Both the position numbers and the translations under genes were made by a program. Below, piece by piece: positions 1 through 64,000 of a stretch of DNA of 64,000 bases (position 1 is the first letter of the stretch; every line of letters begins with the position of its first letter). The notes below the pieces were generated by a model. The model did not search any database and was not told where the DNA came from. It saw nothing but the letters and a program-made list of their open reading frames with translations. The DNA comes from Eledone cirrhosa (Eukaryota): assembly GCA_964016885.1 (NCBI GenBank), contig OZ024741.1, positions 8,122,001 to 8,186,000 of the forward strand. Reading direction: 5' to 3'.

Positions 1-3000
1 AACTATAAATACATATAATAAATACAACTAACAACTGCTAGGAACCTCACAACTATAAATACATATAATAAATACAACTAACAACTGCGAAGGAAACTCA
101 CAACTATATATACATATAATAAATACAACTAGCAACTGCTAGGAGACTCACAACTATATATACATATAATAAATACAACTAACAACTGCTAGGAACCTCA
201 CAACTATATATACATATAATAAATACAACTAACAACTACTAGGATCCTCACAACTATATATACATATAATAAATACAACCAACAACAGCTAGGAACCTCA
301 CAACTATATATACATATAATAAATACAACTAACAACCGCTAGGAACCTCACAACTATAAATACAGTTAATAAATAGAACTAACAACTGCTAGGAGCCTTT
401 CAACTATAAATAAATATAATAAATACAACTAACAACTGCTAGGAATCTCACAGCCATATATACATATAATAAATACAACTAACAACTGCTAGGAGTCTCA
501 CAACTATATATACATGTAATAAATACAACTAACAACTGCTGGGAGCCTCACAACTATATATACATATAATAAATACAGCTAACAACTGCTAGGGGCCTCA
601 CAACTATATATACATATAATAAATACAACTAACAACTGCTAGGAACCTCACAACTATATATACATATAATAAATACAACTAACAACTGCTAGGAGACTCA
701 CAACTATATATACATATAATAAATACAACTAACAACTGCTAGGAACCTCACAACTATATATACATATAATAAATACAACTAACAGCTGCTGGGAGCCTCA
801 CAACTATATATACATATAATAAATACAACTAACAACTGCTAGGAACCTCACAACTATATATACATATAATAAATACAACTAACAACTGCTAGGAGACTCA
901 CAATTATATATACATATAATAAATACAACTAACAACTGCTAGGAACCTCACAACTATAAACACATATAATAACTACAACTAACAACTGCTAGGAACCTCA
1001 CAACTATATATTCATATAATAGAACTAACAACTGCTAGGAACCTCACAACAATATATACATATAATACAACTAACAACATCTAGGAACCTCGCAACTATA
1101 AATACATATATTAATACAACTAACAACTGCTAGGAACCTCACAACTATAAATACATATAACAAATACAACTAACAACTGCTAGGAACCTCACAACTATAA
1201 ATACATATAATAAATACAACTAACAACTGCCAAGGAGACTCACAACTATATATACATATAATAAATACAACTAGCAACTGCTAGGAGACTCACAACTATA
1301 TATACATATAATAAATACAACTAACAACTGCTAGGAACCTCACAACTATATTTATATATAATAAATACAAATAACAACTGATGGGAACCTCACAACTATA
1401 TATACATATAATAAATACAACTAACAACTGCTAGGATCCTCGCAACTATATATACATATAATAAATACAACTAACACTGCTAGGAGACTCACAACTATAT
1501 ATACATATAATAAATACAACTAACAACTGCTAGGAACCTCACAACTATATATACATATAATAAATACAACTAACACTGCTTGGAGACTCACAACTATATA
1601 TACATATAATAAATACAACTAACAACTGCTAGGAACCTCACAACTATATATACATATAATAAATACAACTAACACTGCTAGGAGACTCACAACTATATAT
1701 ACATATAATAAATACAACTAACAACTGCTAGGAACCTCACAACTATATATACATATAATAAATACAACTAACAACTGCTGGGAGCCTCACAACTATATAT
1801 ACATATAATAAATACAATTAACAACTGCTAGGAACCTCACAACTATATATACATATAATAAATACAACTAACAACTGCTAGAAGACTCACAATTATATAT
1901 ACATATAATAAATACAACTAACAACTGCTAGGAACCTCACAACTATAAATACATATAATAAATACAACTAACAACTGCTAGGAACCTCACAACTATATAT
2001 ACATATAATACAACTAACAACTGCTAGGAACCTCACAACTATATATACATATAATACAACTAACAACAGCTAGGAACCTCACAACTATAAATACATATAT
2101 TAATACAACTAACAACTGCTAGGAACCTCACAACTATAAATACATATAATACATACAACTACCAACTGCTAGGAGCGTCATAACTATAAATACGTATAAT
2201 ATATACAACTAACAACTGCTAGGAGCCTCACAACTAAATATACGTATAATAAATACAACTAACAACTGCTAGGAATCACACACCTATAAATACATAAAAT
2301 AAATACAACTAACAACTGCTAGGAGCCTCACAACTATACATACATATACTAAATACAACTAACAACTGCTAGGAGCCTCACAACTACATATACATATAAT
2401 AAATACAACTAACAACTGATAGGAGCCTCACAACGATATATACATATAACAAATACAACTAACAACTGCTGGGAGCCTCACAACTATATATACATATAAT
2501 AAATACAACTAACAACTGCTAGGAACCTCACAACTATATATACATATAATAAATACAACTAACAACTGCTAGGAACCTCACAACTATAAATACATATAAT
2601 AAATACAACTAACAACTGCTAGGAACCTCACAACTATAAATACATATAATAAATACAACTAACAACTGCGAAGGAAACTCACAACTATATATACATATAA
2701 TAAATACAACTAGCAACTGCTAGGAGACTCACAACTATATATACATATAATAAATACAACTAACAACTGCTAGGAACCTCACAACTATATATACATATAA
2801 TAAATACAACTAACAACTACTAGGATCCTCACAACTATATATACATATAATAAATACAACCAACAACAGCTAGGAACCTCACAACTATATATACATATAA
2901 TAAATACAACTAACAACCGCTAGGAACCTCACAACTATAAATACAGTTAATAAATAGAACTAACAACTGCTAGGAGCCTTTCAACTATAAATAAATATAA

Positions 3001-6000
3001 TAAATACAACTAACAACTGCTAGGAATCTCACAGCCATATATACATATAATAAATACAACTAACAACTGCTAGGAGTCTCACAACTATATATACATGTAA
3101 TAAATACAACTAACAACTGCTGGGAGCCTCACAACTATATATACATATAATAAATACAGCTAACAACTGCTAGGGGCCTCACAACTATATATACATATAA
3201 TAAATACAACTAACAACTGCTAGGAACCTCACAACTATATATACATATAATAAATACAACTAACAACTGCTAGGAGACTCACAACTATATATACATATAA
3301 TAAATACAACTAACAACTGCTAGGAACCTCACAACTATATATACATATAATAAATACAACTAACAGCTGCTGGGAGCCTCACAACTATATATACATATAA
3401 TAAATACAACTAACAACTGCTAGGAACCTCACAACTATATATACATATAATAAATACAACTAACAACTGCTAGGAGACTCACAATTATATATACATATAA
3501 TAAATACAACTAACAACTCCTAGGAACCTCACAACTATAAACACATATAATAACTACAACTAACAACTGCTAGGAACCTCACAACTATATATTCATATAA
3601 TACAACTAACAACTGCTAGGAACCTCACAACAATATATACATATAATACAACTAACAACATCTAGGAACCTCGCAACTATAAATACATATATTAATACAA
3701 CTAACAACTGCTAGGAACCTCACAACTATAAATACATATAACAAATACAACTAACAACTGCTAGGAACCTCACAACTATAAATACATATAATAAATACAA
3801 CTAACAACTGCCAAGGAGACTCACAACTATATATACATATAATAAATACAACTAGCAACTGCTAGGAGACTCACAACTATATATACATATAATAAATACA
3901 ACTAACAACTGCTAGGAACCTCACAACTATATTTATATATAATAAATACAAATAACAACTGATGGGAACCTCACAACTATATATACATATAATAAATACA
4001 ACTAACAACTGCTAGGATCCTCGCAACTATATATACATATAATAAATACAACTAACACTGCTAGGAGACTCACAACTATATATACATATAATAAATACAA
4101 CTAACAACTGCTAGGAACCTCACAACTATATATACATATAATAAATACAACTAACACTGCTTGGAGACTCACAACTATATATACATATAATAAATACAAC
4201 TAACAACTGCTAGGAACCTCACAACTATATATACATATAATAAATACAACTAACAACTGCTGGGAGCCTCACAACTATATATACATATAATAAATACAAC
4301 TAACAACTGCTAGAAGACTCACAATTATATATACATATAATAAATACAACTAACAACTGCTAGGAACCTCACAACTATAAATACATATAATAAATACAAC
4401 TAACAACTGCTAGGAACCTCACAACTATATATACATATAATACAACTAACAACTGCTAGGAACCTCACAACTATATATACATATAATACAACTAACAACA
4501 GCTAGGAACCTCACAACTATAAATACATATATTAATACAACTAACAACTGCTAGGAACCTCACAACTATAAATACATATAATACATACAACTACCAACTG
4601 CTAGGAGCGTCATAACTATAAATACGCATAATATATACAACTAACAACTGCTAGGAGCCTCACAACTAAATATACGTATAATAAATACAACTAACAACTG
4701 CTAGGAATCACACACCTATAAATACATATAATAAATACAACTAACAACTGCTAGGAGCCTCACAACTATACATACATATACTAAATACAACTAACAACTG
4801 ATAGGAGCCTCACAACGATATATACATATAACAAATACAACTAACAACTGCTGGGAGCCTCACAACTATATATACATATAATAAATACAACTAACAACTG
4901 CTAGGAACCTCACATCTATATATACATATAATAAATACAACTAACAACTGCTAGGAACCTCACAACTATAAATACATATAATAAATACAACTAACAACTG
5001 CCAAGGAGACTCACAACTATATATACATATAATAAGTACAACTAGCAACTGCTAGGAGACTCACAACTATATATACATATAATAAATACAACTAACAACT
5101 GCTAGGAACCTCACAACTATATTTATATATAATAAATACAACTAACAACTGATGGGAACCTCACAACTATATGTACATATAATAAATACAACTAACAACT
5201 GCTAGGATCCTCACAACTATATATACATATAATAAATACAACTAACACTCCTAGGAGACTCACAACTATATATACATATAATAAATACAACTAACAACTG
5301 CTAGGAACCTCACAACTATATATACATATAATAAATACAACTAACACTGCTAGGAGACTCACAACTATATATACATATAATAAATACAACTAACAACTGC
5401 TAGGAACCTCACAACTATATATACATATAATAAATACAACTAACAACTGCTAGAAGACTCACAATTATATATACATATAATAAATACAACTAACAACTGC
5501 TAGGAACCTCACAACTATAAATACATATAATAAATACAACTAACAACTGCTAGGAACCTCACAACTATATATACATATAATACAACTAACAACTGCTAGG
5601 AACCTCACAACTATATATACATATAATACAACTAACAACAGCTAGGAACCTCACAACTATAAATACATATATTAATACAACTAACAACTGCTAGGAACCT
5701 CACAACTATAAATACATATAATACATACAACTACCAACTGCTAGGAGCGTCATAACTATAAATACGTATAATATATACAACTAACAACTGCTAGGAGCCT
5801 CACAACTAAATATACGTATAATAAATACAACTAACAACTGCTAGGAATCACACACCTATAAATACATATAATAAATACAACTAACAACTGCTAGGAGCCT
5901 CACAACTACATATACATATAATAAATACAACTAACAACTGCTAGGAGCCTCACAACTAAATATACGTATAATAAATACAACTAACAACTGCTAGGAGCCT

Positions 6001-9000
6001 CACAACTATACATACATATACTAAATACAACTAACAACTGCTAGGAGCCTCACAACTACATATACATATAATAAATACAACTAACAACTGATAGGAGACT
6101 CACAACGATATATACATATAACAAATACAACTAACAACTGCTGGGAGCCTCACAACTATATATACATATAATAAATACAACTAACAACTGCTAGGAACCT
6201 CACAACTATATATACATATAATAAATACAACTAACAACTGCTAGGAACCTCACAACTATAAATACATATAATAAATACAACTAACAACTGCTAGGAACCT
6301 CACAACTATATATACATATAATAAATACAACTAACAACTGCTAGGAACCTCACAACTATAAATACATATAATAAATACAACTAACAACTGCCAAGGAAAC
6401 TCACAACTATATATACATATAATAAATACAACTAGCAACTGCTAGGAGACTCACAACTATATATACATATAATAAATACAACTAACAACTGCTAGGAACC
6501 TCACAACTATATATACATATAATAAATACAACTAACAACTGCCAGGATCCTTACAACTATATATACATATAATAAATACAACCAACAACAGCTAGGAACC
6601 TCACAACTATATATACATATAATAAATACAACAAACAACCGCTAGGAACCTCACAACTATAAATACAGTTAATAAATAGAACTAACAACTGCTAGGAGCC
6701 TTTCAACTATAAATACATATAATAAATACAACTAACAACTGATAGGAATCTCACAGCCATATATACATATAATAAATACAACTAACAACTGCTAGGAGTC
6801 TCACAACTATATATACATGTAATAAATACAACTAACAACTGCTGGGAGCCTCACAACTATATATACATATAATAAATACAACTAACAACTGCTAGGGGCC
6901 TCACAACTATATATACATATAATAAATACAACTAACAACTGCTAGGAACCTCACAACTATATATACATATAATAAATACAACTAACAACTGCTAGGAGAC
7001 TCACAACTATATATACATATAATAAATACAACTAACAACTGCTAGGAACCTCACAACTATATATACATATAATAAATACAACTAACAGCTGCTGGGAGCC
7101 TCACAACTATATATACATATAATAAATACAACTAACAACTGCTAGGAACCTCACAACTATATATACATATAATAAATACAACTAACAACTGCTAGGAGAC
7201 TCACAATTATATATACATATAATAAATACAACTAACAACTGCTAGGAACCTCACAACTATAAACACATATAATAACTACAACTAACAACTGCTAGGAACC
7301 TCACAACTATATATTCATATAATACAACTAACAACTGCTAGGAACCTCACAACTATATATACATATAATACAACTAACAACATCTAGGAACCTCGCAACT
7401 ATAAATACATATATTAATACAACTAACAACTGCTAGGAACCTCACAACTATAAATACATATAACAAATACAACTAACAACTGCTAGGAACCTCACAACTA
7501 TAAATACATATAATAAATACAACTAACAACTGCCAAGGAGACTCACAACTATATATACATATAATAAATACAACTAGCAACTGCCAGGAGACTCACAACT
7601 ATATATACATATAATAAATACAACTAACAACTGCTAGGAACCTCACAACTATATTTATATATAATAAATACAACTAACAACTGATGGGAACCTCACAACT
7701 ATATATACATATAATAAATACAACTAACAACTGCTAGGATCCTCACAACTATATATACATATAATAAATACAACTAACACTGCTAGGAGACTCACAACTA
7801 TATATACATATAATAAATACAACTAACAACTGCTAGGAACCTCACAACTATATATACATATAATAAATACAACTAACAACTGGTGGGAGCCTCACAACTA
7901 TATATACATATAATAAATACAATTAACAACTGCTAGGAACCTCACAACTATATATACATATAATAAATACAACTAACAACTGCTAGAAGACTCACAATTA
8001 TATATACATATAATAAATACAACTAACAACTGCTAGGAACCTCACAACTATAAATACATATAATAAATACAACTAACAACTGCTAGGAACCTCACAACTA
8101 TATATACATATAATACAACTAACAACTGCTAGGAACCTCACAACTATATATACATATAATACAACTAACAACAGCTAGTAACCTCACAACTATAAATACA
8201 TATATTAATACAACTAACAACTGCTAGGAACCTCACAACTATAAATACGTATAATATATACAACTACCAACTGCTAGGAGCGTCATAACTATAAATACGT
8301 ATAATATATACAACTAACAACTGCTAGGAGCCTCACAACTAAATACACGTATAATAAATACAACTATCAACTGCTATGAATCACACACCTATAAATACAT
8401 ATAATAAATACAACTAACAACTGCTAGGAGCCTCACAACTATACATACATATACTAAATACAACAAACAACTGCTAGGAGCCTCACAACTACATATACAT
8501 ATAATAAATACAACTAACAACTGATAGGAGCCTCACAACGATATATACATATAACAAATACAACTAACAACTGCTGGGAGCCTCACAACTATATATACAT
8601 ATAATAAATACAACTAACAACTGCTAGGAACCTCACAACTATATATACATATAATAAATACAACTAACAACTGCTAGGAACCTCACAACTATAAATACAT
8701 ATAATAAATACAACTAACAACTGCTAGGAACCTCACAACTATATATACATATAATAAATACAACTAACAACTGCTAGGAACCTCACAACTATAAATACAT
8801 ATAATAAATACAACTAACAACTGCCAAGGAAACTCACAACTATATATACATATAATAAATACAACTAGCAACTGCTAGGAGACTCACAACTATATATACA
8901 TATAATAAATACAACTAACAACTGCTAGGAACCTCACAACTATATATACATATAATAAATACAACTAACAACTGCTAGGATCCTCACAACTATATATACA

Positions 9001-12000
9001 TATAATAAATACAACTAACAACAGCTAGGAACATCACAACTATATATACATATAATAAATACAACTAACAACCGCTAGGAACCTCACAACTATAAATACA
9101 GTTAATAAATAGAACTAACAACTGCTAGGAGCCTTTCAACTATAAATACATATAATAAATACAACTAACAACTGCTAGGAATCTCACAGCCATATATACA
9201 TATAATAAATACAACTAACAACTGCTAGGAGTCTCACAACTATATATACATGTAATAAATACAACTAACAACTGCTGGGAGCCTCACAACTATATATACA
9301 TATAATAAATACAACTAACAACTGCTAGGGGCCTCACAAGTATATATACATATAATAAATACAACTAACAACTGCTAGGAACCTCACAACTATATATACA
9401 TATAATAAATACAACTAACAACTGCTAGGAGACTCACAACTATATATACATATAATAAATACAACTAACAACTGCTAGTAACCTCACAACTATATATACA
9501 TATAATAAATACAACTAACAGCTGCTGGGAGCCTCACAACTATATATACATATAATAAATACAACTAACAACTGCTAGGAACCTCACAACTATAAATACA
9601 TATAATAAATACAACTAACAACTGCTAGGAGACTCACAATTATATATACATATAATAAATACAACTAACAACTGCTAGGAACCTCACAACTATAAACACA
9701 TATAATAAATACAACTAACAACTGCTAGGAACCTCACAACTATATATTCATATAATACAACTAACAACTGCTAGGAACCTCACAACTATAAATACATATA
9801 ATAAATACAACTAACAACTGCTAGGAGCCTCATAACTATAAATACGTATAATAAATACAACTAACAACTGCTAGGAGCCTCACAACTAAATATACGTATA
9901 ATAAATACAACTAAAAACTGCTAGGAATCACACACCTATAAATACATATAATAAATACAACTAACAACTGCTAGGAGCCTCACAACTATACATACATAAA
10001 ATAAATACAACTAACAACTGCTAGGAGCCTCACAACTATATATACATATAATAAATACGATTAACAACTGATAGGAGCCTCACAACGATATATACATATA
10101 ATAAATACAACTAACAACTGCTAGGAATCTCACAACTATATATACATATAATAAATACAACTAACAACTGCTAGGAACCTCACAACTATATATACATATA
10201 ATAAATACATCTAACAACTGCTAGGAACCTCACAACTATATATACATATAATAAATACAACTAACAACTGCTAGGAGACTCACAACTATATATACATATA
10301 ATAAATACAACTAACAACTGCTAGGAACCTCACAACTATATATACATATAATAAATACAACTAACAACTGCTGGGAGCGTCACAACTATATATACATATA
10401 ATAAATACAACTAACAACTGCTAGGAACCTCACAACTATATATACATATAATAAATACAACCAACAACTGCTAGGAACCTCACAACTATATATACATATA
10501 ATAAATACAACTAACAACTGCTAGGAACCTCACAACTATATATACATATAATACAACTAACAACTGCTAGGAACCTCACAACTATATATACATATAATAA
10601 ATACAACTAACAACTGCTAGGAACCTCACAACTATATATACATATAATACAACTAACAACTGCTAGGAACCTCACAACTATATATACATATAATAAATAC
10701 AACTAACAACTGCTAGGGATCTCACAACTATAAATACATATAATAAATACAACTAACAACTGCTAGGAACCTCACAACTATATATACATATAATAAATAC
10801 AACTAACAACTGCTAGGAATCTCACAACTATATATACATATAATAAATACAACTAACAACTGCTAGGAGACTCACAACTATATATACATATAATAAATAC
10901 AACTAACAACTGCTAGGTACCTCACAGCTATATATACATATAATAAATACAACTAACAGCTGCTGGGAGCCTCACAACTATATATACATATAATAAATAC
11001 AACTAACAACTGCTAGGAACCTCACAACTATATATACATATAATAAATACAACTAACAACTGCTAGGAGACTCACAATTATATATACATATAATAAATAC
11101 AACTAACAACTGCTAGGAACCTCACAACTATAAACACATATAATAAATACAACTAACAACTGCTAGGAACCTCACAACTATATATTCATATAATACAACT
11201 AACAACTGCTAGGAACCTCACAACTATATATACATATAATACAACTAACAACATCTAGGAACCTCGCAACTATAAATACATATATTAATACAACTAACAA
11301 CTGCTAGGAACCTCACAACTATAAATACATATAATAAATACAACTAACAACTGCTAGGAGCCTCATAACTATAAATACGTATAATAAATACAACTAACAA
11401 CTGCTAGGAGCCTCACAACTAAATATACGTATAATAAATACAACTAACAACTGCTAGGAATCACACACCTATAAATACATATAATAAATACAACTAACAA
11501 CTGCTAGGAGCCTCACAACTATACATACATAAAATAAATACAACTAACAACTGCTAGGAGCCTCACAACTATATATACATATAGTAAATACAATTAACAA
11601 CTGATAGGAGCCTCACAACGATATATACATATAATAAATACAACTAACAACTGCTAGGAATCTCACAACTATATATACATATAATAAATACAACTAACAA
11701 CTGCTAGGAGACTCACAACTATATATACATATAATAAATACAACTAACAACTGCTAGGAACCTCACAACTATATATACATATAATAAATACAACTAACAA
11801 CTGCTGGGAGCCTCACAACTATATATACATATAATAAATACAACTAACAACTGCTAGGAACCTCACAACTATATATACATATAATAAATACAACCAACAA
11901 CTGCTAGGAGATTCTCAACTATATATACATATAATAAATACAACTAACAACTGCTAGGAACCTCACAACTATATATACATATAATAAATACAACTAACAA

Positions 12001-12874
12001 CTGCTGGGAGCCTCACAACTATATATACATATAATAAATACAACTAACAACTGCTATGAACCTCACAACTATATATACATATAATAAATACAACTAACAA
12101 CTGCTAGGAACCTCACAACTATATATACATATAATACAACTAACAACTGCTAGGAACCTCACAACTATATATACATATAACAAATACAACTAACAACTGC
12201 TAGGAACCTCACAACTATATATACATATAATAAATACAACTAACAACTGCTAGGAACCTGACAACTATATATACATATAATACAACTAACAACTGCTAGG
12301 AACCTCACAACTATATATACATATCATAAATACAACTAACAACTGCTAGGAACCTCACAACTATATATACATATAATAAATACAACTAACAACTGCTAGG
12401 AACCTCACAACTATATATACATATAATAAATACAACTAACAACTGCTAGGGATCTCACAACTATAAATACATATAATAAATACAACTAACAACTGCTAGG
12501 AACCTCACAACTATATATACATATAATAAATACAACTGACAACTGCTAGGAATCTCACAACTATATATACATATAATAAATACAACTAACAACTTCTAGG
12601 AACCTCACAACTATATATACATATAATACAACTAACAACTGCTAGGAACCTCACAACTAGATATACATACATATAATACAACTAACAACTGCTAGGAACC
12701 TCACAACTATATATACATATAATAAATACAACTAACAACTGCTAGGAACCTCACAACTATATATACATATAATAAATACAACTAACAACTGCTAGGAACC
12801 TCACAACTATATATACATATAATAAATACAACTAACAACTGCTAGGAACCTCACAACAGCTAGGAGCCTCACAA
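1..12874. repeat. 50-bp AT-rich tandem satellite (about 255-260 copies in the window, open at the left edge), with higher-order duplication
   Basis: Monomer caactatatatacatataataaatacaactaacaactgctaggaacctca repeats every 50 nt (e.g. 601-650). 46-, 49- and 51-bp variants occur. The diagnostic variant tacagttaataaatagaact recurs at 361, 2942, 6664 and 9097. Confidence 0.98.
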
Positions 12875-13066
12875 GGCCAACAAATTTTTGGGAAAGGAAA
12901 AGTCAATTAAATCGACCCCAATTCATTACTGGTACTTTATTTTGTCGACTCCCTAAGGATTAAAGGCAAGGCTAACCTCGGTGGGATTTGAAATCAGAAC
13001 GTAAAGGGACGTAACTGTATGCTGCTAAGCATGGTTTCCGATGCTCTACCGAATATGCTAAACCGT
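12870..13066 (-). mobile_element. tRNA-derived SINE, diverged copy on the minus strand (cephalopod-like family)
   Basis: Its reverse complement aligns with 13800-13992: shared ttctga.ttcaaat.cc.ccgaggtta.c.ttgccttt.atcctt..gg.gtcga.aaaataaagtaccagtaatg and a tggcctt.tg tail. The B-box is degenerate. The family assignment is from recollection, not a search. Confidence 0.75.
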
Positions 13067-13184
13067 TACAAATATATTATGAAAGCGATAGAAAGAAGCA
13101 TTAATTGACCAACAGGTGAAAGAATAGGTCACACATCACAGGGATCAACGGATTATTTTGAGGTAAGTCAACACTCACAGCATT

Positions 13185-13545
13185 ACTGCGGGTGATGGCG
13201 AGGCTAAGGTGCTGGAAACAACCAAGCACCCTCACAGACATCACCTGACCCCTCAGTAAAGAGAGGTGATGGCGAGGCTAAGGTGCTGGAACAACCAAGC
13301 ACCCTCACGGACATCACCTAAAATCTCAGTAAAGAGAGGTGATGGCGAGTCTAAGGTGCTGAAACACCCAAGTATTCTCACGGGCATCACCTGGCACCTC
13401 AGTAAGGTGGGGGTGACGGGAGGGGTGGAGGCTAAGGTGCTGAAACACCCAAGCATTCTCACGGGCATCACCTGGCACCTCAGTAAGGTGGGGTGACGGG
13501 AGGGGTGGAGGCTAAGGTGCTGAAACAACCAGGCACCCCCACAGT
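13185..13545. repeat. GC-rich minisatellite, about 5 copies of a 73-81-bp unit
   Basis: ag(g/t)ctaaggtgct recurs at 13201, 13275, 13348, 13429 and 13509 (spacings 74, 73, 81, 80). Each unit contains ctcac.g.catcacct...ctcagtaa. Confidence 0.9.
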
Positions 13546-13799
13546 ATAATTGAAAATATGCTGCAAAACATTATTCTTGAATTCCGGAATCATATGAACG
13601 GTCAGTATGTAATAACAGATGTCTTAGTTTTAGTTAGTCTTAGTCTTAGTCTTAGTTTTAGTCTTAGTTTTAGATCTTCTCGCACCTTAACCCGTTTGAT
13701 ACCAACCAACCCCAAACCACTTCTATGGAATAAAACCACTCATTTTAAAGGGTTTCTATCTAAATGAAAATCTTCCAGCATTATTTTATATTAAAAAAA

Positions 13800-13992
13800 G
13801 GCGGTGGATTGGCAGTATCGGTAGAGGGTCGGACGCCATGCTTTGAAGCATAGAGTTACGGCCCTTTCTATTCTGAGTTCAAATACCGCCGAGGTTAACT
13901 TTGCCTTTTATCCTTGCGGGGTCGATAAAATAAAGTACCAGTAATGCACTGGGATAATTGCTGGCCTTTTGCCCAAAGTAGAAACAATTATT
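13800..13992 (+). mobile_element. tRNA-derived SINE with Pol III A and B boxes
   Basis: A-box-like tggcagtatcgg (13810-13821) and B-box gagttcaaatacc (13875-13887), then ggggtcgataaaataaagtaccagt and an AT-rich tail. It is an inverted homolog of 12870-13066. Confidence 0.8.
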
Positions 13993-14288
13993 TTATATAA
14001 AAACCTTTTAAGTTACAAATTTATTTGAATGAAATAATTATTCCAGTAAATTCTCTTAAATTCTGCATTAATTAATTCAAATACAATTTATATTATTAGA
14101 AATACGGTAAGGCAAGGGTTGAGGCACACAAGGTACCAAGATTCCGTTAGCACAGTCGATCTACTGCGTGGTTCTCTCCACACGTCGGGTGGTGCGAATA
14201 TTCGAGTGGGGTGTGAATATTCGAGACTCGAGAGTAGACAACACAGCCCAGACTTCAAAAATAAGTCTATGACATTTTCTCTCACATT

Positions 14289-14291
<3 letters not shown>

Positions 14292-14339
<48 letters not shown>
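14292..14339. repeat. (TA)n microsatellite
   Basis: Pure TA run. Confidence 0.95.
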
Positions 14340-14343
<4 letters not shown>

Positions 14344-14489
14344 ATACTTTGGGAGGGTCATATTGCAATATTATTGCCAGAAATAATAACAGAACACACT
14401 CACTGTTTGGTTAGTTTTCGCTTCTACATCTTATATATCTCCACAGTTAATTCATTTGCCCATCAGTGTTTATCACTGACACCCAAAAA

Positions 14490-14650
14490 CAATGATCAGG
14501 TGATAAAAATAGTCGCGCATGCAATAGGGACCAGCATTAAAACTATCCCAAAGGGCCATATATTCAAACTCAATAAAAAGATCTACACCCAAAATGAGGG
14601 AGCAGCCATCGGCGTCAGCATAGCTGGTAATGTTGCCAATCTTTTTATGA
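14490..14650 (+). pseudogene. Fragment of a divergent Penelope-like reverse transcriptase (motif B' region)
   Basis: HIFKLNKKIYTQNEGAAIGVSIAGNVANLFM aligns without gaps to [31 protein letters not shown] in the intact PLE ORF at 16605-18737. The fragment ends in a fold-back inversion. Confidence 0.7.
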
Positions 14651-14682
14651 TACCATAAAAAGATTGGCAACAACATCAGCTA
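14621..14682. repeat. Fold-back inverted repeat (19-bp perfect stem, 4-nt loop) terminating the RT fragment
   Basis: tgttgccaatctttttatg (14631-14649), loop atac, then cataaaaagattggcaaca (14654-14672). Outer tagctg/cagcta also pair. Confidence 0.95.
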
Positions 14683-14745
14683 TATATATATATATATAGT
14701 ATAAAAAAACCAAAAGTCAGTGATGCATCTGGACTCAATTTATTG

Positions 14746-14836
14746 CGTGTTACAATTGTTTCGCCGGCATGTAGCTCGAGACATGGTCCTTGTATGGATC
14801 TGGCTGATTCTACGGCTGCAGGTTCCTTCAGACACG
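14746..14836 (-). ncRNA. Type I hammerhead-ribozyme-like motif (Penelope type), left arm
   Basis: Minus strand reads CGUGU-CUGAAGGA-[~60-nt helix II]-GAAA-C-AAUU-GUA/ACACG. Helix I CGUGU:ACACG is perfect, the helix III loop is palindromic (ACAAUUGU) and the cleavage triplet is GUA. The core deviates from CUGANGA. Confidence 0.6.
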
Positions 14837-14879
14837 GGTATTTCGTTTGGAGCAAATTTTTATCTCCGAACGAACTACA

Positions 14880-14970
14880 CGTGTCTGAAGGAACCTGCAG
14901 CCGTAGAATCAGCCAGATCCATACAAGGACCATGCCTCGAGCTACCTGCCGGCGGAACAATTGTAACACG
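14880..14970 (+). ncRNA. Type I hammerhead-ribozyme-like motif, right arm (GAAA mutated to GGAA)
   Basis: cgtgt-ctgaagga-acctgcagccgtag...ctacctgccggc-ggaa-c-aatt-gta-acacg. It mirrors 14746-14836 with one further core substitution. Confidence 0.5.
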
Positions 14971-15074
14971 CAATAAATTGAGTCCAGATGCATCACTGAC
15001 TTTTGGTTTTTTTATACTATACACACTCTACTCTGTTGAATATTGAGTGCTAATTTTGGCATACCGCCTATGGA

Positions 15075-15094
15075 AGCACCATAGGTACCATTAT

Positions 15095-15184
<90 letters not shown>

Positions 15185-15202
15185 CACCATAGCTACCATT
15201 AT

Positions 15203-15270
<68 letters not shown>

Positions 15271-15288
15271 ATATATATATATATATAT
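15075..15288. repeat. Two-copy tandem duplication of agcaccatag(g/c)taccattata-(CA)n-(TA)n
   Basis: The core occurs at 15075 and 15183 (period 108), each time followed by CA then TA runs. Confidence 0.9.
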
Positions 15289-15427
15289 GAAAAGTGTAAT
15301 TTTCTACACAAAACGAAGGTTATAGAGAAAATTGGGGTTGGTAATGGCACATGGAATATATAAGAGACAGAATACTTTTTTGTGAAAAAACATAATTTTA
15401 TAAGGTAAGGAAATAATAAAGGGTATA

Positions 15428-15477
15428 AAAAATGACCGGTTTCGATGGGTCTGCAAAAGCCATCTTTTCAAATGTTG
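15428..15477 (-). ncRNA. Minimal type I hammerhead-ribozyme-like motif with U3:A8 core variant, in the putative PLE pLTR
   Basis: Minus strand reads aacat-UUGAAAA-GAUGG-cuuuugcagac-CCAUC-GAAA-C-CG-GUC/auuuu. Helix II GAUGG:CCAUC is perfect, helix III is the palindrome ACCGGU, the triplet is GUC and helix I is weak. It lies in the same orientation as the PLE ORF. Confidence 0.65.
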
Positions 15478-15705
15478 ATTAATATTAAGAAAAATTAATA
15501 ATACGAAGAGTTAAAATTTGAGACTTGAAAATTCAAGTATAAAATTCATTGTGGGATTTCATAGCAGTTTTCATCTAGGTACCAACAACAGGTTGACTGC
15601 TGTGTCCCTTTCTGGTAGTGAATGAGAAGTTATTTGGGGTGTGGGTTATTTTATAAAGGTCAGATTTAGCAATAGCCAGCTGCTGGTCAGTGAGGGGGTG
15701 GAAGC

Positions 15706-16456
<751 letters not shown>

Positions 16457-16604
16457 CGTGTGTGCACGTGCAGGGTTTAACATGGATGTGTTGGTCACAC
16501 AAAGGCATGGTCTGTCAATGAATAAACCTGATTCTACAGAATTGGTCTCTGGTCTTTAATAGTAGTGATTCCGTGCGTATGTGTGTTTATATTTTATGAC
16601 AATT

Positions 16605-18737
16605 CTATTGGGGTGATAACCCGTTTAGTTTTGGTTTAAATTTGTTAAGGAATAGATTTTCTTTGTTTATTCTTTGTTGTTGTGTGAACGAATCTGAGCA
16701 CTTGTAGAAGGGGAAGATTTTAAAGTTGGGTAGTGTCATTCCTGCGCAGTTCGCAATATGGCTGCTCAAGGGGATTTTTCTTGTGTTAGCGTCCCGGATT
16801 TGTTGGCGGTGGATGGTCATTCTTTTGCGTAATGAGGTGCCCGTCTGTCCTATGTAGTTGTGTTTGCACCCACCGCAAGTTATTGCGTAAATCAAGTTCT
16901 CCGAGTTGCAGGTGAAATTGTTTTTTACTGTAAATGTTTGGCCATCTTTGAATGTAAATGTTTGTCCTTCAGTGAGGTAGAGGCACGTTCCACAGTTTGT
17001 TCTACCACATTTGGTAACTGTAGGGTTGAGGATTGGTTTGGGTATATTTGGTCCAGTGAGAATGCGTTTAAGTGATTTGGGTTGTCTTTTACTTTTAAGG
17101 ATCTTGTGTGTTTCAAGAATAGACTTCATTTTTACATCTTTAAGTAGGATGGGGAGGTTTTTGTGTAGGTGATCAAACATTTCGGTATTTCTGGGGTTGA
17201 AAGTGGATACATATGGCAGGGTGTTGAGTGTGGTTTTCTGTTTTGGATTGTTAAGTTGATGGGGATTTAGGTGTTTTGCCCTGTCTATTCCATTGTTGAT
17301 TATTTCAAGTGGAAAGGCTCTTAAGATAAGGGTGTCTTTTAGTTCCTTTAGTCTTTGCTCCCGTTTAGGTGGATCTGATACTATGGTACATATACGTTTG
17401 GCCAAATTGTAAGGAATGTTAAGTTTTGTATGTTTTGGGTGACTTGATGTGAAAAAGAGGTATTGCTTGGAATCTGTGGGTTTATAGAATATATCTGTAT
17501 CTAATTTCCCGTCTATTACAGAGATGAGAATATCCAAGAAGGCTAATTCCTTAGGATTGGATTCCATTGTGAATTGTATGTTATTATCTATGTTGTTTAT
17601 CATGTTTTTAAACGTAGTAAGTGAGTTCATGTCTTCTTGCCATAGGATAAAGCAGTCGTCTAGATATCTTTTCCAATTGGCTTTGAGGTGTGTGTGGAAA
17701 GAGTCTCCAAATAAGAGAAGGGACTGACTGTATATTTGTTGTTCATGGAATCCCATGACTAGGTTGGCATATGTGGGTGCTACTTTCGTGCCCATTGCCG
17801 TACCTGATACTTGTCTGTATGTTGAACCATTGAATGTGAAGTAGTTATTTTGTAGGATAAAGCGGAGTCCGTCAGTGATAAAATCTGTGTTGATGCGTGT
17901 CGGTATTTCTGATGGGTGTGTGTTAAGCCAGTATTGGACTGCTGTTATTCCATAGTTGTGAGGTATGTTTGTGTAGAGGTTTATTACGTCAAAGGAGACA
18001 AGAATTGTATTTGCACTTACTGTTTTAGGGAGGTGTTTCAGCATGTCAAGGTCATCTCGTATGTAGCTCTGTATATGTTGTAGAAAGGGTTTCAGTAGGA
18101 TGTCCAGAAAGTTGCTAAGTCTGTGGGTTTCACATGTAGGGCCTGCTATAATTGGCCTGAGTTTTAGGTCTTCTGGTGGTGTTAGTTCAATGTAATTGTT
18201 GGTTGAGGTGTCACATGCATCGTTTATGGGTTTACATTTGTGAAGTTTCGGTAAGCCGTAAAAAGAGCTTGTATTGCATTTGAAGTGGCTTATATAGTTA
18301 AACTCTTTTGTGGTTAAGCTGTTGCGGTATTTATTCAGTAAGGTCAAAAGGTTCCCCATTGTTTTGGTGTGTTTGTAGTTTTCTGTTTTTTCATAGTATG
18401 TGTTGTTTTCTAAAATGTTAAGTGCGAGGGTCCTATAGTAGTCCGTATTCATAATCACAACAGTACTGCCTTTATCGGCTTCTTTGATAGTTATCTCAGG
18501 GTTGTTTCTAAGTGTGAATAATTCTTCCCATTCGTGTGTAGATAGGTTTGATTTCGTGTGTTTATTTGTAATTGTTTCATAGGGAAAGTTGGTGATGTGT
18601 TTGCAGTACGTGTCCAGTGCTTTATTTCTTCCCTTTTGTGGGCAGAAATTGCTTTTATTTCTAACCAGTGATTCGTCTTCAGTGTTGGTGTCGTTGTGGG
18701 AGAATTCCGTTAGTCGCAGCTTTCGGCAGTATTCCAT
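16605..18737 (-). CDS. Penelope-like element ORF: reverse transcriptase plus GIY-YIG endonuclease (N-terminally truncated, 710 aa uninterrupted)
   Basis: RT motifs: [76 protein letters not shown]...SSHP. Linker CGRTNCGTC. Endonuclease [19 protein letters not shown]...RM..H. Confidence 0.96.
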   Translation of the reverse strand: [710 protein letters not shown]

Positions 18738-19422
18738 GATGTCATCCTATATATATATATATATCCTTGTTTGAAGAACTTTGTAACGCGAACGAACTGG
18801 TGCGAAATTTATTATAATTATTGACCAACCAATCAAATTACTTCTCGAAAAACCTGGCATTTCGAGCCACTTTTTCCATATAAAACAAGTAACATTCAGA
18901 GACCAACCAGATATGAGAAAAACCACAGACCCTCCATCTCAACTCTACTTTTGAAAAGCAGAAGAACTGCGAAACCGGTAAAGAAACCAAATAAATATAT
19001 ATATATTTTTTTAAATAAGACTCCAGTTGCATTTTCGATTTCATCTTTTTTTCTTTATACAGTAACAGTATATATATATACAAATACGGTATATATTTTA
19101 TCTAATGATTCTATGGACTTACTTTTATATATATATATGATACATATAGTTATTGTTTTGGTTGTTTGTGTGTGTATTTTAGCGACAGTATAGTAACGAC
19201 CCAGTTTTAAATAATATAAGACGTTGAAACCTTTCTTATAATAACCTACGATTAACCAACAGTATGATGTAGGTCTATAGTAAAATTACATTTATCAGTG
19301 TTTCTCGCGGGACACTTAGCCACCTGTTGGGGAACCCTAGGGTTGAGGGGAACACCGGTTGAGGACAAACGGAGGATTAAATATGACACAACATAGTGAA
19401 CAGAACAAAATTTCCAGGACGT

Positions 19423-22400
19423 TGTGGCCAGGTATGTCTGTTGATCAATCACCAGACAGTGTGGCCAGATCTGTCTGTTGACCAACCACCAGACAGTGTG
19501 ACCAGTTCTGTCTGTTGACCAACCACCAGACAGCGTGGCCAGGTCTGTCTGTTGACCAACCACCAGACAGCGTGGCCAGGTCTGTCTGTTGACCAACCAC
19601 CAGACAGTGTGGCCAGGTCTGTCTGTTGACCAACCACCAGACAGCGTGGCCAGGTCTGTCTGTTGACCAACCACCAGACAGTGTGGCCAGATCTGTCTGT
19701 TGACCAACCACCAGACAGTGTGGCCAGGTCTGTCTGTTGATCAATCACCAGACAGTGTGACCAGGTCTATCTGTTGATCAATCACCAGACAGTGTGGCCA
19801 GGTCTGTCTGTTGACCAACCACCAGACAGTGAGGCCAGGTCTGTCTGTTGATCAATCACCAGACAGTGTGGCCAGGTCTGTCTGTTGACCAACCACCAGA
19901 CAGTGAGGCCAGGTCTGTCTGTTGATCAATCACCAGACAGTGTGGCCAGGTCTGTCTGTTGACCAACCACCAGACAGTGTGGCCAGATCTGTCTGTTGAC
20001 CAACCACCAGACAGTGTGGCCAGGTCTGTCTGTTGACCAATCACCAGACAGTGTGTCCAGGTCTGTCTGTTGACCAACCACCAGACAGTGTGGCCAGGTC
20101 TGTCTGTTGATCAATCACCAGACAGTGTGACCAGGTCTGTCTGTTGACCAACCACCAGACAGTGTGGCCAGGTCTGTCTGTTGACCAACCACCAGACAGT
20201 GTAGCCAGGCCTGTCTGTTGACCAACCACCAGACAGTGTGGCCAGGCCTGTCTGTTGACCAACCACCAGACAGTGTGGCCAGGTCTGTCTGTTGACCAAC
20301 CACCAGACAGTGTGGCCAGGTCTGTCTGTTGATCAATCACCAGACAGTGTGACCAGGTCTGTCTGTTGATCAATCACCAGACAGTGTGGCCAGGTCTGTC
20401 TGTTGACCAACCACCAGACAGTGTGGCAAGGTCTGTCTGTTGACCAACCACCAGACAGTGTGGCCAGGTCTGTCTGTTGACCAACCACCAGACAGTGTGG
20501 CCAGGTCTGTCTGTTGAACAACCACCAGACAGTGTGGCCAGATCTGTCTGTTGACCAACCACCAGACAGTGTGACCAGGTCTGTCTGTTGACCAGTCACC
20601 AGACAGAGTGACCAGGTCTGTCTGTTGACCAATCACCAGACAGTGTGGCCAGGTCTGTCTGTTGACCAGTCACCAGACAGTGTGACCAGGTCTGTCTGTT
20701 GACCAATCATCAGAGAGTGTGGCAAGGTCTGTCTGTTGACCAATCACAAGACAGTGTGGCCAGGTCTGTCTGTTCACCAATCACCAGACAGTTTGGCCAG
20801 GTGTGTCTGTTGACCAACCACCAGACAGTGTGGCCAGGTCTGTCTGTTGACCAACCACCAGCCAGTGTGGCCAGGTCTGTCTGTTGACCAATCACACGAC
20901 AGTGTGGCCAGGTCTGTCTGTTGACCAGTCACCAGACAGTGTGACCAGGTCTGTCTGTTGACCAACCACCAGCCAGTGTGGCCAGGTCTGTCTGTTAACC
21001 AACCACCAGACAGTATGGCCAGGTCTGTCTGTTGACCAACCACCAGCCAGTGTGGCCAGGTCTGTCTGTTAACCAATCACCAGACAGTGTGGCCATGTCT
21101 ATCTGTTGACTAACTACCAGACAGTCTGGCCAGGTCTATCTGTTGACCAATCACCACAGAGTGTGGCCATGTCTGTCTGTTGACCAATCACCAGACAGTG
21201 TGGCCAGATCTGTCTGTTGACCAACCACAAGACAGTGTGGCCAGGTATGTCTGTTGACTAACCACCAGACAGTGCGGCCAGGTCTGTCTGTTGACCAATC
21301 ACCAGACATTGTGGCCAGGTCTGTCTGTTGACCAATCACCAGACATTGTGGCCAGGTCTGTCTGTTGACCAATCACCAGACATTGTGGCCAGGTCTGTCT
21401 GTTGACCAACCACCAGACAGTGTGGCCAGGTCTGCCTGTTGACCAACCACCAGACAGTGTGGCCAGGTCTGTCTGTTGACCAATCACCAGACATTGTGGC
21501 CAGGTCTGTCTGTTGACCAACCACCAGACAGTGTGGCCAGGTCTGTCTGTTGACCAACCACCAGACAGTGTGGCCAGGTCTGTCTGTTGACCAATCACCA
21601 GACATTGTGGCCAGGTCTGTCTGTTGACCAACCACCAGACAGTGTGGCCAGGTCTGCCTGTTGACCAACCACCAGACAGTGTGGCCAGGTCTGTCTGTTG
21701 ACCAATCACCAGACATTGTGGCCAGGTCTGTCTGTTGACCAACCACCAGACAGTGTGGCCAGGTCTGTCTGTTGACCAACCACCAGACAGTGTGGCCAGG
21801 TCTGTCTGTTGACCAACCACCAGACAGTGTGGCCAGGTCTGTCTGTTGACCAACCACCAGACAGTGTGGCCAGGTCTGTCTGTTGACCAATCACCACAGA
21901 GTGTGGCCATGTCTGTCTGTTGACCAACCACCAGACAGTCTGGCCAGGTCTGTCTGTTGACCAATCACCAGCCAGTGTGGCCAGGTCTGTCTGTTGACCA
22001 ATCACCACAGAGTGTGGCCATGTCTGTCTGTTGACCAACCACCAGACAGTGTGGCCAAGTCTGTCTGTTGACCAATCACCAGACAGTGTGGCCAGGTCTG
22101 TCTGTTGACCAATCACACGACAGTTTGGCCAGGTGTGTCTGTTGACCAACCACCAGCCAGTGTGGCCAGGTCTGTCTGTTAACCAATCACCAGACAGTGT
22201 GGTCATGTCTGTCTGTTGACCAACCGCCAGCCAGTGTGGCCAGGTCTGTCTGTTAACCAACCACCAGACAGTATGGCCAGGTCTGTCTGTTGACCAAACA
22301 CCAGACAGTGTGGCCAGGTCTGTCTGTTGACCAATCACCAGACAGTGTGTCCAGGTCTGTCTGTTGGCCAACCACCAGACAGTGTGGCCAGGTCTGTCTG

Positions 22401-25400
22401 TTGACCAATCACCAGACAGTGTGGCCAGGTCTGTCTGTTGACCAATCACACGACAGTTTGGCCAGGTGTGTCTGTTGACCAATCACCAGACAGTGTGGCC
22501 AGGTCTGTCTGTTGACCAACCACCAGGTAGTGTGGCCAGGTCTGTCTGTTGACCAACCACCAGACAGTGTGGCCAGGTCTGTCTGTCGACCAACCACCAG
22601 ACAGTGTGGCCAGGTCTGTCTGTTGACCAACCACTAGACAGTGAGGCCAGGTCAGTCTGTTGACCAACCACCAGACAGTGTGGCCAGGTCTGTCTGTTGA
22701 CCAACCACCAGACAGTGTGGCCAGGTCTGTCTGTTGACCAACCACTAGACAGTGAGGCCAGGTCAGTCTGTTGACCAACCACCAGACAGTGTGGCCAGGT
22801 CTGTCTGTTGACCAACCACTAGACAGTGAGGCCAGGTCAGTCTGTTGACCAACCACCAGACAGTGTGGCCAGGTCTGTCTGTTGACCAACCACCAGACAG
22901 TGAGGCCAGTTCAGTCTGTTGACCAACCACCAGCCAGTGTGGCCAGGTCTGTCTGTTGACCAATCACCAGACAGTGTGGCCAGGTCTGTCTGTTGACCAA
23001 TCACACGACAGTGTGGCAAGGTCTGTCTGTTGACCAATCACCAGAGAGTGTGGCCATGTCTGTCTGTTGACTAACTACCAGACAGTATGGCCAGGTCTGT
23101 CTGTTGACCAACCACCAGACAGTGTGGCCAGGTCTGTCTGTTGACCAACCACCAGCCAGTGTGGCCAGGTCTGTCTGTTAACCAATCACCAGACAGTGTG
23201 GCCATGTCTGTCTGTTGACTAACTACCAGACGGTCTGGCCTGGTCTGTCTGTTGACCAATCACCACAGAGTGTGACCAGGTCTCTCTGTTGACCAACGAC
23301 CAGCCAGTGTGGCCAGGTGTGTCTGTTGACCAATCAGCAGACGGTCTGGCCTGGTCTGTCTGTTGACCAATCATCAGAGAGTGTGGCCGGGACTGTCTGT
23401 TGACCAACCACCAGACAGTGTGGCCAGGTCTGTCTGTTAACCAATCACCAGACAGTGTGGCCATGTCTGTCTGTTGACTAACTAACAGACGGTGTGGCCT
23501 GGTCTGTCTGATGACCAATCACCACAGAGTGTGACCAGGTCTCTCTGTTGACCAACCACCAGACAGTGTGGCCAGGTCTGTCTGTTGACCAACCACCAGA
23601 CAGTGTGGCCAGGTCTGTCTGTTGACCAAAAACAAGACAGTCTGGCCAGGTCTATCTGTTGACGAGTCACCAGACAGTGTGGCCTGGTCTGTCTGTTGAC
23701 CAACAACCAGACAGTGTGGCCAGGTCTGTCTGTTGACCAATCACAAGACAGTGTGGCCATGTGTGTCTGTTGACCAATCACCAGACAATATGGCCAGGTC
23801 TGTCTGTTGACTAACCACCAGACAGTGTGGCCAGGTCTGTCTGTTGACCACTCACCCGACAGTGTGGTCAGGTCTATCTGTTGACCAGTCACCAGACAGT
23901 GTGGCCAGGTCTGTCTGTTGACCAACCACCAGACAGTGTGGCCAGGTCTGTCTGTTGACCAACCACCAGACGGTGTAGCCAGGTCTGTCTGTTGACCAAT
24001 CACCAGACAGTGAGGCCAGGTCTGTCTGTTGACCAACCACCAGACAGTGTGGCCAGGTCTGTCTGTTGACCAATCACCAGACAGTGTGGCAAGGTCTGTC
24101 TGTTGACCACTCACCAGACGGTGTAGCCAGGTCTGTCTGTTGACCAATCACCAGACAGTGAGGCCAGGTCTGTCTGTTGACCAACCACCAGACGGTGTAG
24201 CCAGGTCTGTCTGTTGACCAACCACCAGAGAGTGTGGCCAGGTCTGTCTGTTGACCAACCACCAGACAGTGTGGCCAGGTCTGTCTGCGACCAAAAACAA
24301 GACAGTCTGGCCTGGTCTGTCTGTTGACCAATCATCAGATAGTGTGGCCAGGTCTGTCTGTTGACCAACCACCAGACAGGTCTGGCCAGGTCTGTCTGTT
24401 GACCAATCACCAGAGAGTGTGGCCAGGTCTATCTGTTGACCAGTCACCAGACAGTGTGGCCAGGTCTGTCTGTTGACCAACCACCATACAGTGAGGCCAG
24501 GTCAGTCTGTTGAACAACCACCAGACAGTGTGGCCAGGTCTGTCTGTTGACCAACCACCAGACAGTGTGGCCAGGTCTGTCTGTTGACCAACCACCAGAC
24601 AGTGAGGCCAGGTCAGTCTGTTGACCAACCACCAGAGAGTGTGGCCAGGTCTGTCTGTTGACCAATCACCACAGAGTGTGGCCAGGTCTGTCTGTTGACC
24701 AACCACCAGACAGTGTGGCCAGGTCTGTCTGTTGACCAACCACCAGACAGTGTGGCCAGGTCTGTCTGTTGACCAACCACCAGACAGTGTGGCCAGGTCT
24801 GACTGTTGACCAACCACCAGACAGTGTGGCCAGGTCTGTCTGTTGACCAATCACCACAGAGTGTGGCCATGTCTGTCTGTTGACCAACCACCAGACAGTG
24901 TGGCCAAGTCTGTCTGTTGACCAATCACCAGACAGTGTGGCCAGGTCTGTCTGTTGACCAATCACACGACAGTTTGGCCAGGTGTGTCTGTTGACCAACC
25001 ACCAGCCAGTGTGGCCAGGTCTGTCTGTTAACCAATCACCAGACAGTGTGGCCATGTCTGTCTGTTGACCAACCACCAGCCAGTGTGGCCGGGTCTGTCT
25101 GTTAACCAACCACCAGACAGTATGGCCAGGTCTGTATGTTGACCAAACACCAGACAGTGTGGCCAGGTCTGTCTGTTGACCAATCACCAGACAGTGTGTC
25201 CAGGTCTGTCTGTTGGCCAACCACCAGACAGTGTGGCCAGGTCTGTCTGTTGACCAATCACCAGACAGTGTGGCCAGGTCTGTCTGTTGGCCAATCACAA
25301 GACAGTGTGGCCAGGTCTGTCTGTTGACCAATAACCAGACAGTGTGTCCAGGTCTGTCTGTTGACCAACCACCAGACAGTGTGGCCAGGTCTGTCTGTTG

Positions 25401-28400
25401 ACCAACCACCAGACAGTGTGACCAGGTCTGTCTGTTGACCAATCACCAGACAGTTTGGCCAGGTCTGTCTGTTGACCAATCACACGACAGTGTGGCCAGG
25501 TGTGTCTGTTGACCAATCACCAGACAGTGTGGCCAGGTCTGTCTGTTGACCAACCACCAGGTAGTGTGGCCAGGTCTGTCTGTTGACCAACCACCAGACA
25601 GTGTGGCCAGGTCTGTCTGTCGACCAACCAACAGACAGTGTGGCCAGGTCTGTCTGTTGACCAACCACTAGACATTGAGGCCAGGTCAGTCTGTTGACCA
25701 ACCACCAGACAGTGTGGCCAGGTCTGTTTGTTGACCAATCACCAGACAGTGTGGCCAGGTCTGTCTGTTGACCAATCACACGACAGTGTGGCAAGGTCTG
25801 TCTGTTGACCAATCACCAGAGAGTGTGGCCATGTCTGTCTGTTGACTAACCACCAGACAGTAAGGCCAGGTCTGTCTGTTAACCAACCACCAGACAGTGT
25901 GGCCAGGTCTGTCTGTTGACCAACCACCAGACAGTGTGGCCATGTCTGTCTGTTGACTAACTACCAGACGGTCTGGCCTGGTCTGTCTGTTGACCAATCA
26001 CCACAGAGTGTGACCAGGTCTCTCTGTTGACCAACCACCAGCCAGTGTGGCCAGGTCTATCTGTTGACCAGTCACCAGACAGTGTGGCCAGGTCTGTCTG
26101 TTGACCAACCACCATAGAGTGAGGCCAGGTCAGTCTGTTGACCAACCACCAGACAGTGTGGCCAGGTCTATCTGTTGACCAGTCACCAGACAGTGTGGCC
26201 AGGTCTATCTGTTGACCAGTCACCAGACAGTGTGGCCAGGTCTGTCTGTTGACCAGTCACCAGACAGTGTGGCCAGGTCTATCTGTTGACCAGTCACCAG
26301 ACAGTGTGGCCAGGTCTATCTGTTGACCAACCACCATACAGTGAGGCCAGGTCAGTCTGTTGACCAACCACCAGACAGTGTGGCCAGGTCTGTCTGTTGA
26401 CTAACCACCAGACAGTGTGGCAAGGTCTGTCTGTTGACCAACCACCAGACAGTGTGGCCAGGTCTGTCTGTTGACCAACCACCAGACAGTGTGGCCAGGT
26501 CTGTCTGTTGACCAATCACCACAGAGTGTGGCCATGTCTGTCTGTTGACCAACCACCAGACAGTGTGGCCAGGTCTGTCTGTTGACCAATCACCACAGAG
26601 TGTGGCCATGTCTGTCTGTTGACCAACCACCAGACAGTGAGGCCAGGTCAGTCTGTTGACCAACCACCAGAGAGTATGGCAAGGTCTGTCTGTTGACCAA
26701 CCACCAGACAGTGTGGCCAGGTCTGTCTGTTGACCAACCACCAGACAGTGTGGCCAGGTCTGTCTGTTGACCAATCACCACAGAGTGTGGCCATGTCTGT
26801 CTGTTGACCAACCACCAGACAGTGTGGCCAAGTCTGTCTGTTGACCAATCACCAGACAGTGTGGCCAGGTCTGTCTGTTGACCAATCACACGACAGTTTG
26901 GCCAGGTGTGTCTGTTGACCAACCACCAGCCAGTGTGGCCAGGTCTGTCTGTTAACCAATCACCAGGCAGTGTGGCCATGTCTGTCTGTTGACCAACCAC
27001 TAGCCAGTGTGGCCGGGTCTGTCTGTTAACCAACCACCAGACAGTATGGCCAGGTCTGTATGTTGACCAAACACCAGACAGTGTGGCCAGGTCTGTCTGT
27101 TGACCAATCACCAGACAGTGTGTCCAGGTCTGTCTGTTGGCCAACCACCAGACAGTGTGGCCAGGTCTGTCTGTTGACCAATCACCAGAGAGTGTGGCCA
27201 GGTCTGTCTGTTGGCCAATCACAAGACAGTGTGGCCAGGTCTGTCTGTTGACCAATAACCAGACAGTGTGTCCAGGTCTGTCTGTTGACCAACCACCAGA
27301 CAGTGTGGCCAGGTCTGTCTGTTGACCAACCACCAGACAGTGTGACCAGGTCTGTCTGTTGACCAATCACCAGACAGTTTGGCCAGGTCTGTCTGTTGAC
27401 CAATCACACGACAGTGTGGCCAGGTGTGTCTGTTGACCAATCACCAGACAGTGTGGCCAGGTCTGTCTGTTGACCAACCACCAGGTAGTGTGGCCAGGTC
27501 TGTCTGTCGACCAACCACCAGACAGTGTGGCCAGGTCTGTCTGTTGACCAACCACTAGACAGTGAGGCCAGGTCAGTCTGTTGACCAACCACCAGACAGT
27601 GTGGCCAGGTCTGTCTGTTGACCAACCACCAGACAGTGTGGCCAGGTCTGTCTGTTGACCAACCACCAGACAGTGAGGCCAGTTCAGTCTGTTGACCAAC
27701 CAGCAGCCAGTGTGGCCAGGTCTGTCTGTTGACCAATCACCAGACAGTGTGGCCAGGTCTGTCTGTTGACCAATCACACGACAGTGTGGCAAGGTCTGTC
27801 TGTTGACCAATCACCAGAGAGTGTGGCCATGTCTGTCTGTTGACTAACCACCAGACAGTATGGCCAGGTCTGTCTGTTGACCAACCACCAGACAGTGTGG
27901 CCAGGTCTGTCTGTTGACCAACCACCAGCCAGTGTGGCCAGGTCTGTCTGTTAACCAATCACCAGCCAGTGTGGCCAGGTCTGTCTGTTAACCAATCACC
28001 AGACAGTGTGGCCATGTCTGTCTGTTGACTAACTACCAGACGGTCTGGCTTGGTCTGTCTGTTGACCAATCACCACAGAGTGTGACCAGGTCTCTCTGTT
28101 GACCAACCACCAGCCAGTGTGGCCAGGTGTGTCTGTTGACCAATCACCAGACGGTGTGGCCTGGTCTGTCTGTTGACCAATCATCAGAGAGTGTGGCCGG
28201 GTCTGTCTGTTGACCAACCACCAGACAGTGTGGCCAGGTCTGTCTGTTAACCAATCACCAGACAGTGTGGCCATGTCTGTCTGTTGACTAACTACCAGAC
28301 GGTCTGGCCTGGTCTGTCTGATGACCAATCACCACAGAGTGTGACCAGGTCTCTCTGTTGACCAACCACCAGACAGTGTGGCCAGGTCTGTCTGTTGACC

Positions 28401-31400
28401 AACCACCAGACAGTGTGGCCAGGTCTGTCTGTTGACCAAAAACAAGACAGTCTGGCCAGGTCTATCTGTTGACCAGTCACCAGACAGTGTGGCCTGGTCT
28501 GTCTGTTGACCAACAACCAGACAGTGTGGCCAGGTCTGTCTGTTGACCAATCACAAGACAGTGTGGCCAGGTGTGTCTGTTGACCAATCACCAGACAATA
28601 TGCCCAGGTCTGTCTGTTGACTAACCACCAGACAGTGTGAACAGGTCTGTCTGTTGACCACTCACCAGACGGTGTAGCCAGGTCTGTCTGTTGACCAATC
28701 ACCAGACAGTGAGGCCATGTCAGTCTGTTGACCAACCACCAGAGATTGTGGCAAGATCTGTCTGTTGACCAACCACCAGACAGTGTGGCCAGGTCTGTCT
28801 GTTGACCAACCACCAGACAGTGTTGCCAGGTCTGTCTGTTGACCAACCACCAGACAGTGAGGCCAGGTCAGTCTGTTGACCAACCACCAGAGAGTATGGC
28901 AAGGTATGTCTGTTGACCAACCACCAGACAGTGTGGCCAGGTCTGTCTGTTGACCAACCACCAGACAGTGTGGCCAGGTCTGACTGTTGACCAACCACCA
29001 GACAGTGTGGCCAGGTCTGTCTGTTGACCAACCACCAGACAGTGTGGCCAGGTCTGTCTGTTGACCAATCACCACAGAGTGTGGCCATGTCTGTCTGTTG
29101 ACCAACCACCAGACAGTGTGGCCAAGTCTGTCTGTTGACCAATCACCAGACAGTGTGGCCAGGTCTGTCTGTTGACCAATCACACGACAGTTTGGCCAGG
29201 TGTGTCTGTTGACCAACCACCAGCCAGTGTGGCCAGGTCTGTCTGTTAACCAATCACCAGACAGTGTGGCCATGTCTGTCTGTTGACCAACCACCAGCCA
29301 GTGTGGCCAGGTCTGTCTGTTAACCAACCACCAGACAGTATGGCCAGGTCTGTCTGTTGACCAAACACCAGACAGTGTGGCCAGGTCTGTCTGTTGACCA
29401 ATCACCAGACAGTGTGTCCAGGTCTGTCTGTTGGCCAACCACCAGACAGTGTGGCCAGGTCTGTCTGTTGACCAATCACCAGACAGTGTGGCCAGGTCTG
29501 TCTGTTGGCCAATCACAAGACAGTGTGGCCAGGTCTGTCTGTTGACCAATAACCAGACAGTGTGTGCAGGTCTGTCTGTTGACCAACCACCAGACAGTGT
29601 GGCCAGGTCTGTCTGTTGACCAACCACCAGACAGTGTGACCAGGTCTGTCTGTTGACCAATCACCAGACAGTGTGGCCAGGTCTGTCTGTTGACCAATCA
29701 CACGACAGTGTGGCCAGGTGTGTCTGTTGACCAATCACCAGACAGTGTGGCCAGGTCTGTATGTTGACCAAACACCAGACAGTGTGGCCAGGTCTGTCTG
29801 TTGACCAATCACCAGACAGTGTGTCCAGGTCTGTCTGTTGGCCAACCACCAGACAGTGTGGCCAGGTCTGTCTGTTGACCAATCACCAGACAGTGTGGCC
29901 AGGTCTGTCTGTTGGCCAATCACAAGACAGTGTGGCCAGGTCTGTCTGTTGACCAATAACCAGACAGTGTGTCCAGGTCTGTCTGTTGACCAACCACCAG
30001 ACAGTGTGGCCAGGTCTGTCTGTTGACCAACCACCAGACAGTGTGACCAGGTCTGTCTGTTGACCAATCACCAGACAGTTTGGCCAGGTCTGTCTGTTGA
30101 CCAATCACACGACAGTGTGGCCAGGTGTGTCTGTTGACCAATCACCAGACAGTGTGGCCAGGTCTGTCTGTTGACCAACCACCAGGTAGTGTGGCCAGGT
30201 CTGTCTGTTGACCAACCACCAGACAGTGTGGCCAGGTCTGTCTGTCGACCAACCACCAGACAGTGTGGCCAGGTCTGTCTGTTGACCAACCACTAGACAT
30301 TGAGGCCAGGTCAGTCTGTTGACCAACCACCAGACAGTGTGGCCAGGTCTGTTTGTTGACCAATCACCAGACAGTGTGGCCAGGTCTGTCTGTTGACCAA
30401 TCACACGACAGTGTGGCAAGGTCTGTCTGTTGACCAATCACCAGAGAGTGTGGCCATGTCTGTCTGTTGACTAACCACCAGACAGTAAGGCCAGGTCTGT
30501 CTGTTAACCAACCACCAGACAGTGTGGCCAGGTCTGTCTGTTGACCAACCACCAGACAGTGTGGCCATGTCTGTCTGTTGACTAACTACCAGACGGTCTG
30601 GCCTGGTCTGTCTGTTGACCAATCACCACAGAGTGTGACCAGGTCTCTCTGTTGACCAACCACCAGCCAGTGTGGCCAGGTCTATCTGTTGACCAGTCAC
30701 CAGACAGTGTGGCCAGGTCTGTCTGTTGACCAACCACCATACAGTGAGGCCAGGTCAGTCTGTTGACCAACCACCAGACAGTGTGGCCAGGTCTATCTGT
30801 TGACCAGTCACCAGACAGTGTGGCCAGGTCTATCTGTTGACCAGTCACCAGACAGTGTGGCCAGGTCTGTCTGTTGACCAGTCACCAGACAGTGTGGCCA
30901 GGTCTATCTGTTGACCAGTCACCAGACAGTGTGGCCAGGTCTATCTGTTGACCAACCACCATACAGTGAGGCCAGGTCAGTCTGTTGACCAACCACCAGA
31001 CAGTGTGGCCAGGTCTGTCTGTTGACTAACCACCAGACAGTGTGGCAAGGTCTGTCTGTTGACCAACCACCAGACAGTGTGGCCAGGTCTGTCTGTTGAC
31101 CAACCACCAGACAGTGTGGCCAGGTCTGTCTGTTGACCAATCACCACAGAGTGTGGCCATGTCTGTCTGTTGACCAACCACCAGACAGTGTGGCCAGGTC
31201 TGTCTGTTGACCAATCACCACAGAGTGTGGCCATGTCTGTCTGTTGACCAACCACCAGACAGTGAGGCCAGGTCAGTCTGTTGACCAACCACCAGAGAGT
31301 ATGGCAAGGTCTGTCTGTTGACCAACCACCAGACAGTGTGGCCAGGTCTGTCTGTTGACCAACCACCAGACAGTGTGGCCAGGTCTGTCTGTTGACCAAT

Positions 31401-34400
31401 CACCACAGAGTGTGGCCATGTCTGTCTGTTGACCAACCACCAGACAGTGTGGCCAAGTCTGTCTGTTGACCAATCACCAGACAGTGTGGCCAGGTCTGTC
31501 TGTTGACCAATCACACGACAGTTTGGCCAGGTGTGTCTGTTGACCAACCACCAGCCAGTGTGGCCAGGTCTGTCTGTTAACCAATCACCAGGCAGTGTGG
31601 CCATGTCTGTCTGTTGACCAACCACTAGCCAGTGTGGCCGGGTCTGTCTGTTAACCAACCACCAGACAGTATGGCCAGGTCTGTATGTTGACCAAACACC
31701 AGACAGTGTGGCCAGGTCTGTCTGTTGACCAATCACCAGACAGTGTGTCCAGGTCTGTCTGTTGGCCAACCACCAGACAGTGTGGCCAGGTCTGTCTGTT
31801 GACCAATCACCAGAGAGTGTGGCCAGGTCTGTCTGTTGGCCAATCACAAGACAGTGTGGCCAGGTCTGTCTGTTGACCAATAACCAGACAGTGTGTCCAG
31901 GTCTGTCTGTTGACCAACCACCAGACAGTGTGGCCAGGTCTGTCTGTTGACCAACCACCAGACAGTGTGACCAGGTCTGTCTGTTGACCAATCACCAGAC
32001 AGTTTGGCCAGGTCTGTCTGTTGACCAATCACACGACAGTGTGGCCAGGTGTGTCTGTTGACCAATCACCAGACAGTGTGGCCAGGTCTGTCTGTTGACC
32101 AACCACCAGGTAGTGTGGCCAGGTCTGTCTGTCGACCAACCACCAGACAGTGTGGCCAGGTCTGTCTGTTGACCAACCACTAGACAGTGAGGCCAGGTCA
32201 GTCTGTTGACCAACCACCAGACAGTGTGGCCAGGTCTGTCTGTTGACCAACCACCAGACAGTGTGGCCAGGTCTGTCTGTTGACCAACCACCAGACAGTG
32301 AGGCCAGTTCAGTCTGTTGACCAACCAGCAGCCAGTGTGGCCAGGTCTGTCTGTTGACCAATCACCAGACAGTGTGGCCAGGTCTGTCTGTTGACCAATC
32401 ACACGACAGTGTGGCAAGGTCTGTCTGTTGACCAATCACCAGAGAGTGTGGCCATGTCTGTCTGTTGACTAACCACCAGACAGTATGGCCAGGTCTGTCT
32501 GTTGACCAACCACCAGACAGTGTGGCCAGGTCTGTCTGTTAACCAACCACCAGACAGTGTGGCCAGGTCTGTCTGTTGACCAACCACCAGCCAGTGTGGC
32601 CAGGTCTGTCTGTTAACCAATCACCAGCCAGTGTGGCCAGGTCTGTCTGTTAACCAATCACCAGACAGTGTGGCCATGTCTGTCTGTTGACTAACTACGA
32701 GACGGTCTGGCTTGGTCTGTCTGTTGACCAATCACCACAGAGTGTGACCAGGTCTCTCTGTTGACCAACCACCAGCCAGTGTGGCCAGGTGTGTCTGTTG
32801 ACCAATCACCAGACGGTGTGGCCTGGTCTGTCTGTTGACCAATCATCAGAGAGTGTGGCCGGGTCTGTCTGTTGACCAACCACCAGACAGTGTGGCCAGG
32901 TCTGTCTGTTAACCAATCACCAGACAGTGTGGCCATGTCTGTCTGTTGACTAACTACCAGACGGTCTGGCCTGGTCTGTCTGATGACCAATCACCACAGA
33001 GTGTGACCAGGTCTCTCTGTTGACCAACCACCAGACAGTGTGGCCAGGTCTGTCTGTTGACCAACCACCAGACAGTGTGGCCAGGTCTGTCTGTTGACCA
33101 AAAACAAGACAGTCTGGCCAGGTCTATCTGTTGACCAGTCACCAGACAGTGTGGACTGGTCTGTCTGTTGACCAACAACCAGACAGTGTGGCCAGGTCTG
33201 TCTGTTGACCAATCACAAGACAGTGTGGCCAGGTGTGTCTGTTGACCAATCACCAGACAATATGGCCAGGTCTGTCTGTTGACTAACCACCAGACAGTGT
33301 GAACAGGTCTGTCTGTTGACCACTCACCAGACGGTGTAGCCAGGTCTGTCTGTTGACCAATCACCAGACAGTGAGGCCATGTCAGTCTGTTGACCAACCA
33401 CCAGAGATTGTGGCAAGATCTGTCTGTTGACCAACCACCAGACAGTGTGGCCAGGTCTGTCTGTTGACCAACCACCAGACAGTGTTGCCAGGTCTGTCTG
33501 TTGACCAACCACCAGACAGTGAGGCAAGGTCAGTCTGTTGACCAACCACCAGAGAGTATGGCAAGGTATGTCTGTTGACCAACCACCAGACAGTGTGGCC
33601 AGGTCTGTCTGTTGACCAACCACCAGACAGTGTGGCCAGGTCTGACTGTTGACCAACCACCAGACAGTGTGGCCAGGTCTGTCTGTTGACCAACCACCAG
33701 ACAGTGTGGCCAGGTCTGTCTGTTGACCAATCACCACAGAGTGTGGCCATGTCTGTCTGTTGACCAACCACCAGACAGTGTGGCCAAGTCTGTCTGTTGA
33801 CCAATCACCAGACAGTGTGGCCAGGTCTGTCTGTTGACCAATCACACGACAGTTTGGCCAGGTGTGTCTGTTGACCAACCACCAGCCAGTGTGGCCAGGT
33901 CTGTCTGTTAACCAATCACCAGACAGTGTGGCCATGTCTGTCTGTTGACCAACCACCAGCCAGTGTGGCCAGGTCTGTCTGTTAACCAACCACCAGACAG
34001 TATGGCCAGGTCTGTCTGTTGACCAAACACCAGACAGTGTGGCCAGGTCTGTCTGTTGACCAATCACCAGACAGTGTGTCCAGGTCTGTCTGTTGGCCAA
34101 CCACCAGACAGTGTGGCCAGGTCTGTCTGTTGACCAATCACCAGACAGTGTGGCCAGGTCTGTCTGTTGGCCAATCACAAGACAGTGTGGCCAGGTCTGT
34201 CTGTTGACCAATAACCAGACAGTGTGTGCAGGTCTGTCTGTTGACCAACCACCAGACAGTGTGGCCAGGTCTGTCTGTTGACCAACCACCAGACAGTGTG
34301 ACCAGGTCTGTCTGTTGACCAATCACCAGACAGTGTGGCCAGGTCTGTCTGTTGACCAATCACACGACAGTGTGGCCAGGTGTGTCTGTTGACCAATCAC

Positions 34401-37400
34401 CAGACAGTGTGGCCAGGTCTGTATGTTGACCAAACACCAGACAGTGTGGCCAGGTCTGTCTGTTGACCAATCACCAGACAGTGTGTCCAGGTCTGTCTGT
34501 TGGCCAACCACCAGACAGTGTGGCCAGGTCTGTCTGTTGACCAATCACCAGACAGTGTGGCCAGGTCTGTCTGTTGGCCAATCACAAGACAGTGTGGCCA
34601 GGTCTGTCTGTTGACCAATAACCAGACAGTGTGTCCAGGTCTGTCTGTTGACCAACCACCAGACAGTGTGGCCAGGTCTGTCTGTTGACCAACCACCAGA
34701 CAGTGTGACCAGGTCTGTCTGTTGACCAATCACCAGACAGTTTGGCCAGGTCTGTCTGTTGACCAATCACACGACAGTGTGGCCAGGTGTGTCTGTTGAC
34801 CAATCACCAGACAGTGTGGCCAGGTCTGTCTGTTGACCAACCACCAGGTAGTGTGGCCAGGTCTGTCTGTTGACCAACCACCAGACAGTGTGGCCAGGTC
34901 TGTCTGTCGACCAACCACCAGACAGTGTGGCCAGGTCTGTCTGTTGACCAACCACTAGACATTGAGGCCAGGTCAGTCTGTTGACCAACCACCAGACAGT
35001 GTGGCCAGGTCTGTTTGTTGACCAATCACCAGACAGTGTGGCCAGGTCTGTCTGTTGACCAATCACACGACAGTGTGGCAAGGTCTGTCTGTTGACCAAT
35101 CACCAGAGAGTGTGGCCATGTCTGTCTGTTGACTAACCACCAGACAGTAAGGCCAGGTCTGTCTGTTAACCAACCACCAGACAGTGTGGCCAGGTCTGTC
35201 TGTTGACCAACCACCAGACAGTGTGGCCATGTCTGTCTGTTGACTAACTACCAGACGGTCTGGCCTGGTCTGTCTGTTGACCAATCACCACAGAGTGTGA
35301 CCAGGTCTCTCTGTTGACCAACCACCAGCCAGTGTGGCCAGGTCTATCTGTTGACCAGTCACCAGACAGTGTGGCCAGGTCTGTCTGTTGACCAACCACC
35401 ATACAGTGAGGCCAGGTCAGTCTGTTGACCAACCACCAGACAGTGTGGCCAGGTCTATCTGTTGACCAGTCACCAGACAGTGTGGCCAGGTCTATCTGTT
35501 GACCAGTCACCAGACAGTGTGGCCAGGTCTGTCTGTTGACCAGTCACCAGACAGTGTGGCCAGGTCTATCTGTTGACCAGTCACCAGACAGTGTGGCCAG
35601 GTCTATCTGTTGACCAACCACCATACAGTGAGGCCAGGTCAGTCTGTTGACCAACCACCAGACAGTGTGGCCAGGTCTGTCTGTTGACTAACCACCAGAC
35701 AGTGTGGCAAGGTCTGTCTGTTGACCAACCACCAGACAGTGTGGCCAGGTCTGTCTGTTGACCAACCACCAGACAGTGTGGCCAGGTCTGTCTGTTGACC
35801 AATCACCACAGAGTGTGGCCATGTCTGTCTGTTGACCAACCACCAGACAGTGTGGCCAGGTCTGTCTGTTGACCAATCACCACAGAGTGTGGCCATGTCT
35901 GTCTGTTGACCAACCACCAGACAGTGAGGCCAGGTCAGTCTGTTGACCAACCACCAGAGAGTATGGCATGGTCTGTCTGTTGACCAACCACCAGACAGTG
36001 TGGCCAGGTCTGTCTGTTGACCAACCACCAGACAGTGTGGCCAGGTCTGTCTGTTGACCAATCACCACAGAGTGTGGCCATGTCTGTCTGTTGACCAACC
36101 ACCAGACAGTGTGGCCAAGTCTGTCTGTTGACCAATCACCAGACAGTGTGGCCAGGTCTGTCTGTTGACCAATCACACGACAGTTTGGCCAGGTGTGTCT
36201 GTTGACCAACCACCAGCCAGTGTGGCCAGGTCTGTCTGTTAACCAATCACCAGGCAGTGTGGCCATGTCTGTCTGTTGACCAACCACTAGCCAGTGTGGC
36301 CGGGTATGTCTGTTAACCAACCACCAGACAGTATGGCCAGGTCTGTATGTTGACCAAACACCAGACAGTGTGTCCAGGTCTGTCTGTTGGCCAACCACCA
36401 GACAGTGTGGCCAGGTCTGTCTGTTGACCAATCACCAGAGAGTGTGGCCAGGTCTGTCTGTTGGCCAATCACAAGACAGTGTGGCCAGGTCTGTCTGTTG
36501 ACCAATAACCAGACAGTGTGTCCAGGTCTGTCTGTTGACCAACCACCAGACAGTGTGGCCAGGTCTGTCTGTTGACCAACCACCAGACAGTGTGACCAGG
36601 TCTGTCTGTTGACCAATCACCAGACAGTTTGGCCAGGTCTGTCTGTTGACCAATCACACGACAGTGTGGCCAGGTGTGTCTGTTGACCAATCACCAGACA
36701 GTGTGGCCAGGTCTGTCTGTTGACCAACCACCAGGTAGTGTGGCCAGGTCTGTCTGTCGACCAACCACCAGACAGTGTGGCCAGGTCTGTCTGTTGACCA
36801 ACCACTAGACAGTGAGGCCAGGTCAGTCTGTTGACCAACCACCAGACAGTGTGGCCAGGTCTGTCTGTTGACCAACCACCAGACAGTGTGGCCAGGTCTG
36901 TCTGTTGACCAACCACCAGACAGTGAGGCCAGTTCAGTCTGTTGACCAACCAGCAGCCAGTGTGGCCAGGTCTGTCTGTTGACCAATCACCAGACAGTGT
37001 GGCCAGGTCTGTCTGTTGACCAATCACACGACAGTGTGGCAAGGTCTGTCTGTTGACCAATCACCAGAGAGTGTGGCCATGTCTGTCTGTTGACTAACCA
37101 CCAGACAGTATGGCCAGGTCTGTCTGTTGACCAACCACCAGACAGTGTGGCCAGGTCTGTCTGTTGACCAACCACCAGCCAGTGTGGCCAGGTCTGTCTG
37201 TTAACCAATCACCAGCCAGTGTGGCCAGGTCTGTCTGTTAACCAATCACCAGACAGTGTGGCCATGTCTGTCTGTTGACTAACTACCAGACGGTCTGGCT
37301 TGGTCTGTCTGTTGACCAATCACCACAGAGTGTGACCAGGTCTCTCTGTTGACCAACCACCAGCCAGTGTGGCCAGGTGTGTCTGTTGACCAATCACCAG

Positions 37401-40400
37401 ACGGTGTGGCCTGGTCTGTCTGTTGACCAATCATCAGAGAGTGTGGCCGGGTCTGTCTGTTGACCAACCACCAGACAGTGTGGCCAGGTCTGTCTGTTAA
37501 CCAATCACCAGACAGTGTGGCCATGTCTGTCTGTTGACTAACTACCAGACGGTCTGGCCTGGTCTGTCTGATGACCAATCACCACAGAGTGTGACCAGGT
37601 CTCTCTGTTGACCAACCACCAGACAGTGTGGCCAGGTCTGTCTGTTGACCAACCACCAGACAGTGTGGCCAGGTCTGTCTGTTGACCAAAAACAAGACAG
37701 TCTGGCCAGGTCTATCTGTTGACCAGTCACCAGACAGTGTGGCCTGGTCTGTCTGTTGACCAACAACCAGACAGTGTGGCCAGGTCTGTCTGTTGACCAA
37801 TCACAAGACAGTGTGGCCAGGTGTGTCTGTTGACCAATCACCAGACAATATGGCCAGGTCTGTCTGTTGACTAACCACCAGACAGTGTGTCCAGGTCTGT
37901 CTGTTGGCCAACCACCAGACAGTGTGGCCAGGTCTGTCTGTTGACCAATCACCAGAGAGTGTGGCCAGGTCTGTCTGTTGGCCAATCACAAGACAGTGTG
38001 GCCAGGTCTGTCTGTTGACCAATAACCAGACAGTGTGTCCAGGTCTGTCTGTTGACCAACCACCAGACAGTGTGGCCAGGTCTGTCTGTTGACCAACCAC
38101 CAGACAGTGTGACCAGGTCTGTCTGTTGACCAATCACCAGACAGTTTGGCCAGGTCTGTCTGTTGACCAATCACACGACAGTGTGGCCAGGTGTGTCTGT
38201 TGACCAATCACCAGACAGTGTGGCCAGGTCTGTCTGTTGACCAACCACCAGGTAGTGTGGCCAGGTCTGTCTGTCGACCAACCACCAGACAGTGTGGCCA
38301 GGTCTGTCTGTTGACCAACCACTAGACAGTGAGGCCAGGTCAGTCTGTTGACCAACCACCAGACAGTGTGGCCAGGTCTGTCTGTTGACCAACCACCAGA
38401 CAGTGTGGCCAGGTCTGTCTGTTGACCAACCACCAGACAGTGAGGCCAGTTCAGTCTGTTGACCAACCAGCAGCCAGTGTGGCCAGGTCTGTCTGTTGAC
38501 CAATCACCAGACAGTGTGGCCAGGTCTGTCTGTTGACCAATCACACGACAGTGTGGCAAGGTCTGTCTGTTGACCAATCACCAGAGAGTGTGGCCATGTC
38601 TGTCTGTTGACTAACCACCAGACAGTATGGCCAGGTCTGTCTGTTGACCAACCACCAGACAGTGTGGCCAGGTCTGTCTGTTGACCAACCACCAGCCAGT
38701 GTGGCCAGGTCTGTCTGTTAACCAATCACCAGCCAGTGTGGCCAGGTCTGTCTGTTAACCAATCACCAGACAGTGTGGCCATGTCTGTCTGTTGACTAAC
38801 TACCAGACGGTCTGGCTTGGTCTGTCTGTTGACCAATCACCACAGAGTGTGACCAGGTCTCTCTGTTGACCAACCACCAGCCAGTGTGGCCAGGTGTGTC
38901 TGTTGACCAATCACCAGACGGTGTGGCCTGGTCTGTCTGTTGACCAATCATCAGAGAGTGTGGCCGGGTCTGTCTGTTGACCAACCACCAGACAGTGTGG
39001 CCAGGTCTGTCTGTTAACCAATCACCAGACAGTGTGGCCATGTCTGTCTGTTGACTAACTACCAGACGGTCTGGCCTGGTCTGTCTGATGACCAATCACC
39101 ACAGAGTGTGACCAGGTCTCTCTGTTGACCAACCACCAGACAGTGTGGCCAGGTCTGTCTGTTGACCAACCACCAGACAGTGTGGCCAGGTCTGTCTGTT
39201 GACCAAAAACAAGACAGTCTGGCCAGGTCTATCTGTTGACCAGTCACCAGACAGTGTGGCCTGGTCTGTCTGTTGACCAACAACCAGACAGTGTGGCCAG
39301 GTCTGTCTGTTGACCAATCACAAGACAGTGTGGCCAGGTGTGTCTGTTGACCAATCACCAGACAATATGGCCAGGTCTGTCTGTTGACTAACCACCAGAC
39401 AGTGTGAACAGGTCTGTCTGTTGACCACTCACCAGACGGTGTAGCCAGGTCTGTCTGTTGACCAATCACCAGACAGTGAGGCCATGTCAGTCTGTTGACC
39501 AACCACCAGAGATTGTGGCAAGATCTGTCTGTTGACCAACCACCAGACAGTGTGGCCAGGTCTGTCTGTTGACCAACCACCAGACAGTGTTGCCAGGTCT
39601 GTCTGTTGACCAACCACCAGACAGTGAGGCCAGGTCAGTCTGTTGACCAACCACCAGAGAGTATGGCAAGGTATGTCTGTTGACCAACCACCAGACAGTG
39701 TGGCCAGGTCTGTCTGTTGACCAACCACCAGACAGTGTGGCCAGGTCTGACTGTTGACCAACCACCAGACAGTGTGGCCAGGTCTGTCTGTTGACCAACC
39801 ACCAGACAGTGTGGCCAGGTCTGTCTGTTGACCAATCACCACAGAGTGTGGCCATGTCTGTCTGTTGACCAACCACCAGACAGTGTGGCCAAGTCTGTCT
39901 GTTGACCAATCACCAGACAGTGTGGCCAGGTCTGTCTGTTGACCAATCACACGACAGTTTGGCCAGGTGTGTCTGTTGACCAACCACCAGCCAGTGTGGC
40001 CAGGTCTGTCTGTTAACCAATCACCAGACAGTGTGGCCATGTCTGTCTGTTGACCAACCACCAGTCAGTGTGGCCAGGTCTGTCTGTTAACCAACCACCA
40101 GACAGTATGGCCAGGTCTGTCTGTTGACCAAACACCAGACAGTGTGGCCAGGTCTGTCTGTTGACCAATCACCAGACAGTGTGTCCAGGTCTGTCTGTTG
40201 GCCAACCACCAGACAGTGTGGCCAGGTCTGTCTGTTGACCAATCACCAGACAGTGTGGCCAGGTCTGTCTGTTGGCCAATCACAAGACAGTGTGGCCAGG
40301 TCTGTCTGTTGACCAATAACCAGACAGTGTGGCCAGGTCTATCTGTTGACCAGTCACCAGACAGTGTGGCCAGGTCTATCTGTTGACCAACCACCATACA

Positions 40401-43400
40401 GTGAGGCCAGGTCAGTCTGTTGACCAACCACCAGACAGTGTGGCCAGGTCTGTCTGTTGACTAACCACCAGACAGTGTGGCAAGGTCTGTCTGTTGACCA
40501 ACCACCAGACAGTGTGGCCAGGTCTGTCTGTTGACCAACCACCAGACAGTGTGGCCAGGTCTGTCTGTTGACCAATCACCACAGAGTGTGGCCATGTCTG
40601 TCTGTTGACCAACCACCAGACAGTGTGGCCAGGTCTGTCTGTTGACCAATCACCACAGAGTGTGGCCATGTCTGTCTGTTGACCAACCACCAGACAGTGA
40701 GGCCAGGTCAGTCTGTTGACCAACCACCAGAGAGTATGGCATGGTCTGTCTGTTGACCAACCACCAGACAGTGTGGCCAGGTCTGTCTGTTGACCAACCA
40801 CCAGACAGTGTGGCCAGGTCTGTCTGTTGACCAATCACCACAGAGTGTGGCCATGTCTGTCTGTTGACCAACCACCAGACAGTGTGGCCAAGTCTGTCTG
40901 TTGACCAATCACCAGACAGTGTGGCCAGGTCTGTCTGTTGACCAATCACACGACAGTTTGGCCAGGTGTGTCTGTTGACCAACCACCAGCCAGTGTGGCC
41001 AGGTCTGTCTGTTAACCAATCACCAGGCAGTGTGGCCATGTCTGTCTGTTGACCAACCACTAGCCAGTGTGGCCGGGTATGTCTGTTAACCAACCACCAG
41101 ACAGTATGGCCAGGTCTGTATGTTGACCAAACACCAGACAGTGTGGCCAGGTCTGTCTGTTGACCAATCACCAGACAGTGTGTCCAGGTCTGTCTGTTGG
41201 CCAACCACCAGACAGTGTGGCCAGGTCTGTCTGTTGACCAATCACCAGAGAGTGTGGCCAGGTCTGTCTGTTGGCCAATCACAAGACAGTGTGGCCAGGT
41301 CTGTCTGTTGACCAATAACCAGACAGTGTGTCCAGGTCTGTCTGTTGACCAACCACCAGACAGTGTGGCCAGGTCTGTCTGTTGACCAACCACCAGACAG
41401 TGTGACCAGGTCTGTCTGTTGACCAATCACCAGACAGTTTGGCCAGGTCTGTCTGTTGACCAATCACACGACAGTGTGGCCAGGTGTGTCTGTTGACCAA
41501 TCACCAGACAGTGTGGCCAGGTCTGTCTGTTGACCAACCACCAGGTAGTGTGGCCAGGTCTGTCTGTCGACCAACCACCAGACAGTGTGGCCAGGTCTGT
41601 CTGTTGACCAACCACTAGACAGTGAGGCCAGGTCAGTCTGTTGACCAACCACCAGACAGTGTGGCCAGGTCTGTCTGTTGACCAACCACCAGACAGTGTG
41701 GCCAGGTCTGTCTGTTGACCAACCACCAGACAGTGAGGCCAGTTCAGTCTGTTGACCAACCAGCAGCCAGTGTGGCCAGGTCTGTCTGTTGACCAATCAC
41801 CAGACAGTGTGGCCAGGTCTGTCTGTTGACCAATCACACGACAGTGTGGCAAGGTCTGTCTGTTGACCAATCACCAGAGAGTGTGGCCATGTCTGTCTGT
41901 TGACTAACCACCAGACAGTATGGCCAGGTCTGTCTGTTGACCAACCACCAGACAGTGTGGCCAGGTCTGTCTGTTGACCAACCACCAGCCAGTGTGGCCA
42001 GATCTGTCTGTTAACCAATCACCAGCCAGTGTGGCCAGGTCTGTCTGTTAACCAATCACCAGACAGTGTGGCCATGTCTGTCTGTTGACTAACTACCAGA
42101 CGGTCTGGCTTGGTCTGTCTGTTGACCAATCACCACAGAGTGTGACCAGGTCTCTCTGTTGACCAACCACCAGCCAGTGTGGCCAGGTGTGTCTGTTGAC
42201 CAATCACCAGACGGTGTGGCCTGGTCTGTCTGTTGACCAATCATCAGAGAGTGTGGCCGGGTCTGTCTGTTGACCAACCACCAGACAGTGTGGCCAGGTC
42301 TGTCTTTTAACCAATCACCAGACAGTGTGGCCATGTCTGTCTGTTGACTAACTACCAGACGGTCTGGCCTGGTCTGTCTGATGACCAATCACCACAGAGT
42401 GTGACCAGGTCTCTCTGTTGACCAACCACCAGACAGTGTGGCCAGGTCTGTCTGTTGACCAACCACCAGACAGTGTGGCCAGGTCTGTCTGTTGACCAAA
42501 AACAAGACAGTCTGGCCAGGTCTATCTGTTGACCAGTCACCAGACAGTGTGGCCTGGTCTGTCTGTTGACCAACAACCAGACAGTGTGGCCAGGTCTGTC
42601 TGTTGACCAATCACAAGACAGTGTGGCCAGGTGTGTCTGTTGACCAATCACCAGACAATATGGCCAGGTCTGTCTGTTGACTAACCACCAGACAGTGTGA
42701 ACAGGTCTGTCTGTTGACCACTCACCAGACGGTGTAGCCAGGTCTGTCTGTTGACCAATCACCAGACAGTGAGGCCATGTCAGTCTGTTGACCAACCACC
42801 AGAGATTGTGGCAAGATCTGTCTGTTGACCAACCACCAGACAGTGTGGCCAGGTCTGTCTGTTGACCAACCACCAGACAGTGTTGCCAGGTCTGTCTGTT
42901 GACCAACCACCAGACAGTGAGGCCAGGTCAGTCTGTTGACCAACCACCAGAGAGTATGGCAAGGTATGTCTGTTGACCAACCACCAGACAGTGTGGCCAG
43001 GTCTGTCTGTTGACCAACCACCAGACAGTGTGGCCAGGTCTGACTGTTGACCAACCACCAGACAGTGTGGCCAGGTCTGTCTGTTGACCAACCACCAGAC
43101 AGTGTGGCCAGGTCTGTCTGTTGACCAATCACCACAGAGTGTGGCCATGTCTGTCTGTTGACCAACCACCAGACAGTGTGGCCAAGTCTGTCTGTTGACC
43201 AATCACCAGACAGTGTGGCCAGGTCTGTCTGTTGACCAATCACACGACAGTTTGGCCAGGTGTGTCTGTTGACCAACCACCAGCCAGTGTGGCCAGGTCT
43301 GTCTGTTAACCAATCACCAGACAGTGTGGCCATGTCTGTCTGTTGACCAACCACCAGTCAGTGTGGCCAGGTCTGTCTGTTAACCAACCACCAGACAGTA

Positions 43401-46400
43401 TGGCCAGGTCTGTCTGTTGACCAAACACCAGACAGTGTGGCCAGGTCTGTCTGTTGACCAATCACCAGACAGTGTGTCCAGGTCTGTCTGTTGGCCAACC
43501 ACCAGACAGTGTGGCCAGGTCTGTCTGTTGACCAATCACCAGACAGTGTGGCCAGGTCTGTCTGTTGGCCAATCACAAGACAGTGTGGCCAGGTCTGTCT
43601 GTTGACCAATAACCAGACAGTGTGTGCAGGTCTGTCTGTTGACCAACCACCAGACAGTGTGGCCAGGTCTGTCTGTTGACCAACCACCAGACAGTGTGAC
43701 CAGGTCTGTCTGTTGACCAATCACCAGACAGTGTGGCCAGGTCTGTCTGTTGACCAATCACACGACAGTGTGGCCAGGTGTGTCTGTTGACCAATCACCA
43801 GACAGTGTGGCCAGGTCTGTCTGTTGACCAACCACCAGACAGTGTGGCCAGGTCTGTCTGTTGACCAACCACCAGACAGTGTGACCAGGTCTGTCTGTTG
43901 ACCAACCACCAGACAGTGTGGCCAGGTCTGTCTGTTGACCAACCACCAGACAGTGTGGCCAGGTCTGTCTGTCGACCAACCACCAGACAGTGTGGCCAGG
44001 TCTGTCTGTTGACCAACCACTAGACAGTGAGGCCAGGTCAGTCTGTTGACCAACCACCAGACAGTGTGACCAGGTCTGTCTGTTGACCAACCACCAGACA
44101 GTGTGGCCAGGTCTGTCTGTTGACCAACCACCAGACAGTGAGGCCAGTTCAGTCTGTTGACCAACCAGCAGCCAGTGTGGACAGGTCTGTCTGTTGACCA
44201 ATCACCAGACAGTGTGGCCAGGTGTGTCTGTTGACAAATCACACGACAGTGTGGCAAGGTCTGTCTGTTGACCAATCACCAGAGAGTGTGGCCATGTCTG
44301 TCTGTTGACTAACCACCAGAGAGTATGGCCAGGTCTGTCTGTTGACCAACCACCAGACAGTGTGGCCAGGTCTGTCTGTTGACCAACCACCAGCCAGTGT
44401 GGCCAGGTCTGTCTGTTAACCAATCACCAGACAGTGTGGCCATGTCTGTCTGTTGACTAACTACCAGACGGTCTGACCTGGTCTGTCTGTTGACCAATCA
44501 CCACAGAGTGTGACCAGGTCTCTCTGTTGACCAACCACCAGCCAGTGTGGCCAGGTGTGTCTGTTGACCAATCACCAGACGGTCTGGCCTGGTCTGTCTG
44601 TTGACCAATCATCAGAGAGTGTGGCCGGGTCTGTCTGTTGACCAACCACGAGACAGTGTGGCCAGGTCTGTCTGTTAACCAATCACCAGACAGTGTGGCC
44701 GGGTCTGTCTGTTGACCAACCACCAGACGGTGTGGCCAGGTCTGTCTGTTAACCAATCACCAGACAGTGTGGCCATGTCTGTCTGTTGACTAACTACCAG
44801 ACGGTCTGGCCTGGTCTGTCTGATGACCAATCACCACAGAGTGTGACCAGGTCTCTCTGTTGACCAACCACCAGACAGTGTGGCCAGGTCTGTCTGTTGA
44901 CCAAAAACAAGACAGTCTGGCCAGGTCTATCTGTTGACCAGTCACCAGACAGTGTGGCCTGGTCTGTCTGTTGACCAACAACCAGACAGTGTGGCCAGGT
45001 CTGTCTGTTGACCAATCACAAGACAGTGTGGCCAGGTGTGTCTGTTGACCAATCACCAGACAATATGGCCAGGTCTGTCTGTTGACCAGTCACCAGACAG
45101 TGTGGCCAGGTCTGTCTGTTGACCAACTACCAGACAGTGTGGCCAGGTCTGTCTGTTGACCAACCACCAGACAGTGTGGCAAGGTCTGTCTGTTGACCAC
45201 TCACCAGACGGTGTAGCCAGGTCTGTCTGTTGACCAATCACCAGACAGTGAGGCCAGGTCTGTCTGTTGACCAAACACCAGACGGTGTAGCCAGGTCTGT
45301 CTGTTGACCAACCACCAGAGAGTGTGGCCAGGTCTGTCTGTTGACCACTCACCAGACGGTGTAGCCAGGTCTGTCTTTTGACCAATCACCAGACAGTGAG
45401 GCCAGGTCTGTCTGTTGACCAACCACCAGACGGTGTAGCCAGGTCTGTCTGTTGACGAACCACCAGAGAGTGTGGCCAGGTCTGTCTGTTGACCAACCAC
45501 CAGACAGTGTGGCCAGGTCTGTCTGTGACCAAAAACAAGACAGTCTGGCCAGGTCTGTCTGTTGACCAATCACCAGACAGTTTGGCCAGGTCTGTCTGTT
45601 GACCAATCACACGACAGTGTGGCCAGGTGTGTCTGTTGACCAATCACCAGACAGTGTGGCCAGGTCTGTCTGTTGACCAACCACCAGGCAGTGTGGCCAG
45701 GTCTGTCTGTCGACCAACCACCAGACAGTGTGGCCAGGTCTGTCTGTTGACCAACCACTAGACAGTGAGGCCAGGTCAGTCTGTTGACCAACCACCAGAC
45801 AGTGTGGCCAGGTCTGTCTGTTGACCAACCACCAGACAGTGTGGCCAGGTCTGTCTGTTGACCAACCACCAGACAGTGAGGCCAGTTCAGTCTGTTGACC
45901 AACCAGCAGCCAGTGTGGCCAGGTCTGTCTGTTGACCAATCACCAGACAGTGTGGCCAGGTCTGTCTGTTGACCAATCACACGACAGTGTGGCAAGGTCT
46001 GTCTGTTGACCAATCACCAGAGAGTGTGGCCATGTCTGTCTGTTGACCAACCACCAGCCAGTGTGGCCAGGTCTGTCTGTTAACCAATCACCAGACAGTG
46101 TGGCCATGTCTGTCTGTTGACTAACTACCAGACGGTCTGGCTTGGTCTGTCTGTTGACCAATCACCACAGAGTGTGACCAGGTCTCTCTGTTGACCAACC
46201 ACCAGCCAGTGTGGCCAGGTGTGTCTGTTGACCAATCACCAGACGGTGTGGCCTGGTCTGTCTGTTGACCAATCATCAGAGAGTGTGGCCGGGTCTGTCT
46301 GTTGACCAACCACCAGACAGTGTGGCCAGGTCTGTCTGTTAACCAATCACCAGACAGTGTGGCCATGTCTGTCTGTTGACTAACTACCAGACGGTCTGGC

Positions 46401-49400
46401 CTGGTCTGTCTGATGACCAATCACCACAGAGTGTGACCAGGTCTCTCTGTTGACCAACCACCAGACAGTGTGGCCAGGTCTGTCTGTTGACCAACCACCA
46501 GACAGTGTGGCCAGGTCTGTCTGTTGACCAAAAACAAGACAGTCTGGCCAGGTCTGTCTGTTGACCAGTCACCAGACAGTGTGGCCTGGTCTGTCTGTTG
46601 ACCAACAACCAGACAGTGTGGCCAGGTCTGTCTGTTGACCAATCACCAGACAATATGGCCAGGTCTGTCTGTTGACTAACCACCAGACAGTGTGAACAGG
46701 TCTGTCTGTTGACCACTCACCAGACGGTGTAGCCAGGTCTGTCTGTTGACCAATCACCAGACAGTGAGGCCATGTCAGTCTGTTGACCAACCACCAGAGA
46801 TTGTGGCAAGATCTGTCTGTTGACCAACCACCAGACAGTGTGGCCAGGTCTATCTGTTGACCAACCACCAGACAGTGTTGCCAGGTCTGTCTGTTGACCA
46901 ACCACCAGACAGTGAGGCAAGGTCAGTCTGTTGACCAACCACCAGAGAGTATGGCAAGGTATGTCTGTTGACCAACCACCAGACAGTGTGGCCAGGTCTG
47001 TCTGTTGACCAACCACCAGACAGTGTGGCCAGGTCTGACTGTTGACCAACCACCAGACAGTGTGGCCAGGTCTGTCTGTTGACCAACCACCAGACAGTGT
47101 GGCCAGGTCTGTCTGTTGACCAATCACCACAGAGTGTGGCCATGTCTGTCTGTTGACCAACCACCAGACAGTGTGGCCAAGTCTGTCTGTTGACCAATCA
47201 CCAGACAGTGTGGCCAGGTCTGTCTGTTGACCAATCACACGACAGTTTGGCCAGGTGTGTCTGTTGACCAACCACCAGCCAGTGTGGCCAGGTCTGTCTG
47301 TTAACCAATCACCAGACAGTGTGGCCATGTCTGTCTGTTGACCAACCACCAGCCAGTGTGGCCAGGTCTGTCTGTTAACCAACCACCAGACAGTGTGGCC
47401 AGGTCTGTCTGTTGGCCAATCACAAGACAGTGTGGCCAGGTCTGTCTGTTGACCAATAACCAGACAGTGTGGCCAGGTCTGTCTGTTGACCAACCACCAG
47501 AGAGTGTGACCAGGTCTGTCTGTTGACCAATCACCAGACAGTGTGGCCAGGTCTGTCTGTTGACCAATCACACGACAGTGTGGCCAGGTGTGTCTGTTGA
47601 CCAATCACCAGACAGTGTGGCCAGGTCTGTCTGTTGACCAACCACCAGACAGTGTGGCCAGGTCTGTCTGTTGACCAACCACCAGACAGTGTGACCAGGT
47701 CTGTCTGTTGACCAACCACCAGACAGTGTGGCCAGGTCTGTCTGTTGACCAACCACCAGACAGTGTGGCCAGGTCTGTCTGTCGACCAACCACCAGACAG
47801 TGTGGCCAGGTCTGTCTGTTGACCAACCACTAGACAGTGAGGCCAGGTCAGTCTGTTGACCAACCACCAGACAGTGAGGCCAGTTCAGTCTGTTGACCAA
47901 CCAGCAGCCAGTGTGGACAGGTCTGTCTGTTGACCAATCACCAGACAGTGTGGCCAGGTGTGTCTGTTGACAAATCACACGACAGTGTGGCAAGGTCTGT
48001 CTGTTGACCAATCACCAGAGAGTGTGGCCATGTCTGTCTGTTGACTAACCACCAGACAGTATGGCCAGGTCTGTCTGTTGACCAACCACCAGACAGTGTG
48101 GCCAGGTCTGTCTGTTGACCAACCACCAGCCAGTGTGGCCAGGTCTGTCTGTTAACCAATCACCAGACAGTGTGGCCATGTCTGTCTGTTGACTAACTAC
48201 CAGACGGTCTGACCTGGTCTGTCTGTTGACCAATCACCACAGAGTGTGACCAGGTCTCTCTGTTGACCAACCACCAGCCAGTGTGGCCAGGTGTGTCTGT
48301 TGACCAATCACCAGACGGTCTGGCCTGGTCTGTCTGTTGACCAATCATCAGAGAGTGTGGCCGGGTCTGTCTGTTGACCAACCACGAGACAGTGTGGCCA
48401 GGTCTGTCTGTTAACCAATCACCAGACAGTGTGGCCATGTCTGTCTGTTGACTAACTACCAGACGGTCTGGCCTGGTCTGTCTGTTGACCAATCACCACA
48501 GAGTGTGACCAGGTCTCTCTGTTGACCAACCACCAGCCAGTGTGGCCAGGTGTGTCTGTTGACCAATCACCAGACGGTCTGGCCTGGTCTGTCTGTTGAC
48601 CAATCATCAGAGAGTGTGGCCGGGTCTGTCTGTTGACCAACCACCAGACGGTGTGGCCAGGTCTGTCTGTTAACCAATCACCAGACAGTGTGGCCATGTC
48701 TGTCTGTTGACTAACTACCAGACGGTCTGGCCTGGTCTGTCTGATGACCAATCACCACAGAGTGTGACCAGGTCTCTCTGTTGACCAACCACCAGACAGT
48801 GTGGCCAGGTCTGTCTGTTGACCAAAAACAAGACAGTCTGGCCAGGTCTATCTGTTGACCAGTCACCAGACAGTGTGGCCTGGTCTGTCTGTTGACCAAC
48901 AACCAGACAGTGTGGCCAGGTCTGTCTGTTGACCAATCACAAGACAGTGTGGCCAGGTGTGTCTGTTGACCAATCACCAGACAATATGGCCAGGTCTGTC
49001 TGTTGACCAGTCACCAGACAGTGTGGCCAGGTCTGTCTGTTGACCAACCACCAGACAGTGTGGCCAGGTCTGTCTGTTGACCAACCACCAGACAGTGTGG
49101 CCAGGTCTGTCTGTTGACCACTCACCAGACGGTGTAGCCAGGTCTGTCTGTTGACCAATCACCAGACAGTGAGGCCAGGTCTGTCTGTTGACCAACCACC
49201 AGACGGTGTAGCCAGGTCTGTCTGTTGACCAACCACCAGAGAGTGTGGCCAGGTCTGTCTGTTGACCACCCACCAGACGGTGTAGCCAGGTCTGTCTGTT
49301 GACCAATCACCAGACAGTGAGGCCAGGTCTGTCTGTTGACCAACCACCAGACGGTGTAGCCAGGTCTGTCTGTTGACCAATCATCAGAGAGTGTGGCCGG

Positions 49401-52400
49401 GTCTGTCTGTTGACGAACCACCAGAGAGTGTGGCCAGGTCTGTCTGTTGACCAACCACCAGACAGTGTGGCCAGGTCTGTCTGTGACCAAAAACAAGACA
49501 GTCTGGCCAGGTCTATCTGTTGACCAGTCACCAGACAGTGTGGCCTGGTCTGTCTGTTGACCAACAACCAGACAGTGTGGCCAGGTCTGTCTGTTGACCA
49601 ATCACAAGACAGTGTGGCCAGGTGTGTCTGTTGACCAATCACCAGACAATATGGCCAGGTCTGTCTGTTGACTAACCACCAGACAGTGTGGCCAGGTCTG
49701 TCTGTTGACCACTCACCCGACAGTGTGGTCAGGTCTATCTGTTGACCAGTCACCAGACAGTGTGGCCAGGTCTGTCTGTTGACCAACCACCAGACAGTGT
49801 GATCAGGTCTGTCTGTTGACCACTCACCAGACGGTGTAGCCAGGTCTGTCTGTTGACCAATCACCAGACAGTGAGGCCATGTCAGTCTGTTGACCAACCA
49901 CCAGAGATTGTGGCAAGGTCTGTCTGTTGACCAACCACCAGACAGTGCGGCCAGGTCTGTCTGTTGACCAACCACCAGACAGTGTGGCCAGGTCTGTCTG
50001 TTGACCAACCACCAGACAGTGAGGCCAGGTCTGTCTGTTGACCAACCACCAGAGAGTATGGCAAGGTCTGTCTGTTGACCAACCACCAGACAGTGTGGCC
50101 AGGTCTGTCTGTTGACCAACCACCAGACAGTGTGGCCAGGTCTGACTGTTGACCAACCACCAGACAGTGTGGCCAGGTCTGTCTGTTGACCAACCACCAG
50201 ACAGTGTGGCCAGGTCTGTCTGTTGACCAATCACCACAGAGTGTGGCCATGTCTGTCTGTTGACCAACCACCAGACAGTGTGGCCAAGTCTGTCTGTTGA
50301 CCAATCACCAGACAGTGTGGCCAGGTCTGTCTGTTGACCAATCACACGACAGTTTGGCCAGGTGTGTCTGTTGACCAACCACCAGCCAGTGTGGCCAGGT
50401 CTGTCTGTTAACCAATCACCAGACAGTGTGGCCATGTCTGTCTGTTGACCAACCACCAGCCAGTGTGGCCAGGTCTGTCTGTTAACCAACCACCAGACAG
50501 TATGGCCAGGTCTGTCTGTTGACCAAACACCAGACAGTGTGGCCAGGTCTGTCTGTTGACCAATCACCAGACAGTGTGTCCAGGTCTGTCTGTTGGCCAA
50601 CCACCAGACAGTGTGGCCAGGTCTGTCTGTTGACCAACCACCAGACAGTGTGACCAGGTCTGTCTGTTGACCAATCACCAGACAGTGTGGCCAGGTCTGT
50701 CTGTTGACCAATCACACGACAGTGTGGCCAGGTGTGTCTGCTGACCAATCACCAGACAGTGTGGCCAGGTCTGTCTGTTGACCAACCACCAGACAGTGTG
50801 GCCAGGTCTGTCTGTTGACCAACCACCAGACAGTGTGACCAGGTCTGTCTGTTGACCAATCACACGACAGTGTGGCCAGGTGTGTCTGTTGACCAATCAC
50901 CAGACAGTGTGGCCAGGTCTGTCTGTTGACCAACCACCAGACAGTGTGTCCAGGTCTGTCTGTTGACCAACCACCAGACAGTGTGGCCAGGTCTGTCTGT
51001 TGACCAACCACCAGACAGTGTGGCCAGGTCTGTCTGTCGACCAACCACCAGACAGTGTGGCCAGGTCTGTCTGTTGACCAACCACTAGACAGTGAGGCCA
51101 GGTCAGTCTGTTGACCAACCACCAGACAGTGTGACCAGGTCTGTCTGTTGACCAACCACCAGACAGTGTGGCCAGGTCTGTCTGTTGACCAACCACCAGA
51201 CAGTGAGGCCAGTTCAGTCTGTTGACCAACCAGCAGCCAGTGTGGACAGGTCTGTCTGTTGACCAATCACCAGACAGTGTGGCCAGGTCTGTCTGTTGAC
51301 AAATCACACGACAGTGTGGCAAGGTCTGTCTGTTGACCAATCACCAGAGAGTGTGGCCATGTCTGTCTGTTGACTAACCACCAGACAGTATGGCCAGGTC
51401 TGTCTGTTGACCAACCACCAGACAGTGTGGCCAGGTCTGTCTGTTGACCAACCACCAGACAGTGTGGCCAGGTCTGTCTGTTGACCAACCACCTGACAGT
51501 ATGGCCAGGTCTGTCTGTTGACCAACCACCAGCCAGTGTGGCCAGGTCTGTCTGTTAACCAATCACCAGACAGTGTGGCCATGTCTGTCTGTTGACTAAC
51601 TACCAGACGGTCTGGCCTGGTCTGTCTGTTGACCAATCACCACAGAGTGTGACCAGGTCTCTCTGTTGACCAACCACCAGCCAGTGTGGCCAGGTGTGTC
51701 TGTTGACCAATCACCACCAGACGGTCTGGCCTGGTCTGTCTGTTGACCAATCATCAGAGAGTGTGGCCGGGTCTGTCTGTTGACTAACCACCAGACAGTG
51801 TGGCCTGGTCTGTCTGATGACCAATCACCACAGAGTGTGACCAGGTCTCTCTGTTGACCAACCACCAGACAGTGTGGCCAGGTCTGTCTGTTGACCAACC
51901 ACCAGACAGTGTGGCCAGGTCTGTCTGTTGACCAAAAACAAGACAGTCTGGCCAGGTGTGTCTGTTGACCAATCACCAGACAGTGTGGCCAGGTCTGTCT
52001 GTTGACCAACCACCAGACAGTGTGTCCAGGTCTGTCTGTTGACCAACCACCAGACAGTGTGGCCAGGTCTGTCTGTTGACCAACCACCAGACAGTGTGGC
52101 CAGGTCTGTCTGTCGACCAACCACCAGACAGTGTGGCCAGGTCTGTCTGTTGACCAACCACTAGACAGTGAGGCCAGGTCAGTCTGTTGACCAACCACCA
52201 GACAGTGTGACCAGGTCTGTCTGTTGACCAACCACCAGACAGTGTGGCCAGGTCTGTCTGTTGACCAACCACCAGACAGTGAGGCCAGTTCAGTCTGTTG
52301 ACCAACCAGCAGCCAGTGTGGACAGGTCTGTCTGTTGACCAATCACCAGACAGTGTGGCCAGGTCTGTCTGTTGACAAATCACACGACAGTGTGGCAAGG

Positions 52401-55400
52401 TCTGTCTGTTGACCAATCACCAGAGAGTGTGGCCATGTCTGTCTGTTGACTAACCACCAGACAGTATGGCCAGGTCTGTCTGTTGACCAACCACCAGACA
52501 GTGTGGCCAGGTCTGTCTGTTGACCAACCACCAGACAGTGTGGCCAGGTCTGTCTGTTGACCAACCACCAGACAGTGAGGCCAGTTCAGTCTGTTGACCA
52601 ACCAGCAGCCAGTGTGGACAGGTCTGTCTGTTGACCAATCACCAGACAGTGTGGCCAGGTCTGTCTGTTGACAAATCACACGACAGTGTGGCAAGGTCTG
52701 TCTGTTGACCAATCACCAGAGAGTGTGGCCATGTCTGTCTGTTAACTAACCACCAGACAGTGTGGCCAGGTCTGTCTGTTGTCCAACCACCAGCCAGTGT
52801 GGCCAGGTCTGTCTGTTAACCAACCACCAGACAGTATGGCCAGGTCTGTCTGTTGACCAACCACCTGACAGTATGGCCAGGTCTGTCTGTTGACCAACCA
52901 CCAGCCAGTGTGGCCAGGTCTGTCTGTTAACCAATCACCAGACAGTGTGGCCATGTCTGTCTGTTGACTAACTACCAGACGGTCTGGCCTGGTCTGTCTG
53001 TTGACCAATCACCACAGAGTGTGACCAGGTCTCTCTGTTGACCAACCACCAGCCAGTGTGGCCAGGTGTGTCTGTTGACCAATCACCACCAGACGGTCTG
53101 GCCTGGTCTGTCTGTTGACCAATCATCAGAGAGTGTGGCCGGGTCTGTCTGTTGACTAACCACCAGACAGTGTGGCCTGGTCTGTCTGATGACCAATCAC
53201 CACAGAGTGTGACCAGGTCTCTCTGTTGACCAACCACCAGACAGTGTGGCCAGGTCTGTCTGTTGACCAACCACCAGACAGTGTGGCCAGGTCTGTCTGT
53301 TGACCAAAAACAAGACAGTCTGGCCAGGTCTATCTGTTGACCAGTCACCAGACAGTGTGGCCTGGTCTGTCTGTTGACCAACAACCAGACAGTGTAGCCA
53401 GGTCTGTCTGTTGACCAATCACAAGACAGTGTGGCCAGGTGTGTCTGTTGACCAATCACCAGACAATATGGCCAGGTCTGTCTGTTGACCAGTCACCAGA
53501 CAGTGTGGCCAGGTCTGTCTGTTGACCAACCACCAGACAGTGTGGCCAGGTCTGTCTGTTGACCAACCACCAGACAGTGTGGCAAGGTCTGTCTGTTGAC
53601 CACTCACCAGACGGTGTAGCCAGGTCTGTCTGTTGACCAATCACCAGACAGTGAGGCCAGGTCTGTCTGTTGACCAACCACCAGACGGTGTAGCCAGGTC
53701 TGTCTGTTGACCAACCACCAGAGAGTGTGGCCAGGTCTGTCTGTTGACCACTCACCAGACGGTGTAGCCAGGTCTGTCTGTTGACCAATCACCAGACAGT
53801 GAGGCCAGGTTTGTCTGTTGACCAACCACCAGACGGTGTAGCCAGGTCTGTCTGTTGACCAACCACCAGAGAGTGTGGCCAGGTCTGTCTGTGACCAAAA
53901 TCAAGACAGTCTGGCCAGGTCTGTCTGTTGACCAATCATCAGATAGTGTGGCCAGGTCTGTCTGTTGACCAATCACCAGAGAGTGTGGCCAGGTCTATCT
54001 GTTGACCAGTCACCAGACAGTGTGGCCAGGTCTGTCTGTTGACCAACCACCATACAGTGAGGCCAGGTCAGTCTGTTGAACAACCACCAGACAGTGTGGC
54101 CAGGTCTGTCTGTTGACCAACCACCAGACAGTGTGGCCAGGTCTGTCTGTTGACCAACCACCAGACAGTGTGGCCAGGTCTGTCTGTTGACCAACCACCA
54201 GACAGTGTGGCCAGGTCTGTCTGTTGACCAACCACCAGACAGTGTGGCCAGGTCTGTCTGTTGACCAACCACCAGACAGTGAGGCCAGGTCTGTCTGTTG
54301 ACCAACCACCAGACAGTGTGGCAAGGTCTGTCTGTTGACCAACCACCAGACAGTGTGGCCAGGTCTGTCTGTTGACCAACCACCAGACAGTGTGGCCAGG
54401 TCTGTCTGTTGACCAACCACCAGACAGTGAGGCCAGGTCAGTCTGTTGACCAACCACCACAGAGTATGGCAAGGTCTGTCTGTTGACCAACCACCAGACA
54501 GTGTGACCAGGTCTGTCTGTTGACCAACCACCAGCCAGTGTGGCCAGGTCTGTCTGTTAACCAATCACCAGTCAGTGTGGCCATGTCTGTCTGTTGACTA
54601 ACCACCAGACTGTATGGCCAGGTCTGTCTGTTGACCAATCATCAGAGAGTGTGGCCGGGTCTGTCTGTTGACCCACCACCAGACAGTGTGGCCAGGTCTG
54701 TCTGTTGACCAACCACCATACAGTGAGGCCAGGTCAGTCTGTTGAACAACCACCAGACAGTGTGGCCAGGTCTGTCTGTTGACCAACCACCAGACAGTGT
54801 GGCCAGGTCTGTCTGTTGACCAACCACCAGACAGTGTGGCCAGGTCTGTCTGTTGACCAACCACCAGACAGTGTGGCCAGGTCTGTCTGTTGACCAACCA
54901 CCAGACAGTGTGGCCAGGTCTGTCTGTTGACCAACCACCAGACAGTGAGGCCAGGTCTGTCTGTTGACCAACCACCAGACAGTGTGGCAAGGTCTGTCTG
55001 TTGACCAACCACCAGACAGTGTGGCCAGGTCTGTCTGTTGACCAACCACCAGACAGTGTGGCCAGGTCTGTCTGTTGACCAACCACCAGACAGTGAGGCC
55101 AGGTCAGTCTGTTGACCAACCACCACAGAGTATGGCAAGGTCTGTCTGTTGACCAACCACCAGACAGTGTGACCAGGTCTGTCTGTTGACCAACCACCAG
55201 CCAGTGTGGCCAGGTCTGTCTGTTAACCAATCACCAGTCAGTGTGGCCATGTCTGTCTGTTGACTAACCACCAGACTGTATGGCCAGGTCTGTCTGTTGA
55301 CCAATCATCAGAGAGTGTGGCCGGGTCTGTCTGTTGACCCACCACCAGACAGTGTGGCCAGGTCTGTCTGTTAACCAATCACCAGACAGTGTGGCCATGT

Positions 55401-57153
55401 CTGTCTGTTGACTAACTACCAGACGGTCTGGCCAGGTCTGTCTGATGACCAATCACCACAGAGTGTGGCCAGGTCTATCTGTTGACCAGTCACCAGACAG
55501 TGTGGCCAGGTCTGTCTGTTGACTAACCACCAGACAGTGTGGCCAGGTCTGTCTGTTGACCAACCACCAGACAGTGTGGCCAGGTCTGTCTGTTGACCAA
55601 CCACCAGCCAGTGTAGCCAGGTCTGTCTGTTAACCAATCACCAGCCAGTGTGTCCATGTCTGTCTGTTGACTAACCACCAGACAGTCTGGCCAGGTCTGT
55701 CTGTTGACCAATCATCAGAGAGTGTGGCCGGGTCTGTCTGTTGACCAACCACCAGACAGTGTGGCCAGGTCTGTCTGTTAACCAATCACCAGACAGTGTG
55801 GCCATGTCTGTCTGTTGACTAACCACCAGAGAGTCTGGCCAGGTCTGTCTGTTGACCAATCACCACAGAGTGTGGCCAGGTCTGTCTGTTGACCAACCAC
55901 CAGACAGTGTGGCCAGGTCTGTCTGTTGACCAATCACAAGACAGTGTGGCCAGGTGTGTCTGTTGACCAATCACCAGACAGTGTGGCCAGGTCTGTCTAT
56001 TGACCAACCACCAGACAGTGTGGCCAGGTCTGTCTGTTGACCAGTCACCAGACAGTGTGGCCAGGTCTATCTGTTGACCAGTCACCAGACAGTGTGGCCA
56101 GGTCTGTCTGTTGACCAACCACCAGACAGTGTGGCCAGGTGTGTCTGTTGACCAATCACCAGACAGTGTGGCCAGGTCTATCTGTTGACCAATCACCAGA
56201 CAGTGTGGCCAGGTCTGTCTGTTGACCAACCACCAGACAGTGTGACCAGGTCTGTCTGTTGACCAATCACCAGACAGTGTAGCCAGGTCTGTCTGTTGAC
56301 CAATCACAAGACAGTGTGGCCAGGTGTGTCTGTTGACCAATCACCAGACAGTGTAGCCAGGTCTGTCTGTTGACCAACCACCAGACAGTGTGGCCAGGTC
56401 TATCTGTTGACCAGTGACCAGACAGTGTGGCCAGGTCTGTCTGTTGACCAACCACCAGACAATGTGGCCAGGTCTGTCTGTTGACCAACCACCAGACAGT
56501 GTGGCCAGGTCTGTCTGTTGACCAACCACCAGACAATGTGGCCAGGTCTGTCTGTTGACCAATCACCAGACAGTGTAGCCAGGTCTGTCTGTTGACCAAC
56601 CACCAGAGAGTGTGGCCAGGTCTGTCTGTTGACCAGTCACCAGACAGTGTGGCCAGGTCTGTCTGTTGACCAACTACCAGACAGTGTGGCCAGGTCTGTC
56701 TGTTGACCAACCACCAGACAGTGTAGCCAGGTCTGTCTGTTGACCAATCACCAGACAGTGTGGCCAGGTCTGTCTGTTGACTAACCACCAGACAGTGTGG
56801 CCAGGTCTGTCTGTTGACCAACCACCAGACAGTGTAGCCAGGTCTGTCTGTTGACCAATCACCAGACAGTGTGGCCAGGTCTGTCTGTTGACCAACCACT
56901 GACAGTGTGGCCAAGTCTGTCTGTTAACCAATCACCAGACAGTGTGGCCAGGTCTGTCTCTTGACCAATCACCAGACAGTGTGGCCAGGTCTGTCTCTTG
57001 ACCAACCACCAGACAGTGTGGCCAGGTCTGTCTGTTGACCACTCACCAGACAGTGTAGCCAGGTCTGTCTGTTGACCAATCACCAGACAGTGTGGCCAAG
57101 TCTGTCTGTTGACCAACCACCAGACAGTGTGGCCAGGTCTGTCTGTTGACCAA
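19423..57153. repeat. 37-bp tandem satellite (about 1,020 copies, 37.7 kb) with higher-order repeat structure
   Basis: Monomer gtgtggccaggtctgtctgttgaccaa(c/t)caccagaca, head to tail with no spacers. Near-identical ORF-track strings recur at offsets of 4625 (125 monomers), 4662 (126), 3293 (89), 1924 (52), 1517 (41) and 666 (18). Confidence 0.99.
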
Positions 57154-57166
57154 GTTGATAAGTTAC

Positions 57167-58260
57167 AAAGTAATATTTTAACAGCAGACGATGAAGAAAA
57201 CACGAGAGGATATGTTAAAAAGTAATATTTTAACTGCAGACGTTGAAGAAAACACGAGAGGAGATGTTAAAAAGTAATATTTTAACAGCAGACGTTGAAG
57301 AAAACACGAGAGGAGATGTTAAAAAGTAATATTTTAACAGCAGACGTTGAAGAAAACACGAGAGGAGATGTTAAAAAGTAATATTTTAACAGCAGACGAT
57401 GAAGAAAACATGAGAGGAGATGTTAGAAAGTAATATTTTAACAGCCGACGATGAAGAAAACACGAGAGGATATGTTAAAAAGTAATATTTTAACAGCAGA
57501 CGATGAAGAAAACACGAGAGGAGATGTTAAAAAGTAATATTCTAAAAGCAGACGATGAAGAAAACACGAGAGGGTATGTTAAAAAGTAATATTTTAAAAG
57601 CAGACGATGAAGAAAACACGAGAGGAGAAGTTAAAAAGTCATGTTTTAACAGCAGACGACGAAGAAAACCACTTGCAGAGATGTTAAAAAGTAATATTTT
57701 AACAGCAGACGATGAAGAAAACACGAGAGGAGATGTCAAAAAGTAATATTTTAACAGCAGACGATGAAGAAAACACGAGAGGATATGTTAAAAAGTAATA
57801 TTTTAACAGCAGACGATGAAGAAAACACGAGAGGATATGTTAAAAAGTAACATTTTAACAGCAGACGATGAAGAAAACACGAGAGGAGATGTTAAAAAGT
57901 AATATTTTAACAGCAGACGATGAACAAAACACGAGAGGATATGTTAAAAAGTAATATTTTAACAGCAGACGATGAAGAAAACACGGGAGGAGATGTTAAA
58001 AAGTAATATTTTAACAGCAGACGATGAAGAAAACAACTTGCAGAGATGTTAAAAAGTATTATTTTAACAGCAGACGATGAACAAAATACGAGAGGATATG
58101 TTAAAAAGTAATATTTTAACAGCAGACGATGAAGAAAACACGAGAGGAGATGCTAAAAAGTAATATTTTAACAGCAGACGATGAAGAAAACACGAGAGAT
58201 GTTAAAAGTAATATTTTAACAGCAGACGATGAAGAAAACAACTTGCAGAGATGTTAAAAA
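57167..58260. repeat. 52-bp minisatellite, about 21 copies
   Basis: Unit gttaaaaagtaatattttaacagcagacgatgaagaaaacacgagaggagat (period 52, e.g. 57181 to 57233). A variant unit with acttgcagag occurs at ~57670, ~58035 and ~58240. Confidence 0.97.
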
Positions 58261-58464
58261 CTAGAGTAAGTCCCCAACTTACGAACGTTCTCCGAACTTC
58301 CGCAGATACGATCAGTCTCCCCAAATATAATAATTGTCTCTTTTTGAAATTCGCGTTTTTCTTGTGGGCTCTTTCAGACCCTGGGTTCCTTCGTTTGCAG
58401 CATAAAAACAAACCGAAATCCTTACTGTAATGTTTTAATAGCAGACGATAGAAGACGTAGTTAC

Positions 58465-58520
58465 GGGAGGAGACGGATAAGTAAGAGAGGGACAGAAGAA
58501 GAGAAAGAGAGGGAGTGAGT

Positions 58521-58551
<31 letters not shown>

Positions 58552-59700
58552 GAAGAGCGAGAGTTATAGAGGAAGGGGAGGGAGTGAGGGAGTGAGAGAA
58601 GAAGAAAAAGACGAAGAAGAATAAGAAGGAGGTGGAAGATGAGGAGGAGTAGGTGGAGGAGCAGGAGTAGGAGAAGAGAAAGGGGCAAGAGATGAAGAAA
58701 AAGAAGAAAGAGAAGAAAAAGAAGAAGAAAGTGGAGAAGAAGGAGAAGAAGAAGGAGGGGAAGGAGAATAATAATAATAAGAAGAAAGGAAGATGAGACT
58801 GATAGATTGGAAGATGAAAGTAATAGAGAAGGGGAAGAGAGAGAAAGGTGTAAGAAAAGAAATGAAGGAGAGAGAGAGAGAGGAAGAGAGACGGAGAGAG
58901 AGAGAGTGTGTGAAAGAGAGAGTGTGTGTGTGAGAGAGAGTGTGTGAAAGAGAGAGTGTGTGTGTGAGAGAGAGTGTGTGAAAGAGAGAGTGTGTGTGTG
59001 AGAGAGAGTGTGTGTGTGAGAGAGAGTGTGTGTGTAAAAGAGAGTGTGTGTGTGAGAGAGAGTGTGTGTGTGAGAGAGAGTGTGTGTGTAAAAGAGAGTG
59101 TGTGTGTGAGAGAGAGTGTGTGTGTAAAAGAGAGTGTGTGTGAGAGAGAGTGTGTGTGTGAGAGAGAGTGTGTGTGTGAAAGAGAGTGTGTGTGTGAGAG
59201 AGAGTGTGTGTGTGAGAGAGAGTGTGTGTGTGAAAGAGAGTGTGTGTGTGAAAGAGAGTGTGTGTGTGAGAGAGAGTGTGTGTGTGAGAGAGAGTGTGTG
59301 TGTGAAAGAGAGTGTGTGTGTGAGAGAGAGTGTGTGTGTGAGAGAGATTGTGTGTGTGAGAGAGAGTGTGTGTGTGAAAGAGAGAGTGTGTGTGTGAGAG
59401 AGAGTGTGTGTGTGAGAGAGAGTGTGTGTGTGAGAGAGAGTGTGTGTGTGAGAGAGAGTGTGTGTGTGAGAGAGAGTGTGTATGAAAGAGTGTGTGTGTG
59501 TGTGTTTGAAAGAGAGAGTGTATGAGAGAGAGAGAGTGAAAGAGAGAGTGGAAGAGATAGATAGAGAGAGAATGTGTGTGAACGAGAGAGAGAGGAAGAG
59601 AGGGAGAGAGGGAGAGAAACAAAGAGTGGATGTGTGAACGAGAGAGAGTGTGTGGAAGGGGGAGGGAAAAAAAGAGAGAGACACAGAGAGAGAGAGAGAA
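58465..59700. repeat. Purine-rich low-complexity tract followed by a compound (GA)n(GT)n 16-18-bp repeat
   Basis: GA/GAA/GGA-rich sequence at 58465-58900, then gagagagagtgtgtgtgt units at ~58900-59520. Confidence 0.93.
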
Positions 59701-59791
59701 AATTATGGTTTTATTGGATAGAAGTTCGGAATAAGATGAAATTGGTGAGTTTGAAGGGTTTCAGTTCACTGCTCCAAATAGACGAAACCTC

Positions 59792-60965
59792 TCCACCACC
59801 ACCACCACTACTACCACTACTAGCACCACTACCACTACTACTACCACCACTACCACCACCACCACCACCACTACTACTACCATTACCACCACCACTGCCA
59901 CTACTACTACCACTACCACCACCACCACAACTAATACCACTACCACTACCAATACCACTACTACTACCACTACGACCACCACCACTGCTACTACCACTAC
60001 CACTACCTCCAACACTACCACTACCACCACCGCTACCATTACCACCACTATTACTACTACCACTACTATTACCACTACCACCACCACCACTGCTACTACC
60101 ACTACCACTACCTCCACCACTACCACTACCACCACTGCCACCATCACCACCACCATCACCACCACCACCACCATCACCACCACCACCACCATCACCACTA
60201 CCACTACCACTACCACCACCACTACCACCACCAGCACCACCACCACTACCACCAACACCACCATCACCACACCACCACCACCACCACCACCACTGCCACC
60301 ATCACCACCACCACCACCACCATTACCACCACCACCACCACCACCACCACCACCACCACCGCCACCACCAATCCACCACCACCACCACCACCACTACCAC
60401 CACTACCACCACCACCACCACCACCACCACTACCACCACTACCACCACTACCACCACCACCACCACCACTACCACCACCACCACCACCACCACCACCACC
60501 ACCACCACCACCACCACCACCACCACCACCACCACCACTACCACCACCACCACCACTACCACCACCACCACCACCACCACCACTACCACCACTACCACCA
60601 CCACCACCACTACCACCACCACCACCACCACCACCACCACCACCACCACCACCACCACCACCACCACTACCACCACCACCACCACCACTACCACCACCAC
60701 CACCACTACCACCACCACCACCACCACCACCACCACCACCACCACCACCACCACCACCACCACCACCACCACCACCACCACCACCACCACCACCACTACC
60801 ACCACCACCACCACCACTACCACTACCACCACCACCACCACCACCACCACCACCACCACCACCACCACCACCACCACCACCAACACCATCACCATCACCA
60901 CCACCACCACCACTAACACCACCACCACCACCACCACCATCACCATCACCACCACCACCACCACC
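59792..60965. repeat. (ACC)n/(ACT)n trinucleotide tract, about 1.17 kb
   Basis: Mixed acc/act triplets that become nearly pure acc after ~60370. Confidence 0.97.
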
Positions 60966-61347
60966 TATTATTTTTACATTTACAAAGGAAATGGAGACCA
61001 CTGTCAATTGGATTTTAAATGCATTCCGTTCATATTGCTGCACTTAACCCCTCCGGCCCTCCCCGCCACTCTTTTTACAATGCACTTAAACACAACTATA
61101 AAATATTCCTACTACCGTAATACTACAAGCCGTTAAATACCATTCTAACTGCAATGGCTGCCGATTTATGGAATTCTCTAAAGCCACCATTTGCAAAAGA
61201 TGGCTGATCTACTTTCTACACTTCCTCCCACCAACAGCCTCTCACCATTGTTTCTTGTCTGATAATCATAACCTGTTAGTTTGTTAGTGTACTTGTCTAT
61301 ATATTTGGAAGTAGAAATATGTATTATGTGTGTATGTAATTTTAAGT

Positions 61348-61403
61348 ATACACACACACAAACGCACACACACGCACATACACACACGCACACACACACA
61401 CAT

Positions 61404-61463
<60 letters not shown>

Positions 61464-61655
61464 GTACACATGCACGCACACACACACATATATATCTTTA
61501 TGTATCTATATGTATATATATATATGTATATATATAAATGGAATAGAATGAAACGAAATTTCATTTCTCACTCTGAGTGCGGCACTTACTTAAATGTAAG
61601 TATGTATGTATACGTACATACTACTGTACGTCTGTATACATATATGTATGTACGT

Positions 61656-61749
<94 letters not shown>

Positions 61750-61752
61750 ATA
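61348..61752. repeat. (CA)n and (TA)n microsatellites
   Basis: CA run at ~61350-61490 and TA run at ~61668-61741. Confidence 0.92.
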
Positions 61753-61754
61753 TT

Positions 61755-63694
61755 CTAAGGCGGGTAAAATTCCCGAGATCCATGGACGAGTTCTCTCCAG
61801 CGGTCTCTGTCCCTCATTATCGCTGCCATGTCCTGCGTCTCCAACAGACCAGTGTCTGTCCTTAGGGCATCAACATACGTTAACCTTGGTCTTCCTCTTC
61901 TAGTGTGTCCATGTAGGGGCTCCCAGAGGAGCACTGAGTGCAATGTCAACTCTGGATGTCGGTGAGCATGTCCAGCTAACCTCAGGCTCCTCTGTGTCAC
62001 TTTTGAGCTGACTTTTGGGATGCTCCCATACATCTCTGAGTTTTTCATCTTCAGTGTATACTGATTAATGTTCAGAGCCATCCTCAACATTCTCGTGTAG
62101 CACCCATCCACCATCTGAGTGAGTTTCTTGGTCAGTGTCCAAGTCTCAGACCCATACAGCAGCACAGACTCCACTACAGCAATGAAGAGGCGGACTTTCA
62201 GGTATCTACGAAGGTCCGACTTCCACACCGATCTCAAGCTGTGGCACGCCGCCCAGGCCTTGCTCTTCCTCTCAACCACATCATCTTCCGTATTCCCAAT
62301 CTTTGCTCCCAAATACAGGAAGCCCTCAACCGATTCTAGCGGCTTCCCGCCTATATTAGTGATCCCCTCTGGCTTCTCAACATTCTCTACCAGATATTTT
62401 GTTTTAGTCTCATTCATTCTCAGCCCCACACTCATCGACACAGTCTCAACCTCCCGCATCAAATCCTCTGCCTCCTTTCACTGTATTTGTCACCAAAACT
62501 ATGTCGTCGGCAAATTCAGCATCCGATACCTTTTTCGCCCTAACTCTCCTGCTCTGAGCCGGTGCTACAGTAAAGCCAGGGTCCTGGTGTTTCTCCAGTG
62601 CAAGGCGCATACAATAGTCCACCACGATGATAAAAAGGTAGGGAGCCAATGTATCTCCCTGGAGCACTCAAGCCAGTATCTCAAAGAACTCTGTCATCCC
62701 ATCAGGTGTAATGACTTGGGCTTTGGTGTTGGTGTAGAGCAGTGATATCAGGTCCACTATCTTCTTGGGGATTCCATAAGCCTGTAAGATCTTAATCAGG
62801 CAGTGACGGTCCACAGAATCAAAGGCCTTCCTAAAGTCAATGTAAACCATGACCGCAGGAAAGCACTTTGCTCTAGCTCCCTCTAATATCCTCCTCAGCA
62901 TCAGGATGTGACTGGTGGTTGATCTACCCTCTCTGAAGCCGTTCTGGTTGTCCCTGAGCTTCTTCTCCATCTCAGGCTGGATCCTGTTAAGAATCATCCT
63001 GTTGAGGGTCTTTGCCACAAGTTACGTCAGTGAGATCCCCCTGTAGTTGTTGGTGTTAGAGAGATCTCCTTTCTTTGGCACTGGGACGATGTTACTGATC
63101 TTCCACTGATTCGGGGCAACTCCCTTCTCCAGTGCCCCGTTACAGAACCCCAGGATGATATCATCAAAATCACACCTCTTCATCACCTCTGATGCCACTC
63201 CATCTTCTCCATGAGCCTTGCCCTCCTTGATCCTCTTCTTGGCTCTCTGAAGCTCCTCTCTGGTGAAGGGCTCTGTCTCAACATCCAGTTCCTCAAACAG
63301 CCGCCTGATCTCCCCAGTGCTCTGGGCTGTGGAGGGTGACTCTCCTAGTAGGGTCCTAAAATGGTCTAGCCATTTCCTCTTCCTATCCTCGGGCCCCTTT
63401 CCCTGGATCTGACTCGAACACCTTCTCTTCCTCCCTGTGATCTCGTTGATGATCATCCAGCTCTCCTTACATCCAGATCTGTCAACCGCTCTCTCCACAC
63501 TTCTGATCTTCTCTATCAGTGCCTCCTCTCTGACCTCAGTGTAAGCGGTACAGAGTTCTTCCCTTATCACCTCCACAGTCTCCATCCTCTCCTCCGTAGG
63601 ATCAGCATAGAATTGGTCCTTGGCAGCCTTCAGGTGTTCTCTGGCTGCACACACTTTTGGGTTTGCAGAGCTGACGTGCTTCCCTTTGTTCTTT
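61755..63694 (-). mobile_element. RTE-clade non-LTR retrotransposon, 5'-truncated, decayed RT ORF
   Basis: Collinear RT motifs across four ORF pieces: [82 protein letters not shown]. In-frame stops at ~63022 and ~62668 and a frameshift near 62477. (TA)n on both sides. Confidence 0.9.
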
Positions 63695-63739
63695 GTATAT
63701 ATATATATGTATATATATATATAGAGAGAGAGATACATC

Positions 63740-64000
63740 ACTGTTTGTTTGAAACTTCTCAAGTTGGTTGGCCATTGGTGTAAGAGGGAGTTCGTTGCTG
63801 CTGCTCTTAGGTTACCTTCGTACCATGCTGTGAGCTGATCCGGGATCCTGGATAGCAGGGTGTCGAGATGTTTCTTGAAAATATCCACGTCCACACCATG
63901 CAGATCCCTGAAATCCCTTGGCATCTTGTTGGAGAGTTGAGGGCCCTTGAATCCCAGGCTATTGCAATATCTGCTCCTTATTCTAGATGTGGAAGACGGG
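63740..64000 (-). mobile_element. 3' end of a second LINE (CR1-like ORF2 C-terminus), continuing beyond the window
   Basis: Translation RYCNSLGFKGPQLSNKMPRDFRDLHGVDVDIFKKHLDTLLSRIPDQ...RAAATNSLLHQ matches the remembered pattern of invertebrate CR1-group C-termini (N.LP...FK..LD..L...PD). Confidence 0.7.

Follow-up and report, generated by a model that had tools for sequence, protein, structure and literature searches.

The window, by which we mean the whole stretch of 64,000 nt analysed here (positions 1-64,000), is a satellite-rich part of a 3.0-Gb animal genome. Inverted-repeat analysis of the window located at 14695-15021 the 327-bp palindrome that the initial annotation had described with about 6 mismatches; its arms (14695-14852 and 14864-15021) are 158 nt each, and 6 mismatches were counted. 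The arms stood as annotated, but the extent of the element did not: the 11-nt "spacer" between them belongs to the element as part of the left arm, and the right arm extends into a tail of about 80 nt, which in full-length copies is element sequence leading towards the ORF (Table 1). The 5' end of the left arm lies at or adjoins the family's 5'-end hotspot. Every part previously read in the arms was found there, namely helix I CGUGU:ACACG, the core CUGAAGGA, ACAAUUGU, the GUA triplet, AATAAA and a T-rich end, as well as GAAA, which is replaced by GGAA in the right arm.

Several other repeats lie in the window. Satellite arrays occupy 1-12857, 19423-57153 and 57162-58240 (50-bp unit x259, 37-bp x1020 and 52-bp x21), and an inverted pair of a 148-nt repeat, 81% complementary, is found at 12917-13064 and 13806-13953; this repeat resembles a tRNA-derived SINE. 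In the segment 14560-14683, the end of another repeat family (93 nt, 40 scored places, 90-95%) is succeeded by a small local inversion, which gives a hairpin (14620-14683) next to the (TA)n that also borders the palindrome. The arrangement is possibly a second truncated-plus-inverted insertion.

Table 1. Features of the palindrome and its borders (window positions)
Feature	Position	Strand	Remarks
(TA)n target microsatellite, left end	14681..14694	no strand	(TA)4+ lies 3' of 73/86 pattern-picked copies
Left arm, inverted pLTR unit without tail	14695..14863	-	11-nt "spacer" included
Left hammerhead motif	14746..14836	-	matches subfamily core; helix I 14836-14832/14750-14746; C3 at 14831; G12 at 14762; predicted cut 3' of A17, position 14751
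Right arm, 5'-truncated pLTR	14864..15021	+	sense on +
Right hammerhead motif	14880..14970	+	private A13G at 14955; helix I 14880-14884/14966-14970; core CUGAAGGA 14885-14892, one additional nt after A6; helix III 14957-14964; predicted cut 3' of A17, position 14965
Extended helix II	14894..14952	+	distal hairpin eroded in the window's subfamily
PLE tail of about 80 nt	15022..15099	+	right arm only
(CA)n(TA)n after tail	15100..15288	no strand	then a local duplication: last ~20 nt of the tail plus (CA)n(TA)n

A search of the source genome with one arm returned 2846 first-look candidates, and the 40 that were scored gave 52 matches of 89-100% identity. The sequence is multi-copy, occurring both as palindromes and at the ends of RT-EN elements. 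Reading upstream from the arm, the matched loci contain a GT/TA-rich 3' UTR and then a GIY-YIG endonuclease. Among 20 loci picked by their endonuclease, 12 carry the arm in sense 1.2-3.1 kb downstream; upstream, an inverted arm or tail was seen at 10 and a directly oriented copy at 3. Two loci, L033 and L044, are full length and share the order pLTR plus tail, ORF, 3' UTR, pLTR plus tail. The PLE (Penelope-like element) origin proposed in the initial annotation is supported. The ORF of L044 comprises 971 codons in a single frame with 4 internal stops; an apparent open frame inside the arm was rejected as the element ORF, because the real one starts after the tail, about 55 nt 3' of it. The motif YR.D of L044 (YRDD in L033) is followed by YIG, giving a single ORF that has RT and, at its C-terminal end, GIY-YIG. 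RWR is found at aa 37 (a conservative change from RWK) and DKT (a changed DKG) at aa 123, while L031 and L033 contain the CxCx5C linker (CNCRAGTQC), CxxC (CRLC) and CxH (CRH), of whose cysteines two are lost in L044. The CCHH motif was absent from the parent-element proteins examined, and their GIY-YIG core holds one Cys only. The motifs distributed across L031, L033 and L044 (RWR, DKT, CxCx5C, CxxC, CxH) can be set beside RWK, DKT, CxCx5C, CxxC/CxH and missing CCHH, which are Hydra-clade diagnostics according to PMC8557442. On the strength of these motifs, and with published Hydra sequences compared by eye, we assign the arm to the pLTR of an autonomous Hydra-clade PLE encoding RT together with GIY-YIG at the C-terminal end. 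Neptune/Nematis, considered for the Cys linker, was rejected on CxCx5C, DKT, RWR and the absent CCHH.

Profile searches added little to this assignment: Pfam gave a sub-threshold GIY-YIG match (E=0.02), RT was not matched in the parent-element protein, and a protein homologue search with the RT piece yielded 1905 candidates with none at E<=1e-10, which is weak evidence. The preference for (TA)n insertion is pronounced, being seen in 19 of 20 copies of the window's core type and in 73 of 86 pattern-picked loci overall, a few of these loci being paired arms from a single insertion. The ORF of L044 (about 970 aa) carries, between RT thumb and EN linker, long low-complexity insertions rich in Gly, Thr, Ala and Arg (aa ~560-690 and ~745-800). 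The clade is very abundant in this genome, where a Hydra-type endonuclease query returned 55,079 first-look candidates, and other Hydra-like families of 32-44% identity adjoin many loci.

The initial annotation had suggested a search with the Rfam hammerhead models; no family matched at E<=10 in window positions 13000-17000. Because motifs with a long helix II are missed by Rfam here, they are probably undercounted elsewhere. Lunse et al. (2017) reportedly collected about 150,000 PLE hammerhead variants, with which the long-helix-II type possibly overlaps. Exact patterns with a 54-64-nt gap were searched in the source genome, with reversed patterns as controls. We found 586 matches for CTGAGGA, 845 for CCGTCGA, 704 for CCGANGA and 145 for CTGAAGGA, all with 0 in the controls, and 935 matches (control 1) for older families with a canonical core and G10.1. 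With 145 to 935 places for each architecture pattern as compared to 0-1 for the reversed controls, the recurrence is not due to chance, and the long helix II is shared by many families, with no fewer than 3,200 copies that fit an exact pattern. The core variant thus belongs to a subfamily (the 145 exact matches) and is not peculiar to the window copy. Canonical cores with helix II spans of 22-52 nt gave 394 matches (control 2); they comprise several families unrelated in sequence, so that helix II may have been enlarged on more than one occasion. A metagenome pattern scan produced 4 matches, none with helix I pairing, and these were dismissed as chance. Two further arrangements were seen in the genome. 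At L053 (oriented 945-1875), four short-helix-II hammerheads with 310-bp spacing form a retrozyme-like tandem beside a Hydra-type element. At L198 (near 1500) and L060 (579-753), the same hairpin-plus-CTAG sequence, presumably a Helitron-like 3' end, abuts the 3' strand of helix I at most 2 nt from the predicted cut site.

The motif is a minimal type I hammerhead with a palindromic helix III, as had been proposed, with three helices around the core. Covariation analysis of aligned copies, another of the suggested checks, revealed two-sided changes in 3 of 5 pairs of helix I and, along helix II, in 5 of 18, while helix III is invariant and keeps its palindrome as AAUU or AUAU. Of 30 older copies, 24 form 4 or more pairs in helix I, and in the youngest subfamily the first pair of this helix has returned to perfect pairing. 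The reported non-canonical core was confirmed in both arms: set against the consensus C3 U4 G5 A6 N7 G8 A9 / G12 A13 A14 / A15.1-U16.1 / H17, both contain an extra nucleotide after A6, and the right arm also has A13G. A canonical hammerhead in the pLTR, which is descriptive of the clade and not defining, is not seen in the window's subfamily, but the older relatives are canonical.

Helix II was rightly annotated as abnormally long. It measures about 60 nt and is a family trait, consisting of CC/GG, GCAG/CUGC and (G)UAG/CUA(C), a conserved 4x4 internal loop (GARUC/YGAGC), an AG/CU helix and a distal hairpin; the loop of about 35 nt that it was thought to cap is in fact a further paired extension. 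RNAalifold on 14 real copies gave an extended helix II of 13 pairs, 5 of them with two-sided changes. In the full 26-pair model, 90.7% of cells pair, as compared to 25-41% when the model is slid. The covariation measures are inflated by the relatedness of the copies: 33 cells changed on both sides versus 12.8 in shuffles (0/500), and two of the five measures were not above shuffles (pairs with two-sided change, 8 versus 6.2, 96/500; further pair types, 488/500). Older copies (n=30) have a span of 58-61 nt and stems of differing sequence, and the halves of the internal loop are found as GARUY in 22/30 and YGAGC in 17/30. Since the structured helix II is already present in these older families, we regard it as an inherited structure; the "cargo insert" of the initial annotation does not hold for what is a family-wide hairpin with compensatory changes. 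The two helix II folds of the window (-15.0 and -12.7 kcal/mol, z -1.15 and -0.31) are no better than shuffles, and those of three sister copies range from -19.6 to -21.0 kcal/mol (z -1.4 to -3.1). Inspected by eye, the internal loop was judged not to be a K-turn.

The cores of the different subfamilies form an ordered series. Trees were built from the surrounding ~145 columns with the core removed (107/135 copies; a second tree of 56 copies includes older families, five poor rows being left out). The resulting ladder starts from older canonical families and CUGAGGA, and runs CUGAGGA > CCGAGGA > CCGUCGA > CCGACGA > CCGAAGA > CCGAAGGA > CUGAAGGA, with tree figures of 95/89 for CCGAGGA, 100/99 for CCGUCGA, 100/100 for CCGACGA, 100/94 for CCGAAGA, 100/99 for CCGAAGGA and 100/96 for CUGAAGGA. 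The masked-core tree needs 10 label changes, the minimum possible. An endonuclease tree nests the same groups and does not settle the root between the CCGAGGA group and a single canonical-core copy; the order rests on the masked-core tree rooted on older families. Divergence from group majorities (3.4-5.5%) gave no order for the young subfamilies, since each group is a mixture. According to the ladder, the window's core is a U4 reversion plus an insertion after A6. Along the ladder C3, G5, G8, A9, G12-A14 and GUA are fixed, partly as a consequence of the search patterns, although the EN-picked and flank-picked sets mostly agree, while U4 and A6 revert; the 10.1:11.1 pair of the young lineage is A-C, A-A or A-G. 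These trees show stepwise drift of the core during the continued spread of the element.

The 5' ends of the copies bear on the RNA template. Among 80 distinct arms of the window's subfamily, a sample that demands an intact helix II, 22 start 114-117 nt upstream of the cut, in a 4-nt window at CAGTGATAAAA, 12 start over 119-280 nt, and 33 extend beyond 280 nt. Two further sets of 30 copies each, one from the young lineage and one from a canonical-core family, were selected by nothing but the downstream flank of the cut. In each set 1 of 30 was assigned an end at the cut; on inspection by eye, one of these two copies has a 2-nt deletion and continues upstream, and the other abuts a different repeat. 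Copy ends do not accumulate at the cut site in either flank-picked set, not even in the canonical-core family, where 8/30 ends lie 104-118 nt upstream of the cut. As the 5' ends cluster 114-117 nt upstream and not at the cut, uncut RNA was likely the template. The hotspot, known from copy ends only, likely marks the RNA 5' end, that is, the transcription start, although an RT pause site would look alike. Its CA+GT resembles an initiator motif. Such a sharp hotspot is genomic evidence in favour of RT priming internally on RNA that is uncut, and offers a testable account of how inverted pLTRs form.

Junctions were compared at 11 distinct loci with two inverted arms among L001-L030, leaving out duplicates and one 2.9-kb palindrome. 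All 11 differ, which suggests that palindromes likely formed anew at insertion. In 10 of the 11 the tail is on one arm only (p ~0.006 if arms are independent, given a tail in 42/80 arms). The annotation had explained the palindrome as a non-coding, MITE-like PLE derivative, which would make it a non-autonomous element copied as a unit, and short head-to-head pairs are indeed frequent: 6/20 copies of the window's core type have an inverted partner within 1.5 kb, as do 10/30, 5/12 and 5/24 in three further classes. Many of these pairs are similar in size, because the arms often start at one hotspot. This explanation is nevertheless very improbable. The arm is the pLTR of an RT-EN element, the differing junctions speak against copying as a unit, and the two ends are unlike, hence there are no TIRs; arm lengths vary up to kilobases, in some cases with ORF sequence (L031), and the same structure arises in every sister subfamily. 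Neither a fixed length and junction nor identical TIRs and a TSD were found in the 11 palindromes examined. It is scarcely credible that the palindrome is an assembly artefact from a fold-back read: perfect-looking palindromes can arise in this way, and the short public contigs examined did not span the junction, but 6 sites differ between the arms, only one arm has the tail, and the identical architecture with other junctions recurs across the genome.

We therefore consider it very likely that the palindrome consists of two head-to-head pLTRs of an autonomous Hydra-clade PLE, probably joined in a single insertion, and that they carry a dimer-type type I ribozyme with an inherited helix II of about 60 nt and predicted weak cleavage. 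In the proposed mechanism, the element endonuclease would cut both strands of (TA)n, and the RT would prime at two sites rich in TA that lie immediately 3' of the ribozyme. The RT would copy the uncut RNA through to its 5' end, likely the transcription start ~115 nt upstream of the cut site, and the two short cDNAs would then be joined 5' to 5'. Both arms have their 3' ends at TA-rich element motifs, which would give microhomology to (TA)n. This mechanism agrees with the Anolis Poseidon system, in which cutting and extension affect both strands, two internal sites serve as RT starts, and insertion in vitro persists in HHR mutants (PMC11167929). Inverted 5'-truncated copies with a one-sided tail are a known PLE trait (PMC8557442), and opposite-strand minimal HHR pairs 100-700 bp apart have been reported (PMC4209133). 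The palindrome itself is a known, ordinary kind of PLE insertion by-product. Since each strand holds one sense ribozyme only, the two ribozymes cannot form a cis dimer, and a read-through transcript is predicted to fold into a hairpin of -286.5 kcal/mol. The genomic copy is thus likely inert, each strand's single sense ribozyme being buried by read-through in the modelled 158-bp hairpin and the right one also bearing A13G.

How active the ribozyme is in the RNA of the subfamily is a separate question. Among published variants, activity is low with the A6a insertion and is considerably reduced in vitro by U4C (PMC3088659), and the window-subfamily ribozyme, with its extra nucleotide after A6, would be predicted to cleave weakly at best. 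Judging from the sequences, we rank attenuated cleavage as the most likely state, full activity with protein or tertiary help second and a dead relic third. Full activity of the variant cores in vivo, where helix II with its conserved loop, or the element protein, would offset U4C, A6U or A6a, seems rather unlikely to us. It would explain why GARUC/YGAGC is kept though the stems differ entirely between families, and it agrees with the constancy of G8, G12 and C3:G8 and the reversion of U4 and A6; in addition, the Anolis PLE hammerhead needs its protein for cleavage (PMC11167929), and a U4C viroid remains infectious (PMC3088659). On the other side, copy ends are not piled at the cut site even in the canonical-core family, which could also mean that cut RNA is not reverse-transcribed, and the largest single class of the young lineage (the 845 matches) bears two core changes.

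A ribozyme that is dead in the young lineage, with pairing merely inherited and without selection, is improbable. The weak folding and eroded distal hairpin of the window's subfamily and the fixation of core changes in successive subfamilies are in line with it, but young subfamilies differ by two-sided changes at helix II pairs 20-69, 21-68, 25-66, 34-57 and 36-56 and at helix I pairs, and the first pair of helix I has become perfect again in the youngest of them. The fixed core positions and the U4 and A6 reversions also argue against a dead ribozyme. We tentatively put forward another possibility, that the large hammerhead is kept as an RNA scaffold, probably a docking site for its own RT-EN, with catalysis reduced or lost in the most recent subfamilies. 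If so, the ladder would represent a dated series in which a ribozyme turns into a non-catalytic structural element, and cleavage would be dispensable for the spread of PLEs in a genome.

Among known systems, the Hydra-clade C-terminal EN+ PLEs (Craig et al. 2021, PMC8557442; e.g., Hydra-1_Obim and Penelope-13_HM) likewise have a single RT-EN ORF with RW[KR], DKT, a CxCx5C linker, CxxC/CxH and no CCHH, and they share the (TA)n target, the 3' hammerhead, the inverted 5'-truncated copy and the one-sided tail. Hydra elements are typically <3 kb with a tail of 30-40 bp, whereas the element described here is about 4.4-5.5 kb with a tail of 80 nt and a longer 3' UTR (1.2-3 kb). Published Hydra hammerheads (PMC8557442 File S2) have canonical CUGAnGA cores and a helix II with stems of 3-7 bp and loops of 3-10 nt, in contrast to the ~60 nt and altered core found here. 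Closer in some respects are the minimal type I PLE hammerheads (Cervera & de la Pena 2014, PMC4209133), which share the type I topology, short helix I, palindromic helix III (dimer type), an extra nucleotide after A9, a longer helix II and the opposite-strand pairing. Their helix II, however, has 7-8 bp with a conserved G10.1-C11.1, whereas here it has about 17-18 pairs with internal loops, and U4, A6 and the core length vary. Natural core variants (Perreault et al. 2011, PMC3088659) also include A6a and U4C, both of low activity in vitro; there they are rare single cases, while in this genome one retrotransposon subfamily after another, with hundreds of copies, has them fixed.

The Selaginella PLE-X hammerheads (PMC8557442 File S2) are similarly long, with two motifs and a loop II of 29-34 nt, but they belong to EN-less plant elements with a canonical left core, and the table does not describe a conserved extended hairpin. 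Non-LTR retrozymes (bioRxiv 10.64898/2026.07.22.740005) are likewise non-coding, derived from PLE pLTRs and equipped with a type I hammerhead; they are head-to-tail tandem repeats, in contrast to the head-to-head pair with variable junctions seen here. A retrozyme assignment was rejected, as the window contains two inverted copies only and no direct tandem of a short unit occurs among 30 loci. In the literature on octopus and PLE hammerheads and long stem II, of which coverage was partial, we did not find this architecture or the core ladder; the supplements of PMC4209133 may show similar motifs. What PLE hammerheads do, and whether they are mere parasites of the element, is a question raised in the literature (PMC8557442, PMC11167929). 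Within one genome, we find seven natural cores that follow one another in order on a shared scaffold. Each has reached tens or hundreds of copies, which allows activity to be measured against transpositional success. The long-helix-II architecture and the core series are what is new relative to known PLE hammerheads, and they provide a useful natural experiment.

Follow-up and report, generated by a model that had tools for sequence, protein, structure and literature searches.

A long, conserved helix II in predicted minimal hammerhead ribozymes from the terminal repeats of a Hydra-clade PLE lineage in Eledone cirrhosa

On the evidence of their predicted anatomy and of their linkage to RT genes, minimal hammerhead ribozymes with a helix II extended to 57–63 nt occur in the terminal repeat (pLTR) of one RT-encoding lineage of Hydra-clade PLEs in Eledone cirrhosa. 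The conserved long arm is a variant of a known pairing of ribozyme and retroelement and has so far been seen in one genome. We are evenly divided over the fuller account developed below, according to which a lineage-specific extension of helix II would carry a protein-docking bulged helix that gates cleavage, and a look-alike of the arm in a neighbouring Neptune-like PLE would be a captured, non-folding relic.

The DNA analysed (hereafter the window) is a 64,000-nt stretch of assembly GCA_964016885.1 (contig OZ024741.1, positions 8,122,001–8,186,000, forward strand), in which a cluster of PLEs is flanked by two long satellites (1–12850 and about 19300–57000; units of about 59 nt, read in part, and of 37 nt, in about 1,010 copies). 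The window also holds an inverted pair of a dispersed SINE-like repeat (12917–13064 and 13806–13953, 81% complementary) and, at 14400–14680 (+), a short RT-like fragment of a further PLE family that ends in a small inverted repeat and has no Pfam match. An earlier note on this DNA had described a 35-nt bipartite motif, consisting of two identical 10-mers (boxes 1 and 2) at equal spacing, in one arm of a palindrome and in the 3' UTR of a Neptune-like PLE; a pattern search recovers the motif at both places and a third time in the other arm (Table 1), giving three matches in the window and none in 100 shuffles.

Results

Anatomy of the long-armed hammerhead

Each arm of the palindrome contains a predicted type I minimal hammerhead with its core boxes, an NUH triplet and helices I–III, and one extra core base that is characteristic of the family concerned (family B). 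In an alignment of 24 hand-picked intact copies from ten families, the rows of which are related to one another, helices I and III are paired in 87.5% and 97.2% of cells, respectively. The departure from the class lies in helix II, which is not short in any of these families, and in the G10.1–C11.1 pair, which is present in only 7 of the 24 rows. Given the extra core base of family B and a U4C change in several families, some of the long-armed ribozymes may be dead. Rfam returned no hammerhead or other real family over this region of the window, nor in the loci of five families.

Downstream of the hammerhead, at window positions 14990–15050 (+), a branch-point-like word and a pyrimidine tract are found in families B, D and G (family I has the tract as well), and an AG follows at some distance. 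The pLTR may thus contain an intron end, although no conserved splice donor was seen. The same tail, and the matching tails of D, G and I, hold two small conserved hairpins.

Table 1. Positions in the window of the hammerhead-bearing palindrome, the Neptune-like element and the copies of the bipartite motif.
Feature	Position	Strand	Remarks
Palindrome arms	14695-14852 and 14864-15021		Two terminal repeats, both 5'-truncated, placed head to head
Left arm, 5'-truncated family B pLTR	14695..14864	-	From 5'-end hot spot to main 3' end adjoining (TA)n
Right arm, inverted 5'-truncated family B pLTR with optional tail of ~70 nt	14864..15097	+	
Left-arm long-armed hammerhead	14746..14836	-	Second core box unmutated
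Right-arm type I minimal hammerhead	14880..14970	+	Helices I-III, core boxes, triplet
Right-arm core carrying an additional base	14885-14892	+	
Extended helix II, 61 nt	14893..14953	+	Covarying lower stem, bulged central helix, apical hairpin with A/C-rich loop
Central helix, bulged and near-invariant	14903-14912 paired with 14936-14945	+	
Right-arm second core box	14954-14958	+	Carries an A-to-G change here
Right-arm GUA triplet	14963-14965	+	Helix III palindromic
AATAAA 3' of right-arm hammerhead	14972-14977	+	
Motif, Hydra right-arm copy	14903..14937 (pattern 14903-14934)	+	5' strand of central helix, apical hairpin, first bases of 3' strand
Motif, Hydra left-arm copy	14779-14813 (pattern 14782-14813)	-	Third copy, from pattern search
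Motif, Neptune-like copy	16503..16537 (pattern 16506-16537)	-	In family A 3' UTR; without surrounding hammerhead core or CGAGCU pairing strand
Family A 3' UTR/pLTR	15289..16604	-	Microsatellite-rich middle
Family A short hammerhead	15434..15471	-	U3-A8 core variant, 5-bp helix II
Family A ORF, RT and C-terminal GIY-YIG	16605..18746	-	5'-truncated; 713 aa open; RVT_1 match

Conservation of helix II across families

The part of the arm retained by RNAalifold is the central helix alone (AG/CU, a two-by-one loop, UC/GA, a bulged pyrimidine and RGG/CCY), in which box 1 pairs with CUYGAGCU and which is near-invariant in about ten families, between stems that covary. A U–A pair of this helix is present in all 24 rows and a G–C pair in 22, and family K swaps an A–U pair for G–C. 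The whole fold is paired in 82.5% of cells, compared with 28–38% when the partners are slid (24 rows). Cells with a double change number 79, compared with 30.9 in shuffled alignments (0 of 500 shuffles; similar on 25 rows), the structure having been drawn from the very sequences scored; a stricter measure, pairs with change, is weaker (29 of 500 shuffles), and only the cell-based measures beat all shuffles. Folding of single sequences is no better than that of shuffles (z −1.5 to +0.8). Box 2 varies widely among the families, and the conserved unit is not the two 10-mers of the earlier note; it consists of box 1 and its pairing strand, whose start falls within the final 3 nt of box 2 and which the Neptune copy lacks. 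The suggestion of a structured RNA is thereby upheld for helix II of the hammerhead, and the role in RT recognition attached to it is not supported.

The arrangement is abundant in the 3.0-Gb genome. A pattern made of the core only, with an insert of 50–72 nt and the sequence of helix II ignored, has 7,259 matches (control 100), from which family B is left out because its extra core base fails the pattern; among the first 100 matches listed, about 92, counted by eye, lie in motif-bearing families and the other 8 are different long-armed hammerheads. Combining the central block with the second core box gives 7,387 matches (control 4). Hammerheads with a long helix II and without the conserved block are also seen at L306, L309, L315, L377, L378, L379 and L369:2719-2803; the long arm may have had more than one origin in this genome. 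At L106:3800-5600 (−) units of about 505 nt stand head-to-tail in a retrozyme-like arrangement, and every unit contains a hammerhead-like core whose long helix II is of another kind.

Several other identities for the block were considered and rejected. Spacers differ by 1–3 nt between families, by lengths that are not multiples of three, and the block is therefore not coding. A splice site at CAG|G does not fit, as by eye neither GT nor AG is kept in B, B2, E, I and J, and comparison by eye with consensus sequences shows no fit to a K-turn, box C/D, SECIS, HDV-like or twister motif. The bulged-G (loop E/sarcin-ricin) motif has an AGUA/GAA internal loop with an obligatory bulged G; the arm has AGUC/GAG, or AAUC/GAG in B and B2, which amounts to a resemblance only.

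It is also unlikely that the arm is an RNA-only module for folding or dimerisation, in which an active dimer would arise through self-complementary words, either paired between two copies or docked on helix I. Helix III is indeed a short palindrome, as in the dimeric minimal hammerheads of PMC4209133, most families carry the self-complementary CUCGAG and two GAUC words in the arm, and the monomer hammerhead fold is never that of lowest energy, with a gap of at least 1.8 kcal/mol in 24 of 24 rows, some of the gaps being inflated by alignment slips. However, CUUGAG or CCUGAG replaces CUCGAG in families I, J and K, the GAUC pair is absent in J and K, and the invariant loop would, by known hammerhead geometry, lie about 12 bp from the core and far from the 5-bp helix I.

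The link to RT ORFs extends to B, D and I. The linked RTs are 52–62% identical to that of B and form one clade (95/92), in a tree of sequences from this genome only, in which one row is partly out of frame and three are under half filled. Hydra families of this genome at 41–51% RT identity have an 18-nt helix II or a different arm of 47–56 nt, so the arm is not needed by the clade.

The palindrome belongs to an RT-encoding family

The earlier note took the palindrome to be a non-autonomous element. Translation of related copies identifies it instead as a truncated end from a Hydra-clade PLE family with a predicted RT and nuclease of its own. At locus L031 RT and nuclease lie on the hammerhead strand, 2.5 kb upstream of the ribozyme, and the RT has RWR and DKT, in keeping with the hallmarks of the clade, in which RWK replaces GxKF/Y and DKG becomes DKT (Craig et al., PMC8557442). 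The nuclease likewise follows the clade: it is a C-terminal GIY-YIG with a CxCX5C linker, CxxC and CxH and without CCHH, the Pfam GIY-YIG match (E 0.0018) being below the curated cut-off. Family B also shares with Hydra-clade elements its insertion into (TA)n targets and its tandem and inverted truncated copies. Size and ORF number depart from the description of under 3 kb and a single ORF, L031 being about 5.6 kb long with a 2.5-kb 3' UTR and two frameshifts; the source calls the elements 'generally' short (PMC8557442).

The nuclease lies 2.4–2.9 kb upstream of a hammerhead on the same strand in L031, L043 and L049, and a whole long hammerhead stands about 180 nt before the ORF, again on the shared strand, in 11 of 30 loci chosen by the RT N-terminus (79–100% identical). 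All family B copies examined carry frameshifts, and the longest open frame among those listed is 750 aa.

Origin of the Neptune look-alike

The second element of the earlier note (family A) fits a Neptune-like PLE by its sequence, longer copies (L034, with the window translations) having GxKF, DKG, a CX4CxxC linker, within the CX2-5CxxC form of the class, and, at the C terminus, GIY-YIG. Its copies diverge by 0.3–1.1% from their majority sequence, which points to a young family. It has a short hammerhead of its own about 1.03 kb downstream of the motif look-alike, with a core variant described by Cervera and De la Pena (PMC4209133).

Back to back with family A, at 18790–19080 (+), is another Neptune-type terminal repeat end with CCAAT and TATA-like words and a U3–A8 hammerhead at about 18951–18980. 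CCAAT and GAGCCACTTTT words recur ahead of the hammerhead in two sibling Neptune families and are likely to constitute a conserved Neptune promoter module. In a Neptune sibling 57% identical to family A, young and of high copy number (L189:2690-2740, −), the second core box is altered in all copies listed, so that this family may spread without a working hammerhead.

Several details of the Neptune copy are as originally described: it begins 67 nt beyond the stop of the 713-aa ORF (about 70 nt in the earlier note), the motif is in element-sense orientation there as in the Hydra copy, and the flanks look unrelated, the ungapped match of the two 35-nt copies stopping at the motif edges. The Neptune and right-arm copies are identical at 26 of 35 positions. 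An AT.CAT said to be conserved in register proves to be copy-specific: 27 of 30 protein-selected Neptune copies have ATTCGT or a variant with G there, and the eighth base of box 2 in family B is A, T or C, with T in the left arm of the window. Searching the genome with the 17 fixed bases of the pattern, as the earlier note had proposed, yields 1,669 matches (control 0), of which the first 100 listed belong to two families, 55 being of type A and 45 of type B by our own count.

The earlier note read the two copies as one cis-acting signal common to both elements, through which the palindromic element could use the Neptune RT. Its basis is the two exact 10-mers at equal spacing, both in sense orientation, and the retention of all 17 fixed bases in 28 of 30 family A copies. 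Yet family B encodes its own RT, and the Hydra and Neptune proteins are alignable over about 95 aa only, at 26% identity. All 30 copies of the sibling Neptune family (57% identical) lack the motif, as do all 30 of a second, less closely related family (48% in the nuclease), which, by the reasoning of the earlier note itself, goes against an RT signal shared by PLE families; nor was it found in 40 foreign PLE-like loci (prokaryote assemblies, in collections with little animal DNA). Moreover, the boxes of family A are no more conserved than their flanks (0.3–0.7% versus 0.5–0.9%, a comparison of low power), and because the CGAGCU strand is lacking the two most invariant pairs of the helix, U–A and G–C, cannot form. 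A signal shared by Neptune and Hydra elements is largely refuted, and we regard it as very improbable. A first scan outside this genome with a single protein found none, and five metagenome matches (at most 17.5 bits) look like chance, both in collections with little animal DNA. The PLE-like RT sequences seen in GTDB prokaryote assemblies (L219–L258) are probably host DNA.

The pairwise match, taken alone, is only suggestive, since shuffles can reach its score: 2 of 300 do so when the test is restricted to the Neptune copy, 18 of 200 (9%) when all unique DNA of the window is used, and 95 of 200 reach, window-wide, the score of majority-type family A copies. A chance match, without history shared with the Hydra arm, would be compatible with these figures, and with the behaviour of the Neptune copy in model searches, where it was not reported by a covariance model (R1) at E≤10 and was the only match of a sequence profile in the element, at E 0.07–1.7 (1.1–1.7 without families B and B2). 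We consider it somewhat unlikely, in view of four observations: the look-alike hits the most conserved block of the arm; its 15-nt spacer is that of families B, C and G; it agrees with family G at 16 of 29 positions outside the two boxes (100 of 5000 shuffles), some family G rows having been chosen by a box 2 pattern that leaves these 29 positions untouched; and most family A copies carry, about 65 nt downstream, a further foreign piece that matches the antisense end of a different repeat at 76% identity over 58 nt (E 1e-7), the copy in the window having lost most of it.

The look-alike is thus probably a captured Hydra relic that does not fold, as far as its sequence indicates, and that it is functional is highly unlikely at best. 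A short Hydra end may have inserted into (TA)n within the 3' UTR of a family A ancestor, decayed there and been carried along by the recent burst of the family. No close donor was found among 36 exact-pattern matches, all of them point variants of D/G-type families, and only family A has the Neptune-type spacer pattern among 100 listed of 780 matches.

Copy ends and a possible gating of cleavage

The ends of genomic copies bear on whether the RNA that is copied has been cut. A tag that lies downstream of the cut site was used to choose 73 copies of family B, the first places on contig C1, with some pairs representing a single insertion. Of these, 66 extend past the site, 5 have their end downstream of it and 2 have theirs no more than 3 nt away; there is accordingly no pile-up of 5' ends at the predicted GUA/GUC cleavage site (2 of 73). 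A recurrent start, by contrast, lies about 35 nt upstream of the core, within 6 nt of which 20 of the 73 begin. By inference, transcription starts at this point, and uncut RNA usually serves as the template of family B copies.

In families B, B2, C and D the leader that precedes the core (for example at L352:7788-7812, −, and L344:1209-1233, +) is similar to the 5' half of a Hydra hammerhead with a short arm (L036, L341), and likewise to that of helix II. Pairing of this leader with the UCGAGC strand is conceivable; the feature was not seen in G and I. It is possibly an old duplication or an alternative fold that would block the ribozyme.

A sequence frozen around a loop and a bulge amid covarying stems is the usual look of a protein site. 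The frozen bulged helix beside covarying stems therefore favours a docking site that would gate cleavage, and the central helix is likely to be such a putative site, on the strength of its sequence and of analogy. The arm would sit in the 5' leader of the RNA and, in the upstream repeat, directly before the polyadenylation signal; the ribozyme would remain mostly uncut until the RT-nuclease protein of the element, or a host factor, bound the bulged helix, and uncut RNA would thereby be kept as template for new copies. Copying from uncut RNA agrees with the Poseidon element PAc (Frangieh et al. 2024, PMC11167929): its hammerhead needs protein in order to cleave, and uncut RNA is the template that it inserts. 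PAc likewise has two 3' ends (main and tail) and offers a model for protein-gated cleavage. Poseidon PAc differs in belonging to another clade and in having a hammerhead that overlaps the start of the ORF; the RNA required for its insertion has been located in the initial 172 nt of the ORF, and binding at helix II is not shown in the portions available (PMC11167929).

That the conserved block acts instead as DNA, binding a transcription factor in the downstream part of the pLTR promoter, with pairing secondary, appears quite improbable. Words that we take to be CRE-like and CCAAT motifs precede the inferred start in B, B2, C and D, and the block begins at about +54, past what are presumably the usual positions of core-promoter elements. 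Compensatory changes occur in and beside the block, which likewise speaks against this reading. What favours it is that the sequence is invariant on both strands, that a similar word occurs upstream of the core in family D and that pLTRs act as promoters (PMC11167929).

Discussion

The extended helix II sets these predicted ribozymes apart from their nearest known relatives. The Hydra-clade PLE hammerheads of PMC8557442 (File S2) are alike in having a type I core at the 3' end or in the pLTR, an extra unpaired base on either side of helix II, a short palindromic helix III, (TA)n targets and the same protein hallmarks; in all 26 Hydra rows of File S2, however, stem II plus loop is at most 24 nt (22 nt in Hydra-1_oBim), as opposed to the 57–63 nt with a bulged helix described here. 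Metazoan PLE minimal hammerheads (PMC4209133) share the pLTR location, the palindromic helix III and the many solo copies and opposite-strand pairs, but have a helix II of 6–8 bp with a highly variable sequence, and the available parts of that paper do not describe a conserved helix II subdomain. The closest in length is PLE-X1_sMoe of Selaginella (PMC8557442, File S2), whose helix II has a 9-bp stem and a 34-nt loop (52 nt); it is a single flagged case, from an EN-minus plant element and with another sequence, and the table gives no family-wide conserved block. Animal non-LTR retrozymes (PMC7229834; bioRxiv 10.64898/2026.07.22.740005) also have type I hammerheads from PLE pLTRs, but they are ORF-less head-to-tail arrays, unlike the truncated ends of an ORF-bearing family found here; the palindrome was rejected as a retrozyme or other non-autonomous derivative because family B copies encode RT and nuclease and the arrangement is head-to-head. 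In the portions of the literature searched, which also include PMC6962438, PMC6155905 and PMC7229834, no description of the long arm was found; supplementary alignments, the Terminon paper, Repbase or Dfam could hold one.

The arm also shows that short-stem descriptors and Rfam miss hammerheads by the thousand in genomes of this kind. The Neptune look-alike is of minor importance beyond the warning it gives: PLEs that have (TA)n targets in common can pick up each other's scraps, which can then be mistaken for shared signals.

The role of the PLE hammerhead is itself unsettled, these ribozymes cleaving poorly alone and one of them needing the protein of its element. A 60-nt arm with a bulged core that persists in families whose RTs are only 52–62% identical provides a site to mutate or footprint and so makes the question testable. 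We put forward tentatively, as a proposal that is on balance doubtful, that this lineage of Hydra-clade elements grafted a conserved protein-binding domain onto helix II and thereby acquired a protein-switched ribozyme; if this is true, the RT-nuclease of the element would itself decide whether its RNA is cut or kept whole for copying.
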